Origin: Podospora anserina
Lineage: Eukaryota
Direction of reading: 5' to 3'
DNA length: 64,000 nt
Assembly (NCBI GenBank): GCA_017654855.1
Contig: CM030334.1
Span: forward strand, 2,170,001-2,234,000
Shown in pieces: positions 1 through 64,000 of the stretch. Under the pieces are notes generated by a model. The model searched no databases and had not been told where the DNA came from. It saw only the letters and a program-made list of their open reading frames with translations. Each line of letters begins with the position of its first letter. The stretch's first letter is position 1. The translations under genes and the position numbers were made by a program.

Positions 1-1071
1 TCAACCCTCATAGCCAGATTGCGCGTCCTTTGCTCTCGACCCAGACCTCGAGCCTCCATAGGACAGAAGCAAAGTTGGGCAGCGACGTGGGAGTGTTCGT
101 GTCCGAGCTCCATGACCCCATACAAGCACTGAGGTTCGTCTTCTTCGGCAGTGAGTCTAAAATGATGGAATCGGCCCCATTGTGTGCGACGCGATGCAGC
201 ACGAAGATCTCATGTTCTGTATCAGCCTCTTTTATACATAGCCTCCCTCCGCGAGCAAACCGCTAGAACTTACTCTGTCCAGTCCACGCTTGACGTGCGC
301 ACGCGGCTCTTTGTCAGAGCTCGGATGAAGATTCATTGTCTGGCCGCGGCTCTACTCTGTTCAATCTCACTGGTAGGTTTTTGACGCCGCACACATAGGC
401 CGCAGCTACAAAGCGAAAGTAATTACTCTTCGGCCCTTGCCATAAAAGCCATAACAGGCAAGGAGCGTCCGCAGGCACAACAAACAATAGGCGAGGCGTC
501 TGACACGCGAATATCAGCTCACAAGATTCCCGCCCCTGCGCACGCCTCTCTGGAAAACTGCAACAGATGGACCACCATGGACACAGGGTCTTGATGTTTC
601 TACTGTCCACAGCCTAGCGTTGCAGATTGCTCAAGCGTCATGGTGCGAGTTGCAGCACACCGAATCAAGACCATTCTTGCCCTCGCGTCCGCACGTTAGC
701 TTTGCCCGCTCGCGCGTGTACGCGGTAGTATTTCTATCGGCCGACTGAGTTGCGTCATTCGCTTGCGGGAGTCCAAGTTTTTTTATCAAAGCTGGGATGA
801 ACTTTTAACTTTGGTTTTGCATAGCTACGACTTTTAGAATTATTTCTAACACGTTCATTTACTGGTAGTTAAACAGAGTGAAGCAAAGGAGGAAAAGGCC
901 TTTAAAAATTCCTTCTTCAACAGAGTTCAGGGGTCAAACAATGCACACACACAACGTGACTCCTATTTCCTGAACAACATCTATTTTTTATTTCCGCACC
1001 CAGAAAGACGTAAAAGATATTGGTCATCCATACTATCAATCCACCCAGTCTCCTCCTTCCTTGCTGCTATC

Positions 1072-1299
1072 TCAGATATAAGAAGTGCCCCCCTCAATCA
1101 GGTCAAATGCCGCGATACCGCAGCCGACCTCCCGGAACACAGCCCTCCACAGCAATATTGTCACAGTACGGGCAGAAATGAGGTTCGCCGGGGGCTCGAT
1201 GAAGGTACAGGGCTGGGCAGAATAAGGCTACTGGTTTGTAAAGTTCCGGATTGCTTCCTGGCGTCTCTGATTATGGAAGTGGTCACCTGGCGGCCGCAT
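1072..1299 (-). pseudogene. Truncated, internally deleted copy (D) of the unrecognised Cys4 family
   Basis: ATG at 1299 in good context (CAAACAATG). Reads MRPPGDHFHNQRRQEAIRNFTNQ*, then shifts frame to FCPALYLHRAPGEPHFCPYCDNI, then returns to WRAVFREVGCGIAAFDLIEGGTSYI* (TGA 1074-1072). N- and C-terminal blocks align by eye to the 1685..2179 protein; the middle is missing. Confidence 0.7.
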
Positions 1300-1684
1300 T
1301 GTTTGACGTGGGTATCGCGGAGCCTATTGTCGGTGCGTGGTTAAGGTGCTTTGGCTGAGGGTGGGTGCTTGTGGGCAAGAGACAGTTTGGTTCAATGCCA
1401 AGTTTTCTGATGGACTCGATCGACAGTGGAGGATGGAAAAGCAAATGTTTGGTAGGTTAAATACCTAGGCATGTGTCACATAGGTAACTGTCAAGGTAAG
1501 GTTCATCACTAGTCCCAGCTGGTTCTTCTGACATGTCCAACACCCATTACTCACAACAACAAACACAGAAAACTGGCTTATATCCACTGCCACACATCTC
1601 TGCTCCCTTTTCAGCCTTTTCTCACCTACGCAGACTCCAGCACATCAAAAACAGCCGCCACCACCATCACAAAACCCACCAACA

Positions 1685-2179
1685 ATGTCCTTACTCGCCC
1701 AAGCCGAAATCAACTTCTACCGTCACCAAGTACAGCACAACTTCCTCTCCCAATGCAGCATCTGCCCCTTTCTGGCCACCCTCAACCTGAACCCCCCCGT
1801 TCCCTGCCCTCTATGCTGCAACATGGTCGGCTTCCTGAACCTAAACCACACAGTCGACACTCTCAAAAGACTGGTCAGAATCTCCGAGGTGTTTCACTGG
1901 CCAGAGTTTGTCGCCCACATCCACGACGCACTCGTGGCGAGAGTGACTCATTTTTTCAGGTTTGAGCCAGATGATGATGATGTTGAAGGACTTCCTCCCC
2001 ATTTTAGACGTCGTGCTGTTCCCCAGACTGAACAGCAGATGATGTTGTGCCAGCAGGCGATGGTGTGGCATATCGGGAGGGATGTTGAAGTGGTGTATGA
2101 TCAGGCGTTGACGAGGAGGGTGGTGTTTAGGCAGTTGGGGTGTACGGTTGGGCAGTGGGAGATGGTTGTGGGTGAGTAA
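1685..2179 (+). CDS. Hypothetical 164-aa protein, intact copy (A) of an unrecognised CxxC-Xn-CxxC family
   Basis: Single-exon ORF with a good start context (AACAATGTCC) and the C-rich to G-rich codon trend of real genes in this window. Motifs CSIC...CPLC, ISEVFHWPE and RRVVFRQLGC are shared with four paralogs in the window. Confidence 0.8.
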   Translation: MSLLAQAEINFYRHQVQHNFLSQCSICPFLATLNLNPPVPCPLCCNMVGFLNLNHTVDTLKRLVRISEVFHWPEFVAHIHDALVARVTHFFRFEPDDDDVEGLPPHFRRRAVPQTEQQMMLCQQAMVWHIGRDVEVVYDQALTRRVVFRQLGCTVGQWEMVVGE

Positions 2180-2584
2180 TCTATGAGTTGAGTGGAAGGG
2201 GGGTAGATGGATTAGCTTCGGGGTGTCAGGAGGTTGCCGAATGACGAGATGTGGTGATAGCAGACTTGGGTATCAGTCAATAGAAGACATCACTGTCACA
2301 CTTGATGATTTCCCCTGGACTGGCGAAGTTGAGCCTTGTATAACTCGACGAATTATGCAATCTTGGATAACAAGAAGAATCCACTTGCAGAGATCTTATC
2401 TAGGAATTGCAAGAGCTAAACAGGCCCCTTCCGGATCAGAGTACTCCTTCCCAGCTTAACGAGAAATGTGTGCAAGCTGATACTATCAACCTCCTCCAAG
2501 TTTCGATCCTCTTCAAAGCCTGCCCACTTCTGCCCATCTCGAACGGTTCTCCGGTATTAAATACGCAACACTACAATCCCTAAG

Positions 2585-3077
2585 ATGCCCCTCAACAACG
2601 AGGCTGAGAGTGATCACGAAGACACGATCACAAACTTCAAGGTCATTTGCATGACCTGCGCAGCTCTCGCCCGTCACTCCAAAGCTCCGCCCTGCTAACG
2701 ATGTGAGATCATGGAGAGATGGGCCAGACTCCCCTTTCACAGCGAAGCCTTTCTCTAGAAGCTCGTCCGAACATCGTAGGTTTTCCACTACGATGAGGTT
2801 CTGGCCTACGCAATCGACGCAATCATCGACAGAGTTACACGAACTCTCAAAATCAGAAGGGACCTTGACTTCAATGATCTGCCCACCCCATCGGAGACGC
2901 AATAATGGGCCGCGTACTCCTGAACAAATCGAGTTCGCTCAGCTGTCAAAGCCATTCCCAACAACCGAGGATTTTGAGTATGTGTACAAGAAAGCGATGC
3001 TCAGAAGAAGCGTGTTCCGAGCTGTGGGGTGCCATATTGGAGCGTACAACTTCATCCGAGATGGAGTTCATCAGTGA
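2585..3077 (+). pseudogene. Full-length pseudogene copy (B) of the Cys4 family
   Basis: From ATG 2585: MPLNNEAESDHEDTITNFKVICMTC...PPC*RC...FL*KLVRTS*VFHYDEVLAYAIDAIIDRV...NDL. In-frame stops at 2696 (TAA), 2756 (TAG) and 2777 (TAG). One extra base near 2883 leads to PPHRRR...EDFEYVYKKAMLRRSVFRAVGCHIGAY. Colinear with copy A. Confidence 0.85.
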
Positions 3078-3914
3078 GAGACAAATCTCGGCTCCGTAAG
3101 TATAGACTGGGATGTCGTCTGGTTAGATGTGGGACATGCGGGTAAACAGTGGGGCACAAAAGTAAACAAGCCCCTTTTAGCCCCTTTACCATAAGTGGAG
3201 CCTTATTCAGCAAGGATCTTTTTGCAACACCAGATACAGAGAAAGGGCCAAACTACATAGTTCTGCGGCCCATTGTTCTGGCTATAGCTATTGTGACTGC
3301 GTGGATATTTTGTTTACATGTGAAGTAATGTGCCGAATCCCTACCTATGCTGCATCACTTCACATGGATCTCCAAGTCCTCTTCTCGTAGGTTGCGTGGT
3401 TCAGTGGACCGCCGAAAACAGGGACAAGACGTGTAACTGAAGACAAGAATTTCACCGAGAGTAAAGAAAGCTTAATTGATATGTGGAGAAAGTGGATGTG
3501 ATTCGAGGAGGATGGAAAGTGATAACCACTGTACTTGACCCCCAGTTCCTACAAGGCCGGCGTTGGTAAGTCTCGAGCCTACTCTGGGCCTAAGATGTAG
3601 CCTAACAAACGTTAGAGAAAATGTGGAGTTGGGTTCAAGTTTTGGCATGGTGTGTTACATCATCATCATACATACACATATTCATGTCCCCAATTTCGAG
3701 GTCCCTCTATGTATTTTGACGTGTACTTGGTAGACATTGGGTTAACTGAGTAGCCATGTACGTGAAAGTAAAAAAACCCCTTTCCAAACCCCCTTTTTGC
3801 AAAGCATTGACCCAACCCGAAAAGAAAAATGAAATTGTCCTGTAAACCGACCATAACTAGCCCAGAAGAAACACAAAGTCATAAAGTCATAATCATAGTA
3901 GCCAGCAGCCACAT

Positions 3915-4400
3915 TCACCTCTTATCTTCGCCCACCAAGTGAAAGTAAGTCCATGGTCCCAATGTCGTATCCCCGTTCTCTCACTGGCCTTCCGCCGTTG
4001 CGTCGCCTTCGGATACGCCTCCCCAATGTCCTTCTGGGCAAGGCCACTCTGCAGCCAACCGCCTTCTGTCCGCCTGGTACAAACGGCTGTCTGTCACCTC
4101 ATAGGCTCTGTTGACCCTCTCGGCGATAGCAACCCTGAGGTATGCCTCCATCTCATCAAAGCGAAATTCATGGGAAATCTCGGAGATTTGCCAGAGGATG
4201 TTTCGTGTATGGATATCTTTCCTTGATCCATGTCTCCATTTCGATGCACTGTGCGCATTTTCTGGAACAGGGCCCTTTGCAGGTTGGGCATGCTTTTCTG
4301 AAGTCGAGGATGGCTTGGCTGCGGTAGATGTTGTTTTTGTTGTAAATCAGCTTGAGCTTGCTGGTTTCTGGTGGCAGAGCCTGTCCCTCACACGAATTCA
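3915..4400 (-). pseudogene. Frameshifted copy (C) of the Cys4 family; 5' end unresolved
   Basis: Three frames join to give NNIYRSQAILDFRKACPTCKGPCSRKCAQCIEMETWIKE / DIHTRNILWQISEISHEFRFDEMEAYLRVAIAERV...AAEWP / KDIGEAYPKATQRRKASENGDTTLGPWTYFHLVGEDKR* (TGA 3917-3915). Frameshifts near 4215 and 4030. Confidence 0.75.
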
Positions 4401-5108
4401 GGTGTCGAAACCCGACTCTGGAGTCACCTTAACGGTGGTCCATGGCCCGCGACGCGCCCAAAAGCTCGCGAAAAGAGAGGGACAAACATAGAGGTCCTCT
4501 CCATCTTCCCCATTTTATCACGCCCTTGTTACTAGCCTCTCCTGATTGGCTGCATCGAGGGTCAGCTGGGAAAACTTCCATTCCTTTCGGGTTAGGGTTG
4601 AGGCTGAGGAGGGGGCTGTCCCAAGCAAGTGGCTTGCTCTGCGTGCTCTAACCACCCTGCCTGGATGAGTCATTGGTCTGGGGAATACAAGGAGTCTCCG
4701 ACTAGGTTGGGACCTGTAGTGATTATACAATGCAGGTACAATATGGTACGTTGTCAATTCACAAAGTCTACCTACACTTCAATTCGTACAGTCTAAAGTT
4801 CAGTTCACACGTGCGGGATTACTACAGTATATCTAATGGCTATCGCGACATCACATTTGATGGTCAATTCTAGGCCTCCTCATACCAGGAATCACTTTAT
4901 CGAGCTTACATGCATGCAAGATCTTGAAGCGCGGATTACTTTGGGTATCTCAGTTTATAATTGGCCTGTCTAAGCTTTTGTTAACCCTGATCCGAGCTAT
5001 CAACTTGTCCTCCTTGGGAATCTTGTCGCTAGCCATCCACCCATTCAGTTCCTCCGGGTTAAGCTTCAGTCTTCTTTGTTAAGCTGCCGATCGTCGAAAC
5101 TGGACTCC

Positions 5109-6049
5109 TTAAGGTTTGCCTTTGCTGATTGTGCACACCACGGTTCCAGACTGGCATTTGCGATTGGAGTTGGCTTGGTTGTTGTTGGGATAGGTGTAGG
5201 CTTTGTTCTCGCAGGGCTTGAACCACTCGGGGCCTGAAGTCGCAGCCCCATTCTCTCTGAAAGGGTGTATACAAGGCCCTTGGCCGTTTTCCTCAGGGCA
5301 GGGCTTCCCCTGTAGCCAGAAATTGTCGTTACAGCCGGCAATCTCAACGCCATTGCAACGGCACATGATAGGAAAGTTGAATCCGTCGACATACGAGACG
5401 TTGGTATCGCCCCCTCCGAAAGCCAAGCCTTGTTTCTCCAGGGAGAGTTCCCACATGACTCTCCCGCCCATTCTTGATTTTGCCCGCTTCCACAACAGCG
5501 ATGTGGCCCGAGTAGTCGGTACGGAGTCTAATCTGGCCTCTCTCTCCATTAGCCAACTGACCAGGAGCAGGCTGCCCATCTACCAGATCAGGCACAGGGG
5601 GCTTTCCGGAATCAAAATTGTGTTCGTTCTTGGTGTGCATAGTCTGGAGGGCCTTCTCAGCCTTGTTCTCGAAGACAATCGTCCAGAAGCCACCGTAGGG
5701 AAGAGGAGTGACGGTCGCCGCTACTGCCGGGTCAAGGGTGCGGTTGTCGTCCAAAGCGCCGCCGCTTGCTGTGCCCAAACCCATACAATCAGCACCCACA
5801 ATGCCGGAGAACTTGGGAGCGGCCGTGGTGACTGAAGTAGCGAATGTGGTGATGGGCATAGGAAAGAAAGGGTTGGTGGCATCTTCCTTGCCCTGGATGC
5901 CTGAGACCTTGGGGCCAGTCATGGTACTTGTGGTAGTCGTGGTAGGAAAAGTTGAAGCCGTCCGAGGCGACGTAGGGAATATCCACGGCGAGAGCAGCCG
6001 TGAAAAGGAGAACGGCCGAAGCCAGGAGGGTAGAGAGCGTGAAGGACAT
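5109..6049 (-). pseudogene. Secreted thaumatin-like protein with Thr-rich N-terminal region, broken by two frameshifts
   Basis: Signal peptide MSFTLSTLLASAVLLFTAALA (ATG 6049). A shift near 5975 enters the 5344..5922 frame and a shift near 5455 enters the 5109..5579 frame. The last frame carries NVSYVDGFNFPIMCRC (thaumatin DVSxVDG-like) and a Cys-rich C-terminus with AYTYP. No intron signals were seen at the shifts. Confidence 0.75.
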
Positions 6050-7350
6050 CACTGTGCCAGGTAAGGTACTGTAGGGCGTGGTGAACAGGCTTTGGCGAAG
6101 GTGTAGAGGGTGTTGTGAACTGATGGCAAAGGCTGTTGCCGACAAGGATGGAGAACAGGTTCTCTGGGGTGTCTTTGCTGCTCGCTGATGGGAAGAGAAA
6201 GAGGATTCAGGGGAGTAGTAAAAAGTCATTGTATACTTAAGGATCGGGGCTGGAACGCTTGGGCGCAGTGAGCAGTTCTCATCAGATTCATTTGATATTG
6301 GATTCAAGTGGAGATAATAGGAGCAGTTACACGGTCTTATCGTAAGGGAGCCAGCATTTTTAGAGATCAGAGTGTGTTGATATCAGGGGGGAGATCGCAG
6401 AATACTTCAGACAAAACTATGAACCTCTCCATAGAGACGTTCTCAGTGGAGATAAGAGCAGCAGCAAAGTGGGCTGGTTGAGGTGAAGAGCAGGGTCAGA
6501 GAATTCTCTTCCGCGCGCGGTTTAAAAACAACCAGACGACGCTCATCATGTTGAGGAGCGGTCAAAACGTCACACAGTGAAGGGTGTGTTTGTTCCCATG
6601 CGAAGCTTGACAACCCGCATAGGCTCTGTGACAGTAGTGAGCAACACATCTTGTTGACTCCCAAAGAGCACTTACTTCACGTCAGGGTATTGAGCAAACC
6701 AATATTAACTGCCAAGAAGAGCAACAGAGGTCCATATCGGGACTCCGCTAGCACAATGTTTGGAATAGGGGCAAGCAAGCCTTCGCAAGGCATGGGGTTC
6801 ATCCAAGTGTTGAGGATAGCCATAGCATGTTTGTTGTCCATGACAATGATACGGCCCCTTCGGTGAGCAAGGAGCAGTCAGCATAGATTGACTCTTATCA
6901 TCTTCACACCCCCCAACCAGTCACCAGCCCTCGTGGGGTAGGAGAGTTGTTCAGCATGACGATAAGTCTGTCATTTAGATTATACAAGAGCAAGAAGCTC
7001 GCTAGAACATGATCATACAGACTCTTGACTGCTCAAGCAAGCTCTGGATTGTGGGCATGACAGTCCTCACTGGAGTAAGGAGGTAAGTGGCTCACTGTCA
7101 CGAGTGAATAGTTCAACAAGACCTCTGCCCCATCCGGCAACACCGTAGCGAATCATAAGTCCCGTATCAAGATTTGCTCCCCGGTCAGAGATCTATACAA
7201 TGAGTGCTTCATTGCCACTACCCATTCTCTTTCTCTCACGAACATCCAGCAACAAAGACCTCTGACAACCGGTCTTTCACTCCTCCACTCTATCAGCAAA
7301 GGCATCCCTCCCTATTTAGGTGTATACCCCGATCCACCATCACCCCCAAG

Positions 7351-7746
7351 ATGAAATTCCTCGCCTCACCTCTCATCGTTGCTTCGGCCCTGACCTCCAT
7401 CTTTGCCTCCTCCCTCCCTGCTTCCCAAACCACCTTCGAGACCAAGGTCACCCAAGCCCGCAATGTCACCAGAGCTGCTGCCGCCGATGGCCAGTTCTTG
7501 TCTGGTTGTGACAACCCCAAGCTTTGGTCACAATCTATTGCTTGCCCGGACAAGAACGCACACGGAGCTTGCAGGAACCCACACCAGGATCTGGAAGACG
7601 GGCAGATCAAGTACGCTCATGAGTGGTTCAAGGCTTGCCAGGGGAGGGTTTATACCTTTCCTAAGGATGACACCGCCAATTCCAATGGAAAGTGTCAATC
7701 TGGGATTGTTAACTGCCAGATTCTTCCCAAGCAAAGCACAACTTGA
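7351..7746 (+). CDS. Small secreted cysteine-rich protein (131 aa): C-terminal half of a thaumatin-like domain
   Basis: Signal peptide MKFLASPLIVASALTSIFA. GC..LW...CP...G.C.NP...EWFK.C...YT.P....ANSN.KCQSG.V.C.I aligns closely with the C-terminus of the 5109..6049 gene. Six Cys. Confidence 0.8.
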   Translation: MKFLASPLIVASALTSIFASSLPASQTTFETKVTQARNVTRAAAADGQFLSGCDNPKLWSQSIACPDKNAHGACRNPHQDLEDGQIKYAHEWFKACQGRVYTFPKDDTANSNGKCQSGIVNCQILPKQSTT

Positions 7747-10700
7747 GGAGAGGATATCTATTTTGGCTTGGAGTCAGGAGCATCGCAGTTGGGAGATGGA
7801 TGATTAGATGGTTGCCACAATAGCTTACCTATGGAAGTCAAAAGTTTCCCTTGATTGTTGGGTCTTGAGCACTCCTTTCCTGTTTTTACTCGTTTGATCA
7901 GCTTCTGCTACACGTTTAGAACTCATATATATTTTCTCTACTCACATGTCCACAGTTATCTGCTTACCTACCTTAGAGACTTACCTTCACACATTCACAC
8001 CTGATTTTACACCAGAGAAAGTAGGTAGCGGAGAAGCCGGTGGGACCGCTACGAACCAACAACCACTGCCCAACACAAAGTTTGGACAGGCTTCCGAGGT
8101 CATCACCAGATACATTGGAATTCAGGGCGTCCCAAGACGGTTCACACAGCTCAACATCGATAATGAATCAGCAGACAGCCTTCATAGCTGTCCACCAAGT
8201 TCACCAACCAGCTGCCTCCGGACATGTGTGAATCTCTGGGGCGCGATGGGCGTGTTGTAGCCAAGGCGGGTGTCATCCAACCCAATTCTCCTTCTCCTTT
8301 CATCATCTGGCACCATAGCCACCCTCTCACATGTTGTATATACGACTTTTCTTGTGGGGCACCTACAAAGGGCCTGCTTTTCACCAGACCCACACCTGAC
8401 TTGCTCTTAAGGCTGGGTTTGCTTACTGTTTACTTTTACTCCGAACAACTAACAACAACCAACTGTAATATCAATTTGTCAACTAATTTACCTGCCTTTT
8501 TGGCCTCTCTTTCGCGGGCAGTGACTTCACTAGGCCACCGCCCTACATTTCCCTTTCACATACCTGATCTAGCAACCTTACCTTTCGCCAAACTAATCCC
8601 AGCCTCCTACCCACACCTAGGCTGTGAGGAGCTCCCCTCCTGTCGTTGACCCTGGAGCGCACCATCATCGCCACGACCGTCTCAAATTCTACGACGAGTT
8701 CAACCCTCTCGGCAATGCTAATCGGTATGGATCCTCCTACACGCCGACAACAGCCTGCGCCCACCTGGTTTCCGTCCGCATTCACAAGTTCTACAACAGG
8801 AACCTGTACCTGTGGTATGTGACCTCTAAGTTCCTCCCCTTCACTTCAACACGTTACTGACTATACTCCAGGACAAAATAGTCGGCTATCGTTGCACGGC
8901 GCGCTCCCTCCTCTCCCTACCTCCACCCTCCCTCGTGTGCCGTCCGTCTGGTCAATTAAACAACCACCTACCCACTCACCCCTTCACACCAACAAAAGTG
9001 CGCCATGACCGACCCAGTGGGAACCCCTCATTCGTCATGGTCAGACCTGCTTCAGATGCAGGAAGATGACCACGGATTGGCATGAGGCACCGTCGTGGGA
9101 AGGAAGCCTCGGGACGCACGATCAAGGTTTTCCCCCTCCCGAGGGCATTGACCTCGAACACCCGCCGCCGCACGCTTGACTTCTGCCCCCCGACGAGCAG
9201 CACAAAAAGATGGAGATGCCCTGGTCTGCCGCCAAGAGCGGCCAAACCGGGGGTCAATGGAGAGAAGTCATGTTACCTCTTGTCCAGGGAGCCAGATCTA
9301 CCTACCAGTGTTGTGATGCTGAACGGCCTGGGATCGTTTTTTCGCCAATCTCGCCAAGACCACACAGAGCGGTTGCTTTTTGTGAACCGGATCCCCAACG
9401 GCAATATGTCTCTCCAGGTCGAGGACATCAGCGTCGATGACATGGATGCTTGGACTTGTACCTTGGTTTTTTTTTTTTTTTTTTTTTTGGAACGAATGCT
9501 TCCAGGACATTCCGTGCGCCGTGGTGGTGATGGGGATGATGGGGCTCATCTCATGTAAGGGGTAAAGTAAATAATGAATGTGGAGTTAGTTGGCGGGGCG
9601 ATGGAAAACGACGTGAGGGTTGGGGTTTTGTGATATTGGGGTTGTAGCATTGGCGAAGGGTGCAGAGCTAGTGTAATGAGATTATTGTATGCGATTTAAG
9701 ATGAACATGAGGGAGGGATAGAGCTTGCTCAGATGTACCTCGGATGGTGAGAATAGTGAATTTAAAACATGTACGAGTTTTGGCGGTCCGGTTGTGATCA
9801 TGCAGTGCTCCCACATCCTCCTGGCTTTGACAGCATCATCTGGATACTCGCCTGTGGAAGAGGTAAGTTATCTTGAGGGCTCCATGAAAGCCTATGTGAG
9901 GGTCTTGACCTTGATAGGACATCCAAAAGATTTGCCCGTGACACTGTGTACCACATGGATGGGCCCGGTCGTCGACTGTCTCCGGACACGATAGGAGAGC
10001 TCTTAAATGCTAAATACTCTTGGTTGCTGTGTTGTTCTTGGGCAAGCAAGACCTATTCTCAAAGATCCGCTTCACATGCATTCCAAACCAATTCCGCAAT
10101 CACAACAAAACATGAGGCAAAAAAGGCATCATCCGCCATGATTCAAGCGATATGCAGGAACCAAAAACTCACTCACTACCCACCCACCTCTTCAAGACCC
10201 CTTGCATTGCGGCTGCACAATCTGAGACATCTTAGACACCTCATCCAGCCTCCCGCCCGCCACCTCCGGACCGTTTTCTCCTTCTGTCGACATCTCAACT
10301 CAAGTCTCACACCCACGCTTCATGCATACCGACGCGAACAATATCAAAATGTAATGAACCGTTTTCATAACCATCTATTTCATCCCATCTATCTTTCCAA
10401 ATATATATACAATTGAAATCCAGACCAAAAAAAAAACCCCCTATTTCTGCCTGGTAGTAAACAAAACAGGACACAAACAAACAGTTTTCTTTTCTCTCCG
10501 TCACCCTCCCTACCTAACCCAACAGAAAAAAAAAAAGAAATAGTCAACGATGCCGTATGAAGAAACGAAAATGAAAACAAAAAGAGTGATTGTTTCGAAC
10601 AAGACGATTAGGCCGTGAAGATGAAAGATCCATATCCAGATTTGCCGAGTTTGATAATTGTTGTCGTGTCAAAACAGGGTAGAGAAAAAAAAAGGATAAA

Positions 10701-10852
10701 GCTGTTGCTGCCGCCCCTTACATGACTAAGAGGAAGACGAAAGAAATTGGGGTATCGGGTATCATCAGTCGCTGCTTGTCGCCATGAACTAAGTGTAGTA
10801 CAATGGTTGTACACCCGACCTGCCAGCCACTTGAAGATTAAGTTTGCCGGGC

Positions 10853-11483
10853 CTAGTTGGCGTTGGCGGGTCTCTGAGCGGGCCTCTGAGCGCCCGTCTT
10901 GCCTTCCTCCTCCTCCTTCTTGTGGATGATGTAATCCCCGGCGTTGATGGCTGTCTCACCGATGAGGTAGAAGGTCGTGGCGACAACGGCCGTGGGGTAG
11001 GCGGTCCAGGAGTCGCCGCAGCTTTGCTTCTTGGTCTCAAAGATGGAGAGAACGTATTCCTTCACGGAGCGGCCGGCGTGATAAGGAGAGAAGATCATCT
11101 GTTTGGTTCCCTCGACGATCTCGCCCGGCTGCTTCTTCACGACAGGGAACTTCTCCTCGATGACCTCGAGGGTCTTGTCGCCTACGCTGTCGACTCGTTC
11201 CACGTAGGGGGCGACGAATGAGTAAGGGCCGGCGAGGTAGGGGAATACGTTCTGGGCGAGGGATTGATAGACACCATTGCTGAGGTCAACGGCCTTGGAG
11301 CCGACGGAAGTCGATTTGACTGTTCTCACACCATCTTGGACGCAGGGGTATGTGAGAAGGTGCTGTTGAACATGGGGGTAAGCTGCTTGTTGAAGGATTG
11401 GGAGAGGAGATGGTGTTATCATAACATACCCTGATGGTAGCGGAGTGAGAGGAGTCGCCGTTCACTACGTTGGAGGTAGGCAT
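10853..11483 (-). CDS. CAP20: CAP20 / perilipin-like lipid-droplet protein
   Basis: Exons 11483-11430 and 11362-10853 (GTATGT...CAG intron). MPTSNVVNGD...HLLTYP.VQD...PYLAGPYSFVAPYVERVDSVGDKTL..IEEKFPVVKK matches the fungal Cap20/MPL1 family as I recall it. Confidence 0.85.
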
Positions 11484-14334
11484 CTTGTAGACCTTGTGCG
11501 GCATGTTAGAACTGACGAAAGAGTGGAATGGACAAGGAGTGAAGCAAGAGGAAGATGAATGGAAGAGGGATCTACCTGAAATATATACCTGGGCGGGGGC
11601 AATGACAATGATGGAAGGCGAGGAAGAAAAGACGAGAGATGGTGGTGGGAAAAGGAGGAATGCGGTGATGGAATGCCAGGAAAGTAGTATTTCATGTGAC
11701 AGGCGGGCGCACCAAGTTCACCGTTTGGACCCAAACTTTTTCTTTCATGGACCCGGCCGTCCAAGCGGTCCAAGTTGGTCCAGTTCCTAATTCATCTTTA
11801 TCGCCAGCGTGTGACGGGACTGTCGAACTAACCACTAAGACGAGGCATAGCACACCCCCCCCCAATTGCGCAACAGGGAGCTCCCTTATCGACCCCACTT
11901 TTTCACGACCCCACCATCAATCACCCACCACGCTTTTTGCCTGGCATGTGAAAAAGCACTACGAACACACACACAGCCTTGGCCGTTGCTTTTCAACAGC
12001 CTGGGGAAATCTCCCGACATACTGGTCTCAGATTGACAGGGACAATTGGGATATTGCTTGGTTAGTGTGCAGATGGCTAGTAGACAAAGAGCATCAGAGA
12101 CATCATCTTCCTCCTGCGGTTCTGTCCTCTCTGATAAGCTTGATTGATGATGCAGCCAGCTTGCAGCTTCCTGGGTTGGTTACACATCCCTCAGGCTGAG
12201 GTAACCGCCCTGATCCCACATCCGACGGCGGCAGTCCCCCTGTGTCGCGCAAGCGTTGTCCGATGTCAGATACCGAGCCGTTGCCAGCCCAATTCGAGTC
12301 CGTCTCACAAACCTATCGACACCATGCCATGGGATCTCTTTCGATCGCCCACGTCTTCTTTACAACCATTAACTTGACCGAGGCAGTTTGTTCGAGTCAA
12401 GCTCAACCTCCGAGAGATGCCTCAACAAACTCCGGAAGGCCCGTCTGCAAAGCAACTTGGTGTGGCGTCGAGCCGCGCAAACCAACAAGTGGCATGTTTC
12501 TGCAACCTCACTTCGCCTGTAGAGTGACATGCATCGTATGCATCACCAAACCATGTCAGTGGCATCGGAAAGAACCAGTCCAAAGGACCCCCCAAGTAAC
12601 CAGGAACCCGCTTCCGGTTTAGCCCAGGACCCGCTGATCCTCCAGACCCTTGTCAGTCTCTCGATCACATGTAAGTCAACCACCTCCCTCAGAACAACCC
12701 ACGTTCTCGAACAGCGAAAACGCTATTTGTTTTTCTTTTTTCTTTTTCCCAGCTTCATACGAGGGATTCAGCGCAAGTAGCTGCATCGCCCGACTCGTTG
12801 GCGCCACTCCCCCTGGGTTGAAACTCAATTCCCGTCCCTCCAAAAGATCACCAACGTCATTGACCATCAATAAATCCCAGTGTAGCATATTATTCTTTAT
12901 GCTTGGTGTTCCAGAAATATGGATCCCCAATTCGACAATAATCAACGCAAACGTCAAAGACTGAAACAGACAAAGTCATGTCAAGAGGCCATCCAGATCA
13001 GGAAGAACCATGGCCCAGCCAAGCTCAACTCGGTTCCCGCCGAAGGGAGCTATGACGGCAATTACGTACTAACCTCGCAATCACCATCAATAGCTCTCTT
13101 CCAGAGGCAAAATCCTCATCCAGGACTTTGACCTCTCGAGATCACCAAACAAATCAAGACGCCACGCCTGAATGAATGAATTGTGCATTCGCCCTCGTCC
13201 CTGACCCACCCTGCCGCGGCAGCTTCCTTCCCGGTAGCTAAACCCGGTCGGTGATCCGATAACGCTGAACAAGGGCCAAAAAAAGTCCAACCCCTCCCTG
13301 GCAGGCCAAGACCGCTCCAAGCCGCGATGTGTCGGTATGCCCCTTGCTTGAGAGGTGAGTCCAAGAGGTGATTATCTTTTTTGACAGGTGGAGCTTTTTT
13401 GTGCTTAGGTTTCATGAGGCTCTCGATGCAGAGAGGCTTGGAGCCGGCAGTTATTTCCATGTTCCGTAACCAGCAAGGAGAATCGCGAGGCTTTGATGAA
13501 TGAGCTGATCAATTTACAATATATGAATGAGAATGATCGTTTTCGTGGATGAGGCAGTCATCTTGGATAGTCTGCTTGGGGGCTGTAGCTATGCTCACCA
13601 GAACTCAATCAGCACCGTGCCTTAGCTCTCTCGTGGCCCACAATCTCACTCACAACTAGCAGACCCATAAACATGTCGGCAAGCTCCCAAGGACTTACCT
13701 GAAAGCCCTCGTCGCATCAGACCCTTCTTCATGCTGCCTCGCACCTTCCCTCTCCCCACCATGGCCCCTTCCCTCCCACCATAGAACCTTCCCTCACCAG
13801 TAGAAGCACCTTCCTCCCGTCTCAAGAATACCCCAATCGTACCTTCCTCACTCCATCCATCATCACTCCTTCCATATCGTTCACTCATGGCTCCTTCCAT
13901 ACAGTTTCATGCTCCCTGTATAAACATTTCTTCTCCTCGGTTGTGCGTCTGAACTCGTAAAATCACGTCAGATCATCACAGCAAAACACCGGATGCAAAC
14001 CAGCACATCCAACTCAACACGCAGAAGCCATAGCTCTCCTCTTCAGCGTTCATATCTTGTCTGTATGTCTATATCTCCTCTCTTTACACAACACACATAG
14101 TATTGCCACCAGGGGGTATCAACCACAACAAGAAAGAAAAAAGCCACCTCCACACCCTCTCCCATGTCCCTCCAGCAGCCAATCTTCTCTTTCCTTTCCC
14201 TAAACTCCCCCAAAAAACGGATATGATGCTACTCTTCAATCTTCCCACTGCCAAAAAAAAAAATAACCCTCAACAAAAGGAAATGCCGTCCCGGCTATGC
14301 TGTGCTGTGCTGTATGCTGTTGTATCATAACTCA

Positions 14335-17300
14335 TCACCCACCACCACCACCACTCGATATCCCCACCAACCCCTCCACACTCAACAACCCATCACTCCC
14401 ACTCACACTCCTACTCCCCAGTCCCCCCCTTTCAGGTCCAAACATGGGACTAGGACAAGCACTGCCCACCCTGCTCAAACTTCCCATCCCGCTCGGCGTC
14501 GTAGCCCCACTGGCCATCTCCCCACTCACCACAGCGGGTACCGCACCCGCCTTGTTACTACCACCACCACCACTCCCCCCCAAAACCAAAAGACTGCTCT
14601 CCTTCTTCAGAGCCCTCGGCCTGTTATTATTCCCCCCCTTGCCATTCACCTTATCCTGCTTTTGAACCCTCCTCCGCTCCGCCAACCCCTCCTCCCTCAA
14701 CCGAACCTGCTCCCTCTCCAGCTCAATCGCCCTCTCCCTCCTGGCTTCAATATCCTCCTTCTTCACCAACCTCCTCAACCCCTCGCTCGCCTGCACCAAG
14801 CCGTCAATAGAAATAGCATGGTTCGTCATCTGATGGTTAATGTACGTGTACACCCCCGCCGGGCTCCCGCACCCCAAAAGCTGGCCCTCGTTCAGCTTCA
14901 GCAGCGCGAGCGCCACCTGGAACAGAAACGCGCCCCCGTCGTGCGGCGTGCAAAGCACCACGTCCCAGACTCTGAACAGCGCTTCTGCGGACAGGCAGTC
15001 GGTAAAGATGGAGAGGAACCACTGAAACGTCATCGTCTCGAGGTCGATGCCCAGGTCGTCAAAGTGCGCCGACAGCTTCGGCAACACTTCAGAGACATAC
15101 TGGCGGAGGACGACCTGGTCTGCCCTCGACGCAAGCAGCGAGTGGTCAAAGTACCCCGACGGGAGGATCTGCTCGACCGTGGCGACGAGGATCCAAAACG
15201 CGTCTTCCGACGAGGGCGTGATAAGTAAAAGATTGGCAACGACGAGGTTCATCCCCTGGCAGTACCCCACGTCCGGGTTGCGGCGCGAGTAGGCCAGCAG
15301 AACCTCGTGCAGCTTGCCCACTCCGGGCCCCTTGCGGAAGAATATATTGTCGGTGAGGGTGCGCGTGATGTCGGCTTTGATCTGAGCGACGACTTGGGGG
15401 TCGTCTTCCTCTCCGGGGCGGCTGACCAAATCCTCGTAGTATCCCGGTATGCGCAATGCTTTTGCGCCGGAGCACTCTGACCAGATCTTGGCTCTCATGG
15501 CCACGGGGATGCCGCCCAGCAAGAGCGAGCGGAATTCGGTTGCTTTTGCCCTGCCGACTTTGCCTTGGACGCCGAGGCTGGCGACGCCGATGAGCTCCCC
15601 GTCTCCGAGGCGAGTTTCCGGCATGACGGCCGTGGCTCGTTGGAATCTGGCTTCTGCTGCTGCTGCTGCGGCGGCGGCGGCAGCTTCGCCGTCCCGCTTC
15701 CTCTCGGCGCGGACCTTTCGAAGAAACTCGTTCCAGCGAACTGTCCTTTCCCTCTGAAGCGAATCATGCAGCCTGTTCAGATTCTCCAACAGCAACCTCA
15801 CCGGCTCGGCATCCTCCTTCGCCGGGGTCGTCGATCCAGGAGGCGTCCCCCCATCCTCTTCTTCAACCCCTGCCGGGGCAGACACCGAGGAGCTCGAGAC
15901 CGAACTAACCACCGGCTCCTGGTGCTCCTCCATCATCGGCGCGATCGACACCGTCGTCGTGGTAGCACTAGGCAAAAACCCCCTCTCCTCCGACATGATG
16001 CTCGGCGAATACCCCGGCGACTTTGGTGGTGGCACCTCCCCTCCCTCCAAAACCTCGAACCCTTGCGCGCTGATCAGCGGCGTGTGCGAGAGCAACTCAG
16101 TCGGAAACGTCGCAATCTTGAGGTAATCCTGCCACCTCTTCGGCTTCGCGTTCTCCTCGTTCCCGCCTCCACCTCTCACTTGCTCCTCGGTCGTGGTCCC
16201 CGAGCACGGCGTGTCCGGCCTCCCGCTCTCGCTCAACACGTCCCACCTCCCACTACTCGCCCCGTCATCATCTCCCGCCATCACCGGACTCATCCCTCCC
16301 CGTCCATTAGTCAACATTTCCGTCCTACTCCCCCTCTTCCCCTGCTTCGCCATCTGCGCCGCCTCCCTCTGCCTCTTTTTCCGTCTCTGGTCGTAAATAA
16401 ACCCAAACCGATCGGTCAGATACTCCGACCCGACAAAGTTATTGTAGATGTGCGTCAGCGTAGGCGGCTGAGCCTCGGGCGGGAGGATCGTGTCCATCTC
16501 GACAGGTCCATAGCTCTGATGTCGTAATATCGCAGCCTTTCCCGGGCTCGCCCCCATGGTGTCCCATCGTTCGGGAACTTGTCCTCTGGCGGGGATATCC
16601 ATCGGTCTGGTGCTCCCACCGGCAGTCGTTCGTCTCATTTGCATGAGCGCCTTTGGCCCGCCAGCCTGCGCCGACACGGCCCGGTTAGAAGCCGTAGTCT
16701 TCGCACTGGAAGCGCTCGATCCCCTGAGCGGACCCCCCGCCTGCGCAGCAGCAGCGCTGCTAGCACGGCCCCTGCCTTCGTTATCCCTATTCCCCGCTGC
16801 GCCGCCAGCAACAAGCCTCAACGCCATGCTCGCCAGAGAAGGCTTCCTCGCCGCATGAGCAGAACTCACACTTGAAGCCCTACTGGAGCTTTGTTGTGCT
16901 TGCTCCTCCTGCTGTTCCGCTGGTGGTTTAAACCAATCCTCGGGCATCGACTGCCTCGCCCCTCCTTTCACCGCCGTCGTCTCCCCCTTCCCATCCCCCT
17001 TGCTAGTACCCGTCCCACCCCACAAATACTCCTTCCACCCCCTCCCCGTCCCCTTTTGCTGCTGCTGCTGCTGTCCAGTATTTGCACCCCGCTCTTTGAT
17101 CACCCTCCCCTTTATCGTCGCATCAAGCCTCACATCCCCCTCCAGCGCGTCCCCGATCAAATCCTCCAGCTCCTCGCCACTTCCTTGTCGTCTCTGACTC
17201 CTCCCTTCCTCAAGCAGCACCCTCAACCGGGTCTCTAGATCAAGATTGGAGAGCCCACACTCGAGAATGATTTTTCTGAGAGCCCGCTCTCTCTCGTCGG

Positions 17301-17856
17301 CCCGACGACGGAGCAGAGCGATTTGCGCGTCCCTTGCTGCTAAGTCCTCTGCGATTTGCCTTACTAGGTTGACGGCCCCGCCCTGTCTGGCGATTAGACG
17401 CTCGATGTGGCCGTCATCGGCGTGGTGGAGCGCGCCGGGGAGGCGGTTGCGGCAGGGGGGGGAGTCTTCGAATAAAGGGCCGGCGGTGTGAGGAGTGGTT
17501 AGCAAGGTGGGGATTATTTGTTCGGGTTCGAGTCGGGGTGGTTGTTGGTCGATTTCGGAGAGGGAGGCGGATGGTTTGCGGGAGGGGGTCGTGCTGCTTG
17601 GAGGAGGAAGGGGAGTGTTGCCACTGTCTTCTTCTTGTTGGTTGTTGTTGAGGAAACAGCATGTTTCTTCTTCTCGCGGGGAGAAGGAGGGGAAGGAGGT
17701 TAGGGATTTGCTGTCTTCGCCTCCTACCACTGAGCTTGCTGAGCTGGAGGGGGGTTGTTGTTTTTTGGCTGCTGGGCGGCGGGAGGTGTTGCGGGAGCGG
17801 GCGGAGGTGTGGGATTGTTGGGAGATTGTGCGCTCGAGAGGGGGGGAGAGGTTCAT
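14335..17856 (-). CDS. TBC-domain Rab GTPase-activating protein
   Basis: Long single ORF, likely start MNLSPPL at 17856. TBC motifs GIPVAMRAKIW, IKADITRT (Arg finger), GYCQGMN (Gln finger), EDAFW, FQWFLSIF and RVWD; TDRFGF motif and coiled coil upstream. Confidence 0.93.
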   Translation of the reverse strand: MNLSPPLERTISQQSHTSARSRNTSRRPAAKKQQPPSSSASSVVGGEDSKSLTSFPSFSPREEETCCFLNNNQQEEDSGNTPLPPPSSTTPSRKPSASLSEIDQQPPRLEPEQIIPTLLTTPHTAGPLFEDSPPCRNRLPGALHHADDGHIERLIARQGGAVNLVRQIAEDLAARDAQIALLRRRADERERALRKIILECGLSNLDLETRLRVLLEEGRSQRRQGSGEELEDLIGDALEGDVRLDATIKGRVIKERGANTGQQQQQQKGTGRGWKEYLWGGTGTSKGDGKGETTAVKGGARQSMPEDWFKPPAEQQEEQAQQSSSRASSVSSAHAARKPSLASMALRLVAGGAAGNRDNEGRGRASSAAAAQAGGPLRGSSASSAKTTASNRAVSAQAGGPKALMQMRRTTAGGSTRPMDIPARGQVPERWDTMGASPGKAAILRHQSYGPVEMDTILPPEAQPPTLTHIYNNFVGSEYLTDRFGFIYDQRRKKRQREAAQMAKQGKRGSRTEMLTNGRGGMSPVMAGDDDGASSGRWDVLSESGRPDTPCSGTTTEEQVRGGGGNEENAKPKRWQDYLKIATFPTELLSHTPLISAQGFEVLEGGEVPPPKSPGYSPSIMSEERGFLPSATTTTVSIAPMMEEHQEPVVSSVSSSSVSAPAGVEEEDGGTPPGSTTPAKEDAEPVRLLLENLNRLHDSLQRERTVRWNEFLRKVRAERKRDGEAAAAAAAAAAEARFQRATAVMPETRLGDGELIGVASLGVQGKVGRAKATEFRSLLLGGIPVAMRAKIWSECSGAKALRIPGYYEDLVSRPGEEDDPQVVAQIKADITRTLTDNIFFRKGPGVGKLHEVLLAYSRRNPDVGYCQGMNLVVANLLLITPSSEDAFWILVATVEQILPSGYFDHSLLASRADQVVLRQYVSEVLPKLSAHFDDLGIDLETMTFQWFLSIFTDCLSAEALFRVWDVVLCTPHDGGAFLFQVALALLKLNEGQLLGCGSPAGVYTYINHQMTNHAISIDGLVQASEGLRRLVKKEDIEARRERAIELEREQVRLREEGLAERRRVQKQDKVNGKGGNNNRPRALKKESSLLVLGGSGGGGSNKAGAVPAVVSGEMASGATTPSGMGSLSRVGSACPSPMFGPERGGLGSRSVSGSDGLLSVEGLVGISSGGGGG

Positions 17857-19442
17857 TGTGGTGGTGCGGTGTGCTGTGGTGTTGTTGGATGGGGATCGAA
17901 GGCTTAGTGGCAGGAGAAGAGGGGGGGTGGCATTGTTTTGATTCTTGGTGGTTGGAAAACAATTTGTGAGGGCGGGTGTTTGTCGGTGGTTGTCTGTAAA
18001 AGTATTAACAAAACACTGCTGCTGTCGCAAAAGGACTTGTCAGTCAGGTCGCATGAACCACTGGTGTTGTCATAGGGGCGGCGGGCGTGCGGCGTTGGGA
18101 ATGCGGCGGGCAGTTGTAACTCCAGCAAGGCAGAGCTGCTCGGCAAGTCAAGTGCTTGCAGCAGCAGCAGCAGCAGCGACAGGCATCTTTTAACTTGTCT
18201 CCTCTTCCACCACGCAATCCATAAACGTGGCCCGTGCTTTTCCTCCAGCAACACCAAACATCAAACCTCAAACCTCAAAGAAAAAACCCCAACCAAGACC
18301 ACCTCCCTCCCCTATACTATCCCAACTAATTCTAGAGTATTGTTTGCCTATCTAAGCCTCGATCCTCATCCTCTTTAGTACCCGTTTCATCCTGTCATTC
18401 CCCCCCAATGCTCGACCCATTCCCCCTCGCACTATTAAGATAGTGCAATTCCGAATCAAGTCAAATCCTTACCTAAGCCCCAACTGCCGAACAACAAGCT
18501 TCACCTGCATTGCGCACCACTACTAGTGGCTGTCGATCCTTTCTCCCGTCGCGCCTTGTCCTGACAATCTTTACCTTGTACATCACCAACTCACGCTCGT
18601 GAACCGCTGTCATGACGATTCCCTTGCATTGAAGAAAGCACGACATAAAAACACATAAACGGCCCATTCAGTGTTCTGGGCCGTAGCGGCAAGGCGAGCT
18701 CGTCCCTGGTACGGTGTCCTGTGCTCGAGTACCATCAACGGCGTCAACTTTCTTTCAATAACCAGCGTCATCTCTGCAGCAACAATCCTCTATTTAACAA
18801 AACACAGCAGTCTGTTCTCAGTATCCGGTGGTCTGGCCAACTCAGCGAGCTGTTGCTGGAGCTTTCGGTCACCAAGTCCAGCCGAGGCAACAAGATATAG
18901 TATGATCAAAGCCTTGAAGATTACAACTGCGAAACCTCTTTTTATCTAACTTTCCCTGTTGCCATATCCAACCCTTCCATACAGGCACTCCCACCCCGAG
19001 TAATTCCATCTCTGTTACTATACCGACTCCACCTCTCTCCTCTCAAACACTTTCCCCTCAGCTTCCCAACACCCCGTCTAGCTAACCAGCAGCTTTTATC
19101 TTAACCTCTCTTTCCATCTCTCTTTTCATCTCCAAAAAAAAAAAAAAAAACATCTTTTGTCTTTGTCTTTTCTCTCTGTATGTGTATCCAACAACAAAAA
19201 ACCCTGGTATCATACCTACCCCTACTCCAAATCATTACCCCCCTTTCCCTATCACTAAATGCTCAGTGTAAATGAACAAAAAGTCAAAACATGAAACTGA
19301 TACTCTGTATCACAAAAAAAAGAAACAAACCTGATGTCCAACCAACCCCACCAAAGAAAAAAAGAAAAAAAGAAAAAAACACCACAAGTCACACATGGTA
19401 TACCCTCTTCTTCTTACTCCCTCTGAGGCACCTACCTAGTTA

Positions 19443-21750
19443 TTAGCCCTCTAAATACGCCCCCTCCCCCAAACTACTAACATCACCCCTACCCCCAGTC
19501 GTCTGACCCTTCACTGTCCCCCCAGTAACAGTATCACTACTCCCACTACTACTACTACTACTACTCCTCGGACTAACCTCCTCCCCCTTCCCAACCCTAT
19601 CCTTATCCCTCACACTCCCAATCGCCTTCCCAATAGTCCCTGTCCCTTGCTGTTGCGCCGTAGTCCCACTCCAACTCCCCCAACTCCCCCTCTCCTTCCC
19701 AGCCCCCGCACTCCCCCTCTGGTGATGATACAGCGTTCCCCCCAAACCCATCCCCTTCACCCTGCCACCATTACCCGCCTCACTAGAGTAATTACTCGAC
19801 GAACTCGACACAACCGACCAATGGTTCCCATTCCCATTCCCCCCCGCTCTTGTCGTTCCGACCGGAGGAGTCGCCGGCAAAGCCCTAGTAGGAGGCGGGC
19901 TCAACGGCGGCGACACCAAACTCCCCGTACTACTACCACCGCCACCACCACCACCACCACCAACCAACAAATCCGGAATCTCCAACGGTCCATCATGCGG
20001 TCGTTTCGGACGCGCAGGTGACGATGATGATGGACTTTTCTCAAAACCCCCCCCAACACCACCACCACCAAAGAAATTATTCGTTGTCGCCGCCGTCATG
20101 GAAGATGCCGCACTACCACTACCCCTCCCACAATCCTTCACAAACATCGGAACTGGCGCAGGAATAGGCGGCAACCCACCCGTGTACCCCCCAGGCGTCC
20201 TCTCATGTCTAGGAACCAGCTTCGAAGTCGTGGGGGTACAAATCGGGCTTGACGGGAAAACCCCGCCTGTGCTGTGCTGCGGCGTGAGGGGCGTCAAAGG
20301 GGGTGAGCCCGAGCGGGCCCCTCCTCCTGGGCGGAGGATAGACGGTAAAAGAGAAGGGATGAATTTTCTCTGGCGGAGGCGGAGAGGCGGGGTGATGCCT
20401 TGGTTGTTGGCTGTTGTTCCCATCAAGGAGCTTGCCGGTGAGATCAGCGGTGTTGGGTTGTTGCCGCCCCCCCATTTGCCATTGTTGAGGCCTAGTCGGG
20501 AGCGGAGGCTTCGATGGGGGGGCGATGATTCGCCGCTGCGTTTTCGCTTGCGGAGGCAAAGGAACAGAGCGCAGATGAGCATGAGGAGGGCGATGGTGGC
20601 GCAGACTGCGATGGCGATTTTGGCTGGGTTGGAAAGGCCGTTCTCGGCTGCTGTTGCTGAGGCGGCAGGGGCAGAGGTAGAAGTGGATGTTTTTGATGCT
20701 GCTGGGTGTGTGGCTGATGAAGTGGATGATGTCGAAGTTGTTGTCAATAATGTCGATGTCGTCAGGGAGGATATTGACGAGACAGTAAATGTGCTCGCGG
20801 GAAATGATGGGACAGGGAAACTTGTTTCCAGTCCGTTCATTGGCGGTAGTTTTGTTGGGTCCGATGAGGTCGATATTGTTTCTGCCGTGAATGTAAATAT
20901 CTCTGCCGTCGTCGGGGTTGTTGTGGGCAGAAGGGGAACAGCCTCCGTCTGTTGGCTCTCTGGTGCCATGAAGGTATTTGCCAGTGGAGGACGAGAAAAG
21001 TCAGACTCTTGCAAAACAGAGGTCGTACCTTGTACCGTGCTCACAGAACCCAATCCCACACCCACAGCCGTCGCAGATGCTGCCGTTGGCAGCAACGCCG
21101 AAGACTCCCATGTCACCGACGACGTCAGCTGCAGCCTCGAAAACGAACTGTCCGTACACGAACCCGCTCCATCCCCCTCGGTGCTGCATTTGAAGTCCTC
21201 GTGCGGTGGTCCAGGATCAATAATCGGTTTGAACCCATTACTGCAAAACATCGTCAGCAACCTCCAAGTTGGTCTCATAAAAAAAGAGGAGGCCTCACTT
21301 GTCACAGGTGGTGATGATCGAATCAACATTCGCTGTGTACCACATCTTAGCCTTCTCGTCCGAGACAAAAAATCAGACCACCTCGCCTCCGCTCTCTTGT
21401 TACTCACGATCTTGCCCCAGTCCCCTGCTCTGGTCTATCGCTACCCCGCAAAACGTCGAGTCGCACCAGTAAAGGGACCAAAACCTGTATTCAGCAACCT
21501 CGACACCTTTGCTCGTCGAGTTGAGATTGCCGCACACTTCCGCCCATCCCGACGCCGCTTCGCTCCATCCCGGGCTTATCGACTGCAGAAACTGCGTCTT
21601 GCAGTTGGATATGCATTCGCTCCTGTCCTCGTTCCATGCCCCCTTTTGGATCTCCGCCTTGTTGATATGACACTCGCAGCTGCCGTCCTTTTCCTCGTTG
21701 TGCTGCTGGTCGACCCCTTCCACCGAGATCCCTACTCTTGATCCTTCCAT
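19443..21750 (-). CDS. Single-pass membrane protein: Cys-rich N-terminal domain, Ser/Thr-rich stalk, TM helix, Pro/Ser/Gly-rich tail (surface-sensor-like architecture)
   Basis: Exons 21750-21408, 21332-21299 and 21240-19443 with canonical introns. TM segment LSNPAKIAIAVCATIALLMLICALFLCL is followed by RKRKR. No clear signal peptide, so the true start may be upstream. Confidence 0.75.
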
Positions 21751-23482
21751 TTCTCGAGGTTATGTCGGTGTGTAGTAGTAATAGTAGTCGGTGATCTGAC
21801 CAGATCAAAACTCCATGCGGCCTTCCCCCCCAAATAAAAGCCTTGTCCCCAAAAGAAAGAGATTGAGCTGCTGTGCTTCAAGCCTAATAAGCCCTATACA
21901 AACGAACAAGTCGGAGGCAAACAGTCTCAGTTATACCTGTCTGCCTCCGAAAAGCAAAGATGCCCAAGCAAGGCAAGGTAAGGTGGGCAAGCCGTGTGTC
22001 CGTTTGATGGATGATGAAAAGTCGCGATGTGACAGGTCCGAATCAGAGTGATCAAAACGAAACAAAAATCTGGAAAAGTGAGAGAAAACGGAAAAGGGGT
22101 CAGAAAAAGGTGGGCACGGGCGCAACAGAAAAAAAAGCATTCCCAGTCTATATATCCCATCACCACCCCCTCCCTCTTCACAAAATGATGAGCCCCATCT
22201 TGTGTCCCCCGTTTTCTCGAAATGGGGCAAGTACCAGGCCCGTGACTGCTGAGCGATGGCAACACAGCGTTGCCCAGAGGTACGATAGATGAGCAGAGAT
22301 CAGACGGCTGCCCCCAGTGCCCCATTTCTGAACGGGAGGACGGGCGGCACCACCACCTCCTGTGCGTGTGTGTGTGTGTGTGCTGGTTCCAGACAGTGGG
22401 TCCCCTAGACAGACGGGGTTTTCGAGACGCGGATCAAAGAAGAGCAAGGTACACACACACGCACCTGCGTGATGGTAGGTACAAGATACCCACTACTCGC
22501 AAGCCAAATCCCCCTTGGCGACAAGTGGACTCACCGTTACACAACCGCTGCACCATCCCGCCGCCCGACGAGAATAGTCTCGTATGAAGACCGGAATGCA
22601 GGACAAAAAATCTCACATAGTCGAAGACTGACGAATCTGCAACCACCCGTCCCCCCCCCCGCCCTTCCTTGTGCGCCACTCACGCCTCTTCTCTCTCACC
22701 CAATGGCTTCCTTCTTTCCCCACGCAACCCCGTCTACTACACCATCAGCTCTCCTCGATCAAAAAAAAAAAAAGGCCATGTGGATTACCGTGTAGGCTTG
22801 CATAAAACAATCCAGGTACCGCTCGCCCTCCTGCAGCCTTCTCACAACCCCTTGTCCCCATTCTCTTCTCCCCTCCATCCCGTCCGTTGCCGTCCGTCCC
22901 GCCCACACACACCCAACGGAGGTAAAATCTTGGTAATCTCAAGCCTGTACCGTCGATCCCAGATTCGCGAAAGCCGAAAAATGAAACGGCGAATGGCGTG
23001 TTCTACCGTCTCCCCTTCCCGTCCGTTGTCGTAGGTTCATCTCCATTCCCATCTCCATGACCCAACCATCCTGTCCAAACCCATTACCAAATCACACCTT
23101 TCTCTCATCAACCATTCAAACCCAGCAAGCAAAGCCTGGGGGGAACTTTCACGAAACCCTCAAACCTCGTGTTATCCTCCCCTTCCCCCAACGTCGAACA
23201 AACCCGCCTCTCCCAATTTCAGCCCACAGTCTCACAACCGCTCCCCACCTAAGTAACTCCTCCTCATCACCTACCCAAAGGGCTTCCTCTCACCAAAATC
23301 CGTTGTGCACATCACCGCACTTCGGTGTAATAATCCCCCCCATTTACCCAACCAACCTGCCCAACCTTTTATTAACCTTTCCATGCACGTACAAGCAAAA
23401 TTACATCTCCTCACTCTGCCCTCCAATGAACACCCCCTCGCACAGATTTTCCCGCAGTGAGACCTTCCCACCCGCACCCAGG

Positions 23483-23520
23483 GTCAAGTCAGGTCAGGTC
23501 AGGTCAGGTCAGGTCAGGTC
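23483..23520. repeat. (GTCAG)n pentanucleotide microsatellite
   Basis: About seven tandem GTCAG/GTCAA units read directly. Confidence 0.9.
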
Positions 23521-24784
23521 ACGGCAACCAGACAGAGAAAAAAAAAACCTGCCGTGTGTTGATGCAGTACATATGCTGGGGAGGGGTTCCTGCACCCTCG
23601 AAATGTTTGCTAAATAGAAACGAAAAGCTCATGCTTTGGCCCTTGGGTCATGTTTGCTACTACAGCTTTCCCCCCTCCCCACCCCCACAGTTGGGCTCTC
23701 GAAGATATTGGGTTTCACCGTCATTTTGGCAAACTCATCAGTTGTTCACTACCCGTCAACAATGGTGCGTCATCGAGGAGGAGGAGGAGGAGGAAGAGGA
23801 GGAGCAAAGCCATGAGGTCATCCCAGGTTCCTCCCAGCCACACACACATCCTGTGATCACAGCGGCTGAAAAGCCACCACCGCTTTTGATCCTTCTCGTG
23901 GAGTAGGAGGCTGAAAAGATCCTAGGTGTACGGTGAAAACCCCCTCGCCCCCATAGAAGCCCAGAAAATATTCTCGAAATCCAGCCGCAGGAGTTGCAGT
24001 CGATGGTTGGCGGCATGAGACAGTTGTATTCCATGCTTCCACCCGAACAATCTGAACAAGTCGAACCAATCCCCCTCCCCCGTGCTGCGGCTGATAGAGA
24101 AGTAAAAAGACAACTGCCGGAATTGATAAGCCGGTCCTAACATCTCCGAGCAAGTGGTCTGCCTCTCTGGTGACGCGGCCTTCTAGCTACCAACCAGGCA
24201 CAAAGGTTAGGGGGTTAGAACCGTACATAAAGCGGTGGTCGAATCATTGCATTTTGACAGTCATGCATACGATCCCGGACCTGCATCTTGAAAGAAAGAC
24301 ATCTATTCTTAGCACTCCTGTCTTGCTTCGATCGGGTCGGAAGAAGGGGCGCTTCTCCAGCCCTACTAGAAGCAGCCACTCCCACCCCTTTCTGCACATG
24401 GTGAAAAAGCCCAGGTCGGCGACCTGGAAAAAGGTGTCGACGCCACCCGCACTTTCTTCAAGACAAGCCAGCTTCGATCGGCCGCCAAGCCAATAGAACT
24501 CGGTTCGACAGAACCTCGTGTCCGAAGTGTGGTGGTGGTGATGAGCGTGCGGGCTTCCAGCCCTTCGGGCTGGAAGATTGATGGGCTCGTGGCAGCAAGG
24601 TGCTTCTGAAAAGAATCCAATGGCTGGTGGAGGTGCCATTCCCTCGTGTTGGGTCGATGGCGTTCAAAGGTGTGCCGAGTGCTCCCGTGTTTGAGCTCCG
24701 ATCGAGCCAGCCTCAACGGTGATATTGCGACGTTGACGGCATCGACATGTTGGGGACCCCAGTCTACTCAACAGTCTTTTGGCT

Positions 24785-37580: not shown

Positions 37581-38013
37581 AGAAAAAGCGAAAAGAAGGA
37601 AATACTCTAGATAAAAATGACTAGGCCAATAAACACACCGAGAACTTCCAGTTGCTGAGAATGCTCTTTTTTAACAACTTTGGTTTCGTTAAGGAGAGCG
37701 AACCCCCTGTCATGCCTTGATTCCCACCACGGCTTTATGGGAGCTTTCGCTCTAGCAAAAGTAATGTAGATCCGTCCTCCAGAAAGATACTTCTTCCATC
37801 AACCGGACATAGCCAAACTGCTCCGCCTGTCACGAACAAAACACCACCTCAACAACCCCCATCACTTTATCTAGGCATGCACACTTGAAATCACATTCCC
37901 GGATCCAACCAGCACCACTTCGTATTCCTCCATCTTTCAACCGGATAAAAGATAACTCAGACTATAATACAACCCGACCCAAAATCCATCCCTCATTTTC
38001 CTTTCCCACCCCC

Positions 38014-41000
38014 TCAAATAGCAATAAAAAAACTCTTCTCCCCCTCCCTCGCCTCCACCCTGGCCCTCTCAACAATAGGATCACAACAAGCCAACCTAAT
38101 CCTCTCCACCGTCGCCGGGCTCTCCAACCTCAGCAGCCCATCCCCCTTCTCATCCACCCCCACCCCCGCCTCCACACCATACTGCCTCCTCGCCGCCTTC
38201 AGCGCATCCCTGATAGCAAAGAAGACCGCACTCCCCATAAAAAGCGGCGGCTCACCCACCCCCCTGCTCCTCTGAATCGTCCTCAACTCCTTCCACTCCA
38301 CATCTTTGAGCAAGCTCACATTAAAAACTTGCGGTATATCCCTGAAGCCAGGAATTTTGTAGTTCCCCGGACCGCGAGTAGCAAGGCTCCCCTTCATCGG
38401 TCCGTTCCTCAACCAAAGCGACTCTTCCATCGTAAAGAGCCCCAGACCCTGGATGAACGCCCCCTGGATCTGACCATAGTCAATAGCCGGGTTGATCGAC
38501 TGCCCAACGTCCATTTTGATGTCCGCTCTCAGACAGGTCCAGGAGCCAGTCAAAGTGTCGATTTCGACTTCGGCGGCCGTGACGCCTTGGGTAAAGTAGA
38601 AAAACATCTTGCCCTTGTTCTCGCCCCAGACGTAGCCGATCTCGGGGGTCTTGTAGAAGCCCTGGGCCGAGAGGTTGACTCTGTCAAAGTAGGCGGCGTG
38701 GGCGAGTTCCTTCATTGTTGCCTTGGGCCCGAGCTTTTCACGGTAGGGCTGGAGGCGGGTGTTGAGTTGTTGGCAGGCGTTGTAGATGGCGTAGCCGTTC
38801 AGGTCGGATGATGCCGATGCGGCAGTGGCAGACGCGTTGGCGACGGTGTTGGTGGCCGTCTCGGAGATGTAGACCGAGTCGAACGGAACGTTGAGTGCCT
38901 GGGCGGCAATCTGCGTCATCTTGGTGTGGAGACCTTGACCCATCTCCGTGCCACCGTGGGCGACGAGGACGGAGCCATCGTGGTAAATGTGGACAAGAGC
39001 GCCGGCCTGGTTGAACCAAAGAGCTGTGAAGGAGATACCGAACTTTGTTGGGATGAGAGCCAGCCCGCGCTTGCGCCACTTGTGTGTGTCGTTGAATTTG
39101 GTGATTGCTTCCCGGCGAGCGGCATAGTCGCACTCTTCTTGAAGCTGCTTGTACATCAGAGGAACGTGCCAGTCAGTCAATGGTTGGTTAAAGTGAGTCT
39201 CCTCCAACGGCTTGTACATGTTGATCTCGCGGAACCGTTCAGCAGGCATGCCGAGACGGTCAGCGACTTCAGACATGTACTGTTCGGCGATGAACATGCC
39301 TTGGGGACCACCAAACCCGCGGAAAGCCGTGTTGGAGACGGTGTTGGTCTTGCAGATGCGGCCGCGGACGTGGATGTTGGGGATGAGGTAGCAGCCGTCG
39401 GAGTGCGTCATGGCGCGCTCACAGACAGCAGCGCTGAGATCCCAAGACCAACCACCATTGTTGAAGATGTCGAGATCGAGGGCTTGGATCTTGCCATCTT
39501 TGTTGACGCCTACCTTCCACCGGCCGAGGAAGGGATGGCGCTGGCCCGAGGTGAGCATGTCCTCCTCGCGGGTGAGCATGGCACGAACTGGCCTGCGGGT
39601 CTTTTTAGCAGCGAGAGCGCAGTAGGAGCTCAGGGGAACGGATCTGGACTCCTTTCCGCCAAAGCCACCGCCCATGCGCTTGACTTTGACGACGACCTTG
39701 TTGGACTGGACACCAAGAACTTGGGAGGCGTAAACCTGGGCTTCGTTGGGGTTCTGGGTGCTGGACCAAATCTCCATCTCACCATCTTCAGGCTTGGGAA
39801 CAGCAATCGCGGCGTTGGTTTCGAGATAGAAATGCTCTTGGCCGCCCATCCTGGCAACACCGGTGAAGGTGTAGTCACACTTCTCGAATGCGCCTTCCGG
39901 ATCTCCCTTTTTGATCTCTCTGAAGAAATTGTAGAAGCTCTCCTTTTCGATGGCCTCCTCCATGGTGAAGATGGCAGGTAGTTCCTCGTACTCGACCCTG
40001 ACAGCGCGAGCACCCTGGGCAGCGCGAGCAGCAGATGTGGCGAGCACCATACCAATGACCTGGCCAGCAGTGTGCACCTCATCCTCGGCAAAAAAGACCT
40101 CCTCAAAGTGCGGCGCACCCCAATGGTTGGCTGCCGAGCTGGGCATGTCGTTCTTGTCGATGTAATCCACCACGCCTGGAACATCGAGCGCGGGCGAAAA
40201 GTCAACCGACAACAGCTTGGCGTGGGCTTTGGTCGAGAGGACCATGCAGCCATACAGCTCATTTCTCGCTGGTGGGATGTCGTCTGTGTATTGAGCTTCA
40301 CCAGTTGCCTGCTTCAGCGCAGCAACATGGTTGTTCGACTTGCCGACAATCTCCTGCTCATATGCCGCCGCAGCCGCCTCGTCCTCTTTGCCAGTTGAGA
40401 TCTCTCTTTCAATCTCCTCTACTGCCTCCTCATCCCTTTCGCCCTCAGCAAACTCCTTCATCGCATCATGATAGAACCTGTAAAAGAAGCCCAACGCCAA
40501 TGACTTCCTGTAACTCGCCATACCACCGGGAACCCCAAAGCTCAGATCAAAGTCCTGGCTCAACGCAGTCATCGTGCCCTCCAACGTCTCCAACTCGGCA
40601 AACTTCTTGCCCTTCAAAAACTCGCCGGCCCTCTTCGCTGCCACCGTCATAGGCGCCATACCGCCGTACACCAACCTCGCCTCCTCCACAACCCCATCCT
40701 CATCCACCCTCACCCTCAACGCACCCGTCACGATAGCAATGTCATCATCCTTCCTCTTCGCCTGCTTGTACGCCCTGAAAAGCTCGCCTTTTTCCCTCGT
40801 CACCGGGATCTTGATGCTGACCAGCACGGCATCGTCCGGCAAGCTTGTCTTTCTGTACCCCTGGAAAAACTCTTTCATCGGAAGTTCCGTCGTCTCGCCC
40901 AGCGATTTCGCCACCAAAACAGCATCAGCCGCCATCAAAACAGGATTCAAATCCGAGATCGGACTCGCCGTCACCAGATTCCCCGCCGGCGTGCCAACAT

Positions 41001-42218
41001 TCCTGATCTGCCTCCCAGCAAAGAACTTGAGCTGCTTGTGCACCGCCTCGAAGACCTGCCCTCTCTTCTCCCCGTACTTCTCCCGTGCTTCCAGCGCGAG
41101 ATGCTCCAGGTCAGTAAGCGTAATGTTGGCCCCCACCTCCAGCGAGTCCTCCTTAAACTCGTACTGTCTTAGCTCTGGGATATCAGCGACGTAAACACTG
41201 ACTGGATACTGCACCGCCTTGAACTTGATCTCAATCTGCGTCTCCGTGCTGCCGCCGATAATCTTCGCCTGCGGAAACACAGACTTGATCTCCAACAGCT
41301 GCTCCAACGTCACCGGCCTGAACCACTTCTTGCGCTTGTTTCCAAACGCGAGTGGTTTAAGCTCGTGTTTCTTGAGCTGAGGGGGAAAGATCAGTTCCGT
41401 GTCGGGGTTGTACTCGATCAACCCTGGCGGTGTGAACCTCTTGGTTACCTCTCCACCATCCACCTCTCTCCCACACCCACCCCCACTGCCATTTTCCATA
41501 CAGCAGCCCCCTTCCCTGCCACAGCCCCCATTTGCCGCTGCTTTTACCTTCCTCCCTGTCGTGGCAAAAGTCTGTGCTGCGTTCAGGATAGACCGGTACC
41601 CCGTGCATCTGCACAGGTTCCCATCAAATCCCTCCTCAATCTCCTCTTCCGTGAGCTCTTCTTTGCTGTCGGCCTTGTTCCTTAGCATCGAGTATAAGCT
41701 CATGACGATCCCCGGGGTGCAGAAGCCGCATTGGGAGCCATTGCCCTTTGCTATCCTTTCTTGGGCTGGGTGTGGGCGGGAGACGTTGCCGATGCCTTCG
41801 ACGGTGATGACATGTTTGCCGTCGATGGCGACGAGGGGGGCGAGACAGGCGTTGATGGAGGCGTGGTAGATTTTCTTGGTGGTTGGGTTGAAGCCCGAGA
41901 GGACGAGGGTGCAGGCGCCGCAGCCGCCTTCGGAGCAGCCGCTGGGGGGATGTTAGTGATATGCCGGGGATACAAAAGGAGAAAGAAGAAGAAGAAGAAG
42001 GAGAAGGAGGAGGAGGAGGAGGAGGAGAAGGGGACATACAGCTTGGTGCCAGTTAGGCCGATGCCTCGCAGGTATTCAAGAAGGGTGGCCTCTGGGTCGA
42101 CATCGTCAAGGACAACACGGGTGCCGTTCAGGTAAAATGTAATGGTATCAGAATACTTTGTCGACAGAGAGGCTGTAGGAGCTGTGGTGGGGGTGGTGGC
42201 TATGGCGGAGGGTGCCAT
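38014..42218 (-). CDS. hxA: Xanthine dehydrogenase (molybdo-flavoenzyme)
   Basis: Exons 42218-42040 and 41941-38014. 2Fe-2S motifs GTKLGCSEGGCGAC, QCGFCTPG and GNLCRCTGY; FAD domain QIRNVGT; Moco domain GGGFGGKE, TAFRGFGGPQG, EMGQGLHTK and SRGVGEPP. Confidence 0.98.
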
Positions 42219-42865
42219 GTTGAAATCGGGGGAACCAGCGGTGTTCGTCCCAAGTGTCTAGTCTTTCTTGGTTGCTTTCCCTAGATGTCAAAAACAGGGA
42301 GAGCTAGAGTAGTAAGGAACCAAGAATTAAAAACCAAAAACCAAAAAGAACAAAGAACCGGTCGGTCGGTCGGTCGGTCGGGGAGATGGGTGCTACTACT
42401 GGTATTTATTAATGCTACAAAGAGATATCACCGCATCCAATCCCCTTTCTGTCAACCAAATGGCCATGGGATGGCAGTTGCATGCAGTGGACGTCACCAG
42501 CACCGGGCGCGTGGCAAGCTTCCCTCCTCCACCAAGGCTCTTATCGGTTGAACGCGGGGGTGCCTCTCGGAGCTCCCCCGCTGCCCACAGGGCTGCTTAT
42601 CCACTTATCGCCGGTGCCCGATCCCACCTCCCCGCATTCAAGAAACCTGGAAGCAGGCAGACTGCAGACCTTTGCTTCTGTACTACCAGATACAAGAGAC
42701 AAACAGCCTATGAGCTGCCAGCCGTTGGTAACAAACACTTCCACCAAGAGCCACCTAACTTGGAAGCCAACCGTTCGGTCAACTTCCCGGCAGCCGTTCG
42801 TCTTGGAGGTTTGCCTATCGGCCGGGTGGGGTTCAGACAGCTAGGGGACGTCCCCACTCTTGACG

Positions 42866-42879
42866 TCGGCCGCCTCCGA
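42866..42879. promoter_or_regulatory. UaY/PCO1-type purine-induction site TCGG-N6-CCGA
   Basis: TCGGCCGCCTCCGA is an exact match to the canonical site, ~650 bp upstream of the XDH ATG. CTTATC GATA cores lie at 42540, 42596, 42604, 43204 and 43515. Confidence 0.75.
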
Positions 42880-43590
42880 CTGCGTGGCTGTCGGCGCGTT
42901 CCATACCCTAACCCTGTGTCTTCACCTCTGTTTCACCTTCCATCCTCAAGGCCTCACTCAAGCACCCACTCATGTTACACTTTCAAAGACTCATGGGACA
43001 AACCCAAGTATTTCTTTCTCAAGCACTCCCACCATCCGATCCAACGTCAAGGTTGTTTTCCGTCCTCGCAACGTCCACACTAACTACGCCTCAGATCTCA
43101 ATGTTGGTGTCTCGTATCACGATCAGGTCCCGCCAGTAAAAGACCTCTCGATGATTTTACAAGGCCTACGATGCATATCCAAGGCCACTTCATTATCGAG
43201 GGGCTTATCGACTCGGTATCTTGAAAGGCCTGTTGACCTTTTGTTAAAGTCCCTTATATCCAGTAGCAAATATACAAGTGGGCAGCCACCCCATCTGCCG
43301 TCCCCGGAAACAACGATAGCAAGCGCTAGACTGACGGAACCCCTCCTTTCTCCGCATCCAACCTCTAACAACCACCAGTCGGGACTTGGCGATGGAGCCC
43401 TACACGAACGTCAGAAAAAATGCCGTTGGCTTATGATCCGGTGGGGAAACGTGTGCCGGCCGGGTATTTTGCTTCATGCGGGATTCAGCCAGGTGGTAGT
43501 CTTATATATCACTCCTTATCGCCCACATTTTTCGCTTTCTTGTCTGTGACGATTTCACATACCTAGGTAAATAAACAGAAGGAACAAAAT

Positions 43591-45087
43591 ATGCAGCTCC
43601 AGTTCTACAACATCATCAACGATGAGCTCCGCGGAAGCGAAGACACTCACACCGTGACCGATCCCCGAACAGAAGAGGAGCTCTGGCCCTGCCCAATCGC
43701 AACCGCCTCGGACTTTGAAGATGCCGTCGCGGCCGCCTCCAAGGCATTCCTCACCTGGTCACAAACCAGCCTCGCCGAGCGTCAAGCCTTGCTCGTGAAG
43801 CTGGCCGACAACATCAAGGAGCACGGAGACGAGCTCGCAGCTGTTCTCGCCAGAGAGACCGGCAAATCCGTATGTGCTCATCATCCCGCTCACCTTGTCA
43901 AGTTTGAGCAGCAGCAGCAACAGCTTACCAAGACTTACCAGACCATCCTCGCCAACATCGACGTCCAAGCCGCCGTCGCCCAATCCCTCTACTACTCCCA
44001 AAACGGCCTCTCGGACGAGATCCAGCACGAGGACGACCACTCCAGAGTCATCGCCACCCACATCCCCATCGGCACCGTCGGCGCCATCTGCCCCTGGAAC
44101 TTCCCCCTCATCCTCTCCAACATCAAGATTGTCTCCTCCCTCGTGACGGGGAACTGCGTCATCGTCAAACCCTCCCCCTTCACCCCTTACGCCGTCCTCA
44201 AGCACATCGAACTAGCCAGGGGGATCTTCCCCCCGGGCGTGCTGCAGGTGCTGAACGGGGGAGCGGAGCTGGGGGCGGCGATGTGCTCCCACCCGGGGAT
44301 CCACAAGATATCCTTCACAGGACAGACGTCAACCGGGAAAAAAGTCATGGCTGCTTGCGCAAAGACTTTGAAAAAGGTCACGCTTGAGCTGGCGGGAAAC
44401 GATGCTTGTATTGTGCTTCCTGATGCAGATCTTGACAAGGCGGTGCCGAGCATCGCTTCTGGGGGTTTCTTCAACGCAGGTCAGGTTTGTGTCGCGAGTA
44501 AGAGGATCTACGTCCACGAGGGCATTTATGACGAGTTCCTGGAGAGGTTGGTGAGGGAGGTGGAGGAAAAGTATCAGGTCCAGGAGGATGGGACGGTGCC
44601 GAGCGTGTTTGGGCCGGTGGACAATAAGTTGCAGTTTGAGATTGTCAAGGGGATTATTGAGGACTGCAAGAGGAGGGGGTTTGACATCAGGACGGGGGGG
44701 AAGACGGTTGATGTGGCCGAGAGTGGGAAGGGGTTTTGGTTGGAGCCTACGATTGTCAGTCGGCCGGAGGAGGGGAGCTTGCTGGTGCAGGAGGAGCAGT
44801 TCGGGCCGGTGTTGCCGATTTTGGGGTGGAGTGATGAGGATGATGTGGTGAGGAGGGCGAATTTGGCGAATGCTGGGTTGGGCGCGTCGGTTTATTCGAG
44901 GGACTTGAAGGAGGCGGAGAGGGTTGCCAGGAGGTTGGAGGCGGGGAGTGTTTGGATCAATCAGAGTGAGAGGCCGAACTTTGCGGCTTATTTCAGCGGG
45001 ATCAAGGATTCTGGCTTTGGGGGGGAGATGGGGAGACAGGGCTTGCTGAGTTATGCTTACACCAAGTGTTTGCATTTTACAAAGTGA
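43591..45087 (+). CDS. NAD(P)-dependent aldehyde dehydrogenase
   Basis: Motifs PWNFP, VKPSPFTP, FTGQT..G, TLELAGND, GQVCVA, EEQFGPV and GFGGE. Intron 43870-43941 (72 nt, in frame, no stop). Confidence 0.95.
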   Translation: MQLQFYNIINDELRGSEDTHTVTDPRTEEELWPCPIATASDFEDAVAAASKAFLTWSQTSLAERQALLVKLADNIKEHGDELAAVLARETGKSVCAHHPAHLVKFEQQQQQLTKTYQTILANIDVQAAVAQSLYYSQNGLSDEIQHEDDHSRVIATHIPIGTVGAICPWNFPLILSNIKIVSSLVTGNCVIVKPSPFTPYAVLKHIELARGIFPPGVLQVLNGGAELGAAMCSHPGIHKISFTGQTSTGKKVMAACAKTLKKVTLELAGNDACIVLPDADLDKAVPSIASGGFFNAGQVCVASKRIYVHEGIYDEFLERLVREVEEKYQVQEDGTVPSVFGPVDNKLQFEIVKGIIEDCKRRGFDIRTGGKTVDVAESGKGFWLEPTIVSRPEEGSLLVQEEQFGPVLPILGWSDEDDVVRRANLANAGLGASVYSRDLKEAERVARRLEAGSVWINQSERPNFAAYFSGIKDSGFGGEMGRQGLLSYAYTKCLHFTK

Positions 45088-45646
45088 GGGAGGAGGATGT
45101 GATGGGTTACCCATGTGGGTGTAGCTACTTTATCATGAGCAATCATGAACAGGGGAGGTCAACCCGAGGCCGCACCAGCCCCTCTTCCCCAGATTTTGAG
45201 CCTTGGCAATGAGGAGCTTCCCCACAAACGGAGGCGGGCAGCGTGCCAAGAACCCGCTCAAGTGTGCTGACTCTCGTCTCCGAAATCCGTTCAACACCTC
45301 GAGTCCAACAATGCCGGTCTCTGGAAAGACAAACTTCAATCTTTGATATTGGCCTTGATAGCGAGTTCCTCACAGAGGGGGAGGTACGGTAGACCGAGCT
45401 TCCTCAAAATCAGAACTCGTCGCAGCAAATGGTCGAATCTCGCCAAGACCAGGCATCACATGGCAGCAGCCTTCTCTCGATGGGCATCGTCACCTCACCA
45501 AAAGGGTCACCAATTCGTCTCTTGAAGTAAACCCTTACAGATCTACAATGAAGCGCTCATCTCCACGATCTCTCGAATCAGAGATAACCGAGACGCGAAC
45601 CCTCTCGAGTGCTCAGCTGTGGCAACATGCTGGCTAGCTTCCGATG

Positions 45647-45652
45647 CCTCGG
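45647..45652 (+). promoter_or_regulatory. CCTCGG element (FarA/CTF1-type) upstream of the thiolase
   Basis: Exact hexamer ~225 bp upstream of the ATG, with an inverted copy CCGAGG at 45164. Confidence 0.45.
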
Positions 45653-45875
45653 CACAGCACCCCAATCCCCGCATTTCAAATGCTGGGGAAGCAAACGTGG
45701 GGAAGCCGTTTGCCTCCCTTTCATTGGGACCTGCGTTCTTGGACCGGGGTGTAGGTATCATTGAGCACCTTCAGATATAAAACCGTCTTTCGCTTCACTC
45801 TTTCTTTCTTGATACCGCTTATTTTGATCATTCAACCTTGGCAACAAACATCCCCCCTCACACACAACAATCACA

Positions 45876-47320
45876 ATGGCACCCAAATCCAAAGCCCCCG
45901 TCTACGTCCTCGGCGTAGGCATGACCAAGTTCATCAAGCCCCGCGGCAAGGTAGACTACACCGAGCTCGGCTACGAAGCCGGCATCAAAGCCCTCCTCGA
46001 CGCCGGCATCACCTACGACGACGTCGACAATGGCGTCGCTTGCTTTTGCTACGGCGATTCCACCTCTGGCCAGCGTGTCTTTTACCAGTTTGGCATGACG
46101 CAGATTCCCATCGTCAACGTCAACAACAACTGCTCTACTGGGTCTACTGGTCTCTACATGGGCCGGACCCTCATTGCGTCTGGAGCGTCTGATTGCGCCT
46201 TGGTGGTGGGCTGGGAGAAGATGATGCCCGGAAGCTTGGGCTCTCACTGGAACGACAGGGAGAACCCCATCGGCACGACGTATGTGATGATGGCGCAGAC
46301 CAGGGGGTTGAGCAAGGCCCCGGGGGCGCCGCAGATCTTCGGGAATGCTGGGAGGGAGTACATGGAGAAGTGAGCTTCCTCTTGGTCGCATCTTTGTGAC
46401 ATGCATCACTGACGCACGACTTCAGGTATGGCGCCAGAAAAGAGGACTTTGCCGAGATCGCCCGCATCAACCACGCCCACTCCGTCAACAACCCCTACTC
46501 TCAGTTCCAGGACGTCTACACCCTCGAACAAATCATGCAGTCCCCCGCCGTCCACGAGCCCCTCACCAAGCTCCAGTGCTGCCCTACCTCTGACGGTGGT
46601 GCCGCCGCCGTCCTGGTCTCCCAATCCTTCCTCGACGCCCACCCCCACCTCAAAGACCGCGCCATTCTCATCGCCGGTCAGGCTCTCACCACCGACGCGC
46701 CATCGCTCTTCTCCAAGTCCTCCATTGATCTTGTGGGCCGGGAGATGACCCAGCGCGCGGCTGAGATCGCCCTGGGGGAAGCAGGCATCACGGCTAGAGA
46801 CTGCCAAGTCTGCGAACTCCACGACTGCTTTTCCGCCAACGAGATGTGTCTTATTGACGCCCTTGGGTTGTCCGAGCCGGGCAAGGCGCACGAGTTTGTC
46901 AGGAGCGGGGCGATCACTTACGGGCCCAACACCAAGGTTGTGGTGAATCCATCTGGGGGGTTGATCTCGAAGGGGCACCCGCTCGGGGCGACGGGTATCG
47001 CGCAGTGTGCCGAGCTGGTCTGGCATCTGAGGGGGTGGGCTAACAACCGGGCGGTGAAGGGGACGAAGTATGCGCTGCAGCATAATTTGGGGTTGGGGGG
47101 CGCGGCGGTGGTGACTGTTTACAAGAGGCCTGATGGGCAGGAGGCGAGCGTGTTGGGGAGTGAGGAGGTGGGGAGGGTGAGTGGGGTTGGGTATAACCCG
47201 GCGGTGGAGGCGAGGGGGTTTACGGAGGAGCAGGCTGACAAGGTGAGGAGTAAGAGGAGGAGTGAGTTTGCGTTGACGAAGACGCTGCAGTTGATGAAGC
47301 AGGCTCAGGCGAAGGTTTAG
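45876..47320 (+). CDS. SCPx-type (sterol carrier protein 2 / nonspecific lipid-transfer) thiolase lacking the SCP2 domain
   Basis: Exons 45876-46369 and 46426-47320. Motifs GVGMTKF, NVNNNCSTGSTG, QCCPTSDG, ELHDCF, NPSGGLISKGHPLGATG and HNLGLGG. C-terminal AKV is PTS1-like. Confidence 0.95.
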
Positions 47321-47669
47321 GGGGGCTGCAGGATGGGTTGTATATATGGTATGGTATGGTATGGTATGTGTGGACATGATTGCGTTTGCTTTTGAGACAA
47401 TATTGAACTTTTGTTGAAAATCCGGCCGTGGTTCAGTTCGTCCCATCGAACATGAGGCAATTTTTATTTGTACACGGCCATCCAGCCCCTCGTGTTCTCT
47501 CGGCTTTCCACCAACGCCTCGCTGCCTCCTGATGTTTGTTCTTCGTGATCGCCTGCCCAATCTCCCAACGGCATCCATGTCCCATGTATAATCAAGCCTG
47601 TCTAAAGAAAGAGTTTCACCCACGCCTGCTCAACCCTGCGGGATAAGAAGCATTCATACCCATCACAGA

Positions 47670-48051
47670 TTACCTCGCCGGCCCTCCCCTGATCATAACC
47701 TCCCAATCGGCCATCTCCTCGCTTTCCTCTGCCCGATCCTCAAAAGCAACACTCCCCCTCTTGACCCTCGCCTTTGGGGGTGGAACGATAACCACCGAGT
47801 TTCTGGCTCCCCTTCTTGAGCCCTCACCGCGCGTTGCCCCCCCACCACTACCGGACGATGATGATGCTTCCCCAGCAGCACGATCCGGCACGTAATCAAC
47901 GTTGACCTCCTCCACGACCTCCACACTCACAGTCTTGATGATCCCCCTCGGCCACCAGTTCCCCGACTCGAGGTCGATCTCCTCGCCCTCAAAGTAAGTC
48001 CCTTCATCATCGCTACTGCTATGCCTGTCATCGTCGTACTTGTCGTGGTTG

Positions 48052-48085
<34 letters not shown>

Positions 48086-49273
48086 GGAAGAAACTCCCCA
48101 GGCTGCTCACGCTGGCGGAGTGCCCCTGTCTTTTGTGTCCGTTTGACACTTCGGCTGCTGTGCTGTTGCTGTGGAGTGATTTGTGGGAGCTGGCGCGGGA
48201 GGAGGCACGGGTGATGGTTCGAGTGATGCTCCCCGCTCTGCTTGACGAGGACTTGCCTGTCTTTCTGCTCCTTGATGTGCCCGCGGAGGAGGTGCTCTGG
48301 AATGGAGTCCTCCGCCTGGACCCCTTCCGGCGTGAGGCAAACAGCGTGCCAAAGGTTAATATATTCGCCGCGACCAGACCCAGATTTTGCTCCAGGGTCG
48401 CCATGAGGCTGGCGTAGGAGTGATCGGGGGTGTAAACTCCCAGCCCGCTTGTTTGTGCCGTCCTTGCCGTCCCGACAATGGCGAAGATTCCCGACCTGAG
48501 TAGGGTCATCACATGTTAGCAACCCTCCTCCTCTTCTCACAAACTCGAAAGATGAAAACCCACGCAGAACAAACCCCAAACGCCCCCCAATACTCCCACC
48601 CCTTGTTCCCATCCCCCAAACCCATGCCAAAAATCACAACCGAGAACCCCCCCAAGAAAAACCAAGTAAAAACCCCAAACGCCCCCTGGAAAAACCCAAA
48701 ATCCCTCTGCACACCCACGTCCCAGCAACTCCCCTCCACCTCCCCCCCCCTCCAGATCTTTTCGAGCGGTCTACACTGCAAGTTCACCGTCAACGCGAAA
48801 GCAAAATTCACCACGGCCATAACGAGCACCAACCCCCCCAACAAAAACCGCCATTGACTCCCCTTCCCGGAAAGAACCCTCATGTAGACAAGACAGATGG
48901 CTATCTTGCTGAAGGTGACACTCATGAGATACCACGGCCGGCCCAGAACGTCGTATTCAAGTGCCCGGACGGGGGAAGAGGTGGTGGACTCGACGAGGGT
49001 GAAGCTTGTCGAGATGAGGGCTACTAGCTACAACCTCTGTCAGTACATAACGGGAAGAGGTCATGGAAGGGGGCGTACCGTGGCGATGAGGCTTCCCCAG
49101 TCGTCAGCCTTGTATCTACCATTCCCAGCTCTGTGTTGTCGTGGAAGGCAAAAGAATCGCACAAATGTTGTTGAGAAGGCGGATGCTGCTGTTGCCAGCG
49201 AGAAGGAAAGGAGGACGGGGCCGAGGGAGAGGTCCGCCTCTAGCGGTGGTGGTGTTGGTTGGGAAGGGTCCAT
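47670..49273 (-). CDS. PTH11-like integral membrane protein (no CFEM domain)
   Basis: Exons 49273-49079, 49027-48564 and 48495-47670. Motifs DDW, SKIAICLVYMR, QCRPLEKIW...G.C and EQNLGLVAANI; Ser-rich cytoplasmic tail. Confidence 0.85.
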
Positions 49274-50852
49274 GATGACCTGTCATCTGTTACGTTACTT
49301 ACAAAATTATATCGAAAAAAAAAAATGTCATGATGATGATGTCCTCGTCATGGTCAATGTTGATGTCCCAGCCACAACAGAAAAAGGTGAAAAGGAGACT
49401 AAAACATCACACGCCGGGGAGAAGAAAAATTGGGCAAGTTGGAGCTATAAGACACGGGATCACGACATTTTTCGTTTTCGTTTTGAGAGAATACAACAAC
49501 ACCCCAGAGATTTCATGCTATACCATCACCCATCACCTGGTCAGCCTATATCTTGGCTGGCGGGCGGGCGGGTAAAAAGAGTGAACGAATGAATGAATGA
49601 ATGGGTGATCACCTCCTCCCCCTCAGCCAACTGAAACCTTCCCTTTATCAAAACATTCTAGTTCTTACCAAGGGAGATATCATATGGTTCCGGTCCCCCC
49701 CCACGCTTCGCTCAACTCGGAGGTTTGAGCTTCATCAAGGAGGTAGAAACTTGAAGAGATATGAGAAAAGACAAGGACTACCCTGCCTTCTACAAAACGG
49801 TCTGGACCAGAGTGGATGACAAGAGCCGAAAGCTCCCTCCCGTGTAAATGCGGGATAGGTTATGCTTGGTTGATCGCATAGACTTTATAAACGCCCCGTA
49901 AAGGACAAGGGAAGTGCCGAGCTGGGGTTGGGTAACGGAGGCGGCTATTGGGGTGCTAGGGGGGGGGAGGGAAAGAAAGATGCTATGAAACGGGCGTCTG
50001 GCAGGGTCGCTAGCTAGGTAGGTAGGTGGGTGAGGGATATAGAAAAGAGCGTTAGCGTTGCGAGTGAAAGGCTTGGTTCTAAATTCTCAAACACTGATAT
50101 CGATGTTGACTTACCATGGATAGTTGAGGTGAGGTTGATGAGGCATCGAGCGCCAACATGTCGACATTCGGATGGAAAGAGAGCATCGCAACCATCGCAA
50201 CTTCAACTTCCCAAAGTCAAAGCCCATCCTCAAAGCTGAAAACACTCCAAATCTCTCTCGAAATCGGACACCCGGTCGCATAAAGTTCCTCTTGTCCCTC
50301 TCTCGCCTGATATGTTTACATTGTGTGATCGCCATCCAATCGAAGGCTACTGGAACAACCTCTAACAAGCGCACGGCCCCCTTCCCCCTCTTTCTCACCC
50401 CGGCACACATCAACGGTCCGTGGTGTCTTCCAAAAATGGCAGCAAAAGACAGGCAAGGCGTTTAAAGCTCCGGAGCTGAGACTTCAGCTGTGAGCCGCAT
50501 GAACTTGTGTATTCAGGCAAAAATGGTGATGATGGTCAGCTCGGTGCCGGAGGTTGGGGTGAGTGTAGGTGAGCCAAAGGTGGGTAACGAAGGTGAGCGG
50601 GTTATGTCTTTCTTTCAACATCTGCTTATACCGCTGTATATCGGGTCCCATTCTCATCTTCCATGTCGTGAGATGCTCAGCCTCATATGTATGTACATGT
50701 CCATCTAGTATACAACAAGCATCTCCATTGATGCCGTGTCCCTCCCAGCCCTCCCATTTTGTTTCTCTTATGTGACAAAATGCCGCCCATAAAATATGTT
50801 ACATGCCCCCTCCTGTATTTTCCCAACCCATCTCATTTTGCAAATATCTCTT

Positions 50853-52707
50853 TCATATCCCATACCTCGCCCCCCTCCTCTGCGCATGCAAATCAAACTC
50901 CCTCCTCACCATCCCCCCCAGCACCTCCCCCACAAACCCCTCATCCACCTCCTCCCCCCACCGTCCCCTCAACTCATCATAAACCTCCATCACCCTCTTC
51001 TTCCCCGAGCAAGCATCAAACGCCCTCAAAACCCAAACCACCAACCAAGTCTGCAAATGCACCCCCGTCACCTCCCCCTCCCCCCACAGCCCTCAGCAGC
51101 GCCTTGAAAATCTCCTCCAAATGCCTCTCCGACCACGCACTCCTGTGCAACCTCCCGTGCCTCGCAAACCCCTTGAACAGCCCCAAAAAAATCGCCCCGT
51201 GCAGCGGAATCTGAAAATACTTCATCTCATCCAAATACCTCGCCACCCTCCCCAAATCCCCCTGCTTCCCATAGTAATTCACCAAGATCCTATAAGTCTG
51301 CAGGTCCGGCGTCGTCAACGCCATGCTCTGAAACCTCTCCCTCTGCTCGGGGAACCTCCTCCCCAACTTCCCCATCATCATCAACGCCTGCGTGATCGCC
51401 CTCTCCGTCATCACCCCTCCCTTGACCGGCACCTCCTCCAAGTCGGAATTCGCAGCCTTCATCCTCTCGTATATCCTATCCGCCGCCGTCTCCTCCCCCG
51501 CCCTCAGCAAGCCCGACATCATGGCGTTCAGCACCACCGTGTCGACAATCTCCCCCCGCTCCACCATCTCCCGGTACGCCGCCCTCATCCCCCCAGTCTC
51601 GTACTTGAGACTGAAGTAGTAAATCAGGCTGACGTAGTGATACCGATTGTACACATGCCCCCTCTGCTCCATCTCCTTGTAAATCATCTCGGCCAGCACA
51701 AAATTGCCCGCTTTACAGGCGACAGTGAACAGAATGTTGAACGTGACATCGTTCCCCTTGATCCCGGCGTCAATCTCCATCTCCCTCCACATCTTTAACG
51801 CCTGCTCGTTTTCCACCTCTGTGATTCTGCCGACGTATTTGCTGCCAAAGTGAATGACCCTGTTCCACTCACTTCTCGTCAGGGCAATCCCGCTGTTTTT
51901 GACATCGCCAATCACAGTAAAGTAGCGCATCATGGATCTGGCATTCAGCTTGGGAGGTTGACCGAGGGCTTTCAATAGTTGATGTCGAAAGTTGGCGTCG
52001 AGATGCAGGATTTTCGGTTCGGAGAGGCGCTGGTACAGGGAGTAAACGGTGTCTAGGTCGCCCATTTCGGGCTTGATCAGGTGGTATCTGACGGCGAAGC
52101 GCAGCTCGAAGAGGACTTGTTCATCTTGTTGATTCCGGGGGCGGATAACCTCGTCGGGAGCAGGATACTCGACTTGTTCTTTGGTTTTCGCGAGGGAAAT
52201 CTTGGGGGTGTCGGCTTGGGCATAACCGCGCATGTAGGGGTCGGCGTGCAACTCGACATAATCGCTCAGGGGCGCGATGGGTTCCCCATCGTAGGGGTCG
52301 ACGAGGGCGAGGAGCTCTTCTTTGGAGTGGCCTGGTGGAGGGTGGACTGTTTCTGACCCTGGGTCTGGCTCGGAGCACAAAGGTGACGTTTCGTCTTTGG
52401 CCGGTGCTGGAGGTGTAGCTCTCGCGGTGTTGCTCTTTGCTAAATAAGCCAACGACGGCCGGAAGGAGCTCCAGAATCGGATGGTCGAGAATCGGCGGAG
52501 GGTCGGGAGGGTCAAGGCATAGTGAAGCGGGGCTGTCGAGCGGTGGTGATGATTCAGAAAACCCCTCCCCGACCCTCCGCCATGGTTATAACACGCGGGC
52601 AAGATATTGGTCTGCCATTGCCAGGTCGACGACGTTGACGACGACGGGCGGTGCAAAAAGAGGATCGCGCCGCATATCGACCCGTCAATTCGTCTGGAGA
52701 CTTTCAT
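50853..52707 (-). CDS. Mitochondrial pentatricopeptide-repeat (PPR) protein with an apparent 1-base frameshift near the 3' end
   Basis: PPR repeats NDVTFNILFTVACKAGN, DTVVLNAMMSGLLRAGE and PDLQTYRILVNYYGKQGD. Likely start MKVSRRIDG at 52707. The frame as given stops at 51016, but a protein-like helical tail continues in ORF 50853..51071. Confidence 0.85.
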
Positions 52708-53283
52708 GGGCTGTCGTCCAACATGGTGGCCTGCCGTCAGCCCGACCTCGCATGCCCTGTGTGTCGTTGTGTCGATGCTCCCGTGTCGGTGGTTGGTTCG
52801 TCCGGCAGTTTGAAGGGGGGCGGAGTCACGGCGCCGGGGGGTCAAGGTCGTCGTCAACGATGGGGGGCGTTGATAAAGCACAAGAAAAAGTCGACATCGA
52901 AGCTTATCGCAACTGTGCTTTTGCTTGCCCCCACCTTTAGCAAGGATTATAGCGCTACAGTGCTACTAAGCTAAGGTACGAACCAATGACCGCTGCCGCA
53001 AAGCCCAAGCTCCCGCCGTCATGGAGGGGACAAAATTTCTGCCAGGGGCATTTCTCTCATAAAACCCCAACCCTCCCCAATCAAAAAGTTGGAATGCCCC
53101 GCAATTCAATCGGCACTACTTCGTACCAACCTTGAAGATTGGCAAGCCAGCCGTTATCCCATATTTTGATATCGTGGGAATTGTGATTGCGACTGGGGAC
53201 GGCAACATACCACCATCACCACAATCCCCTCCCCAATTTCTCACCAGATCCTCCTCCCTCCCGGGGAGTAGTCCTCCATCAAA

Positions 53284-54079
53284 ATGGCCCGCGGCCCCTC
53301 CCGCCTCCTCGCCTCGCGCGTCCACCAGACAGCCACCGAATCCCTAGCCTCGACCGTCTACCCAAAAACCTACAACCCTTCCCCCCCCTGGGTCGCCGCC
53401 CTAGCCAACATCCCCCCCTCTGAAATCTGGACACGACCCTACCCAGCCCAGCACGCCCTCCTGCCCGTCCGCCTCCCCAAATCACGTAAGACCCCCCCGA
53501 AAAACCTCTACCGCCCAACCAAGATCGAGCACCCCGAGGACCGCCTCCGCAAGCAATTCTACTCCGACCACCCATGGGAACTCGCCCGGCCCAAGCTCCT
53601 CATGGAAATCGACGGCAAGGACGCTCGGTATCGGGATTGGAGCAAAGGACTCCGACAGCCGGGGATGAAGTTGTCTGGAGAGAGGTACATCACCCCCTGC
53701 TTGAAAAAGAACAAAAAAAAAAAAAACCAAAGAGTGATAACTGACAGAAAACAGTGTCGTCCAACGCCAACTATACCTCATGCAACACGCCAAAATGACG
53801 CGAGCGCAAGCCTACGACGTTGCCCGCAAGGAGTTCTACAAGCTCCGCCGCTTCGAGGAGACAGAGGCCAGGATAGCCCAGGAAGAAGCGAGGGCCTACG
53901 GCGCCTACTTTGGCAAGACGGTCAACCAGGTCGGCATGGAGCTCGAGGACAAGGAGTACAACAACTGGCTCAAGTGGGCTGGGGAGGAGATTGAAGGGCA
54001 GGAGATGGAGAGGCAGGCGGCCTACGCGAATGATATTGATTTACCCGAGGTGGAGGCTGAGGAGGCTGCCGATGTGTAG
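53284..54079 (+). CDS. RSM25: Mitochondrial small-subunit ribosomal protein mS23 (Rsm25)
   Basis: Exons 53284-53684 and 53755-54079. Motifs EDRLRKQFYSDHPWELARP, LSGES|VVQRQL and AYDVARKEFY..R...EEARAYGA.FG. Confidence 0.93.
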
Positions 54080-54337
54080 AGAGTGAGTGAGTGAGTGGGT
54101 GGGTTGTTGTTAGCTTCCTGAAGGGAGCTGGAGAGACGGACAGTAGAGAAACTGTTCGGGTGTGGCTCTCTGTGTATACATGCAAAATTATGGGTGGTTT
54201 GGGAGGGTAGAGATCACAAAATTTGTACACAGGTTCAGGATCGCTGGTTATGTTCGTATTGGACAAACGAGGACGGGGTATCGTTGAATTCATGAAAGCA
54301 ATGCTAACCCGCCAAACACGCAAACATCCATCCCAGC

Positions 54338-55099
54338 TCACCCCATCCTCGCCCCCTTGGCAGCCCCGACCTCCCCGACATAAACCACCCCCTCATACTT
54401 GTCGCACAGCTGCCGATGCTGAACCCCAAACACCTCCGCAATGCCGCTCCAGTAAAACATCTTGCCCGTCAGGCTCAAGCTGTTAATCCGCGCCCAGCTC
54501 TCCACGTAAACCACTTTGCAGCCGTCTTGGGGAACAACGGCGAGTAGCTTGAGGATGTACGCAACCAAAGCGACCACAAACCCCGTCCCAGGCCCATTGG
54601 TAACAATCACATTCGGCCACTTATACCCCTCCCCCTTCCTCGACCTAGGAACCGTGCTCAACGCCTTCACCGCCCCCACCCCCGTAACCAAACTCGTAAA
54701 CGGCGCGGTCCAAAAAGGCTGGTGAACCCTCCTCGCCCTCGGAATTGTAAACATATCCCGGGTGCCAACCCGAGCCTTGTCACCACCGGCCACAGAACCG
54801 AGAACAGCCCGGTCCAGCAACGACTCCAACCTCAACAACCGCCGCAAGGAATCCCCATCTCCGCTCGTAATCACATAGCGCCGGTGCTGCGCCGGCGACG
54901 GCAAGAACGAGTTCTTGATGGTTTCAAACATCTCGGTCGTGTGCCCGCCCGACCCCAAGACGAAGAGGAAGTAGGCGGGCACACGCCCGAGGATGCCGTC
55001 ACCGCGCGAGGAGGCGACCGGGACAGCACCGCGGGCCAGCGCGGGAAACAGACCACCGCGCGCACGGCGGCGGGAGGAGACAAGGGTTTGATGGCGGTA
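54338..55099 (-). CDS. ALG14: Alg14 subunit of UDP-GlcNAc transferase (last exon; upstream exon unresolved)
   Basis: Motifs VLGSGGHTTEM, IPRARRVHQ, TNGPGT and VYVESWARINSLSLTGK. Branch site GCTAAC and CAG acceptor just before 55099. Confidence 0.9.
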   Translation of the reverse strand, partial: YRHQTLVSSRRRARGGLFPALARGAVPVASSRGDGILGRVPAYFLFVLGSGGHTTEMFETIKNSFLPSPAQHRRYVITSGDGDSLRRLLRLESLLDRAVLGSVAGGDKARVGTRDMFTIPRARRVHQPFWTAPFTSLVTGVGAVKALSTVPRSRKGEGYKWPNVIVTNGPGTGFVVALVAYILKLLAVVPQDGCKVVYVESWARINSLSLTGKMFYWSGIAEVFGVQHRQLCDKYEGVVYVGEVGAAKGARMG

Positions 55100-56497
55100 C
55101 TGGCGAGGAAAGGTCGGTTAGCAAACGGTCTGGGACAGGGCACCCCTCCAGTTTTACAAGCCGCCGCCGGCTCTGGGGAGGTGAACCTCCGCGGAAGCCG
55201 AACGACGACCCCAAGGAGGCGCCGGTAAGGGCAGGCATCCACGACTCCACTGCGTAAAAACAGACGATCGTCCGCTGTCCTCACTAGAGGTGGGACAAGG
55301 CTACTGAAGCGTGCTTGGTCGCGAGGGTAGATTTTCCCTCGCAAGTTTCCAATAGGAGAGGAAGGAAAACTTGACTGATGAGTGCATTGTGAAGTGTGAC
55401 AAATTTGAGAACACGGTGCGGATGATAGAGAGGTGTAAATGAGGAAAAGGAGATGTATGTATAGAGGATGCATCCAAGAAGACAAGTGAGAGTAAGCTAG
55501 CGAAAGGCAGAACCATTGTTTGCCAAAAAACAGAATTGAATATGATATGCTGTGTGTAGGTAGGAATGAGCTTGACAGCGACATTCATCAAGCGCTCTCG
55601 AAAGGAAACATTTTGAGTGGTCTTGATCGCCGGCATGAATGTGAGGTAAAGAACAAGGGGGATGCAATGACTCGAAGAAGTTCTTGCAATAGAAAACCAC
55701 TTCAGAAGTAGAAAAGATAAAAAGGAGCTGGGCAGAAGAAACCGCTCCCAGACGTGACCAAGCACCAAACCCCATATAACGGCTCGGGAGAATGGCGCCC
55801 ACGAAGATCCCCGATCGACAGACTCTTGGAAGGAGACTACATGAGACACTTCGACTTTGCTCGATCACATTCCGCCAAAAGCAGACAGCACTTGTTGTCC
55901 CCCTTTGCTCCCCCAGACATCCCCACCTCTCGCCTGAGCCACTCCGATCCCTCAACGGCAAGCTGCAACAATAACCTGAGAAGTGAAAAAGAATAACTTA
56001 CAGCCACACCCGAGCAACCGGCCACGACTAAAGTCGCGAGCGCGGGCCAAGACAACTTGACAACGGCTGCAGCAGCCGCGACAAACGCACACAAGAGCGC
56101 GAGGAAAACTATTTTTTTTTCACAAAGGTAAATTGTTAGCAAGCTGTTTCATGTCTGTTTTCATACGATTTGGGGTTTGATCTTGAATAGTGAGAACTCC
56201 GCCTCCAAAGGAGCTGCAAGTCATGAGAAATGTGACGAGTCGTCCTAGAACTTGAGTATTCGAAGTTGACAATGTGTGCCTTTTTTGTGTCTCTGAGATG
56301 AAGCCCGAGAAGAGCTTTCTCAGGACCTGACATCACGTCTTGGAAAGTGGAACTGGGCTCTCCCACGGGTCGATGTGAAATCTTCAAAGTCGAAGAGTAA
56401 CCTGGCCCCTGATTTTGTCAAGTCGTAGAACAACATGATCTCTCATTTTTTTTTCAAGGTCCCTAGTCCGAGGACATGTGATGTAAAGACGATAGTT

Positions 56498-57007
56498 CTA
56501 CTTACCACCGAGCAAACCACCCTCACCCCCCATCTCATCGATCGACTCGAGCATTTTGATCTCGTCTTGTTCTTCCGCTGGAGGTGCTGACTTTGGTGGA
56601 GATGGCGACGGCGAAGCTGTTTCTTGCGGTCTGGCAGGTGACACCAGTGAGGCTTTTTCTTGAGCTGCCGAAACTTGTGGCGAGGGCCGTTCTCGTGGCG
56701 ACAAAGGCTTCGATGGCAGCGTTGATGAAGAACTGAGGTCTGAAGTCAGGATTGTCTGTGAAGAGGAAGAACTGAGATCTGAAGTTGGGACTGTTTGTGG
56801 CGAGGAAGGAACAAGATCTGAAGGCGGCACTGATTGTGGTGATGACGAAAAGAAATCTGAAGCCGGTGGCTCCAAGTTTTGCTCTGCTGGGCTTCGCCCT
56901 TCTCGTTGCCGGTTGTTCTGGGGAAAGCCTGGCTGGTCTGCGAGGCTGTCGACGGGTTTATGAGTCGCTGCCTGGCTCTCGCCCCGGTCAGAAAGATGCG
57001 GGTCCAT
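56498..57007 (-). CDS. Hypothetical Ser/Pro-rich protein with 13-aa repeats; probably a first exon, possibly of a decayed gene
   Basis: 169-codon ORF ending at a GTAAGT donor-like site near 56505. No convincing downstream exon found. Confidence 0.4.
   Translation of the reverse strand: MDPHLSDRGESQAATHKPVDSLADQPGFPQNNRQREGRSPAEQNLEPPASDFFSSSPQSVPPSDLVPSSPQTVPTSDLSSSSSQTILTSDLSSSSTLPSKPLSPRERPSPQVSAAQEKASLVSPARPQETASPSPSPPKSAPPAEEQDEIKMLESIDEMGGEGGLLGGK
56725..56862. repeat. 39-bp degenerate coding minisatellite, ~3.5 copies
   Basis: TCTGAAG recurs at 56739, 56778, 56817 and 56856. Encodes SDFFSSSPQSVPP / SDLVPSSPQTVPT / SDLSSSSSQTILT / SDLSSSS on the minus strand. Confidence 0.85.
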
Positions 57008-57990
57008 TATGGCAGTGACTTGAGTCTATTATCGCGAGAATCAATGGGGGGCGACTAATTGAGGTTGTCGACTAAGCGGCGGGGATGGTGGTGGTGGTGG
57101 TGGTGATGTTGGGCGGTCTGTGGTGTTGATGCCAAGAGATTGATCCCTGAGCCCCTTTCGAGGTTGGGTTCGGGCTGATGTTGGCCAGCTGCTGAAGAAA
57201 GATTGTCGACATATACTTGGAGACTTTCAAACCCGGTTTCGGATGAAAATATGCAGTTGGATGCTCCAGACACCAAGTCTGTGTTGAACTTGCGAATCAA
57301 ATACAGCAATGCTCAAAGGTGAAATGGGTGACGGCTGTTCTGGGGTAATGTGCGTATGGTGCAAGATGGCAGGTGTTGTTCATCTAATGTCTGAGTGAAA
57401 TTGATCTTGCTGGCGGCCAGTTAGTAACTTGTTCAAGAACGAATGAGTCGAGAAGCTACAGCAGGCCTGCGGTGGGAGACGAACTGGTTGTGGTGTGAAT
57501 TGAGACGCTCAAAAGCCCAATCTGGCTTCTCTGTCTCGTCGTTGAACTGGGAGAGTCTGTGCTCGCTGGCTTGGAGTTTCTGAACTCAATATTCTAGCAG
57601 CTTGCTGTACAGTAAGAGAATCCTCCCGCTACCGAATTTGAAGAATGGAAGCTGAAGTTGTAAGTCAAAGTCGTGAAGAGGCCAGCAATTCGATGTGGTG
57701 GGTCAAGTTACAAAGATGTGCAATTACAAGTAACGAATTCAGGCACACGTGGTCCGTGCCTTGTGCCAAGACACAATGACGGTGTTGTGGGGAAATGCAT
57801 TCCCCTTTCGACCACGCATTTGAGTGCTGCTGGAAAACACGACCGCCCGGCAGAATCGCCGCGCAAGCTCCCTCCCTCTTTAGCTTTCCTGGAAACACCT
57901 TTTGGAACTGCCCCACGATCACATTGCTTCTGTCGCTTCCTTTGGTCAATCGCGTCTCGATATGCCGATTCAACCAAACATCAAATAACC

Positions 57991-59930
57991 ATGCCGCCGC
58001 GACGCCTATTTGGACCGCAGTACCTGTCGTGCTTTTACTGTGGCCACACCACCAAACTGCGCAACGATGGCAGTACAACACACTTCCGATGTCTCTCTTG
58101 TGATGCCGACAACTATCGCGATAGGGTAGAGTTCTATCATTCCTGTCAAAGTCCCCCTCTATACTGACATGACGCTAGAATGGCGAGCCGGTCAACCCTC
58201 CAGTGGCACGAACTAATACTTCGACGCCCGCACCTCGATACGCTGTCCCACGCCCTGGGTCCCCTCCAGCAAGCCCGGCCAACTCAGTCTTTTGCAAGAC
58301 GTGCTTAAACAATCAACGTCTTTTGAGTGCCAGTCTTGCCCAATATCTTCCCGATTCCGACGAGTCCGACGATTCAGACAACGGGGAGCGAGAGAGCCGG
58401 TTTGATGAGTTTCGCATTACCCAAGAGCGCATCTATCCCCAGATGTGTGCCGAGTGTGAGCCCAAAGTCCGGCAGCGTCTAGACCAGGCGGCCTACACAG
58501 CCAAGACCGATACCCTTCGGCGCATGATGGACCGCAATTCCAACATTCGGCGCAAGATTTACATCCAGTCGAGGATGCCTATAAAGATACTGAACGGCAT
58601 TGGGAGATTGCTGTGGGTGTCGGGCTTCGTGTTACAACTTGTGTGGCATAGTTTGCTCTCTACCACAAACACCAACCAGATCCCATATTCCTCTTGGCTG
58701 CCATTGTCAGACACATTGCTGAAATGGAGCATTGGAGCCACAGTTTTGGGGATGTGGTGGAATCCACGGTTGTTGGATATGATAGCTGGAAACAGCAGGC
58801 AGATTACTGGGCTATTTCGCTGGTACTTGATTCAGTTTATTGCCGTCTTCTCGCGTATATATCTACGTGTTGCTCCAGGCTCTGCAAATGCTGCTTTGCG
58901 GAAGTTGCCCTTCCAAACCGATTTGCAAATCATCGGCGCGACTGCTGCCACCATAGTATGTGCTATCCATCCATCTATTCATGTCCAAGATCAAATACTA
59001 ATCAGCAAGCAGCTATTTTTGATGTCATGGCAATCGGTCGGCCTCAAGCCTTTGCCTGTAATCAAACCAACCGCGAAACAATCAAACCAGTCCTCATTAC
59101 GGGGGAGACCAGTCGCGAAGAAGACGCCTGCCTCTTCCGGAGCCAAACCCAGAGCCTCCAGTGCGAAGAAGGACACCATAAAGTCTCTGGGAGATCTGTT
59201 GGATGAGCTGGAGCATATTGAGAGCTCCCCTCCAGAACCAAAACGACCAAGCACAGCAGCATCTACTGTCTATGATTTGTCACCCATCAGACGCGCGAGG
59301 GATGAGCCGCGTGCACCACGAATGGGCTTTACACATACCCTGGAAGCCCAGCAGCTTACCAACTCTCTTACCAGCATTCAAGAGCTTGACTCGATGAATC
59401 TTGTCTCACCGTCCTTTTTTCAGGACCCCCCTCAAAGGCAGGTCAATTATTCTGCAGAAATGGAGTGGGAGCCAGCGCCACCGCAACAGCAGGTCTCCTC
59501 GCATCGCGCTTTCAGCACTCAGGGCCAACGCAAGGCTCAGCCGTTTGGGGCTGCCCCAGTAGAACCCAAGAAGGGTCCGTTCTGGTACAAAGTCCCGCCG
59601 GCTCCAGTAACGCCTGCGCAGAGAGCATTTAACCCTCCGAACCAACCAAGACTGAGACCAAGCCCGGTGCAAGGTCAAGAAATCCAGTTCCGGGGCACTG
59701 GGACGCCCCAGAAGCAGTTGACTAGCAGTCGGCACTATGAGCCCGCGCCAGAATTTGCTCCAGCAACCTTCTTTGCGCAGCCAGGTCCGGATGACCCGAG
59801 AAACGAACTGACCGGCATGTTTTCGGGCAGTTTCAGTCTCGAGCACGAGAGTCCGAAGGAAGAAAAGCCACAGTCGACATGGCTTGGAAGATTGCGGAAC
59901 AGAACACCGGCATCAAACAAGAAGAAATAG
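57991..59930 (+). CDS. IMA1: Integral inner nuclear membrane protein Ima1 (NET5/Samp1 family)
   Basis: Introns 58126-58178 and 58956-59012. Four CxxC pairs (CFYC, CLSC, FCKTCLNNQ, YPQMCAEC), then TM segments and a disordered tail. Confidence 0.88.
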
Positions 59931-60416
59931 GAAGATGACAGAGAAAAATGGTTGTGATTGATTCACACAATAACGTGTACATGAATGACTAGGATACTGG
60001 GATGGTTGGATGGGTAGGGTCAGGATACGGCGGGGTTTTCTGTTTAGAGATATGTATACCCCTTTCATGTTGGTTGAAGAGTCATGCCCAGCAGGTTGTC
60101 AGGGCAACCTAACCCGATCAGGCGATCATGTAAATATTAGGTGTCGCCAGCCCCATTTTCATCGGTTTAAACAATTTCCATGGTGTTGTCAACCGGTTTT
60201 GCAGGCTTTTGCGTTGAGAGCTTTCGGACCCAGTCAAGTTGCCACTCTCAGTCCAAGATCCGGTTCTCTTACCAATTAGGGCCGTCACACGGCATAGGAT
60301 TTTGCTGGCACTATCTCACGTCAGTGACGGCATAGATCGGAACCCCCTATTCAAGCTGTTGTCTTGAACATCGTGAACCTCACTCCGACCGCTTCTGACT
60401 TTTCGACATCATCCAA

Positions 60417-61421
60417 ATGGAAAACCCAAACGACAACAACGACAACTCGCACTCCCACTACCGCACAACCGGCACACGCCGAATCCCCTCATGGCTCAAC
60501 GCCATACCCTCCGAAGCAGGCGGGGGAAGCGACGCGACAAGCAGAACAGGCCCCTCCGTCGCATCCCATCGCCACCACCACCACCCTCAAGGCCCGCCAC
60601 CGCGATATTCATTCGGACAGCCAGAGAAGTCATCATTTCCAGCAGCAACTCAAGACCAATCCATGTCCCCGCCCAAAATGAAGATAAGAGGACATTTCAA
60701 CCCTCCGAATCAGCAGCTTTACTCTGAGACATCACTTGCCTCTTCCGGCCCCCAGCAGCAGCAGCAGCATCAGTTTCAAACCCCAACAGCTTCCACCCAA
60801 CCCACACAGCCATCATCACAACAGTTACTCTCACTCTCACGACCCGAGCCACCGTGCCCAAGTAAACCCTCCCCTGTTATGGACCCCCTCCGTCAAGAGG
60901 TCACAACCAATTTCACGTCTCACTGCCCGGTGTGCATTTCTTCGTCGTCGTCGTCGTCCACCGGCCAATGTAACCGCTGCCAAATGATAAAATCATACGT
61001 CCACCAACCATGTCACACCTACCGCTTTTTGAGCTCGTTTCTGTTGCCCATCTCGGAAGTTTTCAACTACGAGGAGATGCTGGCTTATTTGAATGAGACG
61101 ATTATTGAGCGGGTTATGAAGGGAGGGAAGGCGGAGAAGGTTTATCCCGTGATGGACGACTTTGGGGTTGTGGTGGAAAAGGCAAGGAGGAGGAAGGAGT
61201 TTTTTGGAGGGGGGATGGATAGGGTGGAGGGGAGGGGGAGGAATGGGAGGGTTATTGGGCAGTGGGGGATGGTTAGGGAAGGGACACCCGTGAAGAGGGA
61301 AGAGGGGGGAGGGGGAGGAGGAGGAGGAGGAGGAGGAGGAGGAGGAGGAGGAGGAGGAGGAGCAGGAGGGCAGGGGTCTAAAAGGGGGGAGAGGAAGAGG
61401 GGGTGGAGTGAGGAGGGGTAG
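60417..61421 (+). CDS. Hypothetical 334-aa protein: disordered Q/S/P-rich N-terminus, Cys4-family domain (copy E) and poly-Gly tail
   Basis: From 60879, LRQEVTTNFTSHCPVC...CNRCQMI...HTYRFL...ISEVFNYEEMLAYLNETIIERV...DDFGVVVEKARRR...IGQWGMV aligns to copies A-D. Confidence 0.8.
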   Translation: MENPNDNNDNSHSHYRTTGTRRIPSWLNAIPSEAGGGSDATSRTGPSVASHRHHHHPQGPPPRYSFGQPEKSSFPAATQDQSMSPPKMKIRGHFNPPNQQLYSETSLASSGPQQQQQHQFQTPTASTQPTQPSSQQLLSLSRPEPPCPSKPSPVMDPLRQEVTTNFTSHCPVCISSSSSSSTGQCNRCQMIKSYVHQPCHTYRFLSSFLLPISEVFNYEEMLAYLNETIIERVMKGGKAEKVYPVMDDFGVVVEKARRRKEFFGGGMDRVEGRGRNGRVIGQWGMVREGTPVKREEGGGGGGGGGGGGGGGGGGGAGGQGSKRGERKRGWSEEG

Positions 61422-61740
61422 GATTGTGAGGTGTGTTTGAGCCTGTGCTGGATACCTCATCTAGGTTCTATGGCTGAAGCGTGGTTCAGGATACTATACT
61501 GTTGCCTTGAATTTGATAATACATATTGTTTTGCTACCACCGCGGACAGTATCTGAGAGAGGTAGAAAAGGTTATCGCGCAAAGGGGCGTGCCATGGGTT
61601 GAAAAGGTAAAGAGCAACGCCATCAAAGTAAAGTTTACACCCTCGGTAGCTATATCTTGCCCTCCAAGTGCAGCCCTCGAGTTTGAATCCTTTTCTCTTC
61701 CGTGCATAAAAAAACGACAGATCTGGTGACACCACCATCA

Positions 61741-61862
61741 AACCATCACCACCACCACCACCACCACCATCAACCATCAACCATCAACCATCAACCATCA
61801 ACCATCAACCATCAACCATCCACCACCACCACCACCACAACCCACTCATCAAACCATCACCA
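61741..61862. repeat. Compound (CAC)n / (AACCATC)n microsatellite upstream of the 61889 ORF
   Basis: Read directly; about seven tandem AACCATC units at 61772-61820. Confidence 0.9.
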
Positions 61863-61888
61863 ACCACAACACCCACCCCACAGCAAAA

Positions 61889-62143
61889 ATGCCAGCCCTA
61901 CCTCTACCCACCACCCTCACCACCATCAAGCAGCGCTCCCCAGCCAACCTCATCGTTCCCCCCATCAACCCCTTCCCAGACACCCTCAACTTGAACAATC
62001 GCACCTCCACCCCAACCACAACCCCCCTCCCCTCTTCCAACCCCCCCGCCGCAATCTCCTTCATCGTCATCTCCTCCCTCGTCATAATAATCACCTTCCT
62101 CGCCGCTCTATACATCAACATCCGCGCCCGCAAGCACATCCAC

Positions 62144-62179
<36 letters not shown>

Positions 62180-62545
62180 CCCCACCAACTCCAAACCTGG
62201 ACCCCCCTGGTCACAAAACGACAAGAGGAGCGCGCCAAACAACTCCATCTAGAAAAGCAAGACCAACTTTGGGAAGGGCAGGAGGAGAGAACAAGAAGAG
62301 GGGAGCTGCTCCGGGCTGGAATGGAGGTTGGTGCCATGGCGGGAAGACTCTCATCGGAACGAGAGAGGGCAGAATTGAGTGGGGATGGGAGGGACGGTGT
62401 CAACAATCATGAGAGTGGGAAGGAGGAGGAGCAGGAGGGGAGTGTGATACGTGAACCGCCGCCGCCGCTGTATTCCCCCCCATGGGTAGGGAAGCAAGTG
62501 GTAGATGATGCCTCTACTACTAGGGCTGTGCGTTCGGTTCTGTGA
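61889..62545 (+). CDS. Hypothetical single-pass membrane protein with poly-Gln and C-terminal PPPLY motif
   Basis: Good start context (CAAAAATG). TM segment AAISFIVISSLVIIITFLAALYINI is followed by RARK; EPPPPLYSP resembles a PY motif. Confidence 0.7.
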
Positions 62546-62887
62546 GGTGATGGGCGGCCTATTATAGGTGATCAACAAGGGAAGGAGCGGGCTTTTTGGG
62601 AGTTTAAGGGTGGAAAAAGATGGATCAGGAGGGGTTGAAATTATCTCGAGGCCTGTTGACCAGCTTTCGAGATCTGTCGACTTTCTTTCGGGGCCTATCA
62701 ACTATCTTTAAAGGCCTGTTGGCTGTTTTTCATGCAAGGTAAAAAAAAAGCCATGCAAAAGCAACTATAAAACAGCTAAACAATCCCAAACTCACACCTC
62801 TCCCACCACACAACTAACCCCGTCTAAACGGCACTAAGACACCCCATAACACATAGCTCATATCCCTCACCACAACCACGCCATCCC

Positions 62888-64000
62888 CTAGCCCAACTCC
62901 AACCTCCCCAACTTCCCCCTCAAAACCCCCTCCAACCCACCCCCATCCCTACAAAACCCCGCCAGCTTCACCGCCCCCTCCCCCCACCCCCTCGCCCTCT
63001 CCCTCTCCCCAGCAGCAAAACAATCAATCCCGTGATTAAACGCCGTAGCAGCCATCCACTCCAGTTCCTCCTCCGGCCAGCCAGCCTCGCTCTCCCTTAA
63101 CTCCCTCGCCTTCCCGCACGCCTCCTCCAGCAGCCTCATCGCCAACCCGTCATCCACCGGCAACGTAGCCTGGAACAAACACCTCGTATACTTTGCCAAT
63201 TTCACCGCGTCAAACGCCTCGAGCGCCCAAATCTCATTGACAAGTCTTCGCATGGTTGAGTACAGAACTGCTTGGGGTGTTAGTTAGCTTGTTTGGGTAA
63301 CAAAAGGGGGGTAGGGGGGTTACCTTGCCCTGGAGCTCTCGCTCGGAGCAAACTATCCGCCATAGCCTGAAAAGCCGTCACACTTTTGCAGCCGACTGCT
63401 CTTTGCACAATCCCACCCAAATCATCCCACGCTTCCAGCACTACCGCGGCTTCAAAGTCAAATGTCAGCAGCGTGGCGTGTTTCCTTAGCATGTCATCCC
63501 TCGAGTGTTCGTCTAGCCGTGGCAAAAGCTCTGGAAGGTCGGTATCGAATGCCAAAACATGTTCTCGCATGGCAGTGTAATATTCTAGTTGCTTCGTGAC
63601 ATTGTCTTCCGCCCGTGCTTGGGAGACCAACGCCGAGGAAATGATGAACCGGGAAAAGAGCATCTTCAAACCCATCTCAACAAGCTGAGACCCTCCCATG
63701 TCAGGCGGAAAGTGGCCGGTGATATGGACGCAAGAGGTGAGCATTCTGACTATGTACCGTAGGTCCCACGTTGTTGTGTTCTTCAGAGCGAGGTTATAAG
63801 AGTTGCGGCTGAACCACTCGAGTTCGTCAACCGTAAACAGCTTACGTCTTGGATTCTCTTTCTTCTGCTTTTCGAGGGCGACAACGACTGTTTGATCGGT
63901 CAGGGGGCTGCCAGTATGGGCATTCAGGGGTAGCTCACCAGCATCAAACATATCGCAAAGGTCTTCAACAACCCCGTTTTCACCAGCGTCTGCCCTATCA
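62888..64000 (-). CDS. SPO22: Meiotic SPO22/ZIP4-like TPR protein, 3' part (runs off the window)
   Basis: Introns 63938-63888 and 63323-63268. Motifs ELEWFSRNSYNLAL, LLTFDFEAA..L..WD.L, KLAKYTRCLFQ and WPEEELEWMAATAFNHG.D. Confidence 0.85.

Follow-up and report, generated by a model that had tools for sequence, protein, structure and literature searches.

Several described systems come close to the locus analysed here. The Spok meiotic drivers of Podospora anserina (PMC6660238) resemble it in belonging to the same species, in occurring in several copies including a pseudogene and in carrying a cysteine cluster; in ~700 aa they combine a kinase domain with a PD-(D/E)XK nuclease and a C-x3-C-x13-C-x5-H-x7-H cluster. 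The PSC pseudogenes in Fusarium graminearum and in Neurospora crassa, restored by A-to-I editing, have reading frames that are intact apart from TAG stops edited to Trp (PMC10776026). A precedent for expression through a frameshift in P. anserina is PaYIP3, where, according to PMC3777964, a single programmed -1 shift with a slippery site and a pseudoknot is conserved across Pezizomycotina, and a +1 form has been hypothesised in two other clades. Transcription outside annotated coding sequences is likewise on record for this fungus: PMC9801653 describes 1,732 nTARs, one of which overlaps annotated pseudogenes. Finally, there is a set of uncharacterised Sordariales proteins that share the domain and conserved residues described below and are direct orthologues or close paralogues of the copies reported here. 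All are annotated as hypothetical, and we found no family, structure or paper for them.

The window, the whole stretch of 64,000 nucleotides that was analysed, lies on chromosome 3 of P. anserina at ~2.745 Mb (offset via Table S1 of PMC9801653). Between positions 1072 and 4329 it holds four tandem, old copies of a gene for an undescribed cysteine-rich protein, in the order D(-), A(+), B(+), C(-), and a fifth copy, E, lies far off at 60417-61421. The family differs from Spok in consisting of a single domain of ~160 aa with a CxxC...CxxC arrangement at another locus, and the Spok architecture was not detected in the 164-aa copy A by Pfam or PDB sequence searches.

Five copies of one domain

Copy A (1685-2179, plus strand) is an open reading frame of 164 aa, and copy D (1072-1299, minus strand) is a relic; both were delimited by six-frame translation and comparison with homologues. 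Copy B (2585-3077, plus strand) is a full-length relic found by six-frame translation and frameshift-aware alignment, to which a profile was added for the relic C (3922-4329, minus strand). Copy E (60417-61421, plus strand; translation and homologue comparison) is an intact long form of 334 aa, the orthologue of Pa_3_6320, in which the shared domain, from ~60876 on, follows an N-terminal tail that is disordered and carries a WLxxIPS motif. Copies A-D are short forms that lack this tail, and in the records examined no P. anserina gene number could be matched to any of them. Six-frame translation confirmed the four homologues, their orientation (-,+,+,-) and all the motifs quoted in the original prediction, as well as its count of one intact gene and three relics, A being open and B, C and D broken. 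The third conserved block, which had been claimed for every copy, survives in C only in part, FR and GC being absent, and its first half is deleted in D.

Homology was assessed for each pair by frameshift-aware alignment against 300 random stretches of the window. None of the 300 null scores was as high as those of A-B (177), E-B (113) and E-C (83), nor as those of the outside homologues with the relics (P0039-D 101, P0039-C 110, P0038-C 131). A-C (51) and A-D (50) are marginal when taken alone (2/300 nulls each; P0038-D, 4/300) and E-D is not significant (83/300). The membership of C and D therefore rests on E and the intact homologues rather than on A. A tblastn search with P0039 of Cercophora samala recovered D at 74% identity over 27 aa (E 4e-8). 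A profile made solely from homologues outside the window recovers E at 161 bits, A at 89, B at 69+42 and C at 25+19 and misses D, which scores 3.4 bits against 3.7 for the best reversed-window control. Identities between pairs of the five copies are 24-36%, and no meaningful DNA repeats connect them.

The domain and its Sordariales relatives

The cysteines of copy A form the pairs C24xxC27 and C41xxC44. All four are retained in A, B, C and E and conserved across homologues (24/25, 20/25, 26/26 and 24/25), so that two conserved CxxC pairs characterise the family, and zinc binding may reasonably be inferred from them. D133 is found in 31/31 members, H55 in 28/30, R86 in 30/31 and R144 in 28/31; at position 80, where A has His, 30 of the 31 aligned members have Asn. 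The WLxxIPS motif occurs in 12 of 28 homologues and in none of the five from the cluster clade. The AlphaFold model of copy A is confident and forms a single domain (pLDDT 92, pTM 0.86), predicted to be all-alpha with a short terminal hairpin. The earlier remark that no named domain is recognisable held: none of the 31 members reaches a curated Pfam cut-off, and no Pfam family was matched by more than one member. A PDB sequence search gave nothing clear (best E 0.75), Foldseek with two models against PDB and BFVD returned no match at E <= 0.001, and the best VIA hit (Z 5.6, rmsd 5.8, 69 aligned residues) is no clear match, which alone proves no new fold. The conserved polar residues would also be compatible with an enzyme, such as a small hydrolase that depends on a metal, with H55, D133 and the arginines as active site. 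We consider this very unlikely, as the sequence and fold searches match no enzyme and polar residues of a small helical domain may be conserved for structural reasons.

A profile search collected 28 proteins, and all named ones are from Sordariales (Podospora, Triangularia, Cercophora, Apiosordaria, Lasiosphaeria and Parachaetomium). The proposed lineage restriction of the family is thus borne out at the level of the order, but its range across several genera is wider than had been implied. Word-based protein searches returned one near-identical protein with A and three matches with the profile; the ESM Atlas gave leads only (under 0.9 and TM under 0.4). Metagenome scans gave no match for A and one long-form locus, and no match came from viral contigs. 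Searches of the literature for six gene identifiers retrieved no paper, the supplements of PMC9262711, PMC6709928 and PMC7299030 contained no true match, those of PMC9262711 naming no Pa_3_61xx-63xx gene, and no publication was found that groups these proteins into one family or syntenic cluster. For Pa_3_6320, PMC3125171 reports a mean intensity of ~6.5 and no mating-type difference.

In the phylogeny, A-D and five Podosporaceae proteins form one clade (100/99) that adjoins the orthologues of E; the clade is also recovered from the domain alone, with C, D and P0041 left out (100/100). The placement of C, on a long branch, is weak (87/64). The orthologue of A is Triangularia verruculosa KAK4204693 (P0037; 100/96-97; 76/162 residues identical), that of D is C. 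samala KAK0662543 (P0039; 100/96; 40/67 identical), and B groups with Apiosordaria backusii KAK0741866 (P0040; 97/78, or 96/85 from the domain alone). These and the remaining proteins of the consecutive accessions KAK0662541-43, encoded on a single 80-kb contig of C. samala, are short forms, whereas QC764_306320, KAK0674411 and KAK4204685 are orthologues of Pa_3_6320. In T. verruculosa the orthologues of A and E lie 8 accessions apart on a single 479-kb contig. Apparently intact members of the cluster clade thus occur in Triangularia, Cercophora (the three consecutive accessions) and Apiosordaria, with the reservation that they are automatic gene models in which false introns could mask breaks; P0040 and P0041 lack the cysteine part. 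From their presence in these three genera we conclude that the cluster is an old one, now in decay in the lineage of P. anserina. The duplications are older than the split from Triangularia, Cercophora and Apiosordaria, and E is the parent-type gene, conserved in Sordariales. E is 64% identical to its T. verruculosa orthologue, compared with 47% for A, and 77% identical to its C. samala orthologue, compared with 60% for D.

Broken reading frames and the putative transcript across copy C

Copy D begins with an ATG at 1299, has a net +2 break at ~1222-1230 inside the first CxxC and has lost ~95 codons at ~1155; its C-terminal block is retained, and 17 of 28 conserved columns are gone. Copy B is interrupted by a TAA (2696-2698), two TAG stops (2756-2758 and 2777-2779) and one frameshift at ~2870-2885. 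In copy C there are three single-frame shifts, at ~4221, 4031 and 3985, and no ATG; at 4329, the start position of the homologues, it has ATC in a start-like context (CAAC-ATC). The description of the relics as broken by both stops and frameshifts is therefore right for B but not for C, which carries frameshifts only and no in-frame stop. The independent DNA run X12 matches positions 1-8381 of the window with 2 substitutions and no gaps, so the breaks are real DNA. The second frameshift of C is common to the Logan proteins P0036 and P0063, which are 2-3 residues from the window, and thus predates their lineages; P0063, from another lineage, has an additional frameshift in C. TpA/ApT ratios of 0.40-0.71, against 0.62 for the window, carry no signature of repeat-induced point mutation (RIP), which we therefore dismissed as an explanation of the decay.

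A putative transcript covers copy C (3667-4490). In each of three putative RNA runs, from three studies, one unspliced contig spans C (3706-4452, 3667-4441 and 3700-4490) with no gaps relative to the genome and the breaks unrepaired. The runs were picked for containing this stretch, three being examined of six with a share of 0.20-0.27, and their RNA status is the tool's guess, none of the listed runs being recorded as RNA; two GT..AG joints seen in run X15 elsewhere in the stretch fit RNA. The minus strand is suggested for the transcript by ends that bracket C with UTR-sized margins. A plus-strand ORF of 97 aa (4198-4491) is an unlikely product, since none of the three contigs runs past its stop. 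In the same runs B is uncovered, and there is a contig of 151 bases on A and another of 187 bases on D in one run; the cover of A, B and D was not used as evidence on expression. With its reading frame disrupted, homologue models intact and putative RNA that carries the breaks, C seems to be a transcribed pseudogene, comparable in this to the nTARs of P. anserina and to those of its unprocessed pseudogenes that are transcribed (PMC9801653).

One could suppose that the C RNA is retained as a regulatory RNA, or that it yields a cysteine-rich micropeptide of 52 residues from the near-cognate ATC at 4329. The contigs of the three studies do end at similar positions around C, the frame from 4329 is open to 4171 and contains both CxxC pairs, and C still has each of the four cysteines, together with 15 of the 28 conserved columns. 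However, the supporting runs were selected for containing this stretch, the RNA has no Rfam match and folds no better than shuffles (z +0.86; 19/20 shuffles fold as well), and the P0063 lineage has broken C further. Residual promoters are common on young pseudogenes, which also counts against the RNA being kept for use, and we regard such a role as quite improbable.

The five small breaks, none of them in a long homopolymer, all score better in alignments as inserted than as deleted bases, the insertion being favoured by 6/6 homologues for C1, 5/6 each for C2/3 and C3/4, 6/6 for D and 3/6, including the closest homologue, for B. This pattern would speak for a mending of the breaks by recoding, that is, by sexual-stage A-to-I editing of stops together with +1 ribosomal frameshifting or base-deleting RNA processing; restorative TAG editing occurs in Sordariomycetes (PMC10776026), and B, from the same fungal class as the PSC pseudogenes, has two in-frame TAG codons. 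However, the score margins are small (2-11), five insertions out of five have a probability of 0.03 if the odds are even and of ~0.13 if they are two to one, and in a long-form homologue, in L001, one base is deleted instead. In N. crassa, according to PMC10234303, insertions are over twice as frequent as deletions in repeats, whereas outside repeats deletions are three times commoner. The insertion bias is odd, yet ordinary slippage can explain it. Recoding would have to read B through three stops and one shift, one TAG standing at the Glu of the ISEVF motif, and would have to supply C with three shifts and a non-AUG start, while the core of D is missing outright. Unlike the PSC pseudogenes, B is interrupted by a TAA and a frameshift as well, and the indels of C and D are not mendable by A-to-I editing. 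The copies are likewise unlike YIP3: they have several shifts at unrelated sites that differ between copies, the gene models of P0037-P0039 (models only) are continuous, and the C RNA is no more structured than shuffles. Its contigs, from runs with no stated stage, show no gaps or edits, with the proviso that rare variants are lost from contigs. Recoding is thus the explanation to which we give hardly any credence.

Probable origin and decay of the short forms

The conflict functions suggested in the original prediction (allorecognition, meiotic drive, toxin/antidote) received no direct support. On such an account the short forms would be spent drivers, antidotes or allorecognition factors, derived from the housekeeping parent E and replaced as conflicts ended. 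The cluster clade has a long stem, with 1.24 changes per column, and evolved faster than E, tandem copies occur in C. samala too, two other family members are separated by 3 accessions in C. scortea, and wtf drivers and Spok leave pseudogenes as well (PMC6660238). The faster rate is, however, equally compatible with relaxed selection. The family has no HET, NLR or Spok domain and gave no nuclease or kinase match, and the features of het and NLR genes (HET, HeLo, NACHT/NB-ARC, repeat sensor domains) were absent at the Pfam cut-off from all 31 members; the window, at ~2.745 Mb, is remote from the Spok block of chromosome 3 mapped at 358,693 in PMC6660238. The copies are old, with no recent homogenisation; 2 of 8,381 bases differ in one independent DNA run, and 14 of the 24 listed runs, a list ranked by share in which five may be the source, contain at least 99% of its words. 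We therefore think a history of conflict rather unlikely.

The explanation we favour, and consider probable, is that an interaction domain stabilised by zinc is undergoing birth-and-death decay, C being a pseudogene that is still transcribed. Its historical part is largely shown; the mechanism of the protein is what we infer. Birth-and-death evolution, as originally proposed, is upheld by intact homologues elsewhere, broken copies here and a clade of short forms. The domain of an E-type gene (Pa_3_6320) would have been copied in the ancestor of Podospora, Triangularia, Cercophora and Apiosordaria, the copy dropping the disordered N-terminal tail and acquiring an insert of ~25 residues. Tandem multiplication would then have given four or more paralogues, whose divergence outpaced that of E. 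The cluster is now dying in the lineage of P. anserina, through point mutation and slippage of the ordinary kind: both D and B are dead, C is without start and frame but would keep a working transcription unit, and A alone is still open. Compared with P. pseudoanserina, A differs at 7/118 positions, the E domain at 4/108, the whole of E at 16/310 and CAP20 at 1/170, which is a weak indication of relaxed selection on A; fragments of C differ no more than A (1-3 of 63-74).

In the protein, the four cysteines may hold one zinc by which two helices are stapled together, and the domain would be a non-secreted, non-enzymatic binding module with the polar set H55, S67, E74, N80, R86, D133 and R144. 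From their architecture alone, the long forms might be adaptors that link the domain to a partner via the WLxxIPS motif of the tail, and the short forms may have bound similar targets without it, as specialised or competing versions that later became dispensable. A more far-reaching and speculative version, to which we give little weight, would combine a new zinc-stapled helical fold with tail-less copies acting as sexual-conflict or decoy genes on E or its targets, and with a copy C that, disrupted by nothing but single-base insertions and still transcribed, would serve at one stage of life, by initiation at a non-AUG codon or by +1 recoding, as the source of a zinc-knuckle peptide or of a complete protein. 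Short forms acting as drivers or decoys, or a recoded C, would represent a new mechanism if true; the evidence points to ordinary gene turnover. The locus offers a natural series of a conserved parent, a cluster that is intact in a sister genus (as gene models) and copies at three stages of decay. With a confident model that has no structural match, this unnamed Sordariales family is a candidate for a new fold in a fungus that is genetically tractable.

Copies in the window and the family to which they belong

The six-frame view of the sequence confirms the four-copy cluster of a Cys4 (CxxC-Xn-CxxC) protein family described in the original prediction. Copy A (1685-2179, plus strand) is an open frame of 164 aa. 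Copy B (2585-3077, plus) contains TAA at 2696, TAG at 2756 and 2777, and a single frameshift at about 2870-2885. Copy C (3922-4329, minus) has no in-frame stop but is frameshifted at about 4221, 4031 and 3985, and its expected start is ATC, in the context CAAC, instead of ATG. Copy D (1072-1299, minus) has a net +2 break within the first CxxC and is missing about 95 core codons. A fifth copy, the long form E (60417-61421, plus), is intact. The breaks are real DNA, because an independent DNA run differs from the window over 1-8381 by two substitutions and no gaps. At 3801 the window has A and all four aligned runs have G; either the reference is in error or the strains differ.

To assess relatedness, each pairwise alignment score was compared with 300 random stretches. 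None reached the scores of A-B, E-B and E-C, nor those of the homologue P0039 with B, C and D or of the homologue P0038 with B and C; the weaker pairs were equalled by two (A-C and A-D) or four (P0038-D) of 300, and E-D by 83 of 300. Although P0038 and P0039 were found by a profile that contained pieces of C and D, the comparison is not circular, since each matches copy A by itself (E 4e-16 and 4e-23).

Searched against 1.84 billion representative proteins, a profile built from 11 window pieces and the homologue P0001 matched 28; the ten of these looked up by name, and those among them named in other searches, are Sordariales without exception. The cysteines are conserved, in order, in 24/25, 20/25, 26/26 and 24/25 sequences, as are H55, S67, E74, N80, R86, D133 (31/31) and R144. 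In long forms such as E, the N-terminal tail is of low complexity and bears WLxxIPS, a motif present in 12 of the 28 homologues and in none of five cluster-type homologues; cluster-type forms have an insert of about 25 residues. No family member reached the curated Pfam cut-off, in agreement with the earlier statement that no named domain was recognizable, the best PDB sequence match had an E of 0.75, and a literature search including selected supplements (PMC6709928, PMC7299030, PMC3125171; subscription papers outside its scope) nowhere turned up an account of these genes. The family is real and, in the literature searched, undescribed. The AlphaFold2 model of the domain, run with a 31-sequence alignment, has seven helices and a terminal hairpin (pLDDT 92.2, pTM 0.86). 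Foldseek found no match in PDB or BFVD at E <= 0.001, and the top VIA match had Z 5.6 over 69 residues (rmsd 5.8). With no clear match in Pfam, PDB sequences, Foldseek or VIA, the predicted domain is a candidate new fold, which is possible but not proven.

The NCBI record of E (P0010) ends at 261 aa and may be cut off early, as the window frame is 334 aa long and its sister-species counterparts 319-322 aa. The copy A models from sister species and Logan have 118 aa, begin at Met48 and lack the whole Cys4 part (window 1685-1825); either the start is misassigned or those genomes carry a break upstream. A metagenome contig (L001, 3107-4101) carries a long-form gene beside Sec6; relative to the homologue P0052 it has a one-base deletion just past WLH, possibly an assembly error.

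Position, age and divergence of the cluster

Transcript rows in Table S1 of PMC9801653 place window base 1 near chromosome 3 position 2,744,843, directly past Pa_3_6150. Neighbouring frames in the window group with PODANS_3_6160 and, from the Podospora anserina species complex, with the 306157, 306160, 306170 and 306320 orthologues. Because the copy A models in sister species have de novo numbers, not lifted P. anserina numbers, the cluster appears to be unannotated in the P. anserina reference. Adjoining it is a further duplication, a divergently oriented pair of small cysteine-rich, secreted-looking paralogues (about 5109-6058, minus, and 7351-7746, plus; 43% identity over 79 aa, E 2e-21), probably Pa_3_6155 and Pa_3_6157. 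Pfam gave only thaumatin, below threshold, for this pair, and an intron in its region (5517-5570, GT..AG) is spliced out in the putative RNA run X15. A repeated element some 200 bases long lies at 8348-8550, where many diverged contigs from elsewhere stack in DNA and putative RNA runs; Rfam found nothing at gathering score. The neighbours of E at 58443-59930 (plus) and 63280-63999 (minus), which may be an Ima1-type nuclear envelope protein and a Spo22/Zip4-type meiotic protein, had no Pfam match in their exons.

A single clade unites copies A-D with five Podosporaceae proteins (support 100/99, all 33 rows; 100/100 for domain columns with C, D and the homologue P0041 omitted) and stands next to the E orthologues. 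The partners within it are T. verruculosa KAK4204693 for A, C. samala KAK0662543 for D and A. backusii KAK0741866 for B; the link of C with KAK0662542 is weak (87/64). The three C. samala proteins of the clade have consecutive accessions on a single contig, and the T. verruculosa orthologues of A and E share a contig and are eight accession numbers apart. Together, these sequence relationships indicate that the cluster is older than the divergence of Podospora from the genera of T. verruculosa, C. samala and A. backusii. Outside this clade, KAK3320658 and KAK3320661 of Cercophora scortea, three accessions apart on one contig, possibly represent a separate, independent tandem expansion.

Judged by identity, the cluster copies evolve faster than E (A 47% versus E 64% to T. 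verruculosa; D 60% versus E 77% to C. samala). Copy C retains all four family cysteines, which suggests that most of its divergence preceded its breakage. Within the species complex, copy A shows 5, 7 and 10 differences in 118 residues, the E domain 2-5 in 108, CAP20 1-2 in 170 and a TBC gene 14-15 in about 1,170; in P. anserina copy A the nearly invariant Asn80 is replaced by His, while P0001, P0006 and P0007 have Asn there. This is a hint of relaxed selection on copy A, and no more. The cluster carries no RIP signature.

Putative transcription over copy C and the nature of the breaks

Sequencing runs selected for containing this region, one of DNA type and three of the six classed as putative RNA, were compared with the window; RNA status was guessed by the tool, and the contigs carry no strand or stage. 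In each of the three putative RNA runs, from three studies, a single contig covers C unspliced (3706-4452, 3667-4441 and 3700-4490). It is gapless and differs from the window only at 3801, a difference shared by the DNA run, which extends past both sides. Because the contig ends flank C by margins resembling untranslated regions (means of 275 and 303 bases in P. anserina in the data of PMC9801653), we infer that C retains a minus-strand transcription unit. AUGs in this transcript open only short or out-of-frame reading frames; the frame from ATC at 4329 is open for 52 residues and spans both CxxC pairs. That recoding mends the breaks is highly improbable, as C would require three shifts and a non-AUG start, and recoding is powerless to restore D.

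Scored against six homologues, each small break favours inserted over deleted bases in at least half of the comparisons (6/6 for C1, 5/6 for C2/3, 5/6 for C3/4, 6/6 for D and 3/6 for B), with small margins, and the Logan protein P0063 implies one additional insertion in C in a different lineage. In the N. crassa mutation accumulation figures of PMC10234303, insertions in repeats exceed deletions more than twofold, and outside repeats deletions are three times as frequent as insertions.

Conflict, decay and possible function

The analysis establishes that the tandem expansion is old, that its copies evolve faster than E, that their breakage is specific to the lineage, and that putative RNA covers C; the first three, as read from sequence, agree with the birth-and-death evolution originally proposed. 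The accompanying suggestion that the tandem copies may be conflict genes (allorecognition, drive or toxin/antidote) did not fare as well. Fast rate and turnover speak for it and nothing else does; the proteins have no known conflict domain, the one DNA run compared shows no allelic divergence, and the Spok block of chromosome 3, at 358,693 according to PMC6660238, lies far from the cluster. We consider this explanation unlikely. The decay of the cluster looks ordinary. Several hundred pseudogenes are annotated in P. anserina.

The four cysteines would bind zinc, and the domain would serve as a binding module; the long form would be an adaptor acting via the Trp motif of its tail, and the tail-less forms would have a specialised or competing role. 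The result is an undescribed protein family with a candidate new fold, within a cluster of ordinary-looking decay.
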